Below the pieces are notes generated by a model, which ran no database searches, had not been told where the DNA came from, and worked only from the letters and a program-made list of their open reading frames with translations. Positions 1 to 64,000 of a DNA stretch of 64,000 nt are shown here, one piece after another. Both the position numbers and the translations under genes were made by a program. How positions within the stretch are numbered: the first letter of the stretch is position 1; each line of letters begins with the position of its first letter. Location of the stretch: the NCBI RefSeq assembly GCF_000027125.1, contig NC_017626.1. One strand, given 5' to 3'. The DNA comes from Escherichia coli 042 (GTDB lineage: Bacteria; Pseudomonadota; Gammaproteobacteria; Enterobacterales; Enterobacteriaceae).

Positions 1-9135: not shown

Positions 9136-9546
9136 ATGAAGTGGCAACAACGTGTTCGTGTCGCAACTGGTCTAAGTTGCTGGCAGATTATGTTGCATTT
9201 ACTGGTAGTGGCGCTGCTGGTGGTGGGCTGGATGAGTAAGACTCTGGTTCACGTCGGCGTGGGATTATGCGCACTGTATTGTGTCACGGTAGTGATGATG
9301 CTGGTGTTTCAGCGCCACCCCGAGCAACGCTGGCGTGAGGTGGCAGACGTGCTGGAAGAGCTGACTACGACCTGGTATTTTGGCGCAGCGCTGATTGTGC
9401 TGTGGCTGTTGTCCCGTGTACTGGAAAACAACTTTTTGCTGGCAATTGCAGGGCTGGCAATCCTTGCCGGCCCGGCGGTAGTGTCTTTGCTGGCGAAAGA
9501 TAAGAAGTTACATCACCTTACGTCTAAACATCGCGTACGCCGCTGA
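9136..9546 (+). CDS. ybhQ: Inner membrane protein YbhQ
   Basis: 136 aa hydrophobic ORF with GGAG RBS. Confidence 0.88.
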
Positions 9547-10614
9547 CCCTGTCGTGGCCGTTATCACCAGTAGCGGCCACAAACTATTCCACACAATATC
9601 CAGACTCGCATCCTTCAAATAAATCTGCTTGGTAATGTCCGTAAAGTGGCGAATAGGGTTAATCCACGTCAGGTTTTGCAGCCATACTGGCATGTTTTCC
9701 ACCGGCGAAACGTAACCGGAAAGGAGAATGGCGGGCATCATAAAAACAAACACGCCGATAAACGCCTGCTGTTGTGTCGAGCAGAGTGATGAAATCAACA
9801 GACCGAATCCCACCAGCGATAAACCGTAAATCACCATCGTAAAGTAGAACAGCGCCAGCGATCCGGCGAAGGGGATTTGATACGCCCAGATACCAATCGC
9901 CAGCACAATGGTGGCCTGGAAGGTGGCGACAATTAATGCCGGTACGGCCTTGCCGATGAATATCTGCCAGGTTGTGAGCGGCGAAACCAGTAACTGATCG
10001 AGCGTACCTTGTTCACGTTCGCGGGCAACAGAAAGTGAAGTGACGATCATCACGCCAATAGTGGTGATCATGGCGATCAGCGACGGCACCACAAACCATT
10101 TGTAGTCGAGATTCGGGTTATACCAGTTGCGTACCACCAGCTCGCTGTTGTTGGGTTTCGGTTTTCCTTCCAGCAGCTCCTGCTGATAATTTTTGACGAT
10201 CTGTTGCAGGTAGTTGGCGGCAATTTGCGCACTGTTGGAGTTACGCCCGTCGAGGATCAACTGCAACGGCGCGGTCTGGAAGGTATCCAGTTTGCGCGAG
10301 AAGTCAGCCGGGAAACGCACCAGGAGTAACGCCTTTTGTGTGTCGATGGTCGGGCGGATCTCCTGCGGGCTTTTCAGCAGCAGCACATGGGTAAAGGCGC
10401 TGGCGCGGGCAAAACGTTGAGTAAGTTCTACCGAGTGCTCGCCGTTATCTTCATCGTAGATGGCGATGGTGGCGTTGGTCACTTCCAGCGTGGCGGCGAA
10501 CGGGAACAGGATCACCTGAATCAGCACGGGTAAAATCAGAATTGCGCGGGTTTGCGGTTCGCGCAGCAGCGACTGCAACTCTTTGCGGATTAACGTCCAT
10601 AAGCGATGAAACAT
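9508..10614 (-). CDS. ybhR: ABC-2 family transporter permease YbhR
   Basis: 368 aa polytopic membrane protein; last gene of the ybhGFSR operon. Confidence 0.92.
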
Positions 10615-10624
10615 GCTCTTCTCC

Positions 10625-11750
10625 CTAATCCAGCCGACGTTTGGTTTTCAGCCACGTCAGGCCGATAAACATCACCGCCGAAGCGATCAAAAACAGCACG
10701 TTCACCACCAGTACCACCGGAATATTCCCGGCGAGGAACAGGCTTTGCAGGGTGCTGACGAAATAACGTGCGGGAATAATGTACGTCACCGCGCGGATCA
10801 CCGCGGGCATACTGTCTATCTGAAATATAAAGCCGGAAAGCATAATCGACGGCAGAAAAGCCGCGTTCAGGGCCACCTGAGCGGCGTTGAACTGGTTGCG
10901 GGTAATCGTGGAAATCAGCAGCCCCATCCCCAGGGTACTGAGTAAAAACAGGCTGGAGATAAAAAACAGAATCAGCAGCGACCCGCGATACGGCACGCCG
11001 AGAATAAACACCGACACCAGCATACACAGCAACATCGCCAGCATCCCGAGAAAGTAATAAGGGATCAGCTTACACAGCAGCAGCTCCGTGCGGGTAATCT
11101 CCGTAGAGAGCAAAGCCTCCATGGTGCCGCGTTCCCATTCTCGCGCCACCACCAGCGAGGTGAGAATCGCGCCGATGACCGTCATGATAATGGTCACCGC
11201 ACCGGGGATAATAAAGTGCTGGCTTATCGCCGCCGGGTTAAACCAGTAGCGGGTTTGTACATCAATAAGCGGTTCAAAAGTCTGCCCGTTATCCTCCGCG
11301 CGCTGCATTTGCCAGATCTGCCAGATCCCTTCGACATACCCCTGCACAAAGTTAGCGGTATTCGGCTCACTGCCGTCGGTGATCACCTGAATCGGTGCGG
11401 TGGCGTTGGCGCGCTCCATCTGTTCGGCGAAATCCACCGGAATAACCACCAGACCGCGAATTTTCCCCGCCTGCATTTTGGCGATCAGTTCCTGACGGTT
11501 ATCGCTGATGGTGGCGTCGATGTAGGGCGAACCGGTCATGGTGTGGGTGAAATCCAGCGCCGCTTCGCTACGCTGTTCCAGTAAAATCCCGACGCGCAGC
11601 TTGCTGGAGTCGAGGTTAATGCCGTATCCAAAAATAAACAGCAGTAGCAGTGGGATCACTACCGCAATCAGCCAGCTACTCGGATCGCGAACGATCTGCC
11701 GTGTCTCTTTGACGCACAGCGCCCGCACGCGACGCCAGGACAGGATCGGA

Positions 11751-11758
<8 letters not shown>
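10625..11758 (-). CDS. ybhS: ABC-2 family transporter permease YbhS
   Basis: 377 aa, paralogous to YbhR; start overlaps the ybhF stop. Confidence 0.92.
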
Positions 11759-15149
<3,391 letters not shown>

Positions 15150-15377
15150 CGCACAGTCCATTCTTAATCAAATGATTGATTAAGATTATGACTCCATATG
15201 GGAGTTGTCCAGTATGGCTAAGAATTTTAGCAACGCCAGTCACAGGGATAATTTATGCGCTGCGTCACAAAAACTGCTACACTCCGCTCCCTCATGACAT
15301 TGTGGTTTTTGTCATTTTCCTTTTCAGTATCTCCCTGAAAACTACACCGGTAACGGTCGGGGCGGTTCGGAGTAGTT

Positions 15378-16742
15378 ATGTCTTTCGATTCTTTGGGTTT
15401 AAGCCCTGATATCCTGCGCGCCGTTGCCGAGCAGGGTTACCGTGAACCCACCCCTATTCAGCAGCAGGCGATCCCTGCGGTGCTGGAAGGCCGCGACCTG
15501 ATGGCCAGTGCCCAGACCGGCACCGGCAAAACAGCGGGCTTTACGCTGCCGCTGTTGCAACACCTGATCACTCGCCAGCCGCACGCCAAAGGGCGTCGTC
15601 CGGTACGTGCGCTCATTCTTACCCCGACCCGTGAACTGGCTGCGCAGATTGGCGAAAACGTCCGTGATTACAGCAAATACCTGAACATTCGTTCGCTGGT
15701 GGTGTTTGGTGGTGTGAGTATTAACCCGCAGATGATGAAACTGCGTGGCGGCGTTGATGTGCTGGTGGCAACGCCGGGACGTTTGCTGGACCTGGAACAT
15801 CAGAATGCAGTGAAGCTGGATCAGGTTGAAATTCTCGTCCTCGATGAAGCTGACCGCATGCTCGATATGGGCTTTATCCACGATATCCGTCGTGTGTTGA
15901 CTAAGCTGCCAGCGAAGCGCCAGAACCTGTTGTTCTCCGCCACTTTCTCTGACGATATTAAAAACCTGGCGGAAAAACTGCTGCACAACCCGCTGGAAAT
16001 CGAAGTGTCACGCCGCAATACCGCGTCTGATCAGGTGACCCAGCATGTTCACTTTGTTGATAAGAAACGCAAACGCGAATTGCTGTCGCACATGATTGGG
16101 AAAGGGAACTGGCAGCAGGTGCTGGTGTTTACCCGTACCAAACACGGCGCTAACCATCTGGCGGAACAGCTCAATAAAGATGGCATCCGTAGTGCGGCGA
16201 TCCACGGTAATAAATCGCAAGGTGCGCGTACCCGTGCGCTGGCTGATTTTAAATCGGGCGATATTCGTGTACTGGTGGCAACTGACATCGCTGCGCGCGG
16301 TCTGGATATCGAAGAGTTGCCGCACGTCGTCAACTATGAACTGCCAAACGTACCGGAAGATTATGTCCACCGTATCGGGCGTACCGGTCGTGCGGCTGCT
16401 ACCGGTGAAGCGTTGTCGCTGGTGTGTGTTGATGAACACAAACTGCTGCGTGATATCGAAAAACTGCTGAAAAAAGAGATCCCGCGCATTGCGATTCCGG
16501 GCTATGAGCCGGACCCGTCAATCAAAGCCGAACCGATCCAGAACGGTCGCCAGCAACGTGGCGGCGGCGGTCGTGGGCAAGGTGGTGGTCGCGGTCAACA
16601 GCAACCACGCCGTGGAGAAGGTGGCGCAAAATCTGCAAGCGCTAAACCTGGAGAAAAACCGTCTCGTCGCCTCGGCGATGCCAAACCGGCAGGCGAACAA
16701 CAACGTCGCCGCCGTCCGCGTAAACCTGCCGCTGCGCAGTAA
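15378..16742 (+). CDS. rhlE: ATP-dependent RNA helicase RhlE (DEAD-box)
   Basis: AQTGTGKT Walker A, DEAD box, SAT motif, Arg/Gly-rich C-terminal tail; 454 aa. Confidence 0.95.
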
Positions 16743-16780
16743 TCTTTTGATGCCGGGCTATGCCCGGCAACTGAGCCTGA

Positions 16781-16926
16781 TGGCAAACGCAAAACTGCCT
16801 GATGCGCTACGCTTATCAGGCCTACATGAACTCTGCAATATATTGAATTTGCATGCTTTTGTAGGCCGGATAAGGCGTTTGCGCCGCATCCGGCATTTCA
16901 CAACAAGCACTTGTCAGCAATTTGAG
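16781..16926. repeat. BIME (pair of inverted REP elements) between rhlE and ybiA
   Basis: gcctgatgcgctacgcttatcaggcctac and gtaggccggataaggcgtttgcgccgcatccggcat; near-copy of the element at 42021-42164. Confidence 0.65.
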
Positions 16927-16977
16927 AACGCGGCAAAAAGATTTCTCTGTTTTATCGCCCATAAGTCACCCGAGATG

Positions 16978-17460
16978 TTACTTCTCTATAGCCAATTGTT
17001 CACGCAACTCCATTAAAAGGTAGCCCAGTCGATTCTTGCCCTTACCATTACCACCGTCTCCCCAGTAAGCATCATTTTCCGTATGCTCAACCAGTTTTGC
17101 GGACGCGGTTGCCAGCAAGAGCGCACGCAGTTCTGCATGTTGTTCGAATTTAGCGCGAAGCGCTTTTCGCATCACCTGTTCTTTGACCGACTCCCAGTTT
17201 TTACGAAGTGGCTTGGAACGATCACGCCCCATGCGAGCGGCGACCATAGGGGAAGAAACCCGACGGATCTCTTCGCGGTATTTTTCATCAAGGAATTTTT
17301 GTGCCTGGAAATAGTGTTCTGAGGTGGGCCAGGTTTTCCCGTCAACCTTAATGGGCCAGGCGGCAAAGTTAGAAAAATCACCGTAGTCATCGCCGGTGCT
17401 GTAGAAATTTATGGTGGTGTCTTGCATGACGTGTTGGATCCTTTGTGCTCGAACGGGCAT
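16978..17460 (-). CDS. ybiA: N-glycosidase YbiA (DUF1768 family)
   Basis: 160 aa ORF with the sequence and position expected for ybiA. Confidence 0.9.
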   Translation of the reverse strand: MPVRAQRIQHVMQDTTINFYSTGDDYGDFSNFAAWPIKVDGKTWPTSEHYFQAQKFLDEKYREEIRRVSSPMVAARMGRDRSKPLRKNWESVKEQVMRKALRAKFEQHAELRALLLATASAKLVEHTENDAYWGDGGNGKGKNRLGYLLMELREQLAIEK

Positions 17461-17545
17461 TAAACCGCATTATGTTGGTGGTTATTGCGAGTCGCTTTCC
17501 AGAAACAGAAAAACCATTACCCCTGAAAACCGAAAAATGCCACAA

Positions 17546-17565
17546 TATTGGCTGTTTATACAGTA
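17546..17565 (+). promoter_or_regulatory. LexA (SOS) box of dinG
   Basis: tattggctgtttatacagta, CTG-N8-CAG-type operator about 15 bp upstream of the dinG start. Confidence 0.6.
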
Positions 17566-17579
17566 TTTCAGGTTTTCTC

Positions 17580-19730
17580 ATGGCATTAACCGCCGCGCTT
17601 AAAGCGCAAATTGCCGCCTGGTATAAGGCGCTTCAGGAACAGATCCCCGACTTTATTCCCCGTGCGCCGCAGCGGCAGATGATTGCGGACGTCGCCAAAA
17701 CGCTGGCCGGAGAAGAAGGGCGGCATCTGGCGATTGAAGCTCCCACCGGCGTTGGGAAAACGCTCTCCTATTTGATCCCCGGCATCGCCATTGCCCGCGA
17801 AGAGCAAAAAACGCTGGTGGTGAGTACCGCCAACGTGGCGTTGCAGGATCAGATTTACAGCAAAGATTTACCGCTGCTGAAAAAGATCATTCCCGATCTT
17901 AAATTCACTGCCGCTTTTGGGCGTGGGCGCTACGTTTGCCCGCGTAATCTGACGGCGCTTGCCAGTACTGAACCCACGCAACAGGATCTGCTGGCGTTTC
18001 TTGACGACGAACTGACGCCAAATAATCAGGAAGAGCAAAAACGTTGTGCGAAACTTAAGGGCGATCTCGATACTTATAAATGGGATGGTCTGCGCGATCA
18101 TACGGATATTGCTATAGATGACGATCTCTGGCGTCGTTTAAGTACCGACAAAGCCAGCTGCCTCAACCGCAACTGTTATTACTATCGCGAATGCCCGTTT
18201 TTTGTCGCTCGTCGGGAGATTCAGGAAGCGGAAGTGGTGGTGGCAAACCATGCGCTGGTGATGGCGGCGATGGAAAGCGAAGCCGTATTGCCTGACCCGA
18301 AAAATTTACTGCTGGTGCTGGACGAAGGTCATCACCTGCCGGATGTGGCGCGGGATGCGCTGGAGATGAGCGCCGAAATCACCGCGCCCTGGTATCGGCT
18401 GCAACTGGACTTGTTCACGAAACTGGTCGCTACCTGTATGGAGCAGTTTCGCCCGAAGACCATCCCACCGCTGGCGATCCCCGAGCGTTTGAATGCGCAT
18501 TGTGAAGAGTTGTATGAGCTTATCGCCTCGTTAAACAACATTCTCAATCTCTACATGCCTGCCGGGCAGGAGGCAGAACACCGTTTTGCGATGGGCGAAC
18601 TACCTGATGAAGTGCTGGAGATCTGCCAGCGGCTGGCAAAACTCACCGAGATGCTGCGTGGTCTGGCGGAGTTATTTCTTAACGATTTAAGTGAGAAAAC
18701 CGGCAGCCATGACATTGTACGTCTGCATCGGTTGATTTTGCAGATGAACCGCGCGCTGGGGATGTTCGAGGCGCAAAGCAAACTCTGGCGGCTGGCGTCT
18801 CTGGCGCAATCTTCCGGTGCGCCGGTGACCAAATGGGCGACGCGGGAAGAGCGCGAAGGGCAGCTACATCTCTGGTTTCACTGTGTGGGTATTCGTGTCA
18901 GCGATCAGCTGGAAAGGCTGCTGTGGCGCAGTATTCCGCACATTATTATCACTTCCGCGACCTTACGTTCGCTGAACAGTTTTTCGCGTTTGCAGGAGAT
19001 GAGCGGGCTGAAAGAGAAAGCGGGCGACCGTTTTGTGGCGCTGGATTCCCCCTTTAACCACTGCGAACAGGGCAAAATTGTTATTCCCCGGATGCGCGTT
19101 GAGCCTTCCATCGACAACGAAGAGCAGCACATTGCTGAAATGGCAGCCTTTTTCCGTGAGCAGGTGGAGAGCAAAAAACATCTCGGTATGTTGGTACTGT
19201 TTGCCAGCGGACGGGCGATGCAGCGGTTTCTCGACTATGTGACGGATTTACGCCTGATGTTGCTGGTGCAGGGCGATCAGCCGCGTTATCGCTTAGTTGA
19301 ACTGCACCGCAAACGCGTTGCCAACGGTGAGCGTAGTGTGCTGGTGGGCTTACAGTCCTTTGCCGAAGGACTTGATTTGAAAGGTGATCTGCTCAGCCAG
19401 GTGCATATCCACAAAATCGCTTTTCCGCCCATCGACAGCCCGGTGGTGATCACCGAAGGGGAATGGCTGAAAAGCCTCAACCGCTATCCGTTTGAGGTGC
19501 AAAGCCTGCCGAGTGCCTCGTTTAACCTGATTCAGCAGGTTGGGCGACTGATTCGAAGCCACGGTTGCTGGGGCGAAGTGGTGATTTACGATAAACGCTT
19601 GCTCACCAAAAACTACGGCAAGCGGCTACTGGATGCATTACCGGTATTTCCGATAGAGCAACCGGAAGTCCCTGAAGGTATAGTTAAAAAGAAAGAAAAA
19701 ACGAAATCCCCACGCCGTCGGCGGCGTTAA
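17580..19730 (+). CDS. dinG: ATP-dependent DNA helicase DinG
   Basis: 716 aa from ATG 17580 (MALTAALKAQ...); APTGVGKT Walker A and DEGHHL box; the ORF-track start at 17445 is an extension. Confidence 0.95.
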   Translation: MALTAALKAQIAAWYKALQEQIPDFIPRAPQRQMIADVAKTLAGEEGRHLAIEAPTGVGKTLSYLIPGIAIAREEQKTLVVSTANVALQDQIYSKDLPLLKKIIPDLKFTAAFGRGRYVCPRNLTALASTEPTQQDLLAFLDDELTPNNQEEQKRCAKLKGDLDTYKWDGLRDHTDIAIDDDLWRRLSTDKASCLNRNCYYYRECPFFVARREIQEAEVVVANHALVMAAMESEAVLPDPKNLLLVLDEGHHLPDVARDALEMSAEITAPWYRLQLDLFTKLVATCMEQFRPKTIPPLAIPERLNAHCEELYELIASLNNILNLYMPAGQEAEHRFAMGELPDEVLEICQRLAKLTEMLRGLAELFLNDLSEKTGSHDIVRLHRLILQMNRALGMFEAQSKLWRLASLAQSSGAPVTKWATREEREGQLHLWFHCVGIRVSDQLERLLWRSIPHIIITSATLRSLNSFSRLQEMSGLKEKAGDRFVALDSPFNHCEQGKIVIPRMRVEPSIDNEEQHIAEMAAFFREQVESKKHLGMLVLFASGRAMQRFLDYVTDLRLMLLVQGDQPRYRLVELHRKRVANGERSVLVGLQSFAEGLDLKGDLLSQVHIHKIAFPPIDSPVVITEGEWLKSLNRYPFEVQSLPSASFNLIQQVGRLIRSHGCWGEVVIYDKRLLTKNYGKRLLDALPVFPIEQPEVPEGIVKKKEKTKSPRRRRR

Positions 19731-19757
19731 TGATGTGAGTCAGGTAAGGAGTCGTAA

Positions 19758-21944
<2,187 letters not shown>

Positions 21945-21946
<2 letters not shown>

Positions 21947-21974
21947 AAAAAAGCCCGTCCAGTGGCGGACGGGC
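21945..21974 (-). terminator. Hairpin terminator, functional orientation minus strand (downstream of ybiJ)
   Basis: Stem gcccgtcc...ggacgggc preceded on the plus strand by an A8 run, which is a T-run on the minus strand. Confidence 0.5.
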
Positions 21975-22085
21975 AAACAAGGGTAACATAGGATCAATGA
22001 GGGTTAGAGCATATGCGTCTGTCGGCAAACAGACAGGGAAATACTTGTGCTGGACGTAGCGTAAACGCCTGATCCGGCTTACGAA

Positions 22086-22346
22086 TTACTTATAAATTAC
22101 CGCAGTACCGCTTAATTTATTGTTGTTGGTGGCAGAAGTGATGCTGTATCCACTCGCCCCAGCTGCCGCAGCTTTCTCAGCCAGTTTCGCTTCCAGGGCA
22201 TCGAGGGTGGATGCGCCATCGGCAGAAACCACGCCGATTTTATTCATGTTCTGTGCCTGGGATGCCGTTACCGGTTCCGCGGCAAACACGCCAAATGACA
22301 GAGTTGAAAGAGCCATAGCAGCAACAACAGTATTTATAGTTTTCAT
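22086..22346 (-). CDS. ybiJ: DUF1471 (YdgH/BhsA/McbA family) periplasmic protein YbiJ
   Basis: 86 aa with signal peptide; paralogous to mcbA at 26217-26477. Confidence 0.9.
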   Translation of the reverse strand: MKTINTVVAAMALSTLSFGVFAAEPVTASQAQNMNKIGVVSADGASTLDALEAKLAEKAAAAGASGYSITSATNNNKLSGTAVIYK

Positions 22347-22610
22347 AATTAATCTCTCGCAGGTGATTTTTGTATAAGTGACGTTGTTTCGTCGAGGTGA
22401 TGAGTATCACGTTTTTTTTCGAGAGATAAAATCGAAGAGAATTGACCGCCTTGTTCAAATAAATTGATTGATATCTAACGTACTGATAATCCATTTATTT
22501 GTTGAACTTATGGACTTGTTTTATGCAGCGTGGCAGTCACGACAGCGTTAAAGGCACGGAATGCCACGCAAAATAAAAATTATACTCGCTATACATCCCG
22601 CCAGTTGTAG

Positions 22611-22877
22611 TTAACGTAACTGGCTGTCTTTCGAACCTCTGCGATTATATCCTGTATAAGCTGGTTTTTGTAAATCTTTCTCCTGCTGACAATGAATGCA
22701 TAAGCGCACGCCAGGAATGGCTTCCCGACGGGCCTGCGGGATAGGTGCGCCGCACTCTTCACATTCATACAGGCTTTCACCACGCGGAATTTCACCCCGA
22801 GCGCGGGCAATCGCATCTTCAATTGTACTGTTGATCTGTTCGTTGACGGCGTCATCGTTAGCCCAACCGGATGCCAT
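22611..22877 (-). CDS. ybiI: DksA/TraR-family C4 zinc-finger protein YbiI
   Basis: 88 aa; CxxC-N17-CxxC (CEECG...CIHCQ). Confidence 0.9.
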   Translation of the reverse strand: MASGWANDDAVNEQINSTIEDAIARARGEIPRGESLYECEECGAPIPQARREAIPGVRLCIHCQQEKDLQKPAYTGYNRRGSKDSQLR

Positions 22878-22950
22878 ATCGTCCTCCCCATATCAATACT
22901 TGTACAGTTAAGTGTAGCTAATATAGGGACGAACTCGGGCAGTTCAAGCG

Positions 22951-23628
22951 TCAGATCTCCGACCATTCCCGCAGCAGATTATGATAAAGATTGAGCAGCG
23001 ACAGGATCTCTTCACTTTCGCCGTAGCGGCTTTTCAGCGACTGAATATTGTTGTCCAGTTCAAACAGCATGGTGCGCTTTTTATCATCGCGGATCATCGA
23101 CTGGATCCACATAAATGATGCCACTCGTACGCCGCGGGTTACGGGCGTCACGCAATGCAGGCTGCTGGAGGGATACAACACCAGATCGCCTGCCGGAAGT
23201 TTTACCCGATGTTGCCCGAAGGTGTCATTAACGACCAGTTCGCCGCCGTCGTAGCTTTGTGGATCGCTTAAAAACAGCGTGGCAGAAAGGTCAGTGCGCA
23301 TCCAGCCGTTTTGTGGGTGACTGCGTACTGCGCCATCCACATGAAAACCATAGGTTTCATTGTTCTGATAGCGATTAAACAGCGGCGTGGAAAGGGTACG
23401 CGGTAAGGCCGCGGCAAAGAACAAAGCATGTTGGTTAACCGCGTTCAGCACCTCATTTTGCAGGGCGGCGTATAACGTGCTGCGGGTGTCTACCTGTTGA
23501 TTGTTCTTAACTTGCGCACCTTGTGCGCCGGTGGTGACGCGTCCATCCACCCATTCGGCTTGTTCCAGTTGTTCGCGAAAACGGGCGACGTCCTGTGGCG
23601 ATAGCACGCCGGGAATGTGGTACATCAT
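22951..23628 (-). CDS. ybiX: PKHD-type Fe(II)/2-oxoglutarate-dependent hydroxylase YbiX
   Basis: 225 aa from ATG 23628 (MMYHIPGV...), GGAG RBS; immediately downstream of fiu. Confidence 0.9.
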
Positions 23629-23669
23629 ACAAGTTCTCCAAAAAGTGGGGCCTGCGCCCCACATCTCAA

Positions 23670-25952
23670 TCAGAAATGCATATTGGCCGTGAGCAGGAAG
23701 GTTCTTGGCTCGCCCGGGTGATAACGGTAGCCGCTCTTGTTGATTGAGGCGACGTAATCGGTATCAAACAGGTTGTAGACGTTTAGCTGGAAGTCGAGAT
23801 TGCGATTAACCCGATACCCCAGTTTAGCGTCGGCGACCCAGTAACCTTCGGTAAACGCTGGCGTTCCCACCGCGCCGTCAGAACCTTTATGCATACTGCC
23901 GATATAGCGTGCGCCCGCACCAACGGAAATATCATCGGTTGCCTGATACTGGCTCCATAAGGTAAAGGCGTGCTCCGGGGTATACGGCAGCGATGAGGAA
24001 CCATCCTGGGCAACATCTTTGCCGTTTTTGATGGTTGCTTTTTGCTGGGTATAGCCGCCAATCACCTGCCACGCGGGAGTGATATTCCCGGCCACGGATA
24101 TCTCATAGCCTTCGACGCGTTTCTTACCGTATTGCGAGTAAGTTCCGTCATCATTTTGCTCAACTTCATTTTCGATATCAGTACGGAACAGCGCGGCGGT
24201 GAGCAACAGGCGTTTATCCAGAACCTGCCATTTGGTGCCAATCTCGCTGGTGTTGGCTTTTTGCGGTTTAAAATCGGTGCGGTTGGCACTGTTACCGCTG
24301 CCAGACTGCGCAAGGGCGAAGTTGTTGCCGCCCGGAGGTTGCTGGGAAACGGCATAGTTAATATAGACATTGCCGTTTTCCGTCAGGTGATACAGCGCCC
24401 CGGCTTTCCAGTTCACCAGATTGCCCGACTTAGCGGTATCGACGGTGGTGACCGGAGAACCTTTTGCCATGCCAGCAGGGCAGGTGATGGCACCGCGTCC
24501 GCTGCCGCCGCAGGCGGTGGCACTGTCATATTCAGTATGATAATTATCCAGACGGATCCCGCCGTTCAGCTCAAAATCACGGGTGATTTGCAGCGTATCG
24601 AAGGCGTAAATTGCGAAGGTATCCGTCTGACCATTGGCGTTTGCGCCGTTGCGCGTCAGGCCGCCGGGATGAATGCTGCTGTCAGGATGATAAATATTTA
24701 CCGCAGGTAACGTCACCGGATTAACGCCGTAGTTAGTCTGCGTTTCACGGGTAAATTCCACGCCGGTACTGACATCATGACCGATAGAACCGGTATAGAA
24801 CGTCGAGGTCAGGTTGGTCTGGTTGGTGAGAATTTTATTACTCACATCTTTGGTATTCGCCGTGCGTGACCAGGTCCAGCTATTCACATCGCTGGTGGGC
24901 TGGGTAATATTCGACGCCCCGCCCATAATCGCCGTCATCAGGTAATCCTGCTTCACGCGCGACCAACGGGTAGTATTGCGAATGGTGGTGTTATCGTTGA
25001 TGTCGTGCTCAAAACGCATGGTAGCGGTGTCGGTGGTCGAATCGTCGTAATCGGAATCCGTGCCGTAAAAGTTATGAGTATCAACTTTTCCGGAATGATT
25101 CAGGGCCGCTGTTCCCGCAGATGGGGCAGAATAGCCCGGCAAACCGATAGTCGGAATGCCACCGTCTGGCGTGTTGTGCTGGGTGACATGCAGATAATTA
25201 AGATACAAACGATTCGCTGTACCAAGGCCAAAAGCGACAGAAGGGGCGACGCCGTAACGCTCATTTTTGACTTTGTCGCGTCCGGCATCGTGCGTTTTTT
25301 CACCCATCACGTTCAGGCGCACCGCAGTGGTATCACCAATGACCTGATTGACGTCCAGCGTGCCGCGGCGGAACCAGGCGCTGCCAATACTGGCGGAGGC
25401 GTCAATGCCCGAATCATTGCGCGGCTGCTTGCTGATCATATTGATCGAGCCCGTCGGTGCGCTGCGCCCGTAGTCGGTGCCGGACGGCCCTTTAATCACT
25501 TCGACCTGCTCGGTATTGAAGGTGTCGCGCGAGACGCTGCCGATATCGCGAATGCCATCAATATAAATACTGTTAGAGGTATCGGCACCACGCATATAAA
25601 TGGCGTCGCCAGTGGTGGAGTTACCGTTCTCACCCGCAAAAAACGCACCCACGCCGGGGACGTTTTTGAGCGCGTCGGTAAGGTTGGTTGCGCCCTGATC
25701 TTTAATCACTTGTTCAGAAATCACCGTCATCGTGCGGGTAGTATCCGCTACCGGACGCGAGAATTTCGGATCAGCAGATTGTTGTGGCGCATAAAGCGAA
25801 GGCGTTGATGCTTCGACAACCAGCGTGTCATCCGCGTTAGCTTGCCCTTCGGCGGCGAGTGCCTGAGCCACAGGCGTGATGCTAATACAAAGACCAGCAA
25901 AGAACGTGAGCGAATGAAATTGTCTGGCAGGGAAATTGCGATTGTTTTCCAT
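23670..25952 (-). CDS. fiu: TonB-dependent catecholate siderophore receptor Fiu
   Basis: 760 aa; signal peptide; C-terminal beta-barrel ending in aromatic residue (…NMHF). Confidence 0.95.
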
Positions 25953-26056
25953 TTTGCAGGTGACTTTTTCTTATATGTTGAAATTTTCACTGTCACGAGA
26001 AAGCCTCTCTGCGGATGCGATGCCACTGTTAATCTCGTGATAGCGTTCGTGCAAGT

Positions 26057-26082
26057 GATAATAATTTTGATAAGCATTATCA
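26057..26082 (-). promoter_or_regulatory. Fur box in the fiu promoter
   Basis: Minus strand reads gataatgcttatcaaaattattatc, matching the GATAATGATAATCATTATC consensus. Confidence 0.6.
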
Positions 26083-26165
26083 CTTGGCGCGATTTTCTAT
26101 CACCCATTGCGCGAAAAAGAAATACATTTATTTACATTGCGTTCATATTTGATGTTTTTTGATTA

Positions 26166-26203
26166 CAAAACAGGCGAAAACTGCATCCAGAGGCGAATGC
26201 AGT
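26166..26203 (-). terminator. Candidate terminator downstream of mcbA
   Basis: Hairpin ctgcatccagaggcgaatgcag with a T-rich tract on the minus strand. Confidence 0.4.
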
Positions 26204-26216
26204 TACGTTGGTGGGG

Positions 26217-26477
26217 TTATTTGTAGATGGTTGCAGTACCGAACATCTGGTCATTTCCGCCCGCGGAATTAATGACATAACCTTTCGCGCCTTGCTCGCG
26301 CGCTTTTTCTGCCAGTTTATCCTCCAGATCGCTTAGGTTTGATGCGCCAGTTGCCGAAACGGTACCGGCGGGCCGTAGCTGACCGCTGTCCAGGTTACTC
26401 ATCGGTTGCGCGGCATAAGCCGTGAGAGAGATTCCGCTCAGGACGGTGGCAATCAGTAGTGTGAGGCACTTTTTCAT
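26217..26477 (-). CDS. mcbA: Colanic acid/biofilm regulator McbA (YbiM, DUF1471)
   Basis: 86 aa from ATG 26477 (MKKCLTLL...), GAGGA RBS, signal peptide; the ORF-track start at 26621 is an extension. Confidence 0.9.
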   Translation of the reverse strand: MKKCLTLLIATVLSGISLTAYAAQPMSNLDSGQLRPAGTVSATGASNLSDLEDKLAEKAREQGAKGYVINSAGGNDQMFGTATIYK

Positions 26478-26752
26478 AATGACATCCTCATAAATACAAC
26501 GGGTAGTGCCTGATAAGTGTAGGTCGCCTGGACGAGGAAAATGACGCAAAAAATTGACAGAGATGTGCTTGTTTTTTGAACGATATATTTTTACAAAATA
26601 AGACAAATCAATAACATGCATGATGCTGATTTTTATGGTGAATTGCCATAAACCATAGTCATGTTAAGGTTTTTGGGAATGATAAACGCAGCCAGATATT
26701 TACCCTGTCGCGTTATGCGGGTATCTTACGCCGCTGCTTAAAGGAGAATGCT

Positions 26753-27679
26753 ATGTCCGCCCAGAAACCGGGGTTGCATCCGCGCAACCGTCATCACAGC
26801 CGCTACGATCTCGCCACGCTTTGTCAGGTCAATCCTGAACTCAGGCAATTCCTCACGCTTACACCCGCCGGGGAGCAAAGCGTAGACTTTGCCAATCCGC
26901 TGGCGGTGAAGGCGCTCAATAAGGCGTTGCTGGCCCATTTTTACGCCGTAGCGAACTGGGATATCCCCGACGGTTTTCTCTGCCCGCCAGTACCGGGCCG
27001 GGCGGATTATATTCATCACCTTGCCGATTTACTGGCAGAAGCAAGCGGAACAATTCCAGCTAATGCCAGCATTCTGGATATCGGCGTTGGTGCGAACTGT
27101 ATTTACCCGCTGATTGGCGTACATGAATATGGCTGGCGTTTTACTGGTAGTGAAACCAGCAGCCAGGCGTTAAGCAGTGCGCAGGCGATCATCAGTGCTA
27201 ATCCGGGGCTTAGCCGCGCCATTCGTCTGCGTCGGCAAAAAGAGAGTGGGGCGATTTTTAACGGCATCATCCATAAAAACGAGCAATACGACGCGACCTT
27301 GTGTAACCCGCCATTCCACGATTCCGCCGCTGCGGCACGGGCAGGTAGTGAACGTAAACGCCGTAACTTGGGGCTGAACAAAGACGATGTACTGAACTTT
27401 GGTGGTCAGCAACAGGAGTTGTGGTGTGAAGGCGGTGAAGTCGCTTTTATCAAAAAGATGATTGAAGAGAGCAAAGGCTTCGCGAAGCAGGTGATGTGGT
27501 TTACCTCACTGGTATCTCGTGGTGAAAACTTACCGCCATTGTATCGTGCCCTGACGGACGTTGGCGCGGTGAAGGTGGTTAAAAAAGAGATGGCCCAGGG
27601 GCAAAAGCAGAGTCGCTTTATTGCCTGGACCTTTATGAACGACGAGCAGCGCCGCCGTTTTGTCAATCGCCAACGTTAA
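26753..27679 (+). CDS. rlmF: 23S rRNA m6A1618 methyltransferase RlmF
   Basis: 308 aa; NPPF catalytic motif (CNPPFHD). Confidence 0.94.
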
Positions 27680-29901
27680 AGCGTTGGCTCCCCCGGCGGC
27701 AGCGGTTCAGCCGGGGCCGCGCCCGGAGCAGGCAGCACCTGATAAGTCTGCACCGGCGCGCGAACGCCCGCCAGGTCGAAATGTTTTTTCACCTGGCTGT
27801 CGAGGGCAAAGCGGACCGTCCACTGTTTGAGTGGCAGCGTGGTGAACGAAACACGCAGTGTAAATGCGGTATTGCTTAAGCCGACAATCCCGGCAAAGTT
27901 CGGTTCACCGATAATCAACCCGCGAATTTCTTCGTTTTCCATCAATTCAGCTACCGCATCTTTCAGTGCCTGATTGGCTTTATCAGCATCTTCATGGCGA
28001 TCAACATCGTAATTTGCCACCACCGAACCAATGCCGCGGACGAAGTTAGCAAAGGTAGTTATCGAAGACCACGGAATGATGTGATACGCCCCGGTATCCT
28101 GACGCACGCCCACGGAGCGAATCGACATCCGTTCCACAGTACCGGTCAACGGCCCGATAGTCACCAAATCTCCAGTGTTCATGCCGTTTTCAAACTGAAT
28201 AAATACCCCGGTGATAATATCTTTCACCAGCGTTTGCGAACCAAACGAGATAGCCAGACCTAATGCCCCGGCACCTGCCAGCAATGGCGCGATATTGACG
28301 CCGATTTCCGACAACACAATCATGATGGTGATGGTACTGATAATCACCGCCAGCGCGTTACGGAACAGCGTCAGCAGGGTACGCGTACGGGCGCTGGGTA
28401 GTGGGCGGCCATGAATATCCGAAGCCAGCCTGTTTTCGATCAAACTGGCGAGCACCGTCCAGCCAACCGCCGAGAAGAAAAGAATGAGTGCGATACGGAT
28501 CAGGATATCTACGGTTTTCTGCCCCGCACCGTTTTGCAGCCAGTTCCAGAAATCGAACAATCCCCATGCGCTCAACAGCAACATTACCGCCACGCAGACG
28601 GTCAGAATACGCGCCGTTTTCAGCGCCGCCGACAGCCAGCCATTCAACCGTTTTTGCAGCTCCGGATAGTTACGCTGAGTATGTGGCGAGAGAGTGATGG
28701 TTTTCGCCAGCCAGCGGGAAAACATACCGGAAACAAATGCTGCGATACCAATAATCGCCAGGCTGCGCACCGTTGCACCCATCATAAATTTCAGGCTGTT
28801 GCCCGGATCGAACAACGAAAAGAAAAACAGCACGATAAAATAGGCGCTTGCCAGCCAGTGCCACACCAGCGCAAAGGCGCGGATAAACAGGCTGAAAAAG
28901 GCCAGCGAATGCTCCGCGAAGTTGAGCAAATGCTGGGTAATCTCTTTTTTATTACGAAAGATCAGGTACAACGCCCAGACCGTCATGCACAGCATAATGA
29001 TGACGTTCGCCAGCGCACCTATCTGTACATTCACCTGATTAGAGATAATCGGCACGGCCACAATCAGGCCATAGCCAATCAGGCTGCTTAACCAGCTCAG
29101 GCGACGACTCCAGTAACGGGCGCTCTCGTCCTGAATCGTGAACGGGCGCAGCTCCGCCACGTTTGGGCAAAAAATCAGGCGTAGTACAGCTTTGAAAAAT
29201 TCAATCAGGGCAAAGGCGTTGAGAAACAAACTTTGTTGGAAAGCGATGGTGCGACTGCCCGCATTCAGGTTGTCGCTTAAAACCTGACCGACAAATAATG
29301 TCAGTGCCAGTAACAGCAGGTCGATAATAAACGCCCCGATAATCATCGCCGGAAGCTGCAACCAGTTACTGCGCTCACGATTTTTTTGCCGCGCCCACTG
29401 GCCCATTTTGCGATACAGCGGAAGTGCGCACAGGCGAATCAGCCAGTAAAAACCAAACACTAATACCGCTAACATTGAAAAATGGGTCAGCGCATTGCTG
29501 AAGGTTTGTGGATTAAACGGCTTATGCGGGGAGCCGGTGATATTGCGATAAAGTTGCCCGAAGCGGGCGGAAAGGGCTTCACCATAATGGCGGCTGACTT
29601 CGGTGACCTTTTGCAGCACGGTTTGCTCTTCAACCAGCGTCGGCGGCACGATCTTTGGTACCGGTTCCGCAGGGGGCGTAGCGGCGACGGTGCGCAACTG
29701 GTCGATCAATTCTTTACGCGAGGTGTCATTATCCAGCACATCCGCCAGTGCGCCATAGGCCGCTTTTTTTTGTTCGATATCCGGTTCCGGGGCCGGTTCA
29801 GTCGTTGAGTCCGTTGTCGTTGTGGTTGTAACGCCGGGTATGGATACCGCGTGGGCAGGTGCGCCCAGCAGGCAGAAGAGGATGAACAGGATCCACCGCA
29901 T
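27676..29901 (-). CDS. ybiO: Mechanosensitive channel YbiO (MscS family)
   Basis: 741 aa from ATG 29901 with GGAGGA RBS; signal peptide, multi-TM, MscS-like C-terminal domain. Confidence 0.92.
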
Positions 29902-30050
29902 GACTCCTCCAGTGAGAAAACAGAGCAAAAAGATAAGTATAGATGCTGGGGGAGGGGCGATTTTAAATGAGAGGAATCTGGTGTGCCTCCCTTTCGGGGG
30001 AAAGGGAGGAAGGGATATTAAGCAGGTTGCTGACAACGTGCGGGCTTTTT

Positions 30051-30151
30051 TGCCGGATGCGGCGTGAACGCCTTATCCGTCCTACAAGTTCATGCAATTT
30101 TAATAAGTTGCCAGATATCCTGTAGGCCTGATAAGCGTAGCGCATCAGGCA
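30051..30151. repeat. BIME / REP pair between ybiO and glnQ
   Basis: tgccggatgcggcgtgaacgccttatccgtcctac and gtaggcctgataagcgtagcgcatcaggca in inverted orientation. Confidence 0.6.
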
Positions 30152-30161
30152 ATGTGTCTTA

Positions 30162-30884
30162 TTAAGAGACGTGCTGCAAAAATTCCTGCAAGCGCTGGCT
30201 CGGCGGGTTCTTGATCAACACCTGCGGATCGCCATCTTCCGCAATCCGGCCTTTGTCGATAAAGATAAGGCGCGAAGCTACTTTCTCGGCAAAACCGATT
30301 TCGTGGGTCACGATCACCATCGTCATCCCTTCTTCAGCCAGATCCTGCATAACCTTCAGCACTTCATGGCGCAGTTCCGGGTCAAGAGCGGAAGTCGGTT
30401 CATCAAACAGCATCATTTTCGGCTTCACCGCCAGCGCGCGGGCGATGGCCACACGCTGCTGTTGACCACCAGAAAGTTCGGAAGGGTAGTGATGTGCACG
30501 TTCTGCCAGACCGACTTTCGCCAGCAGCTCACGTGCCAGTTTTTCCGCCTCTTCTTTGTTCGCGCCACGCACGCGTAGCGGACCAAACATCACGTTTTCC
30601 AGCGCCGTCAGATGCGGGAAGAGGTAAAACTGCTGGAACACCATACCCGCTTCCTGGCGAATCAGGCGCTCGTCAACTTTCGGATCGTTAACCTTCAGGC
30701 CATCGACAATCAGATCGCCGGAGGTGATTTCTTCCAGTTTGTTGATGCAGCGCAGCAGGGTCGATTTACCGGAACCGGACGGCCCGATAATCACCACGAC
30801 TTCGCCCTGAGCAATGTTCAAATCGATATTGTGCAGCACCTGGGTTGGACCAAAATGCTTGGAGACGTTTTTAAATTCAATCAC
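30162..30884 (-). CDS. glnQ: Glutamine ABC transporter ATP-binding protein GlnQ
   Basis: 240 aa; GPSGSGKST Walker A, LSGGQQQR signature. Confidence 0.96.
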
Positions 30885-31540
30885 AGGATTTTCATCCTTC
30901 TTTCCAGACGACGCAGAATAAAGCTCAGCACCAGGGTAATAATCAGATAGAACACCGCCACGGCGCTCCAGATCTCAAGGGCGCGGAAGTTACCGGCAAT
31001 AATTTCTTGCCCCTGACGGGTCAGTTCCGCCACGCCGATCACAATAAACAGCGAGGTGTCTTTAATGCTGATGATCCACTGGTTACCCAGCGGCGGCAGC
31101 ATACGACGCAGTGCCAGCGGTAAAATGACGTAGCGAATGGTTTCCCAACGTGAAAGACCGAGCGCCAGTCCTGCTTCACGAAAACCTTTGTGAATAGACA
31201 GCACCGCACCACGCGTGATTTCCGCAATGTACGCGCCGGAGTTGATCATGATGGTGACCACCGCCGCAGTAAACGGGTCGATGCGTAAGTCGTTAAACGC
31301 CATCGGCAGGGCGAAATAGATAAACATCACCTGGACGACGATAGGTGTGCCGCGGATCACTTCAATAAAGACCAGCGCGACGTGGTTGGCTATCCAACCA
31401 CCGAAGGTGCGTGCAAAACCTGCCAGCAATCCGATCACCAGGCCGCCAGCCAGACCGAGGACCGAGATCCACAGGGTCATTTTGGCACCTTCAATCAGAA
31501 GCGGAATGGCAGGCCAGATGGCACTCCAGTCAAACTGCAT
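30881..31540 (-). CDS. glnP: Glutamine ABC transporter permease GlnP
   Basis: 219 aa; 4 bp overlap with glnQ start. Confidence 0.96.
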
Positions 31541-31590
31541 ATGTTGTTCCTGTTACCGTGGTGTAAATAATCAAATTCAGGGTAATTAAT

Positions 31591-31671
31591 GGCCCCGGAG
31601 CGGGTTTGCGCCCCTCACCCTAATCCTCTCCCCAGAGGGGAGAGGGAACTGCCAGTGCGCCTTACAGGCGT
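31591..31671. repeat. GC-rich palindromic intergenic element between glnP and glnH
   Basis: cctctccccagaggggagagg perfect hairpin inside a GC-rich block; no adjacent T-run on either strand. Confidence 0.3.
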
Positions 31672-31678
31672 AGCGTTA

Positions 31679-32440
<762 letters not shown>

Positions 32441-32479
32441 CTATCCACGGGACGATCCCCTGCGTGACATTCACATATA

Positions 32480-32495
32480 TGAAAAAATCGTGCCA
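32480..32495 (-). promoter_or_regulatory. Sigma-54 (-24/-12) promoter glnHp2
   Basis: Minus strand reads TGGCAC-gattt-TTTCA, about 55 bp upstream of the glnH start. Confidence 0.5.
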
Positions 32496-32536
32496 GTTTT
32501 GCAACTCATTGATTTATCGAGATGCGGTAAAAACGT

Positions 32537-32612
32537 GATGCACGATTTATAGGGCAATACCCTGAAGATGCACCATTCTGGGGCACCAAACTGGTGCGCT
32601 AAAATTGTGCAC
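32537..32612 (-). promoter_or_regulatory. NtrC enhancer sites upstream of glnHp2
   Basis: tgcaccattctggggca and gcaccaaactggtgcg match TGCACC-N5-GGTGCA half-site architecture. Confidence 0.5.
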
Positions 32613-32828
32613 TCAACACAGTGATTATTTAGCGTAAAACCTGATGAAAAAACAATCTTTATGTAACGATTGTGTGATGATGTGGATACAAAAAATTTAC
32701 TTAATCAGCTGGAGATAGCAGATGGATGCACTAAATAAGTGCGTTGAGGCGGGCTGCAAAACAAAACGGCCTCCTGTCAGGAAGCCGCTTTTATCGGGTA
32801 CTAAAGTTCTGCACCATCAGCGATGGAT

Positions 32829-33476
<648 letters not shown>

Positions 33477-33630
33477 TTAGGTATATTGATAAGAACAATT
33501 CTTATTTATTTGCTCGCCAGGAATTTTCGGAATAAATATGCTTTTGCATAATTCGATATATAAAGAATGTGTAGAGGAAAAGTAGCGAGAAATTCTGCAT
33601 GGTTATGCATAACCATGCAGAAGTGTAAAT

Positions 33631-34518
33631 TTAATTAATGTCTAATTCTTTTATTTTGCTCTCTTTGCGTACTGTCAGCGTAGAACCCATTGAAGCGGCG
33701 ATGATAGCGCCGAGCGCCAGCAGCTGTATGGGTGTCAGTGTTTCTCCGAGGAAAATCATCCCGGAAACGGCAGCCAGCGCCGGTTCCATGCTCATCAGCG
33801 TACCAAATGTCCGCGTTGGCAAACGGGTGAGGGCAATCATTTCCAGCGAATAAGGCAGAGCGGTCGAGAGAATAGCGACAGCCAGACCCAATGGAATAAC
33901 CGACCAGTGCCAGAGTGCTTCACCAGCCTGAAGCGCTCCAATTGGCACGAAAATTAACGCTGCAATCAACGAACCAATTGCCACCGTCGCAGGGCCATGT
34001 TCCGCTCCTGCGCGTTGCCCACTTAAAATGTAAATAGCCCAACAAGCCCCGGCCCCCAGTGCCAGCGCACAGCCGGTTAAATCGACATGGGAAACGTCTT
34101 GCCCCAGCGGTAGCAGGAACCACAGACCAAGAACCGCCAGCACAACCCAGACGAAATCTACCGGGCGACGAGAAGAGAACAGCGCCACCGCCAGTGGTCC
34201 GGTGAACTCCAGCGCCACCGCAATACCCAGCGGTACCGTCTGAATAGAAAGATAAAAAAGATAATTCATCCCACCCAGCGAAACGCCGTAAAACAACAGC
34301 GGTAATCGTTGCTCTTTGGCAAAGCGCAGTCGCCATGGCTTAAAGAACGCGATGAGGATAAGCGTTCCTAATGCCAGACGCAGCGCAGTGACACCCGGTG
34401 CACCCACCAGAGGAAAAAGTGACTTAGCTAACGAGGCTCCACCCTGAATAGACGCCATGGCGACGAGCAATATGACTATTGGTAACCAGACCGGCATTTT
34501 ACGTAATGAACCAGGCAT
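33631..34518 (-). CDS. rhtA: Threonine/homoserine exporter RhtA (DMT/EamA family)
   Basis: 295 aa from ATG 34518, 10-TM DMT-type protein. Confidence 0.92.
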   Translation of the reverse strand: MPGSLRKMPVWLPIVILLVAMASIQGGASLAKSLFPLVGAPGVTALRLALGTLILIAFFKPWRLRFAKEQRLPLLFYGVSLGGMNYLFYLSIQTVPLGIAVALEFTGPLAVALFSSRRPVDFVWVVLAVLGLWFLLPLGQDVSHVDLTGCALALGAGACWAIYILSGQRAGAEHGPATVAIGSLIAALIFVPIGALQAGEALWHWSVIPLGLAVAILSTALPYSLEMIALTRLPTRTFGTLMSMEPALAAVSGMIFLGETLTPIQLLALGAIIAASMGSTLTVRKESKIKELDIN

Positions 34519-34870
34519 CCTTTCTCCCACAAATATCTAAACCTAAGTAAAGCGTGGAGTGTACTGGATATACCCAATGCTGGTTGAGCATTTGTTGAAA
34601 AAATTTCCCCCCGTTTTGACTAAAATGCGCCAGGATTGATGGAATCATTAGTCTGATGATTAGGAATAATCTGGATGAATGACAGGGAAAACATGCGTAA
34701 TACTTACGCAGTTCTCTGAAAAAGTGATTTAAATTTAGATGGATAGCGGTGTATGGAAACGTTCTGTTACATGAAATGGCCCGTTAGACATCACAAATCG
34801 CGAAGAGTTTCCCATTAATTTTTGATATATTTAAAACTTAGGACTTATTTGAATCACATTTGAGGTGGTT

Positions 34871-35386
34871 ATGAAAAAAATTGCATGTCTTTCAGCACTG
34901 GCCGCAGTTCTGGCTTTCACCGCAGGTACTTCCGTAGCTGCGACTTCTACCGTAACTGGCGGTTACGCACAGAGCGACGCTCAGGGCCAAATGAACAAAA
35001 TGGGCGGTTTCAACCTGAAATACCGCTATGAAGAAGACAACAGCCCGCTGGGTGTGATCGGTTCTTTCACTTACACCGAGAAAAGCCGTACTGCAAGCTC
35101 TGGTGACTACAACAAAAACCAGTACTACGGCATCACTGCTGGTCCGGCTTACCGCATTAACGACTGGGCAAGCATCTACGGTGTAGTGGGTGTGGGTTAT
35201 GGTAAATTCCAGACCACTGAATACCCGACCTACAAACACGACACCAGCGACTACGGTTTCTCCTACGGTGCTGGTCTGCAGTTCAACCCGATGGAAAACG
35301 TTGCTCTGGACTTCTCTTACGAGCAGAGCCGTATTCGTAGCGTTGACGTAGGCACCTGGATTGCCGGTGTTGGTTACCGCTTCTAA
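34871..35386 (+). CDS. ompX: Outer membrane protein OmpX
   Basis: 171 aa from ATG 34871 with GAGGTGG RBS; signal peptide; C-terminal ...GYRF. Confidence 0.96.
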   Translation: MKKIACLSALAAVLAFTAGTSVAATSTVTGGYAQSDAQGQMNKMGGFNLKYRYEEDNSPLGVIGSFTYTEKSRTASSGDYNKNQYYGITAGPAYRINDWASIYGVVGVGYGKFQTTEYPTYKHDTSDYGFSYGAGLQFNPMENVALDFSYEQSRIRSVDVGTWIAGVGYRF

Positions 35387-35401
35387 TCACTTCGGTGATA
35401 T

Positions 35402-35436
35402 AAAAAATCCGCCTCTCGGGGCGGATTTTTTGTTTT
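35402..35436. terminator. Bidirectional rho-independent terminator shared by ompX and opgE
   Basis: aaaaaatccgcctctcggggcggattttttgtttt: GC stem flanked by an A-run and a T-run. Confidence 0.7.
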
Positions 35437-37018
35437 AAGGTTTCGGGTCGAAAATATCGGTTCCGAGATGGTTGTAATCCACCTTCTGTAACTGGAAGTT
35501 GGTGATGTATATCGGCCCGGCTTTCTTCTCAGATATAAACGGGTATTTGATGTTAATTTCCTTCGCTTTAATTCCCGTCCACTGGGAGAAAAAGCCTAAG
35601 AAGTCATTGGCAGAGCGGCGGGCTTTAATCACCCGATGCGCTTTATCGTCGCTCGAAATGACCATAAAAGGCACCTGGAAATTTTGCTGATATTTATCAT
35701 CATGGGCAAGGTATTGCACGTCTTTGCCGCGCTCTTTAAAGGCCAGACCGTGGTCAGAAAAGTAAACCAGCGAGAAGCTACTGCCGCTGTTGCGTAACTG
35801 ATCGTACAGCTTACGCAATAAATCGTCCGTTTGCGTCATGGTATAGAGATAGCACGACGTTTCTTTCGATTGCACAAAGGTTTCGTATTTGCCTTGTGTC
35901 CGGTCGCAGGCCTGCGGATGTGAGCCCATCAGATGTAAAACAATCAGCTGCGGTTGCGAGTGCTCTTGCGCCAGCACTTGAGCGGTCATATCCAGTAACG
36001 CTTCGTCTTTCGTGTTTTTATCTGCTTCAAAATTACCTTCTTTCAGGAAGTACACTTCATCTGCACGTTTGGCGATGCTGGCGATGGCGGTATCGTATTC
36101 GCCGATTTGACCCTGGTTGGAAAACCACCAGGTCTGGAAGCCCGCGCGATTTGCTAGGGTGACAAAGTTATCCTGAAACTGTGGTTTGCCATCGACTACG
36201 CGATTGAGCGTTAAGCCAAGCGATTTCTGCGTGGAGCCACTGGCGGCAATGTAGTCAGCAAATATCAAACCGTTAACACTGCTGGCAAACGGGGTATTGT
36301 TCCAGTGACCGCCAAAGGCACCGAGGGCATCGCGACGCGCGCTTTCACCGATCACCACCACATAGGTCTGATATTTCGGCTTAACGGCAGTGACCGTCCA
36401 GGTATCTTTCATTCCGGAAAGTTTTGCCATCCGTTCTTGCTCTTCAATCACCTCGTTATTATTGACGATGACATCCTTAGCAAAACGAAATACCGGATAG
36501 CCAGTATCTTTCAGTTTAAATACGCCGCCCCAGGCCAGGTTTTGCACGGGAGCAACAAAAAATGTCGCCACACTGAATACCAGACACAGGCTGTCGAAGG
36601 TATTCCAGCGCGCTTTTTCACTCTCTTTTTTTCGCCGGATTGCTATTACGCCGAGCGCAAAAATAAATAAGCCGACCAGGTAGCTGTACCACGGAAAAAT
36701 CGTCAGGATTTCGGTCGACTCTTCCATATTGGTGGAGTGCAATGCCAGCAATGTATTGAAATTAGGCGCGCCGTAGGCCTGAGCAAAAGGGAAATAACAA
36801 GCCGCCACCAGCGAACTGACACCGACCAGAACTTTTTGTACGCCAGGCAATGTTCGCCATAGCAAAAGCAAAATAGTCGTAAATGCGGCGGTGTAGAGCA
36901 AACTGAAGGGGTAACCTAAGCCGAGGTTAATTAATAGCGACTGTAAAAAGTAGAACGCAGTCCACGGGCTAAATACCCGGCTACGGGTAACAAGCGATTC
37001 TTTGAGGGTTAAATTCAT
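35435..37018 (-). CDS. opgE: Phosphoethanolamine transferase OpgE (YbiP)
   Basis: 527 aa; N-terminal TM domain plus sulfatase-like periplasmic domain. Confidence 0.92.
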   Translation of the reverse strand: MNLTLKESLVTRSRVFSPWTAFYFLQSLLINLGLGYPFSLLYTAAFTTILLLLWRTLPGVQKVLVGVSSLVAACYFPFAQAYGAPNFNTLLALHSTNMEESTEILTIFPWYSYLVGLFIFALGVIAIRRKKESEKARWNTFDSLCLVFSVATFFVAPVQNLAWGGVFKLKDTGYPVFRFAKDVIVNNNEVIEEQERMAKLSGMKDTWTVTAVKPKYQTYVVVIGESARRDALGAFGGHWNNTPFASSVNGLIFADYIAASGSTQKSLGLTLNRVVDGKPQFQDNFVTLANRAGFQTWWFSNQGQIGEYDTAIASIAKRADEVYFLKEGNFEADKNTKDEALLDMTAQVLAQEHSQPQLIVLHLMGSHPQACDRTQGKYETFVQSKETSCYLYTMTQTDDLLRKLYDQLRNSGSSFSLVYFSDHGLAFKERGKDVQYLAHDDKYQQNFQVPFMVISSDDKAHRVIKARRSANDFLGFFSQWTGIKAKEINIKYPFISEKKAGPIYITNFQLQKVDYNHLGTDIFDPKP

Positions 37019-37289
37019 ATGCCACTATCGTAACAAACGCCATGTGCTTACCCTGGCGTCAAGGGTTAATACCTGCAAGAGTGCGTGAAGAGGGGAAAGG
37101 GGTCCGCATCCGCGAGCCGCAATATACGCAGGGCTGCAAGAAGATAGAGCGAGCTGCCGTTCAGGTCAACTACTGACGAACAAATCTTTTGCGAAGGGGA
37201 TTGCAAATCCGACAAAAAGTGGGGTTTTTCAGACCAAAACGCGTCGTGCCTGCATAAAAGCAGGAGTGAAGCGGCGTACCGCGACGCCG

Positions 37290-37418
37290 CTATTTATCGG
37301 AAGGTTTATCTTGCTGCGGTTTGTTGTTGACCATATCGCACAACATAGAGAGCAGCATTAACCGTACTTTAAAGGGAGAATGACTAAACACGCGCATACA
37401 CCTCTTGAACTCATTCAT
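37290..37418 (-). CDS. mntS: Small protein MntS (42 aa; formerly sRNA RybA)
   Basis: Minus strand translates to MNEFKRCMRVFSHSPFKVRLMLLSMLCDMVNNKPQQDKPSDK; too short for the ORF track. Confidence 0.8.
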   Translation of the reverse strand: MNEFKRCMRVFSHSPFKVRLMLLSMLCDMVNNKPQQDKPSDK

Positions 37419-37476
37419 AAGACCTCCTGACTTGCTAATCCCGTCGATCCTTGAGGGATGATTGCATTACATACAG

Positions 37477-37494
37477 ATATAGCACAGGCTATAT
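37477..37494. promoter_or_regulatory. Candidate MntR operator upstream of mntS
   Basis: atatagcacaggctatat, ATAGC-N4-GCTAT palindrome about 60 bp upstream of the mntS start. Confidence 0.5.
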
Positions 37495-37603
37495 TATATA
37501 GCTATTGCTAAAACGTTAATTTTTTGTACCTTTGCAACTCTGGTTTACAATGTGCGCACGAAATGAGAACGCTATGTATGCGTCACCATAATGAGGAAGC
37601 ACA

Positions 37604-38071
37604 ATGAGTCGTCGCGCAGGTACGCCAACAGCAAAAAAAGTGACGCAGTTAGTGAACGTGGAAGAGCACGTTGAAGGGTTCCGCCAGGTCAGAGAGGCGC
37701 ATCGGCGCGAGCTTATTGATGATTACGTTGAGCTAATTTCTGACTTGATCAGGGAAGTGGGGGAAGCTCGTCAGGTGGACATGGCTGCTCGTCTGGGGGT
37801 TTCGCAACCGACGGTGGCGAAAATGCTTAAGCGGCTGGCAACCATGGGGCTGATTGAAATGATCCCCTGGCGTGGCGTGTTTTTAACGGCAGAAGGAGAG
37901 AAACTGGCGCAGGAAAGCCGCGAGCGACATCAGATAGTCGAAAATTTCTTGTTGGTGTTGGGCGTCAGTCCGGAAATCGCCCGTCGCGACGCGGAAGGCA
38001 TGGAGCACCATGTTAGTGAAGAGACGCTGGATGCCTTTCGTTTGTTTACCCAGAAACACGGTGCCAAATGA
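37604..38071 (+). CDS. mntR: Manganese-responsive regulator MntR (DtxR family)
   Basis: 155 aa; DtxR-type HTH. Confidence 0.95.
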
Positions 38072-39186
38072 GCCTGCCTTTTTTACGCACGCTGCAAGGC
38101 GATCGTTTTTTTCAGTTATTAATTCTTGTTGGCATCGGATTAAGTTTTTTCGTTCCCTTTGCACCGAAATCCTGGCCTGCTGCTATCGACTGGCACACCA
38201 TCATCACCTTAAGCGGCCTGATGCTGCTGACCAAAGGTGTGGAGCTAAGCGGTTATTTTGATGTGCTGGGGCGCAAAATGGTGCGCCGCTTTGCTACGGA
38301 GCGTCGGCTGGCGATGTTTATGGTGCTGGCGGCGGCGCTGCTTTCTACCTTTCTGACCAACGATGTCGCGCTGTTTATAGTTGTTCCGCTGACTATCACG
38401 CTAAAAAGACTGTGTGAGATCCCGGTTAATCGGCTGATTATTTTTGAGGCGCTGGCAGTCAACGCTGGTTCGCTACTGACGCCAATTGGCAACCCGCAAA
38501 ATATTCTTATCTGGGGACGTTCTGGTCTTTCGTTTGCCGGATTTATTGCCCAAATGGCACCGCTGGCTGGCGCAATGATGCTGACGTTCCTGCTCCTGTG
38601 CTGGTGTTGTTTCCCTGGAAAGGCGCTGCAATACCATACGGGGGTGCAAACGCCGGAGTGGAAACCGCGGCTGGTGTGGAGTTGTCTGGGGCTGTATATC
38701 GTCTTTCTGATGGCGCTGGAGTTAAAACAAGAGCTGTGGGGACTGGTGATTGTGGCGGTGGGCTTTACGCTGCTGGCACGTCGCGTGGTGCTCAGTGTGG
38801 ACTGGACGCTGCTGCTGGTGTTTATGGCGATGTTTATCGACGTCCATTTACTAACCCAACTGCCAGCTTTGCAGGGGGTGTTAAGTAACGTGAGTCATTT
38901 ATCCGAACCCGGATTATGGTTAACGGCGATTGGTTTATCACAGGTGATCAGTAACGTGCCGAGTACCATATTGTTGCTGAACTATGTGCCGCCGTCGTTG
39001 CTGCTGGCATGGGCGGTAAACGTGGGGGGCTTTGGTTTATTACCCGGATCGCTGGCAAATTTGATTGCGTTACGGATGGCGAACGATCGCCGTATCTGGT
39101 GGCGTTTCCATCTCTATTCAATACCGATGCTGTTGTGGGCGGCGCTGGTGGGATACGTTTTATTCGTTATGCTCCCGGCCTGGTAA
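38068..39186 (+). CDS. ybiR: Inner membrane transporter YbiR
   Basis: 372 aa polytopic membrane protein; start overlaps the mntR stop (ATGA). Confidence 0.92.
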
Positions 39187-39244
39187 GGTCTGGCCAAATA
39201 AAAAAGGCGGATGATGAGTCCGCCTCTGTTTTACGTTTTCACGA

Positions 39245-40165
39245 TTAATTCAGACGAACCGGCATCCCGGAACGATTTTTGATCGCTTCATCCAGAACAA
39301 CCTGGTCAACATCAGGCTGACCGGTCACTGTCTGCACACTCTTCGTCAGGGTAATTGGCACAATTTCCTGACCTTCAAACTGGGCTTCGGTGGTAGACAG
39401 CGGGTTATGGACTTCAATATAACGGCTGCCGTCTGGCTCGGTGGTCGCTTTTACCGGCTCATCAATAAACTGTACGCGGGTACCGACCGGCACTTTCTCG
39501 AACAGGAATTTGATGTCTTCGTTACGCAGACGCACACAACCATGACTTACGCGCAGGCCGATACCGAAGTTGGCGTTGGTGCCATGGATTGCGTACAGGC
39601 GACCGATGTAGAGTGCATACAGACCCATCGGGTTATCCGGACCTGCCGGAACGACAGCCGGAAGCGGTTCGCCCGCAGCGCGGTACTCTGCGTGCATTTT
39701 AGCGGTTGGCGTCCAGGTCGGGCCTGCTTTCTTACGCTCAACTTTGGTGGTCCAGTTGATAGGCGTGTCTTTGCCTAACTGACCAATGCCGATCGGCAGC
39801 ACGATAACGGTGTTGGTCCCTTTCGGATAGTAATACAGACGCATCTCTGCACTGTTAATGACGATGCCTTCATGAACGGTATCCGGCAGGATCAGCTGCT
39901 GCGGAATGTTCAGTACAGTACCGCCTTTCGGCAGGAAGGTATCCACACCCGGGTTCGCTTCCATCATATTGGAAAGCCCCATCTGGTACTCGGCGGCAAA
40001 ATACTCCAGCGGCTGAGTGTTACCTTCAGGAATGGTGATCACCTGATTCTGACCAACCAGGCGACTCCCGTCGGTTGGCAGAGGATAAGTTACCGCAGAG
40101 GCGGTACTGCAAAAGCCGACAACAGCGAAGGCCGCTGCGAATAATGTTTTCAATTTCATATTCAT
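39245..40165 (-). CDS. ldtB: L,D-transpeptidase LdtB (YbiS)
   Basis: 306 aa; signal peptide; YkuD catalytic region with Cys in ...RVSHGCVRL... Confidence 0.94.
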
Positions 40166-40383
40166 GTTAAGCGAGATTTTGTGCCTGGCAGGCCATTGGG
40201 TTGAGAATATTAGAGTATTGGAAGCGCATTATAAGTTCATTCCAGCTCACAGTGAAATCAGATGTGTACGAAATCACATTTTTTGCCTTTGGCTTGAGTG
40301 TAGACCTTAAGCGAGGAGCAGGATCTTCTTTCAGACTTATGGCATAATGCGCGGTTTGTCATATCTCTTTTCAGGATACGCCT

Positions 40384-41976
40384 GTGTTAGTTTCCAGTAA
40401 CGTCACCATGCAGTTCGGCAGTAAGCCGTTGTTTGAAAACATTTCCGTCAAATTTGGCGGCGGCAACCGTTACGGCCTGATTGGCGCGAACGGTAGTGGT
40501 AAATCCACCTTTATGAAGATCCTCGGCGGCGACTTAGAGCCGACGTTGGGTAACGTTTCCCTCGATCCCAACGAGCGCATTGGTAAGCTGCGTCAGGATC
40601 AGTTTGCCTTTGAAGAGTTCACTGTGCTGGATACGGTGATCATGGGGCATAAAGAATTGTGGGAAGTGAAGCAGGAGCGTGACCGCATCTATGCTTTGCC
40701 GGAAATGAGTGAGGAAGACGGCTATAAAGTGGCCGATCTGGAAGTGAAATACGGCGAAATGGACGGTTACTCTGCGGAAGCTCGCGCCGGTGAACTGTTG
40801 CTTGGCGTGGGAATTCCAGTGGAACAGCACTACGGCCCGATGAGTGAAGTTGCTCCTGGCTGGAAGCTGCGTGTGCTGCTGGCGCAGGCGCTGTTTGCTG
40901 ATCCGGACATTCTCCTGCTCGACGAACCGACCAACAACCTCGACATCGACACCATTCGCTGGCTGGAACAGGTGCTGAACGAGCGTGACAGCACCATGAT
41001 CATCATCTCGCACGACCGTCACTTCCTTAACATGGTTTGTACCCACATGGCGGATCTGGATTACGGCGAGCTCCGCGTTTATCCAGGTAACTACGATGAG
41101 TACATGACGGCGGCGACCCAGGCGCGTGAGCGTCTGCTGGCTGATAACGCCAAGAAGAAAGCGCAGATTGCTGAGCTGCAATCTTTCGTTAGCCGCTTTA
41201 GCGCCAACGCCTCGAAATCTCGCCAGGCAACTTCGCGCGCGCGCCAGATTGATAAAATCAAACTGGAAGAGGTGAAAGCCTCCAGCCGTCAGAACCCGTT
41301 CATCCGTTTTGAACAGGATAAGAAACTGTTCCGTAACGCGCTGGAAGTGGAAGGTCTGACCAAAGGGTTTGATAACGGTCCGCTGTTTAAAAATCTCAAC
41401 CTGCTGCTGGAAGTCGGTGAAAAACTGGCGGTACTGGGTACCAACGGCGTCGGTAAATCAACGCTGCTGAAAACGCTGGTGGGCGATCTGCAACCGGACA
41501 GCGGCACCGTAAAATGGTCTGAGAACGCGCGCATTGGTTACTACGCCCAGGACCATGAATATGAGTTCGAAAATGATCTGACCGTGTTCGAATGGATGAG
41601 CCAGTGGAAGCAGGAAGGCGATGACGAGCAGGCGGTACGCAGCATTCTCGGTCGTTTACTGTTCAGCCAGGACGACATCAAAAAGCCAGCGAAAGTGCTT
41701 TCCGGTGGGGAGAAAGGGCGGATGCTGTTTGGTAAGTTAATGATGCAGAAGCCGAACATTCTGATCATGGACGAACCAACCAACCACCTGGATATGGAAT
41801 CTATTGAGTCGCTGAACATGGCGCTGGAACTGTATCAGGGCACGCTGATCTTTGTTTCACACGACCGTGAGTTTGTAAGCTCCCTGGCGACCCGTATTCT
41901 GGAAATCACCCCGGAACGCGTGATCGACTTTAGCGGTAATTACGAAGATTACCTGCGTAGTAAAGGGATCGAGTAA
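40384..41976 (+). CDS. ybiT: ABC-F family ATPase YbiT
   Basis: 530 aa; two Walker A motifs ([18 protein letters not shown]), no TM domain. Confidence 0.95.
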
Positions 41977-42020
41977 GTTATTATCAGTAGCCCTGATATG
42001 GTCAGGGCTACTGAAACTGA

Positions 42021-42164
42021 TGACAAATGCAAAATTGCCTGATGCGCTACGCTTATCAGGCCTGGCAGTACCTGTAATATATTGAATCTGCTGGACTTTG
42101 TAGGCCAGATAAGGCGTTAACACCGCATCAGGCATTAACAAAGCGCACTTGTCAGCAATCTGAG
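42021..42164. repeat. BIME (inverted REP pair) between ybiT and ybiU
   Basis: gcctgatgcgctacgcttatcaggcctg and gtaggccagataaggcgttaacaccgcatcaggcat; near-copy of 16781-16926. Confidence 0.65.
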
Positions 42165-42215
42165 TAACGTCGAATCGATTTTCTTAATCCCACATCAATT
42201 CACTTCCATTAACTC

Positions 42216-43475
42216 TCAAACATCCATGCCCAACGCTCGCTTACCGTGAATGTTGAGGTCGGCAAGCGTAAAGCGTCCTTCCCAGTTTGTTTCATAGTCC
42301 TCGCGCGGGAAGTCGCCCGGCGATGCGCCTTTTTCCAGTGCCATTTTGACTTTGTGTGCATAAGCCCGATTTTTCTCGCACATTGGCGCAGCAGGGATAT
42401 ACATCACGTTGCCCCAACCCTGTTGATTGTCTACTGGCGCGACGGAGTGAATCACATCGCAGTGCCACCAGACGGAATCCCCTGCTGTTATCGCGGGAAT
42501 GGAAGTCAGCGCTTTAAGCAGTAGTGGATGCCATTTCTCTGAAATGGGCAGAACTTTGCCAGGTGCAACCCCGCACAGTTCATCGTCCGGTACGTCATCC
42601 AGCAGCGGGCGCAATAAAACATACGCCATCGCTTCCGGGATAGGCACCACATGTAACAATCCCTGACCCGATAACATATCAGAGAGCGCCGTCCAGCCTT
42701 GAAACGTGCGGAACACCGAACATTTGGTAGTGTTATCTACCGTGTACTCTTCGACTTCGGTCCGGTGTGTAGCATCCCAGGGATCGTAATCATCGAAATT
42801 ACCATTAAACACATTGGCAAAAACGCGCTGATAAGCGGGTAATAACCACCGTTCCAGCGCACCAGAATCGGTATGTGCGCCCAGGCCTTTAGATGTGGTA
42901 CCTGGAGGGCGGCGGCGGATCCTGTCTGGATAAATTACACTGATATCAGGATCAAACCACTGTTTGCCGTTGCTTTCAGACGTCCACAGTCGGTTTAGAA
43001 AAGATTGCACAGCAGCCATATTTTCGCTCTGCCGCGCCTGCATCTGTGCTTGCGACCAGTAAATGGGATAGATTTCGGGACGAGAAGCCTCCAGCGAGCC
43101 GAAAAAACTGTCGCCAGGGCCTTTATAAACATCATCAAAATGATTGATATCAAGATAATCGAGCATGGCACGATCCCACGCCAGCGCCTGCTCGCGAGGG
43201 AAATGGCCTTTTATGACTGCACAGCCGCGACGCTTAATTTCATTGCGAGTGGCATCGCTTACTGTACCTGCGGCAATATCACTATAAGAAACTTCCGGCC
43301 AAACCGGCAGCCATTGCGCTTTTAGGGCATCGATTTCAGCAACACGCGTTTCGATTTTTGCAGAGAGTGTATCGAAAACCTGTTGCACATCACCGAGCTG
43401 TTCCCGCAGCGCAGCTTTCATCTCTCGGATAGCCGCTTTCGCATCTGTGGGCAGCGTCTCACAGGAAAAAGTCAT
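42216..43475 (-). CDS. ybiU: DUF1479 family protein YbiU
   Basis: 419 aa ORF; I recall K-12 YbiU as about 421 aa, so the start is approximate. Confidence 0.88.
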   Translation of the reverse strand: MTFSCETLPTDAKAAIREMKAALREQLGDVQQVFDTLSAKIETRVAEIDALKAQWLPVWPEVSYSDIAAGTVSDATRNEIKRRGCAVIKGHFPREQALAWDRAMLDYLDINHFDDVYKGPGDSFFGSLEASRPEIYPIYWSQAQMQARQSENMAAVQSFLNRLWTSESNGKQWFDPDISVIYPDRIRRRPPGTTSKGLGAHTDSGALERWLLPAYQRVFANVFNGNFDDYDPWDATHRTEVEEYTVDNTTKCSVFRTFQGWTALSDMLSGQGLLHVVPIPEAMAYVLLRPLLDDVPDDELCGVAPGKVLPISEKWHPLLLKALTSIPAITAGDSVWWHCDVIHSVAPVDNQQGWGNVMYIPAAPMCEKNRAYAHKVKMALEKGASPGDFPREDYETNWEGRFTLADLNIHGKRALGMDV

Positions 43476-43626
43476 ATCAACCTCGCATCTTTCATTCGGA
43501 AGTAAAATGATTACGATTGATACATTAAGTTAAAAATAAGTTAACGCAAGATAAAAATCTTGAGTCAGTGCACAAAGCGAGCAAAAAGGAGAGAGGCCGA
43601 AGTGGTCACTTCGGCCAGGGGGAAGA

Positions 43627-44442
43627 TCAACTATTGAAAGGAGCGATATTATCCAGCACCGCCTGAATCACATTCAGCGCGCCTTCATGATTATTATCAT
43701 CGGTAGCGTAACGGGCGATTTGTTTAATGTTTTCCGCAGCATTGCCCATCGCAAAGGAATAACGCGCCATTTTCAGCATCTCCGCATCGTTACCGCTGTC
43801 GCCAATCGCTACCACATTTTGCGGTGACAGATCCCAGCGTTTCAGTAACCGCGAAATACCGTTTGCTTTATGTAGACCGGGAATAATCAGGTCGATAAAG
43901 CCAAAACCACTGGTGACGGGTTTCATAATGCCGTCGAGCGCTACGTGCAGTTTGTCGATCACTAACGGGATTTGTTCATCCGGCAGGTTGAGCGAAAACT
44001 TGAACAGTACGTCGTCAATCTCCTGATAATCTTTTACAGGTTTCAGGCGATGGTAGTGTTTTGCCATCAGTGCGACAAATGCTTCGGGGGCATTTTCGCT
44101 GACATATGCACTTTGCAGACCGCAGGCGACAAAATTGAGTTGCTTATCTTTTAGCAACTCGCCAATAACAATCCGCGATTCATGTCGGGTCAGTTCGCCG
44201 TGGAACAACTGCTTGCCATGTTCGTAAACCAGTGCGCCGTTTTCCGCGACAAAAGAGATCTCATCCTTTAGCTCAGGAAAGAACGAAATAAGCTGGTAAT
44301 ACTGATTACCGCTGGCGACAACGAACTCAATGCCGCGCTTTTTCAGTTCCTGATATTGCGCCATAAAACGTGGTTGGTTGTACGTTTTGGCGTCGTTAAG
44401 AAAAGTACCGTCCATGTCTGTGACGATAACTTTTACGCTCAT
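43627..44442 (-). CDS. ybiV: HAD-family sugar phosphatase YbiV
   Basis: 271 aa; N-terminal DxD motif (VTDMDGT). Confidence 0.93.
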
Positions 44443-44587
44443 AGGTGTGCTCCTGGCTCGAAAATGAAACCGTAACAGTGTAATAACAATGTGACGCAGA
44501 GCACAAATTATATTTCGAATGAAAGCGAGGCTGAAATTGATGATGTGAATGATTTAGCCCGGCGACGACGCCGCCGGGCTGAGGAGA

Positions 44588-47020
44588 TTACAGCATATGT
44601 TCAGTACGGGCGATGATATCGTCCTGAGCGTCTGGAGAGAGCGCGGTGAAGAAGGCGGAATAGCCCGCGACACGCACTACCAGATCGCGGTACTGATCCG
44701 GATGTTTTTTCGCTTCCAGCAGCGTTTCGCGGGAAACGATGTTGTACTGAATATGCCAACCTTTATGCACCTCGAAGAAGGTGCGCAGCAGGATCATCAG
44801 TTTCTGCTTGTCAGATTCGTTCTCCAGCGTTGCTGGATTCAGTTTCTGGTTGAGCAGCACGCCGCCGAGAATCGCTGCCGTAGGCAGTTTACCCACCGAG
44901 CCAATGACCGCAGTAGGGCCAAGATGATCAGTACCGGAAGCCGGGCTTGCGCCTTCTGCCAGCGGGGTATGCGCTTTACGCCCGTCCGGCGTTGCCATAG
45001 TTTGCGCGCCAAACGGTACGTTAGCGGAGATAGACGACGTACCCGCGTAATAATTGCCGCCAACCGGACCACGACCGTAGCGCGGGTTATGGTACTGTTT
45101 CAGTTCGTCGATATAGGTCTGATAAGCGCGAGCCAGCAGCGTATCGACGGTATCATCGTCGTTGCCGTACTTCGGCGCACCGTTAATCAGCCGCTGACGC
45201 AGTTGCTCATGAGTCAGGCCATCGAAGTCATCCGCCAGTGCGGCAGCCAGCTGTTGCTGACCAATCGCGCCCTGTTCAAATACCAGTTTCTTCACTGCCG
45301 CCAGGCTGTTGCCGAGGTTGGCAATGCCAACCTGCAGGCCAGAAACCCAGTCATATTTCGCGCCGCCTTGCTTGATACTTTTCGCTCGCTCAATACAGTC
45401 ATCCACCAGCGCCGAGCAGAGAATATCGTGTACGTTCTCTTCCAGCATGGTGTCGACGACATACTCAATTTCGATTGATTTGCGGGTGTAGTAACGGATT
45501 TGCGTATCCCACGCGTCCATCACTTCATCGAAGTTGTTGAAGTTACCTGCCGACAACGCTTTTTCTTGTGGCAGGAACACTTTGCCGCTGGTGGCATCAC
45601 GACCGCCTTCCAGCGCCGCCAGCATCACACGGGCGAAGTTGATAAAGCTCATGCCGGTACAGCGATAGCCCCATTTGCCACCGACGGCGGTTTCGATACA
45701 ACCAATCGCTGCATAGTCGTAAGCGTCCTGCGGTTCAATACCGAGTTTAATAAATTCCGGGATCACGATTTCGTCGTTGTTGAACGCTGGCATCCCGAAG
45801 CCGCAACGGATCACCTGTACGCAGGCGTCGAGGAAATCGTTACTCATTCCCGCATGGTAACGTACGCTGAGGTTAGGCTGAGTGGAACGCAGGCGACCGC
45901 AGGATTCAAGGATCGCGTAAGAGAGTGGATTCACCGCGTCCATCGGTTGACCATCAACCAGATTTTGCCCGCCAATGGTGACGTTCTGATACAGCGGACT
46001 TCCCGCAGAGGCTTTCGAGTGCGAGCCGGAGCGGATTTTGTTCACTTCCAGCAGTTTCAACCAGCAGCTATGCAGCATCTCGATGGCGTGTTCGCGATCC
46101 AGCGTCTGGTTGAGTTCAACGTCGCGACGATAATACGGGTACAGATACTGGTCCATACGACCAAAAGATACTGAGTGACCGTTAGATTCGATCTGCAAAA
46201 TCAACTGGATGAAGTAACACAGTTGCAGCGCCTGCCAGAAAGTCTGCGGCGGCTGGTGGGCGATAAGATCACAGTTTTCTGCCATCGCCAGCAGTTCATC
46301 GCGACGGCTTTCGCGGGTTTCGGTCGCGGCCATTTCACGCGTCAGGGCAGCGAAACGTTCAATGTGTTCACTGACTGCCACCAGCACGATATCAATCGCT
46401 TTCAGGAATTGCTCACCGTGTAAATCTTCCAGCACCGTCAGGTTGATGCGCGAGCGACGTTCCGCTACTTTCTCGCGCAGACCATCAAGCCCTTTTTCCA
46501 GCAGCAGCGGGAAATTGACCGCCAGGTGCGCATCGCCGGAGGTCATATTGCCTTCCGCTTTAATGATGCCGGTCGCCAGCAGACCTTTTTGCTCATCGGT
46601 AAACATGCCGTAGCAGCGATCCTGTACGGTCTGACCGCGCCACCACGGGCACACTTCATGCAGAACGCGTTTGTTCTCTTCGCTCACCGCAAAGCCAGCA
46701 CCGGGACGATCTGCCAGATCATCAATCTCTTTTTCGATCCAGGAGACGGTATATTCCGGGAAGATCGGCGCGGCGCGAACTTCGCTTGCCTGGTTGCCAA
46801 TGATCAACTCATCGTGCTTGATCCAGATAGTGCGATTCGCCAGATGATGCGCCAGTGCCAGCGCGCGACGTACCGGGATCGGCTTATCGAGATGTTGTTG
46901 ATACATCTCGGTATAGTGCTGCGCGCGCTCGGTACAGACTGGCGGTTTCACAATATGTACCAGCGCATTTTTGTGCGCTTTAATGCGGTCGCTGAGCGTG
47001 TCCAGTTTCAGTGTGGTCAT
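44588..47020 (-). CDS. ybiW: Glycyl-radical enzyme YbiW (PflF, pyruvate formate-lyase-like)
   Basis: 810 aa; C-terminal glycyl-radical signature RVAGYSAFF. Confidence 0.95.
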   Translation of the reverse strand: MTTLKLDTLSDRIKAHKNALVHIVKPPVCTERAQHYTEMYQQHLDKPIPVRRALALAHHLANRTIWIKHDELIIGNQASEVRAAPIFPEYTVSWIEKEIDDLADRPGAGFAVSEENKRVLHEVCPWWRGQTVQDRCYGMFTDEQKGLLATGIIKAEGNMTSGDAHLAVNFPLLLEKGLDGLREKVAERRSRINLTVLEDLHGEQFLKAIDIVLVAVSEHIERFAALTREMAATETRESRRDELLAMAENCDLIAHQPPQTFWQALQLCYFIQLILQIESNGHSVSFGRMDQYLYPYYRRDVELNQTLDREHAIEMLHSCWLKLLEVNKIRSGSHSKASAGSPLYQNVTIGGQNLVDGQPMDAVNPLSYAILESCGRLRSTQPNLSVRYHAGMSNDFLDACVQVIRCGFGMPAFNNDEIVIPEFIKLGIEPQDAYDYAAIGCIETAVGGKWGYRCTGMSFINFARVMLAALEGGRDATSGKVFLPQEKALSAGNFNNFDEVMDAWDTQIRYYTRKSIEIEYVVDTMLEENVHDILCSALVDDCIERAKSIKQGGAKYDWVSGLQVGIANLGNSLAAVKKLVFEQGAIGQQQLAAALADDFDGLTHEQLRQRLINGAPKYGNDDDTVDTLLARAYQTYIDELKQYHNPRYGRGPVGGNYYAGTSSISANVPFGAQTMATPDGRKAHTPLAEGASPASGTDHLGPTAVIGSVGKLPTAAILGGVLLNQKLNPATLENESDKQKLMILLRTFFEVHKGWHIQYNIVSRETLLEAKKHPDQYRDLVVRVAGYSAFFTALSPDAQDDIIARTEHML

Positions 47021-47025
47021 GGTTG

Positions 47026-47952
47026 TTATCCTCGTAAGGTCGCGGTTAACCCTTTCTGGCAGGCATACTGCTGGGCAAAGTCGAGCAGTTCTGGCGCATC
47101 AAGCGGTTTTTCCGGGGCGTCATAGGGCAGATTAAGTAAGTGATATTTGTTGATGCCCAGCGTGTGGTAGGGCAGGAAATGAATTTCGCTAACGTGCAGC
47201 TCGTCGGCGGCAAAATCGGTAATGGCTTTCACAGAGGTTTCGTCGGCATTAAAGCCCTGAATCAGTGGCACGCGGATAATGATTTTTTTGCCCGCTGCGG
47301 CGAGTTTTTTCAGGTTATCCAGCACTCTGGCGGCGTTACCGTCGGTCCACTGTTTAAACGGCGCGTCGGCAACGTGTTTTAAATCGGCAAGAAACAGATC
47401 GATATAGGGCAGAGAAGGGGCGATATATTTCCACGGCACATGCAGACAGGTTTCTACCGCAGTATGAATGCCGGCCTCGTGGCTGGCTTGCAGCAGCGCC
47501 GTCGCCATTTCCGGCTGCATAAAGGGTTCTCCGCCAGAAAGTGTTAAGCCGCCGCCGCTGCGATCGTAAAACGGTTTATCCCGCAAAACGGTCGCCATGA
47601 TCTCCTCAACGCTTTTCACTTCACCACACACGGTTAATGCCTGTGTCGGGCAGCAGTCGGTTAGCGCCGTAAAATGCTCCGGGGTTAACTTTTCTCGATG
47701 AATAAGCAAACCATTCAACGCACGCTCAATCACTTCCGGTGCGGTCCTAGCGCACAGCTCACAGCCTTCCAGACAGAGTCGTGGGTCATACAGCAGATCC
47801 TGCGTGCGGGCGCGGCTTTCCGGGTTCTGACACCAGCGGCAGCCCAGCGAACAGCCTTTAAGAAATACGACCGTGCGGATACCGGGGCCATCATGGGTCG
47901 AGTAGCGCTGAATATTGAAAATCATAGTTGCCTCTCTGTTTCGTTCAAGCAT
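47026..47952 (-). CDS. ybiY: Glycyl-radical enzyme activating protein YbiY (PflE, radical SAM)
   Basis: CxxxCxxC cluster (CSLGCRWC); start is either 47952 or the internal ATG at 47925 (299 aa). Confidence 0.9.
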
Positions 47953-48055
47953 TAAAATACTTTCGAATGAAAGTTAGATTGATGTGCGTCAACTGTTCAG
48001 AGAGTTTTCCCGTGATAGTCTACATTCAGACAAAAAGTGCATTTTGAGGATGGTT

Positions 48056-48718
48056 ATGGAACTGTATCTGGATACTTCAGACGTTGTTGCGGTGAAGGCG
48101 CTGTCACGTATGTTTCCGCTGGCGGGTGTGACCACTAACCCAAGCATTATCGCCGCGGGTAAAAAACCGCTGGAGGTTGTGCTTCCGGAACTTCATGAAG
48201 CGATGGGCGGTCAGGGGCGTCTGTTTGCCCAGGTAATGGCTACCACTGCTGAAGGGATGGTGAATGACGCACGTAAATTGCGTTCTATTATTGCGGATAT
48301 CGTGGTGAAAGTTCCGGTGACCGCCGAGGGGCTGGCAGCTATTAAGATGTTAAAAGCGGAAGGGATTCCGACGCTGGGAACCGCGGTATATGGCGCAGCA
48401 CAAGGGCTGCTGTCGGCGCTGGCAGGTGCGGAATATGTTGCGCCTTACGTTAATCGTATTGATGCTCAGGGCGGTAGCGGTATTCAGACTGTGACCGACT
48501 TACACCAGTTATTGAAAATGCATGCGCCGCAGGCGAAAGTGTTAGCCGCGAGTTTCAAAACCCCGCGTCAGGCGCTGGACTGCTTACTGGCAGGGTGTGA
48601 ATCAATTACTCTGCCGCTGGATGTGGCACAACAGATGATTAGCTATCCGGCGGTTGATGCCGCTGTGGCGAAGTTTGAGCAGGACTGGCAGGGAGCGTTT
48701 AGCAGAACGTCGATTTAA
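48056..48718 (+). CDS. fsaA: Fructose-6-phosphate aldolase 1
   Basis: 220 aa from ATG 48056 (MELYLDTSD...) with GAGG RBS; the ORF-track start at 47984 is an extension. Confidence 0.95.
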
Positions 48719-48749
48719 CCGGACGTTCTGCATCCTCATAAATTGCTGA

Positions 48750-48800
48750 TGACGTGGCGGAGTGCACCGATGCCTGCCACGTCTTATCAGGCCTGGAGGT
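48750..48800. repeat. REP-like element between fsaA and moeB
   Basis: gatgacgtggcggagtgcaccgatgcctgccacgtcttatcaggcctgg imperfect palindrome. Confidence 0.4.
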
Positions 48801-48805
48801 GGCAA

Positions 48806-49555
48806 TTACTGCCCGCACACCTCACACCCCGGATTGCGCATCAGTTTCATTTCACGAAACTGACAGGTCATCGCATCGTACATGACGATTTTCCCGCTGG
48901 CCGGTTTGCCATAACCTGCCAGCAGTTTGATCGCTTCCATTGCCTGCAACGAACCAATTACGCCGATCAACGGTGCCATCACGCCTGCTTCTACGCAGGT
49001 TAACGCGTTCTCGCCAAACAAACGGCTAAGGCAGCGATAGCAAGGCTCGCCGTCCTGATAAGTGAAGACCGTGATTTGACCTTCCATACGAATTGCCGCG
49101 CCGGAAACCAGCGGCACCTTCGCGGCAAAACAGCCTGCGTTCAGTTGATTGCGCACCGCAACGTTATCCGTACAGTCGAGCACCAGATCGTGTTCAGCAA
49201 TCAATGCTGCAAGTTCTGCGTCATCCAGCAGTGCATTGACTGGCGTAATCGCGATATGTGGGTTGATCCGCGTCAGGGCGTCACGGGCGGATTCCACCTT
49301 CGGTTGCCCGATCGTGGCATCACTGTGCAGCGTCTGGCGTTGCAGATTCGAGAGCGAAACCGTGTCGAAGTCGAGCAGCGTCAGGTTGCCGACACCGGCG
49401 CTTGCCAGATACTGCGAAGCTGCACAGCCGAGTCCACCGAGGCCGACGATCAGCACACGAGAATCTTTTAGCGCCTCCTGACCGTCAAAATCAAAACCGC
49501 GCAGAATGATTTGCCGGTTGTAGCGCAGCATCTCCTGATCGCTGAGTTCCGCCAT
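48806..49555 (-). CDS. moeB: Molybdopterin-synthase adenylyltransferase MoeB
   Basis: 249 aa; Gly-rich nucleotide fold GLGGLG and CxxC zinc motifs. Confidence 0.96.
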   Translation of the reverse strand: MAELSDQEMLRYNRQIILRGFDFDGQEALKDSRVLIVGLGGLGCAASQYLASAGVGNLTLLDFDTVSLSNLQRQTLHSDATIGQPKVESARDALTRINPHIAITPVNALLDDAELAALIAEHDLVLDCTDNVAVRNQLNAGCFAAKVPLVSGAAIRMEGQITVFTYQDGEPCYRCLSRLFGENALTCVEAGVMAPLIGVIGSLQAMEAIKLLAGYGKPASGKIVMYDAMTCQFREMKLMRNPGCEVCGQ

Positions 49556-50790
49556 TACAGGCCTCCGAACAACGCGTTAAACGGTTCTACTTCCACCCAT
49601 TCGCCCACTTCCACATTGCCGCGCTCGCGCTCCAGTACGATAAAGCAGTTGCCGAGACTAAAAGAACTAAAAATATGTGAACCCTGATGCCCGGTGGTGG
49701 TAACTTCCAGCTCACCATCGGCGTTGCGTTGCAGCACGCCGCGCTGGAAATCAAGGCGTCCTGGCGATTTCTTCAGAGGCGATGCCGTGCGCACACGCTG
49801 GCGCGCGGGCAGGCCGCTGGCGTTATTGCCGCTTAGTTTTGCCAGCAAAGGCTGTACCAGTTGATAGAAGGTCAGCGTTGCTGAAACCGGGTTGCCCGGC
49901 AGGCCGCAGAACCAACTATTGCTGAGTTTTCCAAACGCGAACGGTTTACCCGGTTTAATCGCCAGCTTCCAGAAGGCGATCTCCCCCAGCTCTTCAAGAA
50001 TGGTTTTGGTGTAATCCGCTTCACCCACTGAAACACCGCCGGAACTGATCACCACATCCGCCTGGCTGTCGGCTTCAATAAAAGCGGCGCGCAGGGCATG
50101 GGGATCGTCGCGGATAATCCCTAAGTTGATTACCTCGCATCCCAGCTGTTCTAACATCAGGTGTACGGCGAGACGGTTGGTATCGTAGATTTGGCCGTCG
50201 CCCAGCGGCTGGCCTGGCAACTGGAGTTCATCACCGGTAGAAAAAAGCGCTACACGCACTTTACGAATCACCGGAACTTCGGCAATCCCTAGCGAAGCAA
50301 TCACTGGCAGTTCAGCGGTAGTCACGCGAGTCCCCGCCGGGAAAACAACCGCACCTGCAGAGATATCTTCACCGCGACGGCGAATATTTTGCCCGCTACG
50401 CACTTCAGCAGTAAAACGCACGCCAGCGTCAGTCTGTTCGGTCTGTTCCTGCATCACCACCGCTTCGCAGCCTTCCGGCACCGGCGCACCGGTCATAATA
50501 CGAATGCAGGTACCCGCAGGCCATTCACCATGGTACGGCTGACCGGCAAAGGATTTACCGGCAACGGGCAGCGGTTGCCCGGAGGCAATATCGGCTAAAC
50601 GCACCGCGTAGCCGTCCATAGCGGAGTTATCAAACCCCGGGACATCCAGTGGCGAAACGACATCGCTCGCCAGAATACGACCAAAACACTGTACCAGTGG
50701 CAGCGTTTCCTGGGCGGTCAGTGGGGTAACGCGAGAAAGCATCTCATTAAGCGCGGTGTCGAGCGACATCAATCCGGTGGTAAATTCCAT
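49555..50790 (-). CDS. moeA: Molybdopterin molybdenumtransferase MoeA
   Basis: 411 aa; stop overlaps the moeB start. Confidence 0.96.
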
Positions 50791-50993
50791 GAAAACACTC
50801 CTGCGGAGGCAAAATCGAATTTGCCTATTATGTCAGAAAAACGCCACAGACTGTATGCTACCTCGGGCGTAGCACTGGCTCCTGCCTTTACATGCCATAT
50901 CCATCTTTCTATATTCAAAAATTGAATGAGTAATTCATAAAAATTCTGATATTTATAGCAAAAGTGGCGAGCCACCCTTAATGGACGAATACT

Positions 50994-51959
50994 ATGGGCA
51001 AAGCAGTCATTGCAATTCATGGCGGCGCAGGTGCAATTAGCCGCGCGCAGATGAGTCTGCAACAGGAATTACGCTACATCGAGGCGCTGTCTGCCATTGT
51101 TGAAACCGGGCAGAAAATGCTGGAAGCGGGCGAAAGTGCGCTGGATGTGGTGACGGAAGCGGTGCGTCTGCTGGAAGAGTGTCCACTGTTTAACGCCGGA
51201 ATTGGCGCTGTCTTTACGCGTGATGAAACCCATGAACTGGACGCCTGTGTGATGGATGGTAACACCCTGAAAGCCGGTGCGGTGGCGGGCGTTAGTCATC
51301 TGCGTAATCCGGTTCTTGCCGCCCGGCTGGTGATGGAGCAAAGCCCGCATGTGATGATGATTGGCGAAGGGGCAGAAAATTTTGCGTTTGCTCATGGCAT
51401 GGAGCGCGTCTCACCGGAGATTTTCTCCACGCCTTTGCGTTATGAACAACTAATGGCAGCGCGTGAGGAAGGGGCAACAGACCTCGACCATAGCGGTGCG
51501 CCACTGGATGAAAAACAGAAAATGGGCACCGTGGGTGCCGTGGCGTTGGATTTAGACGGCAATCTGGCGGCAGCCACGTCCACGGGCGGAATGACCAATA
51601 AATTACCCGGACGAGTTGGCGATAGTCCCTTAGTGGGTGCCGGATGCTACGCCAATAACGCCAGTGTGGCAGTTTCTTGTACCGGCACGGGCGAAGTCTT
51701 CATCCGCGCGCTGGCGGCATATGACATCGCCGCGTTAATGGATTACGGCGGATTAAGTCTCGCGGAAGCCTGCGAGCGGGTAGTAATGGAAAAACTCCCT
51801 GCGCTTGGCGGTAGCGGTGGCTTAATCGCTATCGACCATGAAGGGAATGTCGCGCTACCGTTTAACACCGAAGGAATGTATCGCGCCTGGGGCTACGCAG
51901 GCGATACGCCAACCACCGGTATCTACCGTGAAAAAGGGGACACCGTTGCCACACAGTGA
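50994..51959 (+). CDS. iaaA: Isoaspartyl dipeptidase / L-asparaginase IaaA (Ntn hydrolase)
   Basis: 321 aa; autocleavage/nucleophile region GTVGAVALD. Confidence 0.95.
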
Positions 51960-53817
51960 TGAACTTGATGCCGGTGATGTGCTGGCGGTTGAAAATCTGA
52001 ATATTGCCTTTATGCAGGACCAGCAGAAAATAGCTGCGGTCCGCAATCTCTCTTTTAGCCTGCAACGCGGTGAGACGCTGGCAATTGTTGGCGAATCCGG
52101 CTCCGGTAAGTCAGTGACTGCGCTGGCATTGATGCGTCTGTTGGAACAGGCGGGCGGTTTAGTACAGTGCGATAAAATGCTGTTGCGGCGGCGCAGTCGC
52201 GAAGTGATTGAACTTAGCGAGCAGAGCGCTGCACAAATGCGCCATGTGCGCGGTGCGGATATGGCGATGATATTTCAGGAACCGATGACATCGCTGAACC
52301 CGGTATTTACTGTGGGTGAACAGATTGCAGAATCAATTCGTCTGCATCAGAACGCCAGTCGTGAAGAAGCAATGGTCGAGGCGAAGCGGATGCTGGATCA
52401 GGTACGCATTCCGGAGGCACAAACCATTCTTTCACGTTATCCGCATCAACTCTCTGGCGGGATGCGCCAGCGAGTGATGATTGCGATGGCGCTGTCATGC
52501 CGCCCGGCGGTGCTGATTGCCGATGAGCCAACCACCGCGCTGGATGTCACTATTCAGGCGCAGATCCTGCAATTAATCAAAGTATTGCAAAAAGAGATGT
52601 CGATGGGCGTTATCTTTATCACTCACGATATGGGCGTGGTGGCAGAGATTGCCGATCGGGTACTGGTGATGTATCAGGGCGAGGCGGTGGAAACGGGTAG
52701 CGTCAAACAGATTTTCCATGCACCGCAACATCCTTACACCCGTGCGCTGTTAGCTGCTGTTCCGCAACTTGGTGCGATGAAAGGGTTAGATTATCCCCGA
52801 CGTTTCCCGTTGATATCGCTTGAACATCCAGCGAAACAGGAACCACCCATCGAGCAGAAAACGGTGGTGGATGGCGAACCTGTTTTACGGGTGCGTAATC
52901 TGGTCACCCGTTTCCCTTTGCGCAGCGGTTTGTTGAATCGCGTAACGCGGGAAGTGCATGCCGTTGAGAAAGTCAGTTTTGATCTCTGGCCTGGCGAAAC
53001 GCTATCGCTGGTGGGCGAGTCTGGCAGCGGTAAATCCACTACCGGGCGGGCGTTGCTGCGCCTGGTCGAATCGCAGGGCGGCGAAATTATCTTTAACGGT
53101 CAGCGAATCGATACCTTGTCATCCGGTAAACTTCAGGCATTGCGCCGCGATATTCAGTTTATTTTTCAGGACCCTTACGCTTCGCTGGACCCACGTCAGA
53201 CCATCGGTGATTCGATTATTGAACCGCTGCGCGTACACGGTTTATTGCCAGGTAAAGAAGCGGCTGCACGCGTTGCGTGGTTGCTGGAGCGCGTGGGCCT
53301 GTTACCTGAACATGCCTGGCGTTACCCGCATGAGTTTTCCGGCGGTCAGCGCCAGCGCATCTGCATTGCTCGCGCGTTGGCATTGAATCCAAAAGTGATC
53401 ATTGCCGACGAAGCCGTCTCGGCGCTGGATGTTTCTATTCGCGGGCAGATTATCAACTTGTTGCTCGATCTCCAGCGTGATTTCGGCATTGCGTATCTGT
53501 TTATCTCCCACGATATGGCCGTGGTAGAGCGGATTAGTCATCGTGTGGCGGTGATGTATCTCGGACAAATTGTTGAAATTGGTCCACGGCGCGCGGTCTT
53601 CGAAAACCCGCAGCATCCTTATACGCGTAAATTACTGGCGGCAGTTCCGGTCGCTGAACCGTCCCGACAACGACCGCAGCGTGTACTGCTGTCGGACGAT
53701 CTTCCCAGCAATATTCATCTGCGTGGCGAAGAGGTGGCAGCCGTCTCGTTGCAATGCGTCGGGCCGGGGCATTACGTCGCACAACCACAATCAGAATACG
53801 CATTCATGCGTAGATAA
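51946..53817 (+). CDS. gsiA: Glutathione ABC transporter ATP-binding protein GsiA (two ABC domains)
   Basis: 623 aa from TTG 51946 (protein [10 protein letters not shown]...); two GESGSGKS Walker A motifs; overlaps the iaaA 3-prime end by 14 nt. Confidence 0.92.
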
Positions 53818-53836
53818 CATTCAGGCGGAGAATAAA

Positions 53837-55375
53837 ATGGCAAGAGCTGTACACCGTAGTGGGTTAGTGGCGCTGGGCATTGCGACAGCGTTGATGGCAT
53901 CTTGTGCATTCGCTGCCAAAGATGTGGTGGTGGCGGTAGGATCGAACTTCACCACGCTCGATCCGTATGACGCAAATGACACGTTATCTCAGGCCGTAGC
54001 GAAATCGTTTTACCAGGGGCTGTTTGGTCTGGATAAAGAGATGAAACTGAAAAACGTGCTGGCGGAGAGTTATACCGTTTCCGATGACGGCCTTACATAC
54101 ACCGTGAAATTGCGGGAAGGAATTAAATTCCAGGATGGCACCGATTTCAACGCAGCGGCGGTAAAAGCGAATCTGGACCGGGCCAGCGATCCGGCGAATC
54201 ATCTTAAACGCTACAACCTGTATAAGAATATTGCCAAAACGGAAGCGATCGATCCAACAACGGTAAAGATTACCCTCAAACAGCCGTTCTCAGCGTTTAT
54301 TAATATTCTTGCCCATCCGGCGACCGCGATGATTTCGCCGGCAGCGCTGGAAAAATATGGCAAGGAGATTGGTTTTCATCCGGTGGGAACCGGGCCGTAT
54401 GAACTGGATACCTGGAATCAGACCGATTTTGTGAAGGTGAAAAAATTCGCGGGTTACTGGCAGCCAGGATTGCCCAAACTGGACAGCATAACCTGGCGTC
54501 CGGTGGCGGATAACAACACCCGCGCGGCAATGCTGCAAACCGGTGAAGCGCAGTTTGCTTTCCCCATTCCCTACGAGCAGGCCGCACTGCTGGAGAAAAA
54601 CAAAAATATCGAGTTGATGGCCAGTCCGTCAATTATGCAGCGTTATATCAGTATGAACGTGACGCAAAAGCCGTTCGATAACCCGAAGGTCCGTGAGGCG
54701 CTGAATTACGCCATTAACCGCCCGGCGCTGGTGAAAGTGGCCTTCGCGGGCTATGCAACGCCAGCTACTGGTGTGGTACCGCCGAGTATCGCCTACGCGC
54801 AAAGTTATAAACCGTGGCCTTACGATCCAGTGAAAGCGCGCGAATTACTGAAAGAGGCGGGATATCCCAACGGTTTCAATACCACGCTGTGGTCGTCACA
54901 TAACCACAGCACCGCGCAGAAAGTGCTGCAATTTACCCAGCAGCAGTTAGCGCAGGTCGGGATTAAAGCCCAGGTGACTGCGATGGATGCCGGACAGCGG
55001 GCGGCAGAAGTTGAAGGTAAAGGGCAAAAAGAGAGCGGCGTGCGGATGTTCTACACTGGCTGGTCGGCTTCAACCGGCGAAGCGGACTGGGCACTATCGC
55101 CGCTGTTTGCCTCGCAGAACTGGCCACCGACGCTGTTTAATACCGCGTTTTACAGCAATAAACAGGTGGATGACTTCCTGGCTCAGGCACTGAAAACTAA
55201 TGATCCGGCAGAAAAGACCCGTTTATATAAGGCGGCGCAGGATATCATCTGGCAAGAGTCGCCGTGGATCCCGCTGGTGGTAGAAAAACTGGTGTCGGCA
55301 CACAGTAAAAACCTGACCGGTTTTTGGATCATGCCAGACACCGGTTTCAGCTTTGAAGACGCGGATTTGCAATAA
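53837..55375 (+). CDS. gsiB: Glutathione-binding periplasmic protein GsiB
   Basis: 512 aa from ATG 53837 (MARAVHRSG...) with signal peptide; the ORF-track start at 53570 is an extension. Confidence 0.95.
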
Positions 55376-55392
55376 GCAACGCAGGGAGTGGA

Positions 55393-56313
55393 ATGCTTAA
55401 TTACGTTATCAAACGCTTACTGGGGTTGATTCCAACGCTGTTTATCGTCTCGGTGCTGGTGTTTTTATTTGTGCATATGCTGCCCGGCGATCCGGCGCGA
55501 TTGATTGCCGGGCCCGAAGCTGATGCGCAGGTTATAGAACTGGTGCGTCAGCAGCTGGGGTTGGATCAGCCGCTGTATCACCAGTTCTGGCACTATATCA
55601 GCAATGCTGTGCAGGGGGATTTTGGCCTGTCGATGGTGTCGCGTCGTCCGGTTGCCGATGAGATTGCCAGCCGCTTTATGCCAACGCTGTGGCTGACCAT
55701 AACCAGTATGGTCTGGGCGGTGATATTTGGTATGGCGGCGGGAATTATCGCCGCCGTCTGGCGTAATCGTTGGCCGGATCGATTGAGTATGACCATTGCG
55801 GTGTCGGGGATCTCGTTTCCGGCATTTGCTCTGGGGATGCTTTTAATTCAGGTATTCTCCGTTGAACTGGGCTGGCTGCCTACCGTGGGAGCAGACAGTT
55901 GGCAGCACTACATTTTACCCTCCCTGACGCTCGGCGCGGCAGTGGCAGCCGTGATGGCGCGCTTTACCCGCGCGTCGTTTGTCGATGTTTTAAGCGAAGA
56001 TTATATGCGTACCGCGAGGGCGAAAGGGGTGAGCGAAACCTGGGTTGTCCTCAAACACGGGCTACGTAACGCGATGATCCCGGTTGTGACCATGATGGGC
56101 TTACAGTTTGGCTTTTTGCTCGGTGGTTCCATCGTGGTGGAGAAGGTTTTCAACTGGCCCGGACTTGGACGCTTACTCGTTGACTCCGTAGAAATGCGCG
56201 ATTACCCGGTGATTCAGGCGGAAATTCTGCTTTTCTCGCTGGAATTTATTCTTATCAACTTAGTGGTGGATGTGCTTTACGCCGCCATTAACCCGGCTAT
56301 CAGGTACAAGTAA
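55393..56313 (+). CDS. gsiC: Glutathione ABC transporter permease GsiC
   Basis: 306 aa polytopic permease. Confidence 0.95.
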
Positions 56314-56315
56314 GG

Positions 56316-57227
56316 ATGCGACTATTTAACTGGCGACGTCAGGCGGTGTTAAACGCCATGCCACTGGTCAAACCTGACCAGGTACGTACACCGTGGCATG
56401 AATTCTGGCGACGATTTCGCCGTCAGCATATGGCGATGACCGCCGCATTGTTCGTTATTTTATTGATTGTGGTGGCTATTTTTGCACGCTGGATCGCTCC
56501 CTATGACGCCGAAAATTATTTTGATTATGACAATCTGAATAACGGACCTTCTTTGCAGCACTGGTTTGGCGTTGATTCACTGGGGCGTGACATTTTCAGC
56601 CGTGTCCTGGTTGGTGCACAAATCTCGCTGGCGGCGGGCGTGTTTGCCGTGTTTATCGGTGCGGCGATCGGGACGTTGCTGGGCTTGTTGGCTGGATATT
56701 ATGAAGGCTGGTGGGATCGGCTGATCATGCGCATTTGCGATGTGCTGTTTGCCTTCCCTGGTATTTTACTGGCGATCGCTGTTGTTGCGGTGTTGGGAAG
56801 CGGCATTGCTAACGTGATTATTGCAGTCGCCATTTTTTCCATCCCCGCGTTTGCCCGACTGGTGCGCGGCAACACGCTGGTGTTGAAACAGCAAACTTTT
56901 ATTGAATCGGCGCGCAGTATTGGTGCCAGCGACATGACCATCTTATTGCGCCATATCTTGCCCGGGACTGTCTCGTCTATCGTGGTGTTTTTCACCATGC
57001 GCATCGGTACCTCGATTATCTCTGCCGCCAGCCTGTCATTTCTCGGCCTCGGTGCGCAGCCGCCGACACCAGAGTGGGGAGCAATGCTCAATGAGGCACG
57101 AGCGGATATGGTTATCGCGCCGCATGTCGCTATTTTTCCGGCCCTGGCTATTTTTCTGACTGTACTGGCGTTCAATTTGTTGGGTGATGGTTTACGCGAT
57201 GCGCTGGATCCGAAAATTAAAGGATAG
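56316..57227 (+). CDS. gsiD: Glutathione ABC transporter permease GsiD
   Basis: 303 aa polytopic permease. Confidence 0.95.
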
Positions 57228-57404
57228 TTACGTTTGAATATTGCTTGAAAGGGTAATCACCTCACAGGAAATTATTGCCCTAAGCAAGTGTTGTAACTTT
57301 CTGCTGATTTTGTAGAATCGGGTAATTTGGTTAAAAAGCCGCAGCAAGGGACAATTTTTGCAGCGGTACAGCGTTCAGATAGTTATTTTGTTAAATGTAT
57401 TAAC

Positions 57405-59753
57405 ATGCTGAGTTTATACGAAAAGATAAAGATAAGGCTGATAATTTTATTTTTATTGGCAGCACTGTCATTTATTGGTCTTTTTTTCATCATTAACTAT
57501 CAACTGGTATCGGAGCGCGCGGTAAAACGTGCCGATAGCCGCTTTGAACTTATTCAGAAAAACGTTGGCTATTTCTTTAAAGATATTGAACGTTCGGCCC
57601 TGACATTAAAGGACTCACTGTATTTATTAAAAAATACAGAGGAGATTCAACGCGCCGTGATTCTTAAAATGGAAATGATGCCATTTTTAGACTCGGTGGG
57701 ACTGGTACTTGATGATAATAAATATTATCTCTTTTCGCGGAGGGCGAATGATAAAATCGTAGTTTATCATCAGGAACAAGTAAATGGACCGCTTGTCGAC
57801 GAGTCAGGGCGGGTTATTTTTGCCGATTTTAACCCATCGAAACGACCGTGGTCGGTGGCTTCAGATGACTCTAACAACAGCTGGAATCCGGCATACAATT
57901 GCTTTGATCGTCCGGGTAAAAAATGTATCTCTTTTACGCTACACATCAACGGCAAAGATCACGATTTGTTAGCGGTGGATAAAATTCATGTCGATTTAAA
58001 CTGGCGATATCTGAACGAGTATCTTGATCAAATCAGCGCTAATGATGAAGTTCTATTTTTGAAACAAGGCCATGAGATCATTGCCAAGAATCAACTCGCG
58101 CGTGAAAAACTGATTATTTATAATAGCGAAGGTAATTATAATATTATTGATTCTGTCGATACTGAATATATCGAAAAAACATCAGCGGTGCCAAACAACG
58201 CATTATTCGAAATCTATTTTTATTATCCTGGCGGTAATTTATTGAACGCATCAGATAAACTTTTTTATCTGCCGTTTGCTTTCATTATTATCGTATTGCT
58301 GGTGGTTTATTTAATGACCACTCGTGTGTTCCGTCGGCAATTTTCTGAAATGACAGAGCTGGTTAATACGCTGGCGTTTTTGCCTGACTCAACGGATCAA
58401 ATCGAGGCTCTGAAAATTCGCGAAGGCGATGCGAAAGAGATTATCAGCATCAAAAAATCGATCGCGGAAATGAAAGATGCCGAAATTGAACGGTCAAATA
58501 AATTGCTCTCACTGATCTCTTACGATCAGGAAAGCGGTTTTATTAAAAATATGGCGATTATTGAGTCCAACAATAATCAGTATCTGGCTGTGGGGATCAT
58601 CAAACTGTGTGGTCTGGAAGCCGTGGAAGCGGTGTTTGGTGTTGATGAACGCAATAAAACCGTCAGGAAATTGTGTCAGCGAATTGCCGAGAAATATGCG
58701 CAATGCTGCGATATCGTGACATTTAATGCCGATCTCTATTTACTTCTGTGCCGGGAAAATGTACAGACATTTACCCGTAAAATAGCGATGGTAAACGATT
58801 TTGACAGCAGCTTTGGCTACCGCAATCTGCGCATCCATAAGTCTGCCATTTGTGAACCTTTGCAGGGGGAAAACGCCTGGAGTTACGCAGAAAAACTGAA
58901 ACTGGCGATTTCCAGCATCCGTGACCATATGTTCTCAGAGTTTATTTTCTGTGATGACGCGAAACTCAACGAAATAGAAGAGAATATCTGGATTGCGCGT
59001 AATATTCGCCATGCAATGGAAATTGGCGAACTATTCCTGGTCTATCAGCCGATCGTTGATATTAACACCCGCACCATTCTGGGCGCGGAGGCGTTGTGCC
59101 GTTGGGTGTCTGCGGAGCGGGGGATCATTTCACCGCTAAAGTTCATTACCATTGCTGAAGATATCGGGTTTATCAATGAGCTGGGTTATCAGATTATTAA
59201 AATGGCAATGGGTGAATTCAGGCATTTTAGCGAGCGTGCGGTTCTGAAGGACGGTTTCTTACTGCATATTAATGTTTCGCCCTGGCAGTTAAACGAACCA
59301 CACTTTCATGAGCGTTTTACCACCATCATGAAAGAAAACGGTCTGAAGGCGAACAGCCTCTGTGTTGAGATCACTGAAACCGTGATCGAGCGAATTAATG
59401 AACATTTTTATCTCAATATTGAACAACTGCGTAAACAAGGGGTACGGATATCGATTGATGACTTTGGCACCGGTTTGTCAAACCTGAAACGTTTTTATGA
59501 AATTAATCCAGATAGCATAAAAGTGGACTCGCAATTTACCGGCGATATTTTCGGTACTGCGGGAAAAATTGTGCGCATTATTTTCGATCTGGCACGCTAT
59601 AACCGGATTCCGGTGATTGCGGAAGGCGTAGAGAGCGAAGATGTTGCGCGCGAATTAATCAAATTAGGATGTGTTCAGGCTCAGGGGTATCTGTACCAGA
59701 AACCCATGCCATTCTCCGCCTGGGATAAAAGTGGAAAATTAGTAAAAGAGTAG
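57405..59753 (+). CDS. pdeI: c-di-GMP phosphodiesterase PdeI (YliE; membrane-anchored EAL domain)
   Basis: 782 aa from ATG 57405; N-terminal TM, C-terminal EAL motif (GAEALCRW). Confidence 0.92.
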
Positions 59754-59760
59754 TTTACGT

Positions 59761-61089
59761 ATGTCCAGAATCAATAAGTTCGTACTTACAGTCAGTCTGC
59801 TGATTTTTATCATGATTTCAGCAGTTGCCTGCGGGATCTACACTCAAATGGTAAAGGAACGGGTGTATGGCCTGAAACAGTCCGTTATTGATACTGCTTT
59901 TGCGGTGGCAAATATTGCTGAATATCGGCGTAGCGTGGCAATTGATCTCATCAACACGCTAAACCCCACGGAGGAACAGCTGTTGGTTGGCTTGCGCACA
60001 GCTTACGCCGACTCGGTTTCACCCTCTTATTTGTACGATGTCGGTCCTTATCTGATTTCCAGTGACGAATGTATTCAGGTAAAGGAGTTCGAGAAAAATT
60101 ATTGTGCAGATATTATGCAGGTTGTGAAGTATCGACATGTCAAAAATACAGGGTTTATCTCTTTTGACGGTAAAACTTTCGTCTATTACCTCTATCCGGT
60201 AACTCACAATCGCAGTCTGATATTTTTGCTTGGTCTGGAGCGTTTTTCTTTACTGTCAAAATCGCTGGCGATGGATAGCGAGAACCTGATGTTCTCTCTG
60301 TTTAAGAACGGTAAACCGGTGACCGGTGATGAATATAATGCTAAAAACGCCATCTTCACCGTTTCGGAAGCGATGGAGCACTTCTCCTATTTGCCGACCG
60401 GATTGTACGTATTTGCGTATAAAAAAGATGTTTATTTGCGGGTTTGTACGTTGATTATTTTCTTTGCCGCATTGGTGGCAGTGATATCGGGTGCCAGTTG
60501 CCTCTATCTGGTACGCAGAGTGATTAATCGTGGTATTGTGGAGAAAGAAGCCATTATTAATAACCATTTTGAACGCGTACTAGATGGCGGGCTTTTCTTT
60601 TCGGCTGCCGATGTCAAAAAACTCTACAGTATGTATAACTCGGCGTTCCTGGACGACCTGACTAAAGCGATGGGCAGAAAATCCTTTGACGAAGATTTAA
60701 AAGCGCTACCGGAAAAAGGTGGTTATTTGTGCCTGTTTGACGTCGATAAATTCAAAAACATCAACGACACCTTCGGTCATTTGCTGGGCGATGAAGTGTT
60801 GATGAAAGTGGTGAAAATCCTTAAATCACAGATCCCGGTAGATAAAGGTAAAGTCTACCGCTTCGGCGGTGACGAATTTGCGGTGATTTATACGGGTGGA
60901 ACGCTGGAAGAGTTGCTATCGATTCTAAAAGAAATCGTTCATTTCCAGGTGGGAAGCATTAATTTAAGCACCAGTATCGGTGTAGCGCATTCAAATGAAT
61001 GTACTACCGTCGAACGCTTGAAAATGCTGGCGGATGAGCGGCTGTATAAGAGTAAGAAAAACGGCAGGGCGCAGATTAGCTGGCAGTAG
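59761..61089 (+). CDS. dgcI: Diguanylate cyclase DgcI (YliF; GGDEF domain)
   Basis: 442 aa; RFGGDEF motif near the C-terminus. Confidence 0.93.
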
Positions 61090-61103
61090 AATTAGAATAG
61101 TGT

Positions 61104-61129
61104 TAGTACCCCTTAATCAAGGGGTACTA
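61104..61129. repeat. Perfect 11-bp-stem hairpin between dgcI and the toxin-antitoxin module
   Basis: tagtacccctt-aatc-aaggggtacta; no flanking T-run on either strand. Confidence 0.5.
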
Positions 61130-61158
61130 ATGAATGTGGTAAATCATTTGCAAACATT

Positions 61159-61488
61159 TTACTTTGCAAAAACTTCCGGTCCTTTTATTGCCAATGTATT
61201 CAAAATACGTAGTGCCGGGCCGCTCGGTTTTATTTCATTTCGTTCCCATTTCGAGACACTTTCTTTTGACATTCCCATTGTATGTGCCAGCACGGATTGT
61301 GACATGCCGTATCGGGTGCGGATGGCTTTGATCTCTTCACCCGTCATTGATTTGACTTTGGCTATACGGGCGCTGACTTCACGAGCTTTGACCATGACGG
61401 CAATGGCATCAACTTCACTATCAGACATCAGGCCCAGTGCATTCAGTTCCTTTGCATCTTCCAGCATCATTTGTAATTTATCGCTCAT
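61159..61488 (-). CDS. XRE-family helix-turn-helix antitoxin candidate (HigA-like)
   Basis: 109 aa; HTH segment MSQSVLAHTMGMSKESVSKWERNEIKP; GAGGTG RBS; overlaps the upstream toxin-like ORF by 11 nt. Confidence 0.7.
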   Translation of the reverse strand: MSDKLQMMLEDAKELNALGLMSDSEVDAIAVMVKAREVSARIAKVKSMTGEEIKAIRTRYGMSQSVLAHTMGMSKESVSKWERNEIKPSGPALRILNTLAIKGPEVFAK

Positions 61489-61864
61489 TTTTCACCTCAA
61501 TCAAAAAGCCAGTTTCGATCAAATCCTCTATTTGCTTATTGCTAAAGGCCAGAAATGCATTTGCCATTTTTTTGTAGGCCACCAGTTCATCATCTTCGAT
61601 TTCTTTGGTTCCTTTACTGCTTAGACCACTCTTGGACCAACCATCATAAAAAAACACATGATTTGCTGATTTAAAAAAGATAATTGTTCTGGCTCCACCA
61701 CTCTTTCCTTGTTGGAGGGGTAAACGTTTTTTGATGACACCGCTACCTAAATCAGCCTCCCATATGCCTTGCATCACTTCTTCAGCGGCAGCCATGAGAA
61801 CTTTATCGTGAATACCAAGTTTTTTCGTGCTTTGGCTGAATCGTCTTGCCTTATACACACCCAT
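61478..61864 (-). CDS. Type II toxin candidate, RelE/ParE superfamily (HigB/Gp49-like)
   Basis: 128 aa; AGGATGG RBS; toxin-first arrangement with a downstream HTH partner as in higBA; family assignment is from memory. Confidence 0.65.
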   Translation of the reverse strand: MGVYKARRFSQSTKKLGIHDKVLMAAAEEVMQGIWEADLGSGVIKKRLPLQQGKSGGARTIIFFKSANHVFFYDGWSKSGLSSKGTKEIEDDELVAYKKMANAFLAFSNKQIEDLIETGFLIEVKNER

Positions 61865-61879
61865 ACATCCATCCTTGTG

Positions 61880-61905
61880 GTAATGTTTACTATAGTAACC
61901 ATTAC
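61880..61905. promoter_or_regulatory. Candidate operator of the toxin-antitoxin operon
   Basis: gtaatgtttactatagtaaccattac, 24 of 26 positions palindromic, 16-40 bp upstream of the toxin start. Confidence 0.45.
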
Positions 61906-62088
61906 GCTTATTTCAAGTAATTGCGATCAAAACTTTAATTTGGTGTGAAAAAGTGAGAGTTGCCTCGAGTATGATTCATTTTTCTCGATTTATACGTCAG
62001 GGGATTTTGTGCGTAAGGGTAGGACATGGGAAGGGTAGCAGAGGCAGATCGAAGAACAATATCCTTGTTAGATCTGCCTTTAGATTAA

Positions 62089-63414
62089 TTAAACCCGGCT
62101 ACCCCACAAATCGTACTCATCGGCGTGCTCGACTTTCACACGCAGGATATCACCTGGCTTAACGTTGGTTTCACCATTGAGATAAACCGCGCCGTCGATT
62201 TCCGGTGCATCTGCCATGCTGCGACCAATCGCGCCTTCTTCGTCCACTTCGTCGATAATCACCAGAATTTCACGGCCCACTTTCTCTTGCAGGCGCTCGG
62301 CGGAAATCTGCTGCTGCAGCTGCATGAAACGGTTCCAGCGTTCTTCTTTCACTTCTTCCGGAACCTGGTCAGGCAGGGCATTGGCGTCCGCACCTTCAAC
62401 CGGGCTGTATTTAAAGCAGCCAACGCGATCCAGACGTGCTTCTTTCAGGAAGTCGAGTAGCATCTGGAAATCTTCTTCCGTCTCGCCAGGGAAGCCGACA
62501 ATAAAGGTTGAGCGTAAGGTCAGTTCCGGGCAGATTTCGCGCCACTGTTTGATGCGCGCCAGTTGGCGATCTACAGAACCCGGACGCTTCATCAGTTTGA
62601 GAATGCGCGGGCTGGCGTGCTGCAACGGAATGTCCAGATACGGCAGGATTTTGCCTTCTGCCATCAGTGGGATGACGTCGTCCACATGCGGATAAGGGTA
62701 AACGTAGTGCAGACGTGTCCAGATCCCCAGTTTCGATAACTGTTCGCACAGGCTGACCATGCTGGTTTTTACCGGCTCGCCGTTGTGGAAGCCAGTACGA
62801 TGTTTAACATCGACGCCATAGGCGGAAGTATCCTGCGAGATCACCAGAATCTCTTTAACGCCCGCATCAACCAGACGTTTAGCTTCACTTAACACTTCGC
62901 CGATCGGACGGCTCACCAGGTCGCCGCGCATAGACGGAATAATGCAGAAGGTGCAGCGGTGATTACAGCCTTCCGAAATTTTCAGATAGGCATAATGACG
63001 CGGCGTCAGTTTCACACCTTGTTCTGGCACCAGGCTCAGGAATGGGTTGTGTTTCGGTTTTGGCACGTAGTGATGAACGTGCTCCAGAACCTGCTCATAG
63101 CTATGAGGCCCGGTGATTTCCAGCACTTTCGGGTGGACTTCGCGGATCTGATCTTCTTTTGCCCCCAGACAACCGGTCACAATTACCTTGCCGTTTTCAT
63201 TCAACGCTTCACCAATGGCTTCCAGTGATTCTTGTACCGCGCTGTCAATAAAGCCGCAGGTGTTGACGATCACCATGTCCGCATCGTCATAGCTCGGTAC
63301 CACGTCATAACCTTCAGTGCGTAGTTCGGTGAGAATACGCTCTGAATCGACAAGGTTTTTCGGACAGCCAAGGGAAACAAAGCCGATTTTCGGCTGGGGA
63401 GTTACTTTGCTCAT
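62089..63414 (-). CDS. rimO: Ribosomal protein S12 methylthiotransferase RimO (radical SAM)
   Basis: 441 aa; CNHRCTFC radical-SAM cluster. Confidence 0.96.
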
Positions 63415-63626
63415 AGCTTAAAAAATATTCAGTTACAGGAAAGGTCAGGGCAGGGATTCTACAGAGTTCTGGATAAAATTTGTATCGCAATCTCATTCGC
63501 TGGCGGAGGCGAAGGAAATGTAAATTTTGTTAATTCGGCGTGAAGAATTGATCCTGGACAGCATTTTGCTCAAAAAATAGCCATACTATTTAATTGCAAC
63601 AAGGCTGGAAAGAGGAGGATCGAAGT

Positions 63627-64000
63627 ATGTTCGTTGACAGACAGCGAATCGATCTGCTGAACCGGTTGATCGACGCACGCGTTGACCTCGCTGCATACGT
63701 GCAACTGAGGAAGGCAAAAGGATACATGTCCGTCAGCGAAAGCAATCATCTACGAGATAACTTTTTTAAACTGAATCGCGAACTGCACGATAAATCGCTG
63801 CGGTTGAATCTTCATCTGGATCAGGAAGAGTGGAGTGCTCTTCATCATGCTGAAGAAGCATTAGCGACAGCCGCAGTATGTTTGATGAGTGGGCACCATG
63901 ATTGCCCGACTGTTATTACCGTCAACGCCGATAAGCTTGAAAATTGTCTGATGAGCTTAACGCTGAGTATCCAGAGCCTGCAGAAGCACGCCATGCTTGA
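63627..64000 (+). CDS. bssR: Biofilm regulator BssR, N-terminal part (CDS runs past window end)
   Basis: ATG 63627 with GAGGAGG RBS; frame open to window end (MFVDRQRIDLLNRL...); not in the ORF track because there is no stop. Confidence 0.85.
   Translation, partial: MFVDRQRIDLLNRLIDARVDLAAYVQLRKAKGYMSVSESNHLRDNFFKLNRELHDKSLRLNLHLDQEEWSALHHAEEALATAAVCLMSGHHDCPTVITVNADKLENCLMSLTLSIQSLQKHAML

Follow-up and report, generated by a model that had tools for sequence, protein, structure and literature searches.

Convergent (tail-to-tail) overlapping gene pairs in prokaryotes were reportedly described by Rogozin et al. in 2002, and Dar and Sorek are said to have described, in 2018, the trimming of Rho-dependent transcripts from the 3' end back to a stable stem-loop. 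In E. coli 58 convergent overlaps have been counted, and among convergent overlaps of at least 5 nt the phase 123:321 accounts for 33% (Lillo and Krakauer 2007, PMC2174442). The convergent orientation is the only one in which long overlaps can be real, and most of the possibly real convergent overlaps of more than 60 bp are 'conserved only in very close species' (Palleja et al. 2008, PMC2478687). ExcludonFinder lists ybhQ-ybhR among 165 convergent excludons of MG1655, present in at least 50% of 58 transcriptomes (2025, PMC12288877 Table 1).

The overlap of ybhQ with ybhR in E. coli 042, which lies in a 64,000-nt stretch of contig NC_017626.1 (the window, whose positions are used throughout), is annotated and published, and it is already known as an ordinary member of this class, mechanistically as well as in its arrangement. 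The overall best explanation, to which we assign a probability of roughly 0.85, is that the pair represents a genuine, anciently fixed convergent overlap of two real genes in which both protein tails are selected. A preliminary description of the window had placed the end of ybhQ (+) at 9546 and that of ybhR (-) at 9508, an overlap of 39 bp, in agreement with the open reading frame list and with RefSeq (Table 1); the last 13 codons of each gene, which it took to be shared, comprise 12 sense codons and the stop codon in each case. On the plus strand the shared segment is TTACATCACCTTACGTCTAAACATCGCGTACGCCGCTGA, in which the end of YbhQ is read forward and the end of YbhR in the reverse complement. 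RefSeq annotates the same geometry in the closest complete genome (ybhQ 3137-3547, ybhR 3509-4615), and no in-frame stop is present upstream of the annotated one in either ybhQ or ybhR.

Table 1. Positions of genes, shared segment, RNA structure and transcript ends at the ybhQ-ybhR junction
Feature	Position	Strand	Description	Basis
ybhQ CDS	9136..9546	+	136 aa; stop TGA 9544-9546	ORF list, Pfam, RefSeq
ybhR CDS	9508..10614	-	368 aa; stop TAA 9510-9508	ORF list, Pfam, RefSeq
Shared ybhQ/ybhR segment	9508..9546	both	39 bp	read from sequence
Distal half of overlap	9526..9546	both	YbhQ K-H-R-(V/I)-R-(R/H)-stop versus YbhR S-(A/V)-A-Y-A-M-F; both tightly held	
GC-rich hairpin, ybhQ transcript	9554..9580	+	GUGGCCGUUAU-CACCA-GUAGCGGCCAC; 11 pairs, 5-nt loop	
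ybhQ mRNA primary 3' end	9585..9587	+	MG1655 825080 (825079-825081) = window 9586	published maps
ybhQ read-through zone	9581..9688	+	antisense to ybhR	published Rho region and base composition
ybhR 3' untranslated extension	9435..9507	-	antisense to ybhQ codons 101-124; C/G ratio 1.42	

Both partners are real coding genes by their Pfam matches and homologues, and together they form what defines a convergent overlapping pair, two opposite-strand CDSs with common 3' ends. YbhQ is a small inner-membrane protein of the YbhQ family PF11076 (Pfam E 2e-73, with profile positions 1-132 of 132 matched), of which 817 homologues were found, and its length of 136 aa is kept in Salmonella, Citrobacter, Leclercia and Enterobacter. 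YbhR is an ABC-2 type permease (Pfam ABC2_membrane_3, E 4e-51), encoded by the final gene of the minus-strand run ybhG(hlyD)-ybhF-ybhS-ybhR and constituting the distal permease of the ybhGFSR ABC-transporter operon; among PDB structures none is of YbhR itself and the only matches are distant ABCG proteins over residues 110-325, so that the tail falls outside the matched part. Other junctions of this neighborhood are ordinary, with same-strand overlaps of 4 bp between clsB and ybhP (8242-8245) and of 8 bp between ybhF and ybhS (11751-11758), and a same-strand gap of 10 bp between ybhS and ybhR (10614-10625). The mechanical open reading frame of ybhF begins at a GTG that precedes the annotated start by 5 codons.

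Within the overlap the codons of the two genes are exactly antiparallel, positions 1, 2 and 3 of ybhQ standing opposite positions 3, 2 and 1 of ybhR, and each codon is the reverse complement of one codon of the partner. The ybhQ stop TGA is read on the other strand as the TCA of YbhR Ser357, and the ybhR stop TAA as the TTA of YbhQ Leu125. In this phase opposite-strand stops arise only from TTA, CTA and TCA codons; 4 of the 136 ybhQ codons and 12 of the 368 in ybhR read as such stops (about 3%), and because they are so rare, abutting convergent reading frames are expected to intrude on each other by tens of codons. Each frame runs, codon-aligned, into the antisense of its neighbor as far as the reverse complement of a Leu or Ser codon. 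The existence of the overlap is not beyond chance, a mutual intrusion of 12 codons being not unusual in itself; chance does not explain how strictly the overlap is conserved. The arrangement also limits the proteins, in that YbhQ residue 125 can be only Leu or Ser, its codon being the mirror of the ybhR stop, and YbhR residue 357 is Ser, or Leu where the ybhQ stop is TAG.

Conservation was followed in a scan with one genome per species, comprising 80 loci besides the window and drawn from Escherichia, Salmonella, Citrobacter, Enterobacter, Leclercia, Lelliottia, Kluyvera, Cedecea, Siccibacter, Mangrovibacter, Trabulsiella, Pluralibacter and other genera. The overlap measures exactly 39 bp in 70 of these 80 other Enterobacteriaceae species, down to identities of 59% for YbhQ and 80% for YbhR, and in the same 70 both stops lie at homologous positions, by which the pair passes the orthologue test of Palleja et al. 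against misannotation. The position of the ybhR stop never varies, though its type does, with TAG in 36 sequences, TGA in 20 and TAA in 15, and YbhQ residue 125 is Leu or Ser to match. A coupled change is likewise seen at the other end of the overlap in Siccibacter colletis and in Enterobacteriaceae bacterium LSJC7, where ybhQ ends in TAG and YbhR accordingly has Leu (CTA) rather than Ser (TCA) at residue 357. Five loci were set aside: in four the junction is kept and the ybhR match is broken further upstream, with single-base deletions visible in two of them, so that these may be either assembly errors or pseudogenes, and in the fifth the junction is interrupted by an assembly gap (NN).

Premature ends in relatives, which the preliminary description had named as refuting evidence, occur for ybhQ in only 5 of the 80 species (L042, L046, L061, L067 and L077) and for ybhR in none. 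In these five, which lack the overlap, the tail and length of YbhR are normal, and YbhQ has another tail, non-homologous to the usual one, whose end lies 0-34 nt short of the ybhR stop. By YbhR similarity the five constitute three groups, and since more divergent species still overlap, the non-overlapping state is probably derived, a judgement made from similarity rather than from a tree. Duplication of the shared segment was considered as a route to the non-overlapping state and rejected, in that local alignments of the ybhQ tail with the ybhR tail were no better than those of shuffled sequences (847-1924 of 2000 shuffles scored as high). One of the five, L042, lies on a contig that bears the Bacteroidota name Chryseobacterium sp. 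18061 and encodes typical enterobacterial ybhQ and ybhR, with a YbhR 98.9% identical to that of 'Citrobacter sp. 18056' (L046); this contig is probably mislabelled or contaminated.

Within E. coli, 5423 of 5426 complete genomes carry the 1.7-kb region spanning window 9000-10700. Of those 5423, 5364 match the 111-bp junction at 99% identity or more, and only 144 reach 99% over the surrounding 1.7 kb, so that the window derives from a minority E. coli lineage at the ybhQ-ybhR locus. Most E. coli genomes are 95-99% identical over the 1.7-kb region, the best match being strain 2012C-4221 at 99.8%, and two of the matches lie on plasmids. In E. coli UTAK-1 (NZ_CP157165.1), where the region is 87% identical, ybhQ and ybhP are intact and the annotation gives ybhR, ybhS and ybhF each as a frameshifted pseudogene, which looks like either many indel errors or real decay of the operon.

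It is the behavior of silent sites in the shared segment that reveals selection on both proteins. Site entropies were calculated over 71 sequences. The four four-fold sites of ybhQ in the overlap (9510, 9522, 9534 and 9540) all have an entropy of 0.00, against a mean of 1.04 over 70 sites in the gene, and third-position entropy is 0.97 in codons 1-123 versus 0.37 in the overlap. For ybhR the four-fold sites at 9544, 9538 and 9532 have entropies of 0.00, 0.26 and 0.41, against a gene mean of 1.09 over 177 sites where the amino acid is conserved, of which only 15 stand at 0.35 or below, 9544 and 9538 among them; these three positions, silent for YbhR, are the first codon positions of YbhQ Arg133, of Arg135 and of the ybhQ stop (Fisher p about 1e-3).

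Tail alignments and entropies also show that the constraint is asymmetric along the overlap. In the distal half YbhQ K-H-R-(V/I)-R-(R/H) is held opposite YbhR S-A-A-Y-A-M-F, and the ybhR third positions there have entropies of 0.25, 0, 0.47, 0.98, 0.25, 0 and 0, where the mean for ybhR third positions in the 3' portion outside the overlap is 0.95. Free drift is seen in YbhQ residues 126-130, which face the YbhR tail R-R-K-V-M, and the ybhR third positions of that part stand at 1.1-1.8. Because the four-fold sites of each gene are frozen opposite codons of the partner, both protein tails must be selected, and both frames are under purifying selection in the overlap. The claim that the overlap constrains sequence evolution is borne out by these values, and the conservation check of both C-termini across Enterobacteriaceae, also proposed in the preliminary description, finds both tails under selection. 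The YbhR tail consists of the end of the final membrane helix followed by F-R-R-K, and that of YbhQ of the basic K-H-R-V-R-R; as both are translated and selected, the 39 bp evolve under double purifying selection with neither stop movable. Two selected protein tails fully explain the conservation of the 39 bp.

These same observations bear on the suspicion of an annotation artefact, in which one tail is not translated, the true stop or functional end lies upstream, and the overlap is only apparent. Such a reading draws on the variability of YbhQ residues 125-130, on the five of 80 species in which ybhQ ends before ybhR, and on the distant YbhQ proteins, which are shorter, at 128-130 aa, and align only to about residue 123. 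We consider it scarcely credible: there is no upstream in-frame stop to serve as the true end, both stop positions are conserved in 70 species, the Pfam YbhQ profile itself reaches residue 132, and the ybhR four-fold sites opposite YbhQ K131-R136 are frozen in a manner explicable only by selection on the ybhQ frame or on RNA, as are, likewise, the ybhQ four-fold sites opposite YbhR.

The distant YbhQ proteins stand at 33-50% identity. Wherever the context of a distant ybhQ is available, ybhR is not its neighbor. At L085 the order is moaC-moaD-moaE, ybhL, ybhQ, followed by rhlE and a Dus-family gene, and at L086 ybhQ follows moaD-moaE; these outgroup loci are without the ybhN-clsB-ybhP and ybhGFSR-cecR blocks that flank ybhQ in E. 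coli. No antisense YbhR-like tail lies downstream of ybhQ on L083 or L084, metagenomic contigs too short to show neighboring genes, and on the short contig L083 a canonical intrinsic terminator, a hairpin plus T-run, follows ybhQ. As outgroup ybhQ genes occur with no ybhR nearby, it follows that the overlap arose where ybhQ came to abut the ybhGFSR operon.

With no intergenic spacer, the end signals of each transcript must lie within the partner gene. For ybhQ the relevant element is a GC-rich hairpin that starts 8 nt past the ybhQ stop, within ybhR codons 345-354. It folds at -18.5 kcal/mol (z -5.3) on the plus strand versus -14.6 kcal/mol (z -2.0) on the minus strand, and the same structure is drawn at -19.2 kcal/mol in Supplementary Data 3 of PMC10687069. 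Among 63 distinct sequences 95.4% of pair cells are paired on the plus strand versus 89.2% on the minus strand, a modest asymmetry. Support for the hairpin comes mostly from invariance rather than from covariation, which is thin: 2 of the 11 pairs show compensatory changes (G-C to A-U, and C-G to U-A via U-G), in 3 sequences each. All one-sided changes in the stem keep a G-U pair on the plus strand. Entropies of 0.35 or less are found at four of five ybhR four-fold sites of the stem, versus 9 of 168 elsewhere in ybhR (Fisher p 9.5e-5), and the flanking four-fold sites at 9547, 9550 and 9553 and the loop site at 9565 are fully variable (1.4-1.9). Of the five lineages that do not overlap, four retain the hairpin and one has lost it, and two of the four, L042 and L046, also have a separate intergenic hairpin. 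Rfam covariance models gave no match at an E of 1 or less in window 8900-10700.

It could be argued that this palindrome is kept for some other cause, such as a DNA-level inverted repeat bound by a protein (GTGGCCGC-N11-GCGGCCAC), folding of the ybhR mRNA, or codon bias on top of a conserved amino-acid sequence. The predominance of invariance in the stem, the folding of the minus strand, the persistence of the palindrome in lineages where ybhQ ends further upstream, and the fact that CCG, GCG and GCC are common codons are all compatible with such causes. They are nonetheless unlikely, given that stem sites at 0-0.3 are bordered by sites at 1.4-1.9 in the flanks and loop, that the one-sided changes which preserve G-U on the plus strand would be A-C mismatches on the minus strand, and that two studies map a plus-strand 3' end 6 nt downstream. 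The interpretation we prefer is that the hairpin forms or protects the 3' end of the ybhQ mRNA, the protective role being our inference.

The mapped end, at window 9586, lies 6 nt past the hairpin and 40 nt past the ybhQ stop, antisense within ybhR. Term-seq gave 825080 (+) as the primary ybhQ 3' end under two growth conditions (Adams et al. 2021, PMC7815308 Supplementary file 1); the 61-nt sequence printed there is identical to window 9536-9596, and thrL was used to check the layout of the table. An independent analysis (PMC10687069) also has the ybhQ end at 825079-825081, with a longest U run of only 2 and a tail of at most 2-3 U. A Rho termination region is reported at MG1655 825182 (+), roughly window 9688 (score 3.95, p 5e-7; PMC7815308 Supplementary file 2), a position that is approximate, like that of the minus-strand Rho region, both deriving from comparisons of 800-nt windows in bicyclomycin (BCM) experiments. 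The 45 nt after the hairpin hold 14 C and 2 G, and over 120 nt the C/G ratio is 1.3, the C-rich, G-poor composition of a rut-like stretch. Roughly 15-20 nt beyond the ybhQ 3' end, in a C-rich stretch, the four-fold sites of ybhR codons 336-338 (window 9601-9607, minus strand) have low entropies, 0.19 at Ala336 and 0.00 at Leu338.

Being a stable GC-rich stem-loop, with the mapped 3' end 6 nt beyond it, the hairpin might be taken for a canonical Rho-independent (intrinsic) terminator, or even for a bidirectional one serving both genes, and embedded terminators of this kind have been found in 21 of the 58 convergent overlaps of E. coli, 19 with one gene and 2 with both (Lillo and Krakauer, PMC2174442). 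This we find doubtful at ybhQ-ybhR. The 11-bp stem is present and the U-rich tract is absent, the tail after the hairpin being AAACUAUUCC with no U run longer than 2; the consensus terminator scan does not call the hairpin; and a bicyclomycin-sensitive region lies just downstream. Nor is there the combination of hairpin, A-tract and U-tract ending both transcripts that characterizes a bidirectional terminator: flanking A or U tracts are absent, with no A-tract upstream of the hairpin, and on the minus strand the hairpin precedes the ybhR stop by 44 nt, where it cannot terminate ybhR. The most likely origin of the 9586 end is Rho-dependent termination that leaves a stable 3' end; failing that, it would be a weak intrinsic stop. 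Rho would end ybhQ transcription about 100 nt into antisense ybhR, and the RNA would be trimmed back to the hairpin or partly stopped at it.

Two other structures on the plus strand of ybhQ came to notice. A consensus-scan terminator-like match at 9464-9478 was rejected, having support neither from conservation nor from 3'-end maps. At ybhQ codons 5-20 (window 9148-9196) a long imperfect hairpin keeps most of its pairs in more than 90% of 45 distinct sequences, mainly through invariance, and the four-fold sites of codons 7-10 (9156-9165) have entropies of 0-0.30 versus the gene mean of 1.04; an ORF-internal Term-seq 3' end reported by Adams et al. (PMC7815308) at MG1655 824690, window 9196, falls exactly at the base of this hairpin, which could be a premature-termination or processing element.

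For ybhR a Rho termination region is placed at MG1655 824929 (-), roughly window 9435 (score 3.85, p 2e-7; PMC7815308 Supplementary file 2). Published maps hold no discrete ybhR 3' end in 9435..9507, that interval contains no conserved hairpin, and the supplements of the SMRT-Cappable-seq study (PMC6131387) mention neither ybhQ nor ybhR. A second strong hairpin of E. coli, at 9451-9473 on the minus strand, within ybhQ and 35 nt past the ybhR stop, was considered as the ybhR terminator and rejected, the four-fold sites in its stem being fully variable across species (1.2-1.85) and no 3' end being mapped to it. Transcripts of ybhR would pass their stop into antisense ybhQ and be ended by Rho at no discrete mapped position. 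From the 3' end at 9586 and the Rho region near 9435 it follows that the ybhQ and ybhR mRNAs are complementary over roughly 150 nt, about 9435-9586. The mutual antisense transcription that the preliminary description had predicted is thus supported by published data, comprising the ybhQ 3' end inside ybhR, the Rho regions on both strands (PMC7815308) and the excludon listing (PMC12288877).

Whether such complementarity has been selected is a separate matter. Were the pair a true excludon, expression of ybhQ and of ybhGFSR would be mutually exclusive through convergent transcription and the cutting of the ~150-bp duplex by RNase III, and that function would lie behind the conservation of the overlap. 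The overlapping transcripts are documented, the arrangement is conserved across Enterobacteriaceae, and nucleotide-level conservation extends to the hairpin that defines the 3' end of ybhQ, all of which speak for such a function; even so, we judge it improbable. The double protein-coding constraint fully covers the conservation of the 39 bp. The ExcludonFinder criterion is overlapping coverage only (PMC12288877), so that a pair whose CDSs overlap, as these do, is listed automatically. At least three lineages have lost the overlap and kept both genes, outgroup ybhQ exists without ybhR, and the literature searched yielded neither reciprocal-expression nor RNase III data for the pair. In a more specific version the 39-bp overlap and the hairpin would together form a conserved antisense control module, in which the CecR-repressed ybhGFSR efflux operon, once induced, reads through and silences ybhQ by duplex cleavage or polymerase collision, and the reverse. 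If this were true the uncharacterised YbhQ would be functionally tied to the YbhFSR pump, a reading on which we would place little weight. Selection on two protein tails is the explanation that we retain for the overlap.

What the present analysis adds to the published overlap is modest: its family-wide fixation at exactly 39 bp, the double constraint now demonstrated, and a conserved hairpin at a transcript's 3' end that is kept in place at silent sites of the partner gene. The locus provides a clean, well-documented case of a convergent overlap that locks two protein tails together, with little import beyond the locus itself, and it shows how synonymous positions of one gene can preserve a hairpin at the transcript end of the gene opposite. 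There are practical consequences. Deletions or tags at either 3' end alter the partner, a precise ybhQ knockout removes the last 12 codons of ybhR, and synonymous recoding of the ybhR 3' end may disturb the ybhQ mRNA; single-gene knockout phenotypes of ybhQ or ybhR are to be read with the overlap in mind.

The ybhQ 3'-end hairpin lies in the ybhR CDS, as do the embedded intrinsic terminators of Lillo and Krakauer (2007) in their partner genes, but it is without a U-tract and so fails the canonical definition. The parallel with Rho-trimmed 3' ends, known here from the hairpin and the Rho maps, encompasses a hairpin with no U-tract at the mapped end, a bicyclomycin-sensitive region about 100 nt downstream and a C-rich, G-poor stretch; the difference is that the ybhQ hairpin sits inside an opposite-strand CDS and is held at synonymous sites of ybhR. 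Among convergent excludons ybhQ-ybhR is explicitly listed (PMC12288877), and its transcripts overlap by about 150 nt according to the 3'-end and Rho maps, although here the CDSs overlap and not the untranslated regions alone, and the resemblance is known from overlapping transcription, whereas the defining outcome of an excludon is mutually exclusive expression. As in convergent overlap pairs in general, ybhQ and ybhR are two real opposite-strand genes with common 3' ends, one of roughly 58 such pairs in E. coli, in phase 123:321 and with an overlap of 39 bp that is below the 60-bp range where misannotation dominates and an origin most simply envisaged as loss of a spacer or stop followed by extension to the next antisense stop. 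From these pairs ybhQ-ybhR differs in being longer than the modal 4 bp and in being conserved family-wide, and in nothing categorical.

Follow-up and report, generated by a model that had tools for sequence, protein, structure and literature searches.

The mntS-mntR locus of Escherichia coli 042: a small MntP inhibitor behind two MntR-type boxes, most likely derived from the 5′ end of sitA

MntS of Escherichia coli is a 42-amino-acid protein whose gene is repressed by MntR in complex with manganese (PMC4361602; PMC11647493), a relationship that is also curated in RegulonDB as repression of mntS by MntR under Mn treatment (PMC4207228). A PmntS-eGFP fusion is repressed by Mn only in the presence of mntR, repression being lost in an mntR mutant and regained on complementation (PMC9806134). 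MntS tagged on the chromosome is detected when Mn is limiting, the overexpression phenotype is lost with either of two mntS frameshift alleles, and the effect is independent of hfq (PMC4361602). MntS binds and inhibits the Mn exporter MntP, and it is homologous to SitA's signal peptide, with a proposed derivation from MntR-linked SitA (bioRxiv 10.1101/2023.06.02.543501). SgrT works on the same principle, as an inhibitor of fewer than 50 amino acids that is made under a specific stress and acts on a membrane transporter, an analogy taken from PMC4361602; unlike in sequence, target and regulator, the two proteins share a mode of action and not a family. In K-12 MG1655 the mntS locus is annotated twice, as the CDS mntS (b4705) and as the ncRNA rybA (b4416), with mntS inside the rybA RNA and divergent from mntR. 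RybA comprises seven RNAs that share one 5′ end and range in size from 205 to ~400 nt (PMC4361602).

We compared these systems with a 64-kb stretch (64,000 nucleotides) of E. coli 042, hereafter the window, in which the genes are ordered glnHPQ, dps, rhtA, yliM, ompX, opgE, mntS, mntR, ybiR, ldtB and ybiT. We are highly confident that it contains the E. coli mntS-mntR locus, encoding an MntR-controlled small inhibitor of MntP that most likely came from the 5′ end of sitA. The window is 99.0-99.5% identical overall to the closest complete E. coli genomes. Of 5,426 complete E. coli genomes, ~5,400 contain its 1.1-kb mntS region, and the genome records listed annotate mntS and mntR at this match. 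The K-12 locus has the same neighbours (opgE, mntS, mntR, ybiR). An ungapped alignment that begins at the mntR start codon and ends at the mntS terminator contains 4 substitutions in 381 bp, of which one lies in the mntR-proximal intergenic DNA and three downstream of the terminator hairpin. None falls in the ORF, the leader or the boxes, so the ORF, leader, both MntR boxes and terminator hairpin are the same base for base, and the protein residue for residue. In the window, in K-12 and in nine other genera, ybiR-mntR is divergent from mntS and opgE is next on the mntS strand. The mntR gene, for an Mn-sensing DtxR-family repressor, is located at 37604..38071 on the plus strand, in agreement with the annotation. 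Its product scores 269 bits against NCBIfam NF008273 (cutoff 153) and contains the Pfam domains Fe_dep_repress and Fe_dep_repr_C.

The mntS CDS occupies 37290..37418 on the minus strand and runs from an ATG through 42 codons to a TAG stop, encoding MNEFKRCMRVFSHSPFKVRLMLLSMLCDMVNNKPQQDKPSDK. The earlier note, made from the letters alone, had assigned this ORF to mntS, and the assignment holds: the translation is exact, the protein matches the NCBIfam equivalog model NF033226 (small_MntS) over residues 1-39 (96 bits, cutoff 36, E 6e-28), and the gene is identical to K-12 mntS (b4705). A strong Shine-Dalgarno sequence, AGGAGG, can be read at 37423..37428 on the same strand, 4 nt upstream of the ATG. 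A GGAGG-type motif occupies this position in all ten genera aligned, across which the Shine-Dalgarno, start and stop are kept. Invariant columns in the ten-genus DNA alignment number 22, 29 and 7 of 43 at codon positions 1, 2 and 3, respectively. Since third positions vary most, selection acts on the protein. Two antisense ORFs over mntS, 37266-37361 and 37321-37383 on the plus strand, were rejected as chance ORFs; the codon-position conservation fits the minus-strand frame. The 37290-37418 ORF is MntS, a real protein-coding gene. It appears in an ORF list with a minimum of 20 aa and is missing from one with a 60-aa cut-off because of its length alone. The earlier note had also argued that genes of fewer than 60 aa exist in the window outside its ORF track, which is borne out by mntS (42 aa) and yliM (21 aa). 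The latter, at 34753-34818 on the plus strand, is the second annotated short gene in the window.

Database searches place this protein in a very narrow family. Among 5.8 billion proteins, a word-indexed search found 136 relatives; all 120 listed carry the Pfam MntS domain PF26599 in their precomputed annotation and are 38-72 aa long, and, generic hypothetical or uncharacterised labels aside, every one of the 120 that is named by its source is called MntS. The listed relatives come from Escherichia, Shigella, Salmonella, Citrobacter, Klebsiella, Enterobacter, Kosakonia, Kluyvera, Trabulsiella and Silvania. Our own Pfam-A scan of the 42-aa protein gave no match, and the copy scanned apparently lacked PF26599. 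Since this domain is present in the precomputed annotation of the homologues, the null result reflects a gap in the library and is no evidence against membership. Run as a profile, exhaustively and in a single pass, against 1.84 billion representatives, the MntS alignment recovered 32 proteins only, all of them short and with no full-length SitA among them, which is why we describe the family as very narrow. Sixteen representatives share 19 invariant residues (M1, N2, E3, K5, R6, C7, V10, F11, H13, S14, P15, F16, V18, R19, L20, L22, K33, P34 and P39). MntS of the window has the form of the family, a stand-alone protein of ~40-44 aa with the core MNEFKRC...VFSHSPFKVRLML...C and a polar C-terminus, lacking an A-x-A motif and a fused binding domain.

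Upstream of mntS, the plus strand at 37477-37494 reads ATATAGCACAGGCTATAT, a perfect 7-N4-7 palindrome (ATATAGC-N4-GCTATAT) that contains MntR box 1, ATAGC-CTGT-GCTAT, at 37479..37492. The dyad symmetry had been pointed out in the earlier note as ATAGC-N4-GCTAT and is confirmed as perfect. This motif has two exact matches in the 64-kb window, at 37479 and at 33382, against a chance expectation of 0.05 in 64 kb from dinucleotide-preserving shuffles; none of 100 shuffles contained two matches. Using an inverted-repeat finder and a search allowing one mismatch, we found a further box, absent from the earlier note, so that there are two boxes and not one. Box 2 reads TTAGC-AATA-GCTAT on the minus strand and lies at 37498..37511, with one mismatch and a centre-to-centre distance of 19 bp from box 1. 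Across the ten genera, 13 of the 14 columns of box 1 are invariant and 12 of the 14 of box 2, where the variable columns are the first base of the N4 spacer (A or C) and one position of the GCTAT half-site that is changed in Enterobacter only. The 7 bp next downstream of the boxes are invariant throughout (7/7). Mean column identity in the ten genera is 0.96-0.99 for the boxes, 0.83 for the mntS CDS and 0.64-0.77 for the flanking non-coding DNA; the boxes are more conserved than both the coding sequence and the neighbouring non-coding DNA.

The same motif recurs across the MntR regulon. The other exact match in the window (33382-33395) overlaps the -10-like hexamer TATACT ~50 nt ahead of the dps start codon; dps is among the reported targets of MntR (Yamamoto 2011, cited in PMC5553809; PMC4207228). 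K-12 mntH has one perfect ATAGC-N4-GCTAT box just upstream, and K-12 mntP has a perfect box and a one-mismatch (TTAGC) box ~370-420 bp upstream of its start codon. The ATAGC-N4-GCTAT box is thereby present at every MntR regulon promoter checked (mntS, dps, mntH and mntP), and the consensus of six sites is A-n-ATAGC-N4-GCTAT-n-T. The mntH repeat of Patzer & Hantke reportedly agrees with ATAGC-N4-GCTAT; an explicit MntR consensus was not found in the literature searched. The promoters differ in how the boxes are arranged. Both mntP and mntS pair a perfect box with a one-mismatch TTAGC box; however, the mntP boxes are 40 bp apart and far upstream of a gene that MntR activates, whereas those of mntS are 19 bp apart and within the core promoter, which fits repression. 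In contrast to the two boxes of mntS, only one promoter-proximal box is present at mntH and at dps. The claim of the earlier note that the dyad is of the MntR type is upheld by the recurrence of the motif at dps, mntH and mntP and by its near-invariance (13/14) in ten genera. Taken together, the comparisons support the two boxes as an MntR-type operator of mntS, and from motif sharing, conservation and secondary citations we infer that MntR binds these exact bases.

A strict scan for sigma-70 promoters and terminators called neither on the minus strand at mntS. Since a promoter and a terminator, each weaker but conserved, exist there, the thresholds of the strict scan are too stringent. Conservation points to two candidates for the promoter. 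Candidate A has the -10 element TGTAAT at 37466..37471 (minus strand), a predicted start at ~37459 and no recognisable -35 element. Its -10 matches TATAAT at 5-6 of 6 positions in the ten genera, being TATAAT itself in Citrobacter, and a -10-like element is retained at this position in the sitA loci L014 and L017 described below. An RNA from 37459 to the end of the terminator tail at 37255 would be 205 nt long, the size of the shortest RybA species (PMC4361602), and transcription may start near 37459. Candidate B, at 37493..37519 on the minus strand, combines TTAACG (37514-37519) with TATAAT (37493-37498) over a 15-nt spacer, is preceded by an A6 tract and has a predicted start at ~37485. The K-12 RefSeq 5′ end of rybA (853064) maps to the same position, 37485. 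TTAACG is invariant across the genera, and 4-6 of the 6 positions of the -10 match; candidate B is not retained in the sitA loci (L014 compared). A literature search on the K-12 coordinates of the candidate starts returned unrelated matches only, and the mntS start is ambiguous between ~37459 (A) and ~37485 (B). The boxes lie at -20 to -33 and -39 to -52 relative to the candidate A start, and at -7 to +6 and -13 to -26 relative to the candidate B start. Since they overlap the core promoter for either start, repression by occlusion is likely. Projected through the offset of the ungapped alignment, the rybA RNA as annotated in K-12 RefSeq (b4416, K-12 852725-853064) covers 37146..37485 on the minus strand; the RefSeq 5′ end is inconsistent with the reported 205-nt transcript.

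At the other end of the transcript, a terminator hairpin, GCGGCGT-CGCGGT-ACGCCGC, lies at 37271..37290 on the minus strand; its first base is the last of the mntS stop codon, and a weak T-tail extends to ~37253. The GC-rich stem has 7-8 bp (8 bp in the fold) and is kept in 9 of the 10 genera, the only changes being in the loop or yielding a wobble pair. The tail in E. coli, TTCACTCCTGCTTTT, is a poor T-tract compared with TTCATTTTT in other genera, and this degenerate tail explains why the strict scan left the terminator uncalled. A terminator with a weak T-tail would fit the RybA ladder, leakiness yielding the longer species. At the 5′ end of the leader, the minimum-free-energy fold includes a hairpin (ATCCCTC...GACGGGAT, 37438..37459, minus strand) of which RNAalifold keeps five pairs, two with compensatory changes, which gives weak to moderate grounds for regarding it as real. 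The fold of the whole transcript is unexceptional relative to shuffled sequence (z = -1.2), and we therefore make no claim of a structured RNA. An Rfam search of 36900-37700 found no family at E <= 1. Conserved RNA structure at rybA beyond mRNA elements amounts to the five-pair leader hairpin and the terminator.

On the opposite strand, we propose a candidate mntR promoter at 37524..37551 (plus strand), where the conservation of the hexamers points to TTGTAC and TACAAT separated by a 16-nt spacer. The -35 element is TTGTGC in the nine other genera, the -10 is TACAAT in 9 of 10, and the spacer varies freely. The MntR boxes fall at ~-47 to -79 relative to the predicted mntR start.

The published derivation from SitA was recovered here independently, and the relation of mntS to sitA extends from the protein to the promoter. 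SitA proteins of Rahnella, Rouxiella, Ewingella, Hafnia and Affinibrenneria have both PF01297 and PF26599. MntR-linked SitA, a YfeA-type periplasmic protein that binds Mn/Fe (Rahnella, Rouxiella, Ewingella and Affinibrenneria), shares with MntS the core F/L-S-x-S-P-F-x-(V/L)-R-L-M-L-(L/V), the PF26599 domain and a divergent mntR. A distant profile match, P0145, is a 50-aa protein, MENGRHILKLFSHSPFRLRLMLVGMIVALITGNAQA followed by ADQ..., in locus L014, in which an mntR-like gene is divergent from the P0145 ORF and this ORF abuts a ZnuA-domain ORF and then sitBCD-type genes. The two ORFs of L014 are split by a 1-nt slip in an A9 run alone, and an intact 317-aa version of this type of SitA exists (P0150). 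BLASTP aligns MntS with the reconstructed SitA at 37% identity over 35 aa (E 2e-9). SitA N-termini align with MntS through S-P-F-x-(V/L)-R-L-M-L and then diverge: SitA goes on with a hydrophobic helix, then an A-x-A cleavage site and then a ZnuA domain of ~270 aa, whereas MntS has a polar C-D...KPQQDKPS tail instead. The mntS ORF itself, which stops after 42 codons and has no A-x-A, is not a SitA/YfeA (PF01297) protein and is a homologue of the signal-peptide segment only. Using tblastn, we found no remnants of the mature SitA domain (ZnuA) or of sitBCD near or downstream of E. coli mntS, the sitB matches being generic ABC ATPases.

Promoters of MntR-linked sitA genes and the mntS promoter have box 1 and the ATCTGTAT block in common. 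The L014 sitA promoter contains the 14-mer ATAGCCTGTGCTAT, identical to box 1, and, offset by 19 bp as in mntS, a degenerate second box; this locus also carries the CATTGTAAACCA block of the mntR promoter. In L017, from Affinibrenneria, ATAGCCTATGCTAT is followed by ATCTGTAT. The sitBCD genes follow sitA in L014 and do not follow it in L017. This pattern supports homology at the DNA level between the twin-box promoter module and the sitA promoters of two Rahnella/Affinibrenneria-type loci, and such homology in turn supports the published origin of MntS from a SitA signal peptide. A text search of the preprint (bioRxiv 10.1101/2023.06.02.543501) for "MntR bind" returned nothing, and homology of the regulatory DNA is not discussed there. 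Judging from these alignments, mntS most likely descends from the 5′ end of sitA, comprising the signal peptide and the MntR-controlled promoter.

Other readings of the ORF were weighed against this descent of a functional small gene. In one of them RybA is chiefly a regulatory small RNA, with the 42-codon ORF as an incidental feature. The K-12 region is annotated as the ncRNA rybA, one study describes RybA as repressing aroF and aroL, by way of TyrR, during peroxide stress (Gerstle 2012, cited in PMC11878033 and PMC4361602), and the leader hairpin has two compensatory pairs. However, the variation at third codon positions indicates selection on a protein, ten genera keep the Shine-Dalgarno, start and stop, the transcript folds no better than z = -1.2 and has no Rfam family, and the published work found that frameshift mutants lose the Mn phenotype, that the effect is hfq-independent and that the tagged protein is detected (PMC4361602). 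We consider an incidental ORF very improbable. Given the regulatory role that this one study assigns to RybA, the protein may not be the sole product of the transcript, and a dual function as protein and RNA is a possibility of some substance, though a minority one in our estimate. The ORF might instead be a decaying, non-functional remnant of a sitA signal peptide, as MntS aligns with SitA N-termini and the 1-nt slip in L014 yields a comparable stand-alone 50-aa fragment. Against such a pseudogene fragment, a length of 41-44 aa, the Shine-Dalgarno and 19 invariant residues are kept across ten or more genera, where most changes are silent; the A-x-A motif has been lost and a conserved polar tail gained, with no debris of the mature SitA domain downstream; and phenotypes (PMC4361602) and MntP binding (bioRxiv 10.1101/2023.06.02.543501) have been published. 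This makes decay extremely improbable, and MntS as a functional protein remains our reading of the ORF.

The dyad, too, could have another explanation, as a chance AT-rich palindrome or the site of another regulator. It lies in an AT-rich region overlapping -10-like hexamers, and the promoter itself could explain some of the conservation. Yet there are two exact matches where 0.05 are expected, both at known MntR targets, with the motif found also at mntH and mntP; in the Enterobacteriaceae the half-sites are fixed bar one Enterobacter change, while the first spacer base of box 2 alternates between A and C; in other families the box is still found upstream of sitA genes linked to mntR; and the reporter has no Mn control in an mntR mutant (PMC9806134). 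There is hardly any chance, in our judgement, that the dyad is something other than an MntR operator. What the twin boxes control is a separate matter, and they might act on the divergent mntR promoter as well as, or instead of, mntS. They are situated between mntS and mntR, ~-47 to -79 from the conserved candidate mntR promoter, and MntR activates mntP (PMC4207228), where the boxes lie ~370-420 bp upstream of the start codon. On the other side, the candidate mntR core promoter lies clear of the boxes, no report of autoregulation of E. coli mntR was found in the literature searched, and autoregulation would supplement repression of mntS and not replace it. We regard such control of mntR as decidedly unlikely. 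A broader scheme joins several of these ideas: the twin boxes would be an ancestral sitA control module inherited whole and acting in both directions (tuning mntR), a leaky terminator would couple opgE to Mn, and the RybA RNA would have a role of its own. This too seems to us unlikely, though a little less so, and among its parts only the DNA-level homology to sitA promoters is supported here.

With the boxes read as an MntR operator of mntS and the ORF as an MntP inhibitor, the locus would work as follows. When Mn is plentiful, Mn-MntR would occupy both boxes and shut off mntS while repressing mntH and activating mntP; MntR dimers on box 1 and box 2 would presumably block RNA polymerase. Under Mn scarcity, transcription and efficient translation of mntS yield MntS, which inhibits MntP and so raises intracellular Mn. 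Mn-dependent self-association of MntS, which has been published, may then end the inhibition of MntP (bioRxiv 10.1101/2023.06.02.543501; PMC4361602).

The gene mntS, its control by MntR, its action on MntP and its proposed origin from sitA were already published, and nothing new is established here for the biology of E. coli. The locus serves as a positive control, since a small protein and its operator were correctly recognised from raw sequence without tools. It also illustrates how real genes escape a 60-aa ORF threshold, as mntS and yliM both do in this one window. Added here are a candidate mntR promoter, the mismatch between the annotated rybA 5′ end and the 205-nt transcript, and the two-box anatomy with cross-genus conservation figures. 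Evidence for homology of the mntS and sitA promoters at the DNA level is a further addition, and it strengthens the published model in which a signal peptide gave rise to a small protein.

The K-12 RefSeq annotation of rybA, the transcript that carries mntS, is 340 nt long and its 5' end projects to window position 37485, within the first MntR box (37479-37492). This conflicts with the shortest published RybA transcript, which is 205 nt (PMC4361602) and would start at ~37459 if its 3' end follows the terminator tail. Each candidate start has its own conserved -10-like hexamer, one for 37459 and another for 37485. The mntS leader has a small minus-strand hairpin at its beginning (37438-37459; ATCCCTC...GACGGGAT). 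This hairpin persists across ten genera (E. coli and nine other enterobacterial genera), with compensatory changes at two of its five pairs, and it might stabilize the 5' end of the transcript. The same-strand gene downstream of mntS is opgE in all ten genera (window 37018-37290 and loci L005-L013), at a distance of ~270 nt in E. coli. The T-tract of the E. coli mntS terminator is degenerate. Of the RybA species described so far, the longest (~400 nt; PMC4361602) would extend to roughly the opgE start. Coupling of mntS and opgE by terminator read-through is possible.

On the plus strand, hexamer conservation across the ten genera points to a candidate mntR promoter, TTGTAC-16-TACAAT (37524-37551). 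Its -35 element reads TTGTAC in E. coli and TTGTGC in the other nine genera, while the -10 element is TACAAT in nine of the ten and TACACT in one; the spacer is free to vary while the hexamers are kept. Both MntR boxes are located ~47-79 bp upstream of the predicted mntR start, a placement that makes mntR autoregulation through them possible. Within the 64-kb window, the only other exact ATAGC-N4-GCTAT box is found at 33382-33395, where the minus strand reads ATAGCCGGTGCTAT. There it overlaps a TATACT -10-like hexamer, ~50 nt ahead of the minus-strand start codon of dps at 33332. Since dps is counted among MntR targets in two published papers (PMC5553809, PMC4207228), this box is very likely a dps operator for MntR.

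MntS is not the only short gene here: yliM, a 21-codon plus-strand ORF (METFCYMKWPVRHHKSRRVSH; 34753-34818) just upstream of ompX, carries an annotation in RefSeq genomes including that of K-12 and is a second real gene in the window under the 60-aa threshold. A local Pfam-A scan assigned MntS to no family. Such negatives from the local library should not be over-read for very short proteins, because PF26599 ("MntS") is present in the precomputed annotations of all 120 MntS homologues listed, of 136 found, and also of SitA N-termini. Among 5,426 complete E. coli genomes, most are 95-99% identical to the window and the best matches reach 99.0% (12 kb, 30000-42000) and 99.5% (1.1 kb), so its lineage has no close representative in this set.

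Two sitA loci may bear on the origin of mntS. In a metagenomic Rahnella-like contig (L014, 1859-2811), an A9 homopolymer marks the point where sitA is broken in two, giving a 50-aa MntS-like ORF and a 267-aa ZnuA-domain ORF; the break is due to a natural frameshift or to a slip in sequencing. The 50-aa product is present on two contigs, and an unbroken 317-aa allele (P0150) also exists. Either way, the split mimics the proposed birth of mntS. In Affinibrenneria salicis (L017, 1601-3430), mntR is divergent from a sitA that encodes an MntS-like signal peptide and has no sitBCD genes downstream. Here the MntR box precedes the ATG of sitA by ~305 nt, which points to a long leader. The locus could be an intermediate between sitABCD and stand-alone mntS.

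Follow-up and report, generated by a model that had tools for sequence, protein, structure and literature searches.

In Escherichia coli 042, iaaA and gsiA lie one behind the other and share 14 nucleotides, and their junction raises two questions: at which codon translation of gsiA begins, and whether the overlap between the two reading frames means that synthesis of GsiA is coupled to that of IaaA. The junction is part of a stretch of 64,000 nucleotides (contig NC_017626.1) that was analysed as a whole and is referred to here as the window. An earlier, sequence-only reading of the window had proposed that the gsiA frame begins at a TTG codon at position 51946, and had taken the overlap to imply translational coupling. 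The proposed start site is borne out by the sequence itself, by the RefSeq/PGAP and curated MG1655 annotations, by published mapping of initiating ribosomes in K-12, and by comparative analysis; the overlap by itself, however, is no proof of coupling, as it appears to be a by-product of the loss of a stop codon and gsiA possesses a Shine-Dalgarno (SD) sequence of its own. Taken together, the evidence makes it very probable that the locus is an ordinary boundary between iaaA and gsiA, the two leading genes of the iaaA-gsiABCD cluster, in which an SD sequence guides ribosomes to the TTG and in which the overlap arose when iaaA lost its stop codon.

The iaaA-gsiA junction and its annotation

The features of the junction are collected in Table 1. 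Between positions 51927 and 51962 the iaaA frame reads CGT GAA AAA GGG GAC ACC GTT GCC ACA CAG TGA TGA, while the gsiA frame, when opened at 51946, reads TTG CCA CAC AGT GAT GAA CTT GAT GCC GGT, which corresponds to (M)PHSDELDAG. The sequence-only reading was accurate in stating that the TTG overlaps the last 14 nucleotides of iaaA, up to and including the stop codon, and that the N-terminus of GsiA offers no in-frame ATG, since none occurs between the TTG and codon 23. It had also remarked that the mechanically generated list of open reading frames opens this frame at an upstream ATG, and the list does indeed begin it at 51838, yielding a protein of 659 residues.

Table 1. Positions of the elements discussed at the iaaA-gsiA junction, numbered within the window.
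Feature	Position	Strand	Basis
iaaA (beta-aspartyl/isoaspartyl peptidase)	50994..51959	+	ORF; 321 codons and TGA stop
gsiA (glutathione ABC transporter ATP-binding protein)	51946..53817	+	623 codons and stop, TTG start
TTG initiation codon of gsiA	51946..51948	+	Sequence and homologous start-class codons
14 nt shared by iaaA (frame 0) and gsiA (frame +1)	51946..51959	+	Sequence, ORF list, annotation
iaaA stop TGA, with a second in-frame TGA directly after	51957..51962	+	Sequence
Shine-Dalgarno AAGGGG of gsiA, within iaaA codons 314-316	51934..51939	+	Anti-SD duplex energy, conservation
iaaA codon 314 (AAA, Lys), site of the putative ancestral iaaA stop	51933..51935	+	Alignment with relatives
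Upstream in-frame ATG, rejected as gsiA start	51838..51840	+	Mechanical ORF list
GTG codon 12 (Val12), 2006 K-12 gsiA start, rejected as main start	51979..51981	+	TetRP
Sigma-70-like match TTTACA-17-TATATT, 5' of iaaA	50887..50915	+	Consensus scan alone

The GsiA protein is composed of two fused ABC domains, and its residues 1-11 lie ahead of the first of these. In profile searches, paralogous ABC profiles match both halves of the protein, and GsiA residues 1-623 cover the whole 623-position profile of the NCBIfam equivalog NF007613, with a score of 1377.7 bits against a cut-off of 1077. IaaA, in turn, is matched along residues 1-321 by the NCBIfam equivalog NF007589, and an N-terminal peptide of the K-12 protein is present in the TRAINSPOTTER supplement. 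A few Citrobacter IaaA proteins have 322 residues and end in VATQR or VATQW, an observation that is consistent with the use of the second TGA. Growth with glutathione or under limiting sulfate induces the operon by way of CysB.

The TTG start of gsiA is the standard annotation in E. coli and is already known, with published initiation-site mapping. RefSeq/PGAP annotates iaaA and gsiA with the identical TTG start and the same 14-nt overlap, and the curated MG1655 record places iaaA at 866568..867533 and gsiA at 867520..869391 (protein NP_415350.2). As in the window, gsiA of E. coli K-12 (b0829, formerly yliA; U00096.3/NC_000913.3) opens with a TTG, at 867520, and encodes 623 residues, and K-12 iaaA (b0828) overlaps it by 14 nt. 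The GsiA of the window is 98.6% identical to that of K-12 and differs from it by strain-level substitutions only; residue 11, for instance, is Asp in the window and Asn in K-12. The strain closest to the window is FDAARGOS_497, with 99.8% identity across the junction. All but one of 5426 complete E. coli genomes contain the 801-nt junction, and the sequence immediately surrounding the TTG (57-60 nt) is the same in 5131 of 5422 genomes of the species; two E. coli variants, on inspection, proved to have G in place of A at 51934, in the SD region (IaaA K314R), and to retain the TTG. The value of establishing this start lies mainly in correct annotation, since the longest-ORF start at ATG 51838 is wrong and the curated TTG, with ribosome profiling behind it, is correct.

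Published mapping of initiation at gsiA

Initiation-site mapping, which the sequence-only reading had put forward as a means by which to verify the start, has been published for K-12, and the peak sits on this very TTG (PMC4909307). In that study (Nakahigashi 2016), initiating ribosomes were mapped by tetracycline-inhibited ribosome profiling (TetRP), and row 8 of Table S2 lists yliA, the former name of gsiA, with a new initiation site at 866743 in U00096.2 coordinates, a shift of -33 nt relative to the 2006 start, and with TTG as the new codon. In the three samples, the TetRP signal amounted to 46.3, 140.5, and 70.6 at the TTG, as opposed to 0, 0, and 2.98 at the GTG start of 2006. The difference between the TetRP site and the 2014 annotation is 0, and another table of the same study gives gsiA at 867520..869391 in U00096.3 coordinates. 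The 2014 record, U00096.3, revised many of the starts of the 2006 record, U00096.2, and 63 of these were independently recovered by TetRP; gsiA is among the listed cases of re-annotated and TetRP-confirmed starts, with signal at the new site only, and its row in Table S2 bears the entry '6. nt' in the confirmation column and a blank in the peptide column (PMC4909307). Since the 2006 start corresponds to the GTG at 51979, the start has been moved from this codon to the TTG, and the move is supported by initiation-site mapping.

The gsiA peak falls within iaaA coding sequence, so ribosomes elongating along iaaA or terminating there could contribute to it, although the P site of a terminating ribosome would be 8 nt away. 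The TetRP search covered positions within 60 nt of the 2006 start (PMC4909307), and ATG 51838 lies outside this range, so that its exclusion comes from comparative evidence only. Among the matches listed in TRAINSPOTTER, Nakahigashi 2016, Salmonella riboproteogenomics, and Giess 2017, there was no N-terminal peptide of GsiA.

The start codon in related bacteria

Comparative evidence was drawn from the best 80 orthologous loci in contigs representing one genome per species, a set in which Salmonella is absent and to which Klebsiella junctions were added from records mislabelled 'plasmid'; for loci L016, L017, L039, L054, L057, and L069, a position-based alignment was used and not the automatic choice of the start with the best SD. 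In most of the 80 loci, including those of Betaproteobacteria, iaaA lies directly 5' of gsiA. In Enterobacterales loci that carry no indels, the codon homologous to codon 1 of E. coli gsiA is located exactly 11 codons 5' of the conserved Val12, and in approximately 27 such loci this codon is TTG, GTG, or ATG. TTG is found in Escherichia, Citrobacter, Superficieibacter, Pseudocitrobacter, and K. aerogenes; GTG occupies the position in approximately 10 loci, from Enterobacter, Lelliottia, Phytobacter, Kosakonia, Pluralibacter gergoviae, Siccibacter, K. pneumoniae, and others; and ATG is present in approximately nine, from Leclercia, Pluralibacter sp., Cedecea, Rahnella, Mixta, Pantoea, and others. 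The interchange of these three triplets at a single codon is the signature of an initiation codon. In addition, many genera (at least 15) carry an in-frame stop 9-36 nt 5' of the gsiA start codon, which excludes a long N-terminal extension.

The pattern of substitutions leads to the same codon. Over the 120 nt 5' of the TTG, nucleotide changes among Escherichia and Citrobacter sequences fall on third positions of iaaA codons in 13 of 15, 18 of 21, 18 of 21, and 17 of 20 cases, and these positions are the second positions of the gsiA frame; a hypothetical extension of the gsiA frame through this region is 55% identical between the two genera where IaaA is 93-95% identical. This upstream pattern indicates selection in the iaaA frame only, and 3' of the overlap the substitutions shift onto the third positions of gsiA. 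The predicted pairing with the anti-SD sequence also sets the TTG apart, its duplex of -7.8 kcal/mol, with a spacer of about 5-6 nt, being the best of the six in-frame candidates; the remaining five are ATG 51838 (-1.5 kcal/mol), ATG 51847 (-4.8 kcal/mol, with no spacer), GTG 51928 (-3.1 kcal/mol), GTG 51979 (-6.0 kcal/mol, with a spacer of 1 nt), and ATG 52012 (+0.4 kcal/mol). The duplex energy of the TTG falls within the top 3.2% of the 3183 NTG triplets on this strand of the whole window, and the SD sequence is kept as AAGGAG or AAGGGG in relatives. Annotation, TetRP, and comparative evidence thus establish the start of gsiA at TTG 51946, together with its SD sequence.

Other starts, and even a fusion of the two proteins, can be conceived. 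If the GTG of codon 12 were the main start, GsiA would have 612 residues and would not overlap iaaA at all. The profiles of the paralogous ABC ATPases YejF, DppD, OppD, and CntF start to align at residues 12-13, which may be the reason for the choice made in 2006, and the codon is widely conserved and has a moderate anti-SD duplex; its conservation, however, is accounted for by the fact that it encodes the Val of a conserved V-L motif, and its SD-like match is just 1 nt distant from the codon. The near absence of TetRP signal at this position (PMC4909307), protein homology that runs to residue 1 in many genera, an equivalog profile that spans GsiA from its first residue to its last, and the likely ATG starts of Betaproteobacteria, approximately 14 codons 5' of the GTG, all argue against it, and render a main start at this position very improbable. 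A start at ATG 51838 (or 51847), which would produce a GsiA of 659 residues and an overlap with iaaA of approximately 120 nt, is still harder to sustain. ATG 51838 is the first ATG of the open frame and is beyond the reach of the TetRP search, but it lacks an SD sequence, is absent in E. albertii, and is used by neither RefSeq/PGAP nor the MG1655 record; moreover, at least 15 genera have the frame closed just 5' of the codon equivalent to the TTG, and selection is seen in the iaaA frame only. ATG 51838 is an artefact of longest-ORF listing, and the probability that gsiA starts there is close to nil.

The same holds for the idea that ribosomes shift by +1, in a programmed manner, close to the A-rich run GAAAAAGGGG and thereby generate an IaaA-GsiA fusion protein. 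In Escherichia and Citrobacter an open +1 frame extends from 51826 onward, and an A5G4 run is present at 51931-51939, but no recognised slippery-site pattern is apparent in the iaaA frame upon reading of the sequence, most of the remaining genera have the +1 frame closed, there is no report of a fusion product, and the chains of IaaA crystal structures stop at residue 321 or 315. The frameshift fusion was rejected on account of the missing in-frame slippery motif and of the closed frame in other genera.

Origin of the overlap

An explanation for the overlap is provided by the 3' end of iaaA in related genera. In Leclercia, Lelliottia, Enterobacter, Phytobacter, Superficieibacter, and Pseudocitrobacter, iaaA ends at ...TAT CGT GAA TAA, and in these six genera the TAA is fused to the SD sequence (TAAGGAG or TAAGGGGG), 12-14 nt before the gsiA start. 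The gene ends in CGC GAA TAG in K. pneumoniae, where a 17-nt spacer follows, and in CGC GAA TAA AAGGAG in K. aerogenes. Only Escherichia and Citrobacter carry GAA AAA GG(G/A)G at the aligned position, and the equivalent of iaaA codon 314 is TAA or TAG in at least eight genera and AAA in these two. A single T-to-A change at 51933 removes the iaaA stop and adds eight residues to the protein, up to a TGA that lies inside gsiA.

As far as the aligned sequences go, the difference in stop codon between the two sets of lineages is clear. Its direction, with the stop being ancestral and the AAA derived, is suggested by parsimony from the outgroups, in a sample that does not include the closely related Salmonella. 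The ancestor of most Enterobacteriaceae would have had an iaaA that ended at an SD-fused TAA (TAAGGAG), about 10 nt before the start of gsiA, and in the lineage of Escherichia and Citrobacter one T-to-A substitution would have converted this stop to AAA, with iaaA now being read for eight codons more. The 14-nt overlap would hence represent a lineage-specific result of stop loss, a one-nucleotide accident (TAA to AAA), and would reflect no special design.

The tail that was added to IaaA has the form K-G-D/E-T/S-V-A-T-Q, and reads KGDTVATQ in the window. The best 120 IaaA homologues in a large protein database, which stem from E. coli and Citrobacter, all carry a ...YREKGD(T/S)VATQ tail; these homologues include the long-tail form only, and the polarity of the change was taken from genomic loci. 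Solved homologues of IaaA align no further than residues 295-315, which leaves the tail with no structural counterpart, and the chains of IaaA crystal structures reach residue 321 at most, the E. coli beta-chain 2zal_B ending at 315. The end of 2zal_B and the limit of the homologue alignment give indirect hints, and no more than these, of a disordered tail in crystals.

Huber et al. 2023 (PMC10666635) describe the loss of a stop codon as the way in which long overlaps most often arise. In the stop-loss overlaps of Fukuda 2003 and others, as summarised in PMC10666635, a single substitution in the upstream stop extends the gene to the next in-frame stop within its downstream neighbour, just as the change from TAA to AAA would have extended iaaA. 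Unlike those overlaps, the one between iaaA and gsiA spans just 14 nt, since a TGA happens to be near, and the ancestral SD and start codon remain unchanged.

Junction geometry and translational coupling

In those Enterobacterales loci where the junction could be called clearly, iaaA terminates between -22 and +11 nt relative to the gsiA start codon. The geometry is -8 in Pantoea sp. 1.19, -4 (ATGA) in Rahnella, Erwinia, and RIT691, and -1 in Pluralibacter sp., Cedecea, and two Enterobacter spp., and a spacer of +9 to +19 is found in many genera. Known coupled pairs, such as those of Huber et al. 2019 and 2023, are also co-directional and have a very tight junction, with spacings of -4 (ATGA) or -1 (TGATG/TAATG), whereas the E. 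coli iaaA-gsiA pair has a spacing of -14 and a strong SD sequence.

If coupling were obligatory, GsiA synthesis would depend on ribosomes that have just completed iaaA, either because such ribosomes, after termination at the TGA, step back 11 nt and start anew at the TTG, or because ribosomes translating iaaA unfold a local structure that hides the gsiA start. Several features of the locus are in keeping with this idea. The two genes are neighbours on the same strand, with synteny that extends to Betaproteobacteria; a consensus scan identified no promoter-like site inside iaaA, in a search that employed consensus matching only and in which the number of hits was not above shuffle expectation; and no terminator-like site was present on the + strand at the junction. 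The distance between stop and start is held tight across Enterobacterales, with the -4 and -1 arrangements among those observed, which suggests selection for a tight junction, and coupling is most efficient at small distances (PMC12548453). A weak TTG start could, in addition, gain from ribosomes that are delivered locally. Nevertheless, a spacing of -14 is outside the enriched classes of -4, -1, and -8 (PMC12548453, PMC10666635), and in a synthetic series, as cited in a 2025 review (PMC12548453), coupling falls as the overlap grows from -4 to -25 nt, with none at -25. Overlaps that arise from stop mutations are typically long and uncoupled, and in native E. coli pairs even a spacing of +14 nt cut re-initiation by 40-80% (Huber et al. 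2023, PMC10666635). The presence of a good SD sequence upstream of gsiA also weighs against a strict requirement for coupling, as does the predicted folding of the local RNA: the segment 51896-51995 folds at -32.1 kcal/mol versus a shuffle mean of -27.6 kcal/mol (z = -1.5), which is no significant gain in stability over shuffled sequence, the native energy is equalled or surpassed in 14 of 200 shuffles, and the flanking stem of the fold, as judged by eye, is not kept in Citrobacter. RNA structure as a coupling device was consequently rejected, and obligatory coupling as a whole is considered unlikely.

A literature search retrieved no coupling experiment on the iaaA-gsiA pair, and no published gauge of the extent to which gsiA initiation depends on iaaA translation. 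Coupling to some degree is plausible, and in the most likely arrangement the SD sequence directs initiation to the TTG and coupling is no more than partial. A single mRNA would carry both iaaA and gsiA, and ribosomes would begin GsiA at the TTG under the guidance of the AAGGGG in the last codons of iaaA; initiation would be mainly SD-directed, and ribosomes completing iaaA would contribute partial help at the most. The probable stop-loss origin of this overlap is a warning against treating every overlap as evidence of coupling.

Possible consequences of the stop loss

A more tentative proposal, which we regard as possible though doubtful, is that the stop loss altered the ratio of IaaA to GsiA synthesis in comparison with Klebsiella or Enterobacter. 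Termination of iaaA would have shifted from a point about 10 nt before the gsiA start codon to one 11 nt past it, and ribosomes that finish IaaA would now sit directly on the gsiA SD sequence and TTG. A change in ratio could then come about through occlusion, that is, anti-coupling, or through backward re-initiation over 11 nt. If this were true, the TAA and AAA forms of the junction, which lie one nucleotide apart, would constitute a natural allelic pair with which to address how overlap geometry sets coupling. The lineages also offer a natural contrast for the rules of coupling geometry, with an overlap of -14 on one side and a spacer of +10 on the other.

The iaaA-gsiA junction

The reading frame of iaaA, which encodes the beta-aspartyl/isoaspartyl peptidase, is closed by two tandem in-frame stop codons, TGA TGA, at 51957-51962. 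Comparison of IaaA homologues identified a few Citrobacter proteins of 322 amino acids that end in VATQR or VATQW, a length that is expected if the first TGA were mutated and the second one used instead. Two IaaA proteins labelled as Salmonella enterica (P0027 and P0028), both of 321 amino acids and 89% identical to the E. coli protein, group among the Citrobacter sequences, which may be due to either mislabelling or transfer.

Within E. coli, differences somewhere in the 60-nt junction between iaaA and gsiA were detected in 291 of 5422 genomes. In strains NRG 857C and CREC7837, an A-to-G substitution at 51934 (GAAAGAGGGG) replaces Lys314 of IaaA by Arg, and also modifies the Shine-Dalgarno sequence of gsiA, which lies within the last codons of the upstream gene.

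The N-terminal region of GsiA

When GsiA is compared with the profiles of its paralogues among the peptide-type ABC ATPases (YejF, DppD, OppD, CntD/F and SapD), the alignments start only at residues 12-13, and the first 11 residues are thus a leader that is specific to GsiA. The junction alignment reveals that the leader residues PHS-E-D are kept within the Enterobacteriaceae and diverge outside the family.

Features located in the window
Feature	Position	Strand	Remark
GsiA residue 12	51979		paralogue profile alignments start at residues 12-13
ES036 (CssrF) sRNA	16818-16860	-	Rfam match scoring 41.5 bits (gathering cut-off, 37.6)

Database records and mechanical gene calls

In Klebsiella aerogenes NCTC10006 (LR134125.1), gsiA is made up of two CDSs and iaaA runs beyond its usual stop. 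Just upstream, this record lacks one base that is present in other genera (ATTGAATTTATCGC), a deletion that points to indel errors in the assembly rather than to biology. Several PLSDB 'plasmid' records (H71, H73, H78 and H81) are 4.8-5.4 Mb in size and harbor the chromosomal iaaA-gsiA locus, and are therefore mislabelled chromosomes; it is from such records that the Klebsiella iaaA-gsiA sequence was taken.

The start of gsiB, the next gene, at TTG 53570, proposed by the mechanical ORF list (53570-55375) and located inside gsiA, is an artefact of longest-ORF calling, as was the case at gsiA. RefSeq places the gsiB start at the ATG equivalent to 53837, yielding a protein that begins with MARAVHRS and leaving 19 nt after the gsiA stop.

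With regard to RNA genes, the 85-nt tRNA-Gly(GCC) called by ARAGORN at 19326-19410 (+) is a false positive: in every E. coli genome, this stretch is part of the gene for the DinG helicase (dinG) and codes for protein. The ES036 (CssrF) sRNA is the sole Rfam match above the gathering score across the 64-kb window.

Follow-up and report, generated by a model that had tools for sequence, protein, structure and literature searches.

In Escherichia coli K-12, the neighboring genes pdeI (yliE, b0833) and dgcI (yliF, b0834) lie between gsiD and rimO and encode proteins of 782 and 442 aa, respectively. Both genes are already catalogued in the c-di-GMP gene set of the species. A cyclase gene and a phosphodiesterase gene also stand side by side in the dosC-dosP (dgcO-pdeO) operon of E. 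coli. There, however, the gene order is opposite to that of pdeI-dgcI, and the sensors are cytoplasmic haem domains, whereas those of PdeI and DgcI are periplasmic CHASE9 and GAPES2 domains. On the side of the toxin-antitoxin systems, HigB2-HigA2 of Vibrio cholerae (PDB 5JAA, 8A0X), which sits in the superintegron, is the characterised member of PF06296. This family is the HigB2 family, for which ribosome-dependent mRNA degradation and a toxin-then-antitoxin gene order have been described (PMC11980606). The domain order of HigA2 and the catalytic Arg of VcHigB2 have been described as well (PMC5416850).

The locus considered here lies in a 64,000-nt window from E. coli 042 (NC_017626.1), in which a conserved pdeI-dgcI operon is very probably followed by a segment that represents an old polymorphism, carries a HigBA2-type module on the other strand, and is present in about 21% of E. 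coli. Both genes occupy the same gsiD-rimO position as in K-12, and their products have the same lengths, domains, and motifs at 99% aa identity, with seven substitutions in PdeI and three in DgcI (775/782 and 439/442 residues identical to those of a K-12-type genome). Two further differences from K-12 are the dgcI stop codon (TAG instead of TAA) and the downstream spacer, which is replaced by a 994-bp module-bearing segment. The initial annotation had described a tandem of pdeI (EAL motif) and dgcI (RFGGDEF motif) as expected at this place. This is borne out by open reading frames at the exact coordinates, by Pfam and motif matches, by the identity to K-12, and by the usual gene order gsiD-pdeI-dgcI-rimO, which is kept here. 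The RefSeq record of E. coli GN25, which is 100% identical over 60800-62400, names both genes.

The pdeI and dgcI genes

The pdeI gene (57405-59753, + strand; ORF list, Pfam, and K-12 comparison) encodes 782 aa from an ATG that lies at codon 27 in a longer frame with TTG as its start. In the 177-bp spacer between gsiD and pdeI, a promoter-like site (TTGTAA-16-TAGAAT, 57291-57318, + strand) matches the consensus at 9 of 12 positions; it is regarded as a candidate only because such sites in the region number no more than chance expects. The dgcI gene (59761-61089, + strand; 442 aa, from the same three sources) begins 7 nt after the pdeI stop codon, and from this spacing we infer that the two genes are co-transcribed. 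Further downstream, rimO (62089-63414, - strand) faces dgcI and is read in the same direction as the toxin-antitoxin operon.

PdeI is an inner-membrane protein with a periplasmic CHASE9 sensor between two TM helices. Its layout, derived from Pfam and hydropathy, comprises a TM helix (residues 7-36), the CHASE9 domain (35-150, E = 6.6e-63), a second TM helix (282-310), a degenerate GGDEF-like domain (~386-506), and an EAL domain (532-767; 58998-59705, + strand). The latter matches PF00563 with 231.2 bits (cut-off 31.3; E = 1.4e-68), and its AF2 model has a pLDDT >90 and TM scores of 0.85-0.89 to solved EAL domains. The EAL signature is complete in the motif scan (E562ALCR at 562-566, N623, E655ITE, D685D, K706, E740, and Q760) and agrees with the yliE row of a published catalytic-residue table (EALR/QRDD/TE/ENEEDKEQ; PMC3484386). 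The EAL domain, catalytically complete by its residues, is predicted to hydrolyse c-di-GMP.

DgcI is also located in the inner membrane, with a periplasmic GAPES2 sensor (26-229, E = 2.2e-142) between two TM helices (4-31 and 223-252) and a GGDEF domain at residues 295-437 (Pfam and hydropathy). This domain is recognised by PF00990 (2.9e-25; 89.3 bits, cut-off 23.8) and by TIGR00254 (91.6, cut-off 37.4). The active-site motif RFGGDEF (residues 367-373; 60859-60879, + strand) was found in the motif scan; the GG(D/E)EF active site is thereby intact, and the substrate/metal residues D..N..D are present at 327-336. Diguanylate cyclases commonly, although not obligatorily, contain an RxxD allosteric inhibition site (I-site). 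In the translation of DgcI this site is missing, as VDKG stands five residues upstream of RFGGDEF, and the yliF row of the table (KNDHDRGGDEF) likewise has GE instead of DR at the I-site (PMC3484386). The GGDEF domain of DgcI, whose active site is intact and which lacks a site for product inhibition, is predicted to synthesise c-di-GMP.

The toxin-antitoxin module

A toxin-antitoxin pair had been placed directly downstream of dgcI on the opposite strand, and it is indeed found there, with the antitoxin gene at 61159-61488 and the toxin gene at 61478-61864 (both - strand). As judged from its sequence, the pair is a HigB2/HigA2-type (PF06296) type II toxin-antitoxin module. The toxin (128 aa) belongs to the HigB2 family of the RelE/ParE superfamily and scores 112.2 bits against PF06296 (Pfam cut-off 27). 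Its gene lies upstream of the antitoxin gene with an 11-nt overlap, in the same toxin-first order as in V. cholerae. The profile match to HigB-2 (2.7e-5) spans the GG.R strand with the catalytic Arg, and the residues K45, K46, R47, G53, K54, G56, G57, and R59 are invariant in the alignment. The AF2 model of the toxin (pLDDT 86) is closest to HigB2 of V. cholerae (TM 0.5-0.6), and HigB2 chains take the top 8 places among the Foldseek matches (first 7 with TM 0.46-0.60 and prob 1.0; E 3e-4). The differences from V. cholerae HigB2 are nevertheless considerable: the identity in the structural alignment is only 13-17%, the toxin here has ~18 more residues and two helices at its C-terminus, and the module stands at a fixed chromosomal junction, unlike V. 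cholerae HigB2-HigA2. By its family, the toxin would be an mRNA endonuclease that depends on the ribosome. In some E. coli, a 72-bp in-frame deletion yields a 104-aa toxin allele without the conserved GG.R core; it is bounded by two 9-bp direct repeats (ACCACTCTT, 61625-61705).

The HigA2-like antitoxin (109 aa) consists of an N-terminal segment followed by a C-terminal HTH. It matches HTH_3 (37.8 bits, Pfam) and, among PDB sequences, P22 C2 (9e-6) and V. cholerae HigA-2 (5jaa_A, 5.7e-4); the identical protein (WP_001280945.1) occurs in 5 strains. The N-terminal segment would be the neutralising part of this antitoxin. Upstream of the toxin gene, a promoter is predicted at 61880-61916 (- strand), with a -35 element TTGAAA (61916-61911) and a -10 element TATAGT (61894-61889), which together match the consensus at 10 of 12 positions and form the best site in the region. 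A 26-bp palindrome (61880-61905) covers the -10 element and is probably an operator for the antitoxin; the palindrome and the -35 element are kept in Kluyvera, in the Enterobacteriaceae genome UBA5654, and in the Escherichia-like contig L089. The operon would thus be self-contained and autoregulated through a promoter with a palindromic operator, with a hairpin at either end.

The toxin matches none of the anti-phage defence models of PADLOC, and the antitoxin has only generic HTH matches there. In RefSeq, more than 1000 genomes already have the toxin-antitoxin pair annotated, and our literature search found no paper on the module locus of E. coli.

Extent and frequency of the module-bearing segment

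The initial annotation had called the module variable, and its presence or absence is in fact polymorphic. The 994-bp segment (61090-62083; GC 0.41), whose boundaries were set by comparison with the K-12 type, was found in no fewer than 1128 (21%) of the 5426 complete E. coli genomes surveyed, compared to 4283 with the 46-bp K-12-type junction and 14 with another one. The number of carriers ranged from 1128 to 1135 depending on the query (1131-1135 with shorter queries). The segment does not interrupt the 42-bp spacer of K-12 but replaces it; the left boundary falls on the last base of the stop codon of dgcI, and the right one exactly at the rimO stop. The same boundaries and the TAG stop codon of dgcI recur in every module-bearing sequence examined. 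The segment holds the two toxin-antitoxin genes only and occurs as one copy per genome.

Each end of the segment contains a hairpin. The left one (61103-61130), in which 12 uninterrupted base pairs close a 4-nt loop, stands in the 69-bp gap between the dgcI and antitoxin stop codons and occupies the place of K-12's own spacer hairpin, while being itself part of the module-bearing segment. It is present as a single copy, folds in context with -24.4 kcal/mol on the + strand (z -4.9) and -17.7 kcal/mol on the - strand (z -3.5), and recurs, with one T/G change at the stem top, in 9 other E. coli sequences that carry the module. No U-tract follows it in either direction (the tail is UGAAUGUGG on the + strand and CACUAUUCUAAUUC on the - strand), and the terminator scan lists it on neither strand. 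Because the U-tract is missing on the dgcI strand, the hairpin is not a canonical terminator; it may be a two-way transcript-end structure, at which both convergent transcripts would probably end, and some read-through from dgcI may still occur. This conserved hairpin had been overlooked in the initial annotation. The right hairpin (62042-62079), an imperfect but conserved one beside the rimO stop with 15-nt arms of 87% complementarity, likewise stands at the place of the K-12 spacer hairpin. Homology between these two was considered, but the MAFFT alignment was forced and was not relied on. A search of 57000-62400 for known RNA families gave none at E<=1.

Origin of the segment

The reading we favour for the segment is that of a long-standing polymorphism, with presence or absence in the gsiD-rimO interval. 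That the module was "inserted", as the initial annotation put it, is not established: the spacer is replaced, the repeat search found neither terminal repeats nor a target-site duplication at 61090/62083, the diversity of the segment is core-like, and there are syntenic orthologues in Kluyvera and UBA5654, while E. fergusonii is without the module. Known types of mobile element (IS, transposon, integron cassette, and prophage) were rejected for lack of terminal repeats, of a recombinase, and of copies elsewhere. A phage origin was rejected as the segment has no phage match at all, and a plasmid origin as the only relatives found, on Morganellaceae plasmids, reach 64-70% at the nucleotide level. 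Three near-identical "plasmid" matches are records of 0.73-4.9 Mb, which were taken as chromosome filed as plasmid. The segment therefore does not look like a recent mobile-element insertion. In other module-bearing E. coli, the segment diverges from that of the window by ~1.4-1.6%, dgcI by 1.4-2.1%, and rimO by 0.8-1.1%; since the segment is as diverse as core genes are, any insertion must date back about as far as the species itself. No fixed differences between carriers and non-carriers were found in the flanks, and homologous recombination in these flanks would exchange the segment between strains.

Next to gsiD, Kluyvera sichuanensis, K. georgiana, and UBA5654 have orthologous modules in syntenic position, with 68-78% aa identity. 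These modules share the 11-nt-type gene overlap, the promoter, and the palindromic operator, as well as the orientation to gsiD and, where rimO was seen (UBA5654 only), to rimO. These genomes lack pdeI-dgcI, so that the antitoxin gene faces gsiD across 48-66 bp. They differ from the arrangement here in that other genes lie between the toxin gene and rimO and that the flanking hairpins are unrelated in sequence.

The main alternative to an old polymorphism is that an early E. coli with a K-12-type dgcI-rimO junction acquired the module late, by insertion. The donor would be a related enterobacterium with the module beside rimO; homology in rimO would have anchored one end, and the other end would have been attached at the dgcI stop by illegitimate joining. 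The two boundaries agree with such an event, as do the different rimO-proximal hairpin that the segment brings and the gene order in UBA5654 (rimO, one extra ORF, toxin, antitoxin). The module is moreover missing from 79% of E. coli. It is also missing from E. fergusonii, the only other Escherichia species with a readable junction, where gsiD-pdeI-dgcI-rimO is found and the spacer is a 40-bp hairpin sequence; on grounds of simple parsimony, its absence there speaks for a gain within E. coli. However, the closest donor found has only 74-80% aa identity, and neither rimO nor dgcI shows a tract of raised divergence or fixed differences beside the segment. We consider a late insertion conceivable but somewhat doubtful, and an old polymorphism, possibly lost in most lineages, fits as well.

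In the contig L089, 48 bp left over from the 3' end of dgcI lie between the module and rimO, on the side of the toxin gene; neither a simple "ancestral" nor a simple "inserted" history explains this remnant. A remnant of this kind was sought in the window and rejected (alignment score 14, compared to a shuffled mean of 14.35 +/- 2.0). An exact-protein look-up with the HEAT-repeat ORF and a metagenome scan with the operator sequence gave no longer contig with the L089 arrangement, and the degenerate operator pattern retrieved three E. coli-type contigs only.

Direction of the c-di-GMP effect and coupling to the module

The designation of PdeI as an EAL phosphodiesterase is sound as far as the sequence goes, but it passes over the degenerate GGDEF-like domain and the report that PdeI raises c-di-GMP. 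Overexpression of PdeI led to an 11-fold rise, which conflicts with a plain phosphodiesterase role; PdeI and c-di-GMP levels correlate positively in single cells, and the mutation G412S in the divergent GGDEF region abolishes the effect (PMC11651652). G412 is present in PdeI here, and I419T, one of the seven substitutions relative to K-12, lies seven residues from it. These observations could mean that PdeI in practice raises c-di-GMP and that the pair consists of two cyclases instead of an opposing phosphodiesterase and cyclase. The middle domain (58560-58922, + strand; AF2 and Foldseek) is modeled in the order b-a-a-b-b-a-b-a with a pLDDT of only 57-73. Foldseek aligns 390-460 columns of PdeI with the tandem GGDEF-EAL structures DosP, PA0575, MorA, and LapD, with DosP being the top match of the cytoplasmic part across both the GGDEF-like and the EAL domain. 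Fold comparison, as the sole pointer, suggests a GGDEF-like fold without the catalytic motif. TFNADLY stands in the hairpin where GGDEF normally sits, and the motif scan found GG[DE]EF nowhere in PdeI. The middle domain has no GGDEF match in Pfam even at E<=10, no detectable sequence similarity to the GGDEF domain of DgcI, and only 29 relatives among the 1.84 billion representatives searched with phmmer; at the sequence level, neither Pfam nor BLASTP nor phmmer detected a GGDEF domain there. As every catalytic residue of the EAL domain is intact (motif scan and table in PMC3484386), a pair of two cyclases appears unlikely. With no GGDEF motif and an intact EAL domain, the reported c-di-GMP rise is more likely indirect, for example via a partner cyclase.

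The convergent geometry noted initially is correct in that transcription past the dgcI stop would run antisense to the module, with the 3' end of the antitoxin gene reached first. It has to be asked whether dgcI is coupled to the module, with polymerases that read through the U-less hairpin on induction of pdeI-dgcI colliding with those of the operon or making antisense RNA to the distal antitoxin part and so shifting the toxin:antitoxin ratio. The gap of only 69 bp, the position of the antitoxin gene as the distal gene of its operon and the nearest one to dgcI, the + strand without a canonical terminator, and the induction of pdeI and dgcI at 37 C in CFT073 (PMC12890032) are in line with this idea. 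In K-12, on the contrary, DgcI was reported as undetectable and barely expressed (PMC5635695), which suggests little read-through there; a stable, conserved hairpin lies in the gap, and 79% of strains do without the module. In other genera, the module is convergent with the unrelated gsiD, with an own hairpin in each case, and the arrangement is therefore generic and not specific to dgcI. Taken together, we judge a coupling of this kind to be improbable. Its extended form is a very long shot: induction of pdeI-dgcI (at body temperature or in a surface-attached biofilm) would cause read-through of the U-less hairpin and lower the antitoxin relative to the toxin. Through transcriptional interference, c-di-GMP sensing would then be tied, in ~21% of E. 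coli, to an mRNA endonuclease that arrests growth. PdeI-high cells have been reported to be enriched for persisters, in work done in MG1655 (PMC11651652). As MG1655 is a K-12 strain and K-12-type genomes are without the module, the association of PdeI with persisters described there cannot depend on it.

Implications

Overall, the locus matters little and offers nothing new in kind, but it is of modest use to annotators and to those working on pdeI and dgcI. The published claim of c-di-GMP synthesis by PdeI probably describes an indirect effect. The dgcI-rimO junction of E. coli exists in two main forms (79% and 21%), of which the module-bearing one is best seen as old and not as a mobile-element insertion. 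For this module, which is an uncharacterised locus of E. coli O157:H7 and HS, the membership in HigB2/HigA2, as read from its sequence, would provide a concrete and testable mechanism.

The pdeI-dgcI gene pair

The phosphodiesterase gene pdeI (yliE; 57405-59753, + strand, 782 aa) and the cyclase gene dgcI (yliF; 59761-61089, + strand, 442 aa) follow each other on the same strand, with dgcI starting 7 nt past the pdeI stop; the pdeI ATG is the 27th codon of an extended frame that opens with TTG. This tandem pair had been named in the initial annotation as known EAL and GGDEF genes expected here, and both points stand, as the open reading frames have exactly the coordinates it gave, Pfam matches both domains, and gsiB, gsiC, and gsiD upstream as well as rimO and bssR downstream form the usual E. 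coli map. The genes are thus the already known yliE and yliF at their expected place. Their products share 775/782 (PdeI) and 439/442 (DgcI) residues with their counterparts in a K-12-type genome, and DNA of E. coli GN25, where RefSeq labels the genes pdeI and dgcI, is 100% identical across 60800-62400. The low GC content of the pair (0.42-0.44 vs 0.53 in the flanks) suggests that these two genes may have been acquired as well.

Some variants of the region were also observed. In E. coli NCCP12480 (NZ_CP068680.1), a deletion fuses the dgcI stop region to ybjM, whereby rimO through the genes preceding ybjM are lost, and the annotation lists pdeI as a pseudogene containing an internal stop. Among metagenome E. 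coli-type contigs (L107-L109), one dgcI allele of 406-408 aa carries an internal deletion, which might be an assembly error. The sole Rfam match above gathering in the 64-kb window is the sRNA ES036 (CssrF; 16818-16860, - strand; 41.5 bits vs gathering 37.6).

Domain architecture and the middle domain of PdeI

Pfam finds a CHASE9 (6.6e-63) and an EAL domain (1.4e-68) in PdeI, and a GAPES2 (2.2e-142) and a GGDEF domain (2.9e-25) in DgcI. Hydropathy indicates two transmembrane segments per protein (PdeI 7-36 and 282-310; DgcI 4-31 and 223-252), which flank the sensor domain on both sides and thereby place it in the periplasm. All EAL signature residues are present in PdeI (E562ALCR, N623, E655ITE, D685D, K706, E740, and Q760), in agreement with the published yliE residue table (PMC3484386). 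DgcI has RFGGDEF at 367-373 and a ten-residue stretch at 327-336, and lacks the RxxD inhibition site, the corresponding residues being VDKG, which fits the yliF table of the same study (PMC3484386).

The middle domain of PdeI (residues about 386-506; window 58560-58922), which separates the second membrane helix from the EAL domain, has no Pfam match even at E<=10 and no BLASTP similarity to the GGDEF domain of DgcI. Of 1.84 billion representative proteins, only 29 are related to it, and almost all of these are fragments of PdeI. In an AlphaFold2 model of residues 311-782, the EAL domain is confident and the middle region moderate (pLDDT 57-73), the latter following the order beta-alpha-alpha-beta-beta-alpha-beta-alpha of a GGDEF domain. 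Foldseek aligned this model over 390-460 columns with the tandem GGDEF-EAL structures DosP, PA0575 (TM 0.62/0.68), MorA, and LapD, and TFNADLY occupies the hairpin where GGDEF would be expected. Based on this model, the middle region can be read as a degenerate GGDEF-like domain.

PdeI overexpression was reported in 2024 to raise c-di-GMP 11-fold, a rise abolished by G412S in the middle domain (PMC11651652). G412 is kept here, with an I419T substitution seven residues away. Since the middle domain has no catalytic motif, c-di-GMP synthesis by PdeI itself is unlikely, and an indirect route appears to be the better reading.

The convergent toxin-antitoxin module

Downstream of dgcI, a toxin ORF (61864-61478, - strand; 128 aa; PF06296, 2.3e-32) and an antitoxin ORF (61488-61159, - strand; 109 aa; C-terminal HTH_3 helix-turn-helix) share 11 nt. 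The toxin alone gave no single-sequence PDB match; a 24-sequence toxin profile matches Vibrio cholerae HigB-2 (2.7e-5) over a strand with a conserved GG.R. The top eight Foldseek hits of its AlphaFold2 model (pLDDT 86) are HigB2 chains, the first seven with TM 0.46-0.60 and probability 1.0, and the antitoxin matches HigA-2 (5.7e-4) and the P22 C2 repressor. PF06296 is the HigB2 family, characterized by ribosome-dependent mRNA degradation and a toxin-first gene order (PMC11980606), and HigA2 carries its neutralizing segment N-terminally and its HTH C-terminally (PMC5416850). We infer that this module is toxic and cleaves mRNA. The best-scoring promoter-like site of the region (TTGAAA-16-TATAGT; 61916 to 61889, - strand) is overlapped at its -10 by a 26-bp palindrome (61880-61905), which is conserved in other genera and, judged from sequence, is likely the operator.

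Some E. coli strains (L083-L085) carry a 104-aa toxin allele with a 72-bp in-frame deletion (window 61625-61705), bounded by two 9-bp direct repeats (ACCACTCTT), in which the GG.R core is lost and the antitoxin is intact. It occurs on differing flanking haplotypes, one otherwise near-identical to the window, and looks rare among complete genomes. In metagenome contigs (L107-L109; proteins P0073 and P0074), a toxin and an antitoxin each match in two pieces that overlap, as would be expected from a frameshift or possibly an assembly error. A 1.2-kb contig of a 'Collinsella sp.' MAG bin (L003, JAIJJM010000872.1) matches the dgcI-antitoxin-toxin segment of E. coli at 99-100% identity and is almost certainly a contaminant from E. 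coli.

Origin and age of the segment

Identity to K-12 breaks off at position three of the dgcI stop, which reads TAG in this strain but TAA there, and returns at ATTAATTAA, the rimO stop, so that 994 bp (61090-62083; GC 0.41) stand in place of 42 bp. The module was rightly called variable: of 5426 complete genomes of E. coli, 1128 have the module junction, 4283 the K-12 junction, and 14 neither, and the toxin core segment is found in 1135/5426 (module frequency 21%; carriers include HS and O157:H7). That it was "inserted", as the initial annotation also had it, is not established. The segment ends show neither terminal repeats nor a target duplication, no phage copies were found, and plasmid relatives are only those of Morganellaceae plasmids at 64-70% nucleotide identity. 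The boundaries are identical in all carriers examined, other carriers diverge from the window by 1.4-1.6% in the segment, 1.4-2.1% in dgcI, and 0.8-1.1% in rimO, and neither flank holds a site with a fixed difference between carriers and non-carriers. These shared boundaries, core-like divergence, and lack of fixed flank sites point to a polymorphism of roughly the same age as the lineages of the species, shuffled by recombination.

Syntenic modules also occur in other genera. Across 100,044 species genomes scanned, the closest relatives outside E. coli (68-78% aa) are those of the Enterobacteriaceae genus UBA5654 and Kluyvera sichuanensis, and K. georgiana was added from a contig look-up. All three lack pdeI-dgcI and have the module at the syntenic site, where it is convergent with gsiD; in UBA5654, rimO lies upstream of the toxin gene at a distance of 1.36 kb. 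E. fergusonii has pdeI-dgcI and lacks the module; its dgcI (L093:7001-8329) differs from window 59761-61089 at 26% of nucleotides, DgcI being only 78% identical, vs 96% between the RimO proteins of UBA5654 and E. coli. The pair either evolves very fast or has been replaced by transfer. In a short Escherichia-like contig from SRR26188678 (L089:1-1684), rimO is followed by an ORF of 237 aa with HEAT repeats, then by 48 bp left over from the dgcI 3' end (45/48 nt identical), and finally by a module whose toxin is 80% and whose antitoxin is 92% identical; the dgcI remnant lies on the toxin side, opposite to the E. coli placement. Neither a look-up of the HEAT-repeat ORF nor metagenome operator scans found a longer contig of this arrangement. 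No one simple history fits these facts together, and we conclude only that the gsiD-rimO interval has long been variable and that the module has been associated with it across genera.

Junction hairpins and possible read-through

The K-12 spacer is essentially a single hairpin (CAGGCCGG...CCGGCCTG; -20 to -23 kcal/mol). In the segment, the 69 bp that separate the dgcI stop from the antitoxin stop contain a hairpin with a perfect stem of 12 bp and a 4-nt loop (61103-61130), and an imperfect hairpin (62042-62079) adjoins the rimO stop. A different GC-rich hairpin fills the 40-bp spacer of E. fergusonii, and still others lie between gsiD and the antitoxin gene in Kluyvera and UBA5654; a hairpin between the convergent genes is therefore the rule here, though with no fixed sequence. 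All of these hairpins lack a U-run after the stem, and a terminator scan reports none of them. The one at 61103-61130 is single copy, seen only alongside the module, and kept in nine further sequences from E. coli carriers, apart from a single T/G change at the stem top.

Polymerase passing 61089 would, as first pointed out, enter the antitoxin gene antisense 70 nt further on. The stable and conserved hairpin at 61103-61130 argues for termination before that point, whereas the missing U-tract argues against clean intrinsic termination. In published data, DgcI is undetectable and dgcI barely expressed in K-12 (PMC5635695), and pdeI and dgcI both increase at 37 C in CFT073 (PMC12890032). In other genera, the convergent neighbor of the module is a gene unrelated to dgcI. 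Taken together, a specific regulatory coupling between dgcI and the module is very improbable. Overall, the region comprises known genes at their expected place and a toxin-antitoxin pair that is already annotated and belongs to a known family, a picture little changed by the details on the family, boundaries, 21% frequency, and age of the module polymorphism, on the hairpin, and on the putative degenerate GGDEF-like domain.

Follow-up and report, generated by a model that had tools for sequence, protein, structure and literature searches.

What occupies the space between dgcI and rimO in Escherichia coli 042, what might it do there, and has it arrived recently? In the window, meaning the whole 64,000-nucleotide stretch of 042 DNA analysed here, the ORF listing leaves a spacer of 999 bp between the end of the dgcI ORF at 61089 and that of the rimO ORF at 62089. 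This agrees with the roughly 1 kb given by the first-pass annotation, which had also described the two genes as nearly adjacent in K-12; in MG1655, 46 bp separate their stop codons. BLAST bears out the absence of the intervening DNA from K-12 at this junction, with a window-specific segment at about 61089-62083, so that a K-12 spacer of ~41-46 bp is exchanged here for a segment of ~994 bp. Alignment of the 46-bp spacer with either strand of the segment scored at most 12, within the range of shuffled sequences (mean 10.2, maximum 15); by alignment, therefore, the two are unrelated, with no significant similarity. The K-12 spacer holds an inverted repeat resembling a terminator hairpin. On the minus strand of the segment lies the overlapping pair of small genes already described in the first pass; the ORF listing contains no further ORFs in the segment besides this pair and shadow ORFs, and Rfam gave no RNA families in or near it. 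The segment and the genes are as follows.

61090..62083, no strand assigned: whole segment in place of the K-12 spacer; the BLAST alignment with K-12 stops at 61088 and picks up again at 62084
61478..61864, minus strand: toxin gene, HigB2-type RelE/ParE; ORF with ATG start, 128 aa plus TAA stop
61159..61488, minus strand: antitoxin gene; ORF with ATG start, 109 aa plus stop; an N-terminal region of ~47 residues, then an XRE helix-turn-helix domain
61478..61488, minus strand: overlap of toxin stop and antitoxin start, 11 nt, ATGAGCGATAA; read from sequence
61493..61498, minus strand: putative Shine-Dalgarno-like GAGGTG, 4 nt 5' of the antitoxin ATG; read from sequence

Very probably, the two genes form a HigBA2-family toxin-antitoxin operon of type II, located on the chromosome. 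PF06296, which stands for the HigB2-type branch of the RelE/ParE superfamily, matches the toxin over its full length (E 2.7e-32, 112 bits; toxin residues 1-124 against model positions 1-120 of 120) and is carried by all 70 homologues found, where annotated. The partner matches HTH_3 (E 3.4e-9, residues 53-94), as expected of the XRE helix-turn-helix protein first proposed, and profile matches of this strength exclude chance. The RelE/ParE placement made at first sight thus holds, while the likeness to Gp49 or HigB-like toxins falls away: Gp49/PF05973, PF05015, PF09907 and the Rts1/K-12 HigB families gave no Pfam match even at E <= 10, a threshold at which the scan returned, besides PF06296, two non-significant unrelated matches only. 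No NCBIfam family matched the toxin. Public names are compatible with the wider assignment, RefSeq calling the protein a 'type II toxin-antitoxin system RelE/ParE family toxin' and Sakai ECs_5400 being named 'addiction module toxin RelE'.

Structural comparison points the same way. A single-sequence phmmer search of the PDB with the toxin gave nothing at E <= 1; a profile of 23 homologues found V. cholerae HigB-2 as its sole match (E 2.4e-5). The AlphaFold2 model of the toxin (pLDDT 87.5) has HigB2 chains as its top four Foldseek matches in the PDB (probability 1.0, TM 0.49-0.61), followed lower down by YafQ and then S. pneumoniae HigB and ParE; identity to solved HigB2 is low, at 13-17% over the structural alignment. 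The profile alignment equates HigB-2 K49, R51, R64, Y82 and K84 with toxin K45, R47, R59, W76 and K78. Four of the five HigB2 active-site residues, as given in PMC5416850 and PMC10098735, are therefore kept (K45, R47, R59, K78), and the fifth, Tyr82, is replaced by Trp76. The basic residues are nearly constant among 147 family representatives (K45 in 145, R47 in 144, R59 in 147, K78 in 146) and are likewise kept by toxin orthologues in other genera. In V. cholerae HigB2, Tyr82 is catalytic, and its alanine mutant suffers a 1200-fold loss of activity. An aromatic residue stands at position 76 in 142 of the 147 representatives (F 117, Y 15, W 10), which places Trp76 within the family's own variation; with Phe the commonest residue, the Tyr hydroxyl is evidently dispensable.

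The antitoxin has a weak sequence match in the PDB to V. cholerae HigA-2 (5jaa, E 5.7e-4), and its likeness to HigA-2 and to Coxiella AntitoxP takes in N-terminal residues 10-47. Helices are predicted at residues 3-17 and 23-43, with the HTH helices after them, and in a fused toxin-linker-antitoxin AlphaFold2 model (pLDDT 79.8, pTM 0.63) the N-terminal antitoxin helices are confident. By analogy, this N-terminus would neutralise the toxin. Other assignments of the protein fit less well. The MqsA-type model TIGR03830 scored 47.1 bits, below its cutoff of 61.8, and aligned over profile positions 51-122 (the HTH half) only; the C-terminal domain of MqsA does resemble the HTH here, but its zinc-finger N-terminal domain is absent from the 109-aa antitoxin, which has no cysteine. 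NCBIfam 'NadS' also scored below cutoff over the HTH half only, and a literature search linking NadS to antitoxin and RelE found nothing. The match to NCBIfam PRK10072 ('HTH-type transcriptional regulator'), which we take to be the YiaG model, is weak (26.7 bits, E 5.8e-6; cutoff 110).

The architecture is that of a textbook type II system, as was noted from the start: the toxin gene comes first, both genes are small, they overlap, and a palindrome lies upstream. The 11-nt overlap suggests translational coupling. Overlaps of 4-11 nt occur in all homologous pairs examined, and the pairing of toxin with HTH protein across a short overlap recurs in every context examined, whether chromosomes, Tn3-type elements, plasmids or a prophage. 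The control elements and flanking hairpins are these.

61872..61876, minus strand: Shine-Dalgarno-like AAGGA, 7 nt 5' of the toxin ATG; read from sequence
61889..61894, minus strand: predicted -10 hexamer TATAGT; promoter scan, 10/12 matches, 16-nt spacer
61911..61916, minus strand: predicted -35 hexamer TTGAAA; promoter scan
61880..61905, no strand assigned: putative operator, a 26-bp imperfect palindrome; inverted repeat, 93% complementary
61103..61130, no strand assigned: hairpin with a 12-bp stem, flanked by the convergent stops of dgcI and the antitoxin gene; inverted repeat, 100% complementary
62042..62079, no strand assigned: hairpin of putative function just 3' of the rimO stop, within the window-specific segment; inverted repeat

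The palindrome, which reads GTAATGGTTACTATAGTAAACATTAC on the minus strand, occurs once in the 64-kb window and had 0 matches in 100 shuffles. Its 12-bp core, TTACTATAGTAA (61887-61898), is centred on the -10 box and is invariant in 7 orthologous loci where the rest of the upstream sequence has diverged; it is present once in each close-clade locus, 24-35 nt 5' of the toxin ATG. The same core is kept in one close-clade locus of different genomic context, so that it travels with the cassette. Across the 7 loci the TATAGT hexamer is also invariant, while the -35 TTGAAA is partly conserved (2/6 positions invariant); an alignment of orthologous upstream regions shows a conserved AGGA/GAGG motif ahead of the toxin. 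At the operon ends, the hairpin at 61103..61130 has a folding energy of -17.7 kcal/mol (z -4.7) on one strand and -19.3 kcal/mol (z -5.0) on the other, and is likely to act as a bidirectional transcript end. For the one at 62042..62079 the energies are -16.2 kcal/mol (z -3.7) and -17.3 kcal/mol (z -4.2). Both fold well and lack a clear U-tract, and an intrinsic-terminator scan of the operon ends gave no convincing terminators, which leaves the transcript ends uncertain and any terminator function putative.

Several characterised systems provide a frame for interpretation. V. cholerae HigB2/HigA2 (higBA-2; PDB 5JA8, 5JAA, 8A0X) shares PF06296, the toxin-first order and the RelE-like fold, along with the four basic residues equated above, and HigA2, much as is proposed for the antitoxin here, is built from an N-terminal neutralising segment and a C-terminal XRE-HTH dimer. 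Its operator, like the candidate operator here, is a palindrome extending from just past the -35 across the -10 box (PMC11006873), although the sequence there is TGTACGC-N5-GCGTACA, as against the different core found here. Further differences are the length of HigB2 (110 aa, compared with 128 aa here and two C-terminal helices plus a final strand in the model), its Tyr82 in place of Trp, the helix-plus-strand N-terminal region of HigA2 (the region here is longer, at ~47 aa, with two helices predicted), and the superintegron location of the V. cholerae pair, unlike the present position between core genes. The closest experimentally validated relative among those compared is ToxP/AntitoxP (CBUA0028/CBUA0027) of the Coxiella burnetii plasmid QpH1, with the same gene order and overlap: the toxin, over its full length, shares 36% identity with ToxP (E 5e-24), and the antitoxin shares 33% with AntitoxP (E 2e-12). 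Translation inhibition, antitoxin binding and promoter binding have been demonstrated for that pair (PMC10098735). As to differences, ToxP has Tyr at the aromatic position and is annotated with 30 extra N-terminal residues, and the Coxiella pair is plasmid-borne and acts in plasmid maintenance. Acinetobacter baumannii pAB120 HigB2/HigA2, likened here by description, is also plasmid-borne; its authors class it as HigBA2-type, with a toxin that is an RNase, an antitoxin that represses the promoter and the toxin as co-repressor (PMC5906591). The relE-yiaG modules (PMC11980606) similarly place a PF06296 toxin 5' of an HTH protein whose N-terminus has two helices, but their toxins have extended, disordered N-termini, whereas the toxin here matches Pfam from residue 1 without such an extension. 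K-12 RelBE, HigBA, YafQ-DinJ and MqsRA are RelE/ParE (BECR-fold) superfamily members too, with a common logic of ribosome-associated mRNA cleavage; the K-12 RelE-type toxins fall in other Pfam families (PF05016, PF09907, PF15738, PF15723), and RelBE and YafQ-DinJ have the antitoxin first, with ribbon-helix-helix antitoxins, unlike the order and partner seen here.

These precedents allow a mode of action to be proposed. A single promoter (-35 TTGAAA, -10 TATAGT) would yield a bicistronic mRNA carrying toxin and then antitoxin, their translation coupled through the overlap. The 128-aa toxin would be a RelE-fold endoribonuclease which, by homology, enters the ribosomal A site and cuts translating mRNA by means of K45, R47, R59 and K78 together with the aromatic W76. 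The antitoxin would neutralise it through the helical N-terminal ~47 residues, dimerise and bind DNA through the C-terminal XRE helix-turn-helix domain and, probably with the toxin as co-repressor, hold the operon off from the 26-bp palindrome over the -10 box; if the labile antitoxin were not replenished, free toxin would stop translation. What the analysis itself shows is the family, the fold, the conservation of catalytic residues and of the operator-like palindrome, the architecture, purifying selection and the distribution; RNase activity, neutralisation, autorepression and antitoxin lability are carried over from V. cholerae HigBA2, Coxiella ToxP/AntitoxP and A. baumannii HigBA2. Inhibition of growth or translation by the toxin, and its neutralisation by the antitoxin, are known from homologues only (PMC5416850, PMC10098735, PMC5906591). 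Searches on the locus, its protein accessions and the Sakai locus tags returned nothing relevant, and the searchable literature yielded no experimental work on the E. coli allele described here.

Other functional readings can be envisioned; the first-pass annotation named plasmid or phage exclusion and persistence as things in which the pair could function. The module might serve mainly in anti-phage abortive infection or plasmid exclusion, with infection stopping host transcription or degrading the antitoxin so that the freed RNase blocks phage protein synthesis. Toxins of RelE/ParE-superfamily modules are discussed in terms of defence (PMC11980606), the family also resides on plasmids, Tn3-type elements and a prophage, and defence genes typically vary in presence among strains of one species, as this pair does. 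We nevertheless consider this role improbable: PADLOC, which catalogues anti-phage systems, matched the toxin in 0 families and the antitoxin by generic HTH models only, housekeeping genes lie on both sides of the locus with no neighbouring defence genes, the position is orthologous across genera without defence-island context, and no experimental link was found. Still less probable is a decayed module, with a toxin made inactive, for example by Trp in place of the catalytic Tyr, and an HTH protein surviving only as a transcription factor. The W76 substitution for HigB2 Y82 could be read in this sense, decay is frequent among chromosomal toxin-antitoxin pairs, and truncated toxin variants do occur in some E. 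coli, so that some lineages may carry inactive copies. Both ORFs are intact, however, not only in the window but also in those sampled genomes that have the full segment; the four basic residues are retained here and in other genera, and position 76 is mostly Phe, not Tyr, in the family. Substitutions between distant E. coli lineages are also mostly synonymous: comparison of the window with O157 Sakai gives 7 nucleotide changes that are synonymous and 3 that fall in two non-synonymous codons, with no difference in the antitoxin protein and none in the promoter-operator. Judged by sequence comparison, the pair is under purifying selection.

The remaining question concerns origin. Of 5426 complete E. 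coli genomes, 1129 (~21%), O157:H7 among them, have the segment with its pair, while K-12 and the other ~79% lack it; it is thus strain-variable, as the first-pass annotation proposed. What that annotation's word 'islet' implies, a mobile segment recently inserted between dgcI and rimO, is unlikely. In its favour may be counted, besides the absences, a GC content of 38-46% against 51-55% in rimO, and the presence of more distant homologues on transposons and plasmids. The low GC is nevertheless equalled in the adjacent pdeI-dgcI; direct repeats or a target duplication around the segment amount to short chance-level matches, and there is no terminal inverted repeat and no recombinase (integrase or transposase) at it. 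What K-12 has at the junction is an unrelated sequence, not an empty target site. Between E. coli lineages the copies have diverged by as much as 1.6%, about like the genes on either side. Finally, orthologues adjoin gsiD, near rimO/bssR, in Kluyvera georgiana, K. sichuanensis, GCA_002421005.1 and metagenome contigs, a synteny established by exact-protein look-ups in four independent syntenic genomes; at the nucleotide level the pair is 69-75% identical to these orthologues, and the gsi genes are 76-79% identical to their counterparts. Orthologues in the gsiD-rimO neighbourhood of Kluyvera and a related genome, with divergence about that of the flanking genes, make an old resident the more likely origin. 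Most likely, then, the pair would be a long-standing occupant of this neighbourhood in the Escherichia/Kluyvera group that was lost or replaced in most E. coli. A bolder version, to which we give little credence, holds that the pair predates the Escherichia/Kluyvera split and was vertically inherited, and that its ~21% polymorphism is held by balancing selection and is not that of a selfish addiction cassette; possible drivers would be defence against certain phages, or a part in stabilising or regulating the neighbouring low-GC pdeI-dgcI/bssR block of c-di-GMP and biofilm genes.

As far as its sequence can tell, the pair is real, ordinary, intact and already known in kind, and public annotation labels it already. 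Its importance goes little beyond correct annotation, to which the right family (PF06296) and a concrete operator candidate are now supplied. The dgcI-rimO spacer of E. coli comes in two forms, one of 46 bp and one of ~1 kb holding a HigBA2-family toxin-antitoxin operon, the latter found in O157:H7, strain 042 and others. The toxin, with Trp at an aromatic active-site position that is Tyr in the studied homologues, is a clean candidate for characterisation. More generally, a toxin-antitoxin pair can keep its place on the chromosome from one genus to another, which adds a little to the debate over whether chromosomal pairs of this kind are purely mobile and selfish.

Between dgcI, whose ORF ends at 61089, and rimO, whose minus-strand ORF ends at 62089 (ORF listing, 59000-64000), lies a pair of genes that on its sequence is a HigBA2-type (PF06296) type II toxin–antitoxin module. 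The features of the spacer are:

61103-61130, no strand assigned: stable hairpin at one segment end, without a U-tract (folding)
61159..61488, minus strand: antitoxin ORF, 109 aa, ATG start (ORF listing)
61478..61864, minus strand: toxin ORF, 128 aa, ATG start (ORF listing)
61905-61880, minus strand: 26-bp imperfect palindrome, putative operator (inverted-repeat search)
61894-61889, minus strand: predicted -10 box TATAGT, 16-nt spacer from the -35 box
61916-61911, minus strand: -35 box TTGAAA of a predicted sigma-70-like promoter (promoter scan)
62042-62079, no strand assigned: stable hairpin at the other segment end, without a U-tract (folding)

The two ORFs overlap by 11 nt (ATGAGCGATAA), and Shine-Dalgarno-like motifs precede both start codons. 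In K-12 MG1655, the dgcI and rimO stop codons are 46 bp apart, with an inverted repeat resembling a terminator hairpin between them. BLAST of the whole window shows colinearity with K-12 817447-878621 and a break at 61088/62084, so that ~994 bp in the window replaces 41 bp of K-12; compared directly, the segment and the K-12 spacer are unrelated sequences. The first-pass annotation of a dgcI-rimO spacer with an overlapping minus-strand pair missing in K-12 was therefore borne out in every detail by ORF listing and BLAST, and its interpretation as a toxin–antitoxin pair is correct. Every sequence-level feature that defines the HigBA2 type is found here.

Family assignment of the toxin is clear from the Pfam scan, in which PF06296 (“RelE,” formerly DUF1044) aligns with the full length of the 128-aa protein (E 2.7e-32). 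The earlier suggestion of a HigB/Gp49-like RelE/ParE-superfamily protein thus holds for the superfamily; the Gp49 and HigB families gave zero Pfam matches and are rejected for this locus. A 2025 survey of the superfamily places Vibrio cholerae HigB-2 in PF06296 and lists the family as ribosome-dependent mRNases with toxin–antitoxin gene order (PMC11980606). A single-sequence PDB search with the toxin found nothing; a profile built from 23 homologues (alignment A1) retrieved HigB-2 chains only (E 2.4e-5). Experiments on HigB2 place K49, R51, R64, Y82, and K84 in its active site (PMC5416850; PMC10098735); these residues align in this profile with toxin K45, R47, R59, W76, and K78. Among 1.84 billion cluster representatives, 2796 toxin family clusters were found at E <= 0.001; in an alignment of representatives, K45 (145/147), R47 (144/147), R59 (147/147), and K78 (146/147) are conserved. 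Position 76 is aromatic in 142 of the 147 (F 117, Y 15, W 10), which puts the toxin Trp within normal family variation and makes the Tyr hydroxyl no family requirement. The four best PDB matches to the AlphaFold2 model (pLDDT 87.5) are HigB2 structures (probability 1.0, TM 0.49-0.61), followed by YafQ, pneumococcal HigB, and ParE.

Residues 53-94 of the 109-aa partner are an XRE-type HTH (HTH_3, E 3.4e-9); two helices are predicted ahead of it, in residues 1-47. V. cholerae HigA-2 is a weak PDB match. MqsA, NadS, and PRK10072 models match below threshold and cover the HTH half alone; as the protein contains no cysteine, it lacks the MqsA zinc finger, and an MqsA-type antitoxin is rejected. The locus also fails the test for a catalogued defense system.

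The 26-bp palindrome is a putative binding site of the antitoxin. Its first base lies five after the -35 box, its center is on the -10 box, and it occurs once in the 64-kb window and in 0 of 100 shuffles. A 12-bp core (TTACTATAGTAA) is invariant in an alignment of seven orthologous loci, with toxins 67-99% identical to that of the window, while the remaining upstream sequence has diverged. Every close-clade locus has exactly one copy, 24-35 nt 5′ of the toxin ATG, including one in an unrelated genomic context (L014); the core is missing from more distant homologues with a different antitoxin recognition region. The palindrome is laid out like the one mapped as the V. cholerae HigA2 operator, which runs from after the -35 box over the -10 box (PMC11006873); the two differ in sequence. 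Identity to V. cholerae HigBA2 is low, HigB2 has a shorter C-terminus and Tyr82 in place of Trp, and the HigA2 N-terminal region is shorter than the predicted helical one of the window antitoxin.

Closer functional precedent comes from Coxiella burnetii plasmid ToxP/AntitoxP (CBUA0028/CBUA0027), for which toxicity, rescue, translation inhibition, toxin–antitoxin binding, and promoter binding have been demonstrated (PMC10098735); the window toxin is 36% identical to ToxP over its full length (E 5e-24) and the antitoxin 33% identical to AntitoxP (E 2e-12). A PF06296 gene followed with short overlap by an HTH_3 gene is found in every homologous locus fetched (Kluyvera chromosomes, metagenome contigs, Tn3/resolvase/integrase contexts, and Moellerella, Pantoea, and Pseudomonas plasmids). 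Relatives occur by tblastn in 209 plasmid records and one phage, and in an ECOR13 prophage an annotated antitoxin gene comes after a PF06296-like ORF. In Escherichia phage PhiR12_3, a temperate phage from ECOR13, this ORF (L025, 2951-3634; 37% identical to the window toxin) lies near the integrase end, and the gene after it carries the note “Antitoxin to RelE-like translational repressor toxin.” Similarity to the toxin runs past the annotated 85-aa CDS, so this copy may be mis-annotated or frameshifted. Xenorhabdus thailandensis (L015) has two different PF06296-HTH pairs (90-708 and 5001-5712) <5 kb apart amid Tn3-type transposase, resolvase, and IS110/IS genes; the motifs of the short one (110 aa + 94 aa) are closer to V. 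cholerae HigBA2.

Other features were seen in the window, two of them departures from K-12. At 4054-6029, between ybhM and ybhN, 26 bp of K-12 give way to ~2 kb of AT-rich DNA with four same-strand ORFs (4109-4498, 4575-5045, 5078-5704, and 5766-6044). None matches NCBIfam; the 199-aa ORF matches Pfam PF14435 (SUKH-4 immunity protein, E 6.9e-6), and the segment resembles clustered orphan immunity genes to polymorphic toxins. At 22059-22076, ~71 bp of K-12 (837567-837637, between ybiE/zbiJ and ybiJ) are missing; the BLAST blocks overlap by 18 nt, suggesting a short direct repeat at the deletion edges. The window has a single Rfam match that exceeds the gathering score, ES036 (CssrF) sRNA at 16818-16860 (minus strand, 41.5 bits). 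Instead of a specific sRNA gene, this is probably a repeat of the REP/BIME type: the surrounding 16774-16930 is 84-86% identical to several sites in K-12 and resembles 30023-30153 and 42017-42168.

How the pair came to this site can be approached through its relatives. In the segment, the ORF listing and repeat search revealed neither a recombinase nor terminal repeats nor a target duplication, which does not fit a mobile insertion islet. Outside E. coli, Kluyvera georgiana, K. sichuanensis, GCA_002421005.1, and metagenome contigs have an orthologous pair directly downstream of gsiD, with the relative orientation unchanged; two of these have bssR or rimO-bssR-yliI on its opposite side. At the nucleotide level, these loci are 69-75% identical to the window in the pair, 76-79% in gsi genes, and 85% in rimO. 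From this handful of genomes, the simplest reading is that the pair would be an old resident of the gsiD-rimO neighborhood, lost or replaced in most E. coli; recent insertion is the weaker reading.

Gene content and order around the pair also vary. In GCA_002421005.1 (L012), a SUKH/SMI1_KNR4 immunity-like gene (4738-5688) lies between the pair and rimO, and pdeI-dgcI is absent from the gsiD-rimO interval; the low-GC (~43%) E. coli pdeI-dgcI block, between gsiD and the pair, may therefore have arrived there later. A contig from an Escherichia-like organism (L016, 1-1684, Logan SRR26188678; rimO end 90% identical, toxin 80%) reads rimO 3′ end, hairpin, 237-aa HEAT-repeat ORF, 48-bp dgcI remnant, promoter-operator, toxin, antitoxin. 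The remnant, from the dgcI 3′ end, lies between rimO and the pair, an order unlike that of E. coli; the HEAT-repeat ORF is in 0 of 5426 E. coli genomes.

Within E. coli, the 999-bp spacer is present in 1138 of 5426 complete genomes (>=80% coverage in 1128), nearly always chromosomal and almost always at 95-100% identity. Querying with both flanks finds the junction in 5425 genomes and the pair in 1129; in all sampled genomes lacking the pair, the spacer is of the 46-bp K-12 type. At least 196 contigs carry the toxin in exactly this sequence. RefSeq names the products “type II toxin-antitoxin system RelE/ParE family toxin” and “helix-turn-helix domain-containing protein,” and in O157:H7 Sakai, ECs_5400 (“addiction module toxin RelE”) and ECs_5399 are the counterparts. 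The searchable literature yielded no experimental study of this allele. The pair is real, ordinary, and already annotated. Between window and Sakai, the segment has 15 differences, of which seven are synonymous coding changes and three lie in the two codons with amino-acid changes (T86S, V95A). The antitoxin proteins do not differ, nor does the promoter-operator, a pattern that indicates purifying selection.

Follow-up and report, generated by a model that had tools for sequence, protein, structure and literature searches.

A perfect hairpin without a U-tract between dgcI and a RelE/Xre toxin-antitoxin operon in Escherichia coli 042, and its probable place at transcript 3' ends

The perfect hairpin that lies between dgcI and a converging toxin-antitoxin operon in Escherichia coli 042 is proposed to be the 3'-end stem-loop of that operon, held in common with the converging dgcI transcript. 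A probability of roughly 0.6 is given to this reading. It was preferred because the structure is predicted to be stable on both strands and is U-less, because stem-loops occupy the corresponding position in relatives, because a tract with C in excess over G follows it, and because a published class of transcript ends has this form. It was also preferred because the K-12-type spacer found in its place is itself a U-less hairpin, because both alleles at position 61114 keep their stability, and because two other long perfect hairpins of the window (the whole 64,000-nucleotide stretch analysed here) directly follow stop codons. The hairpin is real and forms part of a strain-specific segment; most likely, it is an ordinary stem-loop at the 3' ends of two converging transcripts.

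The features of the locus are collected in Table 1. The operon is of the toxin-first type, with a RelE-family toxin gene followed by an Xre-type helix-turn-helix (HTH) antitoxin gene, and dgcI converges on it. The antitoxin gene, on the minus strand, ends with a stop codon at 61159-61161, and the hairpin follows 28 nt later; on its other side, the hairpin stands 13 nt past the stop codon of dgcI. The original prediction had correctly placed the hairpin between these two stop codons.

Table 1. Coordinates in the window of the hairpin and of the features around it
Feature	Position	Strand	Remarks
dgcI stop codon	61087..61089	+	TAG here, TAA in K-12-type genomes; left breakpoint at the third base
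C-rich, G-poor 60 nt directly 3' of the hairpin (toxin-antitoxin sense)	61043..61102	-	19 C, 6 G
Perfect inverted repeat, 12-bp stem and 4-nt loop	61103..61130		TTAGTACCCCTT-AATC-AAGGGGTACTAA
Sole polymorphism seen in the hairpin	61114		T (window and about 696 genomes) or G (O157:H7 EDL933 and about 440 others)
Antitoxin gene, 109 aa, Xre-type helix-turn-helix (Pfam HTH_3)	61159..61488	-	
Toxin gene, 128 aa, RelE family (Pfam PF06296)	61478..61864	-	first in operon
Operon promoter TTGAAA-16-TATAGT	61880..61916 (promoter about 61889-61916)	-	overlapped by palindrome
Palindrome over the promoter, presumed antitoxin operator	61880-61905		GTAATGTTTACTATAGTAACCATTAC on + strand
Second U-less stem-loop, right end of segment	62042..62079	-	AGGCAGATC-N20-GATCTGCCT; 10 nt downstream of rimO stop codon

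An 11-bp stem with a 4-nt loop had been described at 61104-61129, and this core (TAGTACCCCTT-AATC-AAGGGGTACTA) was confirmed exactly in sequence and coordinates. One further pair, T61103/A61130, brings the perfect stem to 12 bp, and in the plus-strand RNA G61102-U61131 makes a 13th pair. The stem contains four consecutive G-C pairs; its G/C pairs are at the top and its base is A/U-rich. For the 28-nt hairpin, RNA folding of either strand gave -17.2 kcal/mol (z between -4.6 and -5.1), and the DNA fold of the 44-nt stretch 61095-61138 containing it was calculated at -11.5 kcal/mol (z -6.3); at most 1 in 200 dinucleotide shuffles was found to fold equally well. When perfect stems of at least 12 bp with loops of 3-8 nt were counted, first-order Markov simulations gave a chance expectation of 0.05 per 64 kb, and four loci with such stems were found in the window. 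With an expectation this low, the hairpin is not a product of chance. Because it is palindromic, a stem-loop is predicted in the RNA of both converging transcripts. A permissive Rfam scan of 60900-62200 returned matches at chance level only (E 5-10), and a similarity of 75-81% between the hairpin and 61707-61722, inside the toxin gene, concerns coding sequence and was treated as chance.

Canonical intrinsic terminators were recognized by a G/C-rich stem of about 5-14 bp with a loop of 3-8 nt, and by at least five U among the eight nucleotides after the stem. The hairpin has the stem-loop (12 bp, 4-nt loop, -17.2 kcal/mol) but not the U-tract. Only three T occur in the first eight nucleotides past the stem on each strand, no U-run follows the stem on either strand, and a terminator scan did not list the hairpin, all in agreement with the earlier view that, lacking a T-run, it is no canonical intrinsic terminator. 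A bidirectional terminator for the convergent pair was considered because the location fits, and was rejected because the flanks contain no 5' A-tract and no 3' U-tract; on the plus strand they read GTG...TGA, and A or T tracts are absent. The bidirectional intrinsic terminators seen at 35402-35431 in the window and in Proteus, Pantoea and Chimaeribacter are likewise palindromic and located between convergent genes, and those of the relatives also stand where the hairpin does with respect to the antitoxin stop codon. Unlike them, the hairpin is not flanked by A- and U-tracts, and the base of its stem is A/U-rich instead of G/C-rich.

A weak, non-canonical form of intrinsic termination, in which Rho-free pausing and release would work in both directions, perhaps aided by head-on collisions between dgcI and operon transcription, was judged improbable. 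Its appeal is that the palindrome lies between convergent genes and would form in both RNAs, that canonical bidirectional terminators stand at the same position in relatives, and that collision-assisted termination at hairpin elements has been reported (bioRxiv 10.1101/2022.10.23.513370). Against this, both the U-tract and the A-tract are missing, and an A/U-rich base beneath a G/C top is the reverse of what is found in efficient intrinsic terminators.

A class of transcript ends with a closer likeness to the hairpin was described by Dar and Sorek (2018; PMC6061677). In that study, Rho-dependent E. coli transcripts were found to end just past stable stem-loops, which are reduced in U, have neither U-tails nor upstream A-tracts, are followed by an enrichment of C over G, and protect against PNPase and RNase II. 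The hairpin shares with this class a stable stem-loop after a gene, the absence of a U-tail and of an upstream A-tract, and the excess of C over G downstream on the toxin-antitoxin sense strand. It differs in that the dgcI sense strand has no such excess, and in that it would serve two converging units. In the 60 nt that follow the hairpin in the toxin-antitoxin sense, C/G is 3.2, which places this stretch in the top 1.3% of 60-nt windows ranked by C minus G. The tract resembles a Rho-utilisation tract; it is also the antisense of dgcI coding sequence, and may not have been selected for Rho loading. In the dgcI sense, the sequence past the hairpin has a C/G of about 1.1. Thus, the Rho signature is found in one direction only, and for dgcI just a protective or pausing role is suggested.

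On the 3'-end reading, transcription of the minus strand from the operon promoter would traverse the toxin gene, the antitoxin gene and then the hairpin. It would next enter untranslated, C-rich and G-poor RNA antisense to dgcI, where Rho could load and terminate, and 3'-to-5' exonucleases would trim the RNA back to the stem-loop, so that the mature 3' end would be both set and protected. The dgcI transcript would carry an equally stable stem-loop shortly after its stop codon, as a protective structure in its 3'-UTR. In addition, the hairpin may act as a pause site that fixes the meeting point of the converging polymerases, in keeping with the work of Wang et al. (bioRxiv 10.1101/2022.10.23.513370), in which the position of head-on polymerase collision between convergent genes was reported to be set by an element encoding a hairpin. 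Rho dependence, exonuclease protection and any effect on dgcI are points that we infer. Searches of the literature for the locus or for the O157 locus tags gave nothing usable, and the supplements of E. coli 3'-end mapping studies held nothing for the neighbouring genes. A weak terminator-like site was also noticed at 61214-61238 on the plus strand (GCCGGGCCGCTCGGT then TTTATTTCAT), within the antitoxin gene and antisense to it; this site could stop dgcI read-through past the hairpin.

Related modules were compared for what follows the antitoxin gene. An antitoxin scan of species representatives gave five loci only, and the relatives were extended by plasmid tblastn. In all, 16 modules were compared, which are chromosomal in Kluyvera, Siccibacter, an Enterobacterales MAG and Proteus, and plasmid-borne in Providencia, Xenorhabdus, Pantoea, Erwinia, Salmonella, Klebsiella, Chimaeribacter, Pseudomonas and Vibrio. 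Sequence homology to E. coli was observed to halt at the antitoxin stop codon across these 16 modules. A strong stem-loop was nevertheless present no more than 40 nt past that codon in 11 of the 16, with no clear stem-loop in the other five. At least six of the 11 are canonical intrinsic or bidirectional terminators (Providencia heimbachae, for example AAAGCCCCUAAAUCAGGGGCUUUUAUCUUUC; Proteus; Pantoea X85; Erwinia; Chimaeribacter; Pseudomonas), and Kluyvera and Pantoea dispersa have U-less stem-loops as in E. coli. The E. coli hairpin sits in the terminator position of the operon and is analogous, not homologous, to the elements of the relatives. The occurrence of unrelated stem-loops at the same position after the antitoxin gene points to a role at the transcript end.

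The Kluyvera sichuanensis locus (1-5327, compared with 57327-63800 of the window) encodes the toxin and an antitoxin 74% identical to that of E. coli 042. Its gene order, gsiB-gsiC-gsiD / antitoxin-toxin / bssR, preserves the neighbourhood and orientation, and pdeI-dgcI and rimO are missing between gsiD and bssR. The module may therefore be an old resident lost by most E. coli and not a recent insert.

U-less stem-loops at gene ends recur in the region. At 41985-42013, a perfect 12-bp hairpin (CAGTAGCCCTGA-TATGG-TCAGGGCTACTG) is found 9 nt past the ybiT stop codon, without a T-run and with REP-like sequence after it; its arm AGTAGCCCTGA is similar to the arm AGTACCCCTGA of the hairpin carrying G at 61114. 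A minus-strand gene (33631-34530) is followed, 8 nt past its stop codon, by a perfect palindrome of 30 bp at 33593-33622 (TTCTGCATGGTTATGCATAACCATGCAGAA), after which there is only a partial T-run. REP elements are present in hundreds of copies per genome. As a REP or BIME element would be, the hairpin between dgcI and the operon is an extragenic palindrome at a gene end, but this assignment was ruled out, since the hairpin is found at one locus per genome and has no REP consensus.

Comparison with the K-12-type spacer located the ends of the strain-specific segment at 61089 and 62083. Identity to the K-12 type runs as far as base 2 of the dgcI stop codon and restarts at ATTAATTAAACCC, at about 62084. 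In K-12-type genomes, the dgcI stop codon is followed by an intergenic spacer of 46 nt up to the rimO stop codon, and the part that differs from the window is 42 bp long (ATCATTATTCGCAGGCCGGACAAATGATTTTGCCCGGCCTGA), counted from the last base of that codon. This empty site does not contain the hairpin, whose presence there had been named as the finding that would refute the earlier interpretation. No significant similarity was detected between the K-12 spacer and the segment, the best local alignment score being reached by 11% of shuffles; a 10-mer (CAAATGATTT) common to the K-12 spacer and the opposite strand of the segment was attributed to chance, since the alignment p is about 0.11. Because the K-12 spacer is unrelated, the segment is a replacement by alternative sequence, not a clean insertion. 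The earlier description of the hairpin as the left edge of an insert therefore stands in part: it is near the left end of a strain-specific segment, but its stem begins 14 bp inside that end, off the junction, and the segment is a replacement. This "insert" may reflect either gain or loss.

The K-12-type spacer consists of one strong U-less hairpin (CAGGCCGG...CCGGCCTG; -20 and -23 kcal/mol) between dgcI and rimO. It occupies the same slot as the hairpin of E. coli 042, between convergent genes, is also U-less, and has similar or greater stability; it differs in its unrelated sequence and in serving dgcI and rimO. In the window, unlike in K-12, there is one hairpin for dgcI and the operon and another for rimO. 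The U-less stem-loop at 62042-62079 is likely the 3'-end stem-loop of rimO, and it replaces the single K-12 dgcI/rimO hairpin on the rimO side. A different arrangement was seen in E. coli NCCP12480 (2790-2872 of its locus), where dgcI is directly followed by ybjM-grxA-ybjC-nfsA-rimK, which implies that a deletion or rearrangement took out rimO and its neighbours.

The suggestion that the hairpin marks the insertion boundary or is a recombination site was not borne out. The breakpoint is at 61089, neither direct nor inverted repeats join the two ends of the segment, with nothing at the right boundary (about 62083) to match the hairpin, no recombinase is encoded near the hairpin or in the segment, whose only genes are those of the toxin and the antitoxin, and the hairpin is single-copy. 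A function at the DNA level, whether as such a boundary or recombination site or as a palindrome bound by the HTH antitoxin or by some other dimeric protein, is accordingly given a very low likelihood. The proximity to the left breakpoint, the absence from empty sites, the perfect palindromy and the single insertion of an IS481-family element at this place would suit it, whereas the missing partner at the other boundary, the missing recombinase and the single copy would not.

Binding by the antitoxin was considered in relation to the presumed operator over the promoter. A palindrome upstream of the toxin gene is kept in eight relatives as GTAm-N3-kTAC TATA GTAm-N3-kTAC, overlapping the -10 box. 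This operator palindrome is made up of two 11-bp mini-palindromes, with L006, L007, L008, L010, L011, L021 and L022 among the loci that have it. Compared with the outer half of the Providencia-type operator, one arm of the hairpin agrees at 11 of 13 positions (GTTAGTACCCCTT vs GGTAGTACCCATT). However, this match was found post hoc, and equally good ones arise at rates of 2.8% among random segments of the window and 5.8% among hairpins of matched composition. Moreover, the spacing is 4 bp shorter (GTAC-N14-GTAC vs GTAm-N18-kTAC), the conserved core TTACTATAGTAA is missing, the E. coli operator uses GTAAT and not GTACC, and the relatives have no such palindrome after the antitoxin gene. An assignment of the hairpin to the operator family was rejected in view of the absent core, the reduced spacing, the location at the 3' end and an arm similarity with p of 0.03-0.06, and the resemblance between arm and operator is probably due to chance. 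The specific proposal of a distal operator-like site, at which the bound HTH antitoxin would keep dgcI transcription from reading through into the operon, or would form a loop with the promoter operator, is the least credible of those considered; if it were true, toxin-antitoxin autoregulation would be linked to the neighbouring c-di-GMP gene.

Of 5426 complete E. coli genomes, 1128-1138 have the segment, and the remainder have the K-12-type junction. The hairpin was found in 1138 genomes, and in these carriers it is always at the same locus, between dgcI and the toxin-first RelE/HTH module. The search for further copies that had been proposed at the outset yielded none: a 71-nt query detected one locus per genome, and the 64-kb window holds no other copy. 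An apparent "second copy" in about 697 genomes proved to be a self-match of the palindrome on the opposite strand (42.8 bits, E about 0.26 at 28 Gb), which drops out for the allele with one further mismatch. With the stem alone as a pattern and the loop left free, one match was obtained in viral contigs and six in metagenome contigs; three of these are E. coli copies of the same locus, and four are unrelated palindromes with other loops and flanks.

Variation within the hairpin is confined to position 61114. The G allele opens the loop-closing pair, so that the loop grows to 6 nt and the perfect stem shrinks to 11 bp, with 10 of its pairs in the predicted fold; the stability of the two alleles is the same. 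In E. coli CFSAN018748, an IS481-family element of about 1.2 kb (300-1510 of the locus) is inserted exactly in the hairpin loop, with inverted repeats that begin TGTATTAG and a 7-bp target duplication, CCTTAAT. This strain is a natural knock-out of the hairpin. Both genes are still annotated as intact in it, and the hairpin is therefore dispensable for viability. In E. coli BS-01 (470-690 of the locus), the antitoxin region is a degraded, homopolymer-rich stretch, most likely an artefact of assembly or basecalling, and was left out.

These data also bear on the view that the hairpin is a neutral relic, a formerly canonical terminator or a fortuitous palindrome that arrived with the flanking DNA of the module and has no selected function. 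The lack of a U-run, the restriction of the sequence to one species and one locus, the tolerated IS insertion, a level of variation too low to reveal constraint (two alleles at one variable position) and the resemblance of the stem top, CCCCU...AGGGG, to the terminators with GCCCC...GGGGC in the modules of Providencia, Pantoea and Chimaeribacter are all compatible with such an origin. However, a 12-bp perfect stem is very unlikely to arise by chance, the sole polymorphism is neutral for stability, and, whatever its origin, a stable hairpin in transcribed 3' sequence stops exonucleases. A relic is thus unlikely, though it deserves some weight.

What does the hairpin mean for this locus? The significance beyond annotation is little, but the picture of the locus is corrected: the segment is a replacement and not a clean insertion, its breakpoint is at the dgcI stop codon, and each gene end has its own U-less stem-loop. 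The 3'-end stem-loop proposed here marks the likely 3' limit of a chromosomal, uncharacterised RelE/HTH operon that about one in five complete E. coli genomes carry, O157:H7 among them, and suggests how the operon is probably separated from converging dgcI transcription.

Follow-up and report, generated by a model that had tools for sequence, protein, structure and literature searches.

The dgcI and rimO genes, which lie near the end of the window (i.e. the whole 64-kb stretch of DNA analysed, 64,000 nucleotides), flank a two-gene toxin-antitoxin cassette (Table 1). The toxin gene comes first, overlaps the antitoxin gene by 11 nt and is separated from rimO by a spacer of 224 nt. Its start codon, the minus-strand ATG at 61864, agrees with the RefSeq annotation of identical loci. 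The cassette was found in 1138 of 5426 complete E. coli genomes, always at the dgcI-rimO site, and the carriers (about one in five complete genomes) include O157:H7, O55:H7, IAI39 and APEC strains. RefSeq labels its genes 'RelE/ParE family toxin' and 'helix-turn-helix domain-containing protein' and nothing further, and a literature search for publications on the cassette locus found none.

Table 1. Positions of genes and sequence elements at the dgcI-rimO site, numbered from the first letter of the window.
Feature	Position	Strand	Remarks
dgcI	59761-61089	+	
Toxin-antitoxin cassette, approximate extent	61093-62078	.	~985 bp; replaces the 46-bp dgcI-rimO spacer of K-12 MG1655
Antitoxin gene	61159-61488	-	109 aa; N-terminal helical region and C-terminal Cro/C1-type HTH (HTH_3, E 1.9e-9)
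Toxin gene	61478-61864	-	128 aa; HigB2-like, RelE superfamily (Pfam PF06296, E 2.3e-32)
Shine-Dalgarno sequence AAGGA	61872-61876	-	Read from the sequence; 7 nt before the toxin ATG
26-bp dyad, proposed operator	61880-61905	-	Coding strand GTAATGGTTAC TATA GTAAACATTAC
Promoter-distal arm GTAA-ACA-TTAC	61880-61890	-	Second 4-N3-4 palindrome; over the predicted transcription start
Predicted transcription start region	61881-61884	-	Inferred from the position of the -10 hexamer
Dyad centre ACTATAGT	61889-61896	-	Holds the -10 hexamer TATAGT (61894-61889)
Promoter-proximal arm GTAA-TGG-TTAC	61895-61905	-	11-bp 4-N3-4 palindrome of its own; within the -35/-10 spacer
-35 hexamer TTGAAA	61911-61916	-	Promoter scan; 16-nt spacer to the -10 hexamer
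15-bp arms of the 30-bp duplex of the proposed operator			TAGTAAACATTACCA and GCGTAATGGTTACTA
rimO	62089-63414	-	bssR next in gene order

Several observations concern the cassette as a unit. Between the convergent stop codons of dgcI and the antitoxin gene, a 12-bp stem without mismatches and a loop of 4 nt make up a hairpin (TTAGTACCCCTT AATC AAGGGGTACTAA, 61103-61130); it belongs to the cassette DNA, and a T-run is absent on both of its sides. A second hairpin with 15-bp arms (62042-62079), situated directly 3' of the rimO stop codon, is likewise cassette DNA, replaces the dgcI-rimO hairpin of K-12 and probably serves as the rimO terminator here. Two E. coli strains carry a damaged toxin gene next to a preserved antitoxin gene: in XYEH3934 codon 5 of the toxin is changed from TAT to the nonsense codon TAA, and EFF60 has lost the promoter, the operator and the 5' end of the toxin gene to an IS1 element. 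Two database records call for comment. The 1.2-kb contig JAIJJM010000872.1 of a 'Collinsella sp.' metagenome-assembled genome is 99-100% identical at the protein level to E. coli dgcI-toxin-antitoxin DNA and was, judging from this identity, probably mis-binned. CP088669.1, held in the plasmid collection, is a 730-kb E. coli record that bears the chromosomal locus.

The toxin scored 112 bits against PF06296 (cut-off 27), and a family profile built from 22 homologues retrieved V. cholerae HigB-2 as its top match in the PDB (E 0.0025). In the AlphaFold model of the toxin (pLDDT 83), the five best Foldseek matches were all HigB2 chains, with TM scores of 0.43-0.51 when normalised to the query and 0.51-0.61 when normalised to the target. 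Four of the five HigB2 active-site residues (list taken from PMC10098735), namely K49, R51, R64 and K84, align with residues that are invariant in the family of the toxin studied here (K45, R47, R59 and K78, respectively), and toxin Y82 aligns with W/Y. The toxin thus combines the PF06296 domain, the HigB2 fold and the catalytic residues of a HigB2-type toxin, and differs from V. cholerae HigB2 by extra C-terminal helices (128 aa versus about 110). For the antitoxin, sequence matches in the PDB placed the P22 C2 repressor ahead of HigA-2. In its model (pLDDT 89), helices at the N-terminus precede an HTH domain of five helices, and this C-terminal domain superposes on that of HigA2 with 1.2-1.3 Å over 61-62 residues; MqsA and P22 c2 are further relatives. 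Among the members of the antitoxin family, the recognition-helix region (S/T)(K/V)(E/D)SVSKWER is nearly invariant.

The layout of a HigBA2-type locus, i.e. a toxin gene in first position and an antitoxin with an N-terminal toxin-binding region and a C-terminal HTH dimerisation domain, is found here, and the two genes overlap as they do in V. cholerae higBA2. HigB2 and HigA2 of V. cholerae (PDB 5JAA, 8A0W and 8A0X; PMC5416850, PMC11006873) are the best fold matches of toxin and antitoxin among solved structures, while the fold alignments show low identity (toxin 12-16%, antitoxin 22-28%). Based on the protein matches of both partners, the locus is a type II module of the HigBA2 type with the toxin gene in first place, and a distant one. 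The toxin is closer to ToxP of the Coxiella burnetii QpH1 plasmid (35-37% identity, E 1e-14 to 2e-15), which is encoded together with AntitoxP (CBUA0028/CBUA0027). Two other assignments were considered and rejected. The locus is not an mqsRA operon: the antitoxin reached 47.1 bits against TIGR03830 (cut-off 61.8) and 20.6 bits against PF15731 (cut-off 30), with the C-terminal HTH part alone being aligned, and none of its 109 residues is a cysteine. Salmonella SehAB was discarded as a characterised relative, since SehB is an antitoxin of about 140 aa of the K-12 HigA type and belongs to a different family.

The initial annotation had pointed out a near-perfect palindrome upstream of the toxin gene. 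This description holds: GTAATGTTTACTATAGTAACCATTAC is the window sequence at 61880-61905, and its reverse complement agrees with it at 24 of 26 positions, corresponding to 12 of 13 arm pairs without any spacer; the sole unpaired pair is formed by positions 7 and 20. The location given for it, 16-40 bp upstream of the toxin start, was correct, while the extent was short by one position (16-41 nt, a trivial off-by-one), so that 15 nt separate the palindrome from the first base of the toxin ATG. Three gap-free dyads of equal quality are present in the 64-kb window, against a mean of 0.06 and a maximum of 1 per window in 100 first-order Markov resamplings in which the dinucleotide frequencies were kept. 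The chance of meeting such a dyad in a resampled intergenic region of 224 nt was about 5e-5.

In the E. coli lineage, each arm of the dyad is a small palindrome in its own right (GTAA-N3-TTAC). When the window was searched with the family consensus GTAA-N5-ACTATAGT-N5-TTAC described below, the dyad was the single match and showed 0 mismatches. The unit GTAA-N3-TTAC alone matched four times, including the two arms of the dyad, as compared to 0.7 matches expected. The two isolated matches, at 34697-34707 and 54263-54273, are probably due to chance but could be secondary antitoxin targets. Extra operator copies or a wider regulon inside the window were considered and dismissed, because the full motif is unique and the two stray GTAA-N3-TTAC units occur near chance level.

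A consensus scan of positions 61000-62150 identified TTGAAA-16 nt-TATAGT on the minus strand, with 10 of 12 consensus matches, as the best sigma-70-like site, and it is the only good one upstream of the toxin gene. The palindrome had been expected to overlap the promoter, and it does so closely in this prediction: the dyad axis coincides with the middle of the predicted -10 hexamer TATAGT, and TTGAAA is located 16 nt upstream of it. The dyad begins 5 nt past the -35 hexamer and stops at about the predicted +1; the distance from the -10 hexamer to +1 usually amounts to 6-8 nt. The G in TATAGT deviates from the sigma-70 consensus. As the hexamer lies within a symmetric sequence, a divergent promoter on the plus strand was considered as well, but was rejected since a usable -35 hexamer is absent and the plus-strand scan was empty. 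A stretch of 61 bp comprising promoter, operator and leader was 100% identical in 1122 of the 1135 E. coli genomes carrying it. The operator is invariant within E. coli, yet 0 differences in 61 bp are not significantly below the approximately 5 differences in the 249 bp of the remaining spacer; variation within E. coli is therefore too low to be informative.

Transcription of rimO proceeds on the strand of the cassette genes and runs towards them, so that both arms of the palindrome would be part of any read-through RNA, and an RNA hairpin formed in this way might terminate or attenuate rimO read-through or structure the leader of the toxin mRNA. We regard this as scarcely credible. The predicted fold is weak (-7.7 kcal/mol, z-score +0.48) and 145 of 200 shuffled sequences folded at least as well. 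No U-tract follows the palindrome, which the terminator scan did not report, and no match in Rfam was obtained at E<=1. The predicted transcription start lies inside the distal arm, so that the cassette mRNA itself would be without the hairpin, and a terminator function is more plausible for the separate hairpin behind the rimO stop codon.

To compare the site across related loci, one genome per species was scanned with an alignment of antitoxin homologues, which yielded 55 loci, nearly all of them from Enterobacterales. A dyad with three conserved blocks, (CC)GTAA-N5-ACTATAGT-N5-TTAC(GG), was present at the same place in 38 of 54 related loci, in other Enterobacterales and in varied genomic contexts. 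When the 130 nt preceding each toxin homologue were searched for palindromes with no motif given, this dyad ranked first in most loci. At least 13 of the 16 specified consensus positions were matched in 36 of 42 loci with a toxin homologue, versus 14 of 8800 shuffled upstream regions. Where a toxin homologue was not detectable, the dyad was absent in 10 of 12 loci. In order to avoid circularity, the sites were re-anchored on the 8-bp centre alone, giving 36 unique sites. In this alignment the outer positions G1, T2, A3, A4, T24, A25 and C26 carried 1.1-1.6 bits, whereas the N5 blocks and the flanks carried 0.1-0.5 bits. The outer block pairs were complementary in 28-31 of the 36 sites. Part of this conservation could be inheritance, given the shared ancestry of the loci; the N5 blocks and the flanks, however, have diverged freely.

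These data also bear on the possibility that the DNA is a promoter only, whose symmetry arose by accident from an AT-rich -10 region (CTATAG being self-complementary) and is read by no protein. The centre of the dyad is indeed a good -10 hexamer, short palindromes are frequent in AT-rich promoters, and promoter-like sites are no more common in the region than in shuffled sequences (2 versus a mean of 2.1). But the symmetry reaches 13 bp to each side of the axis, and the outer GTAA and TTAC blocks fall into the spacer and onto +1, where sigma-70 has no sequence requirement. It is precisely these outer blocks that are conserved and symmetric among the unique sites, whereas the N5 blocks between them have drifted. 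The -10 hexamer reads TATAGT in 28 of 38 related sites and the preceding AC is nearly invariant; together, these bases make ACTATAGT a perfect palindrome. A TTG-type -35 hexamer at a distance of 16-18 nt was seen in 18 of the 38 sites. As far as can be judged from these alignments, the retained non-consensus G points to selection for symmetry beyond promoter strength alone, and we consider an accidental symmetry highly improbable.

Another explanation is that the dyad is bound by a protein other than the cognate antitoxin, such as a host regulator, or that it serves the cassette in recombination or insertion, the cassette being indeed an insertion relative to K-12. The dyad is, however, located about 175 bp inside the cassette and off its boundary, and a second copy is absent from the window. 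Only one of the related loci has rimO nearby, which indicates that the dyad is carried along by the module, independently of the chromosomal position, and a copy is also present on a conjugative Providencia plasmid. The occurrence of the dyad with the module in many genera, contexts and plasmids makes a host-specific factor unlikely. In addition, the dyad occurs together with the antitoxin gene even where the toxin is lacking: two solo antitoxin genes, in Silvania confinis (L046:1942-1967) and Xenorhabdus khoisanae (L049:1956-1981), keep the promoter and the dyad directly upstream although the toxin gene is cleanly missing. These two loci tie the dyad to the antitoxin, and a different binding protein or a role in recombination is very unlikely in our assessment.

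The conserved DNA blocks of the dyad are in agreement with the nearly invariant recognition-helix region of the antitoxin family. A covariation between antitoxin residue 74 (K/V) and an inner base of the dyad (T/G, position 9) was visible, but was not used since it is confounded by phylogeny and has exceptions (L029 and L038). Very distant PF06296 modules on Agrobacterium, Coxiella and Hydrogenophaga plasmids have other recognition helices and also a dyad placed on a TATAGT-type -10 hexamer; the respective sites are AGCACTATAGTGCT, TCACTTAGTGA followed by TATAGT, and ACTATAT...ATATAGT. TATAGT hence recurs across proteobacterial classes.

From the comparison of these sequences, the palindrome very probably serves as the operator through which a chromosomal type II toxin-antitoxin cassette of the HigBA2 type, situated as an insertion between dgcI and rimO, regulates itself. 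The suggestion of the initial annotation that an HTH antitoxin would use this DNA for autoregulation thus gains support from comparative evidence, namely a conserved dyad at the predicted promoter and a HigA2-like antitoxin. The elements expected of a type II operator are in place: an inverted repeat right upstream of the first gene, its overlap with the predicted core promoter and a DNA-binding antitoxin. Five lines of evidence support the operator reading, i.e. the position of the dyad on the -10 hexamer, the HTH antitoxin encoded downstream, the conservation throughout the family, the retention of the dyad in the absence of the toxin and the repression by relatives in a like manner.

Repression of this kind is documented for V. 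cholerae higBA2, where DNA footprinting and a co-crystal structure showed that the operator extends from after the -35 hexamer over the -10 hexamer (PMC11006873). The locus studied here likewise has a single dyad reaching from just after the -35 hexamer across the -10 hexamer, although the promoter is a predicted one. In gel-shift assays, Coxiella AntitoxP shifts its own promoter PtoxP, either alone or in complex with ToxP (PMC10098735). In the HigBA2-type module of an A. baumannii plasmid, HigA2 represses its own promoter with the toxin acting as corepressor (PMC5906591), so that the promoter is repressed by the antitoxin and more so by the complex; the operator is undefined in that system. 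The position and role proposed for the dyad are thus the very ones that experiments have established for the HigBA2 family.

The mechanism we propose is as follows. The dyad would span the DNA between a point just downstream of the -35 hexamer and the predicted transcription start, with the -10 hexamer at its exact centre. The antitoxin, with or without bound toxin, would attach to the dyad through its dimeric C-terminal HTH, most likely as two dimers with one on each 11-bp GTAA-N3-TTAC arm beside the central TATA. The bound antitoxin would keep RNA polymerase off the cassette promoter, and depletion of the antitoxin would lead to derepression of the operon.

The DNA sequence that is recognised differs from that of the V. 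cholerae system. HigA2 protects 24 bp containing TGTACGC-N5-GCGTACA (PMC11006873), a repeat of 19 bp, whereas the site described here, GTAA-N5-ACTATAGT-N5-TTAC, comprises 26-30 bp and three conserved blocks; the V. cholerae operator sequence is not found at the locus. The base-contacting residues R68, E71, N72 and R77 of HigA2 (PMC11006873) are replaced by E, S, K and E in the antitoxin. Due to these differences in operator sequence, spacing and contact residues, DNA specificity cannot be transferred by homology, and with neither the V. cholerae operator nor its reading residues matched, the locus represents a distant family member with a specificity of its own.

How many antitoxin dimers would occupy the dyad is a separate question. 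The GTAA-N3-TTAC mini-palindrome in each arm suggests two of them, and we tentatively propose that in the Enterobacterales branch the operator consists of two MqsA-like 4-N3-4 units arranged around a shared -10 TATA, such that two dimers would clamp the -10 hexamer. E. coli MqsA (PDB 3GN5, 3O9X and 3FMY) is, like the antitoxin studied here, the antitoxin of a toxin-first operon, and its C-terminal HTH is related to it (TIGR03830, E 1.8e-12; fold match 3fmy, TM 0.78). MqsA binds AACCT-N3-AGGTT (PMC4894380), i.e. a site with the same geometry of half-site, N3 and half-site as each arm of the dyad, although the half-site is ACCT in the former and GTAA/TTAC in the latter. The mqsRA operator itself was rejected as an identity of the arms, which share its 4-N3-4 geometry but not its half-site. 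The two systems differ further in that the antitoxin at this locus has no zinc-finger domain at its N-terminus and the toxin resembles HigB2 instead of being an MqsR. The Coxiella promoter provides a second parallel, having a TATAGT -10 hexamer abutted by an 11-bp 4-N3-4 palindrome (TCAC-TTA-GTGA). It differs from the site described here by its single unit without a second arm, another half-site, another recognition helix and its location on a plasmid, and the Coxiella operator has never been mapped.

The alternative is one antitoxin dimer at the centre of the dyad, comparable to HigA2 on its 7-N5-7 site, with contacts to approximately TGGTTAC-TATA-GTAAACA, in which case the outer GTAA and TTAC blocks would be touched by the N-terminal region or through the backbone only. 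The close superposition of the C-terminal domains of the antitoxin and HigA2 is consistent with this arrangement, and so is the HigA2 precedent, in which the 24 protected bp hold a single dimer site and the disordered N-terminus adds fuzzy DNA contacts (PMC11006873). The pattern of conservation argues against it: the best-conserved bases are found at distances of 0-4 and 10-12 bp from the axis, and conservation is lowest at 5-9 bp, the positions into which the recognition helices of a HigA2-like dimer would insert. Besides, some loci retain one full arm unit and have lost the other; in L017/L018, L009 and L051 one GTAA-N3-TTAC unit is still perfect and the TATA centre is kept, but the second arm is degenerate. 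We consider occupation by a single dimer possible but rather doubtful. Binding of two dimers is favoured by the geometry of the arms, the loci with a single arm, the single unit in Coxiella, the MqsA site and the pattern of conservation with its three blocks spaced about 11 bp apart. A clade of the Pantoea/Erwinia type speaks against two dimers, as the inner arm halves are GAC/GTC there instead of TTAC/GTAA and the arms are not self-symmetric. If two dimers do bind, the architecture would depart from that of V. cholerae HigA2 with its one 7-N5-7 dimer site, and the -10 hexamer would be dual-coded, its non-consensus G being kept for the symmetry required by the repressor.

The analysis provides a concrete prediction of operator and promoter for an uncharacterised cassette that is widespread in E. 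coli, and the family consensus can be used to annotate operators of this type across Enterobacterales. The proposed operator would be the second one for the HigBA2 family and is built differently from the V. cholerae site, which is the only one defined structurally. The general understanding of toxin-antitoxin autoregulation is unchanged by it, self-repression on the own promoter being the ordinary arrangement.

Other dyads were encountered elsewhere in the window. The window-wide palindrome count revealed near-perfect inverted repeats with short spacers and 12-13 of 13 arm pairs at 35401-35432 and 41984-42014. The best dyad of the whole window is a perfect 30-bp palindrome at 33592-33621 (TTCTGCATGGTTATG and CATAACCATGCAGAA forming its two halves), which is situated in an intergenic gap between open reading frames whose ends are at 33455 and 33631 and has the appearance of a further operator-type site.
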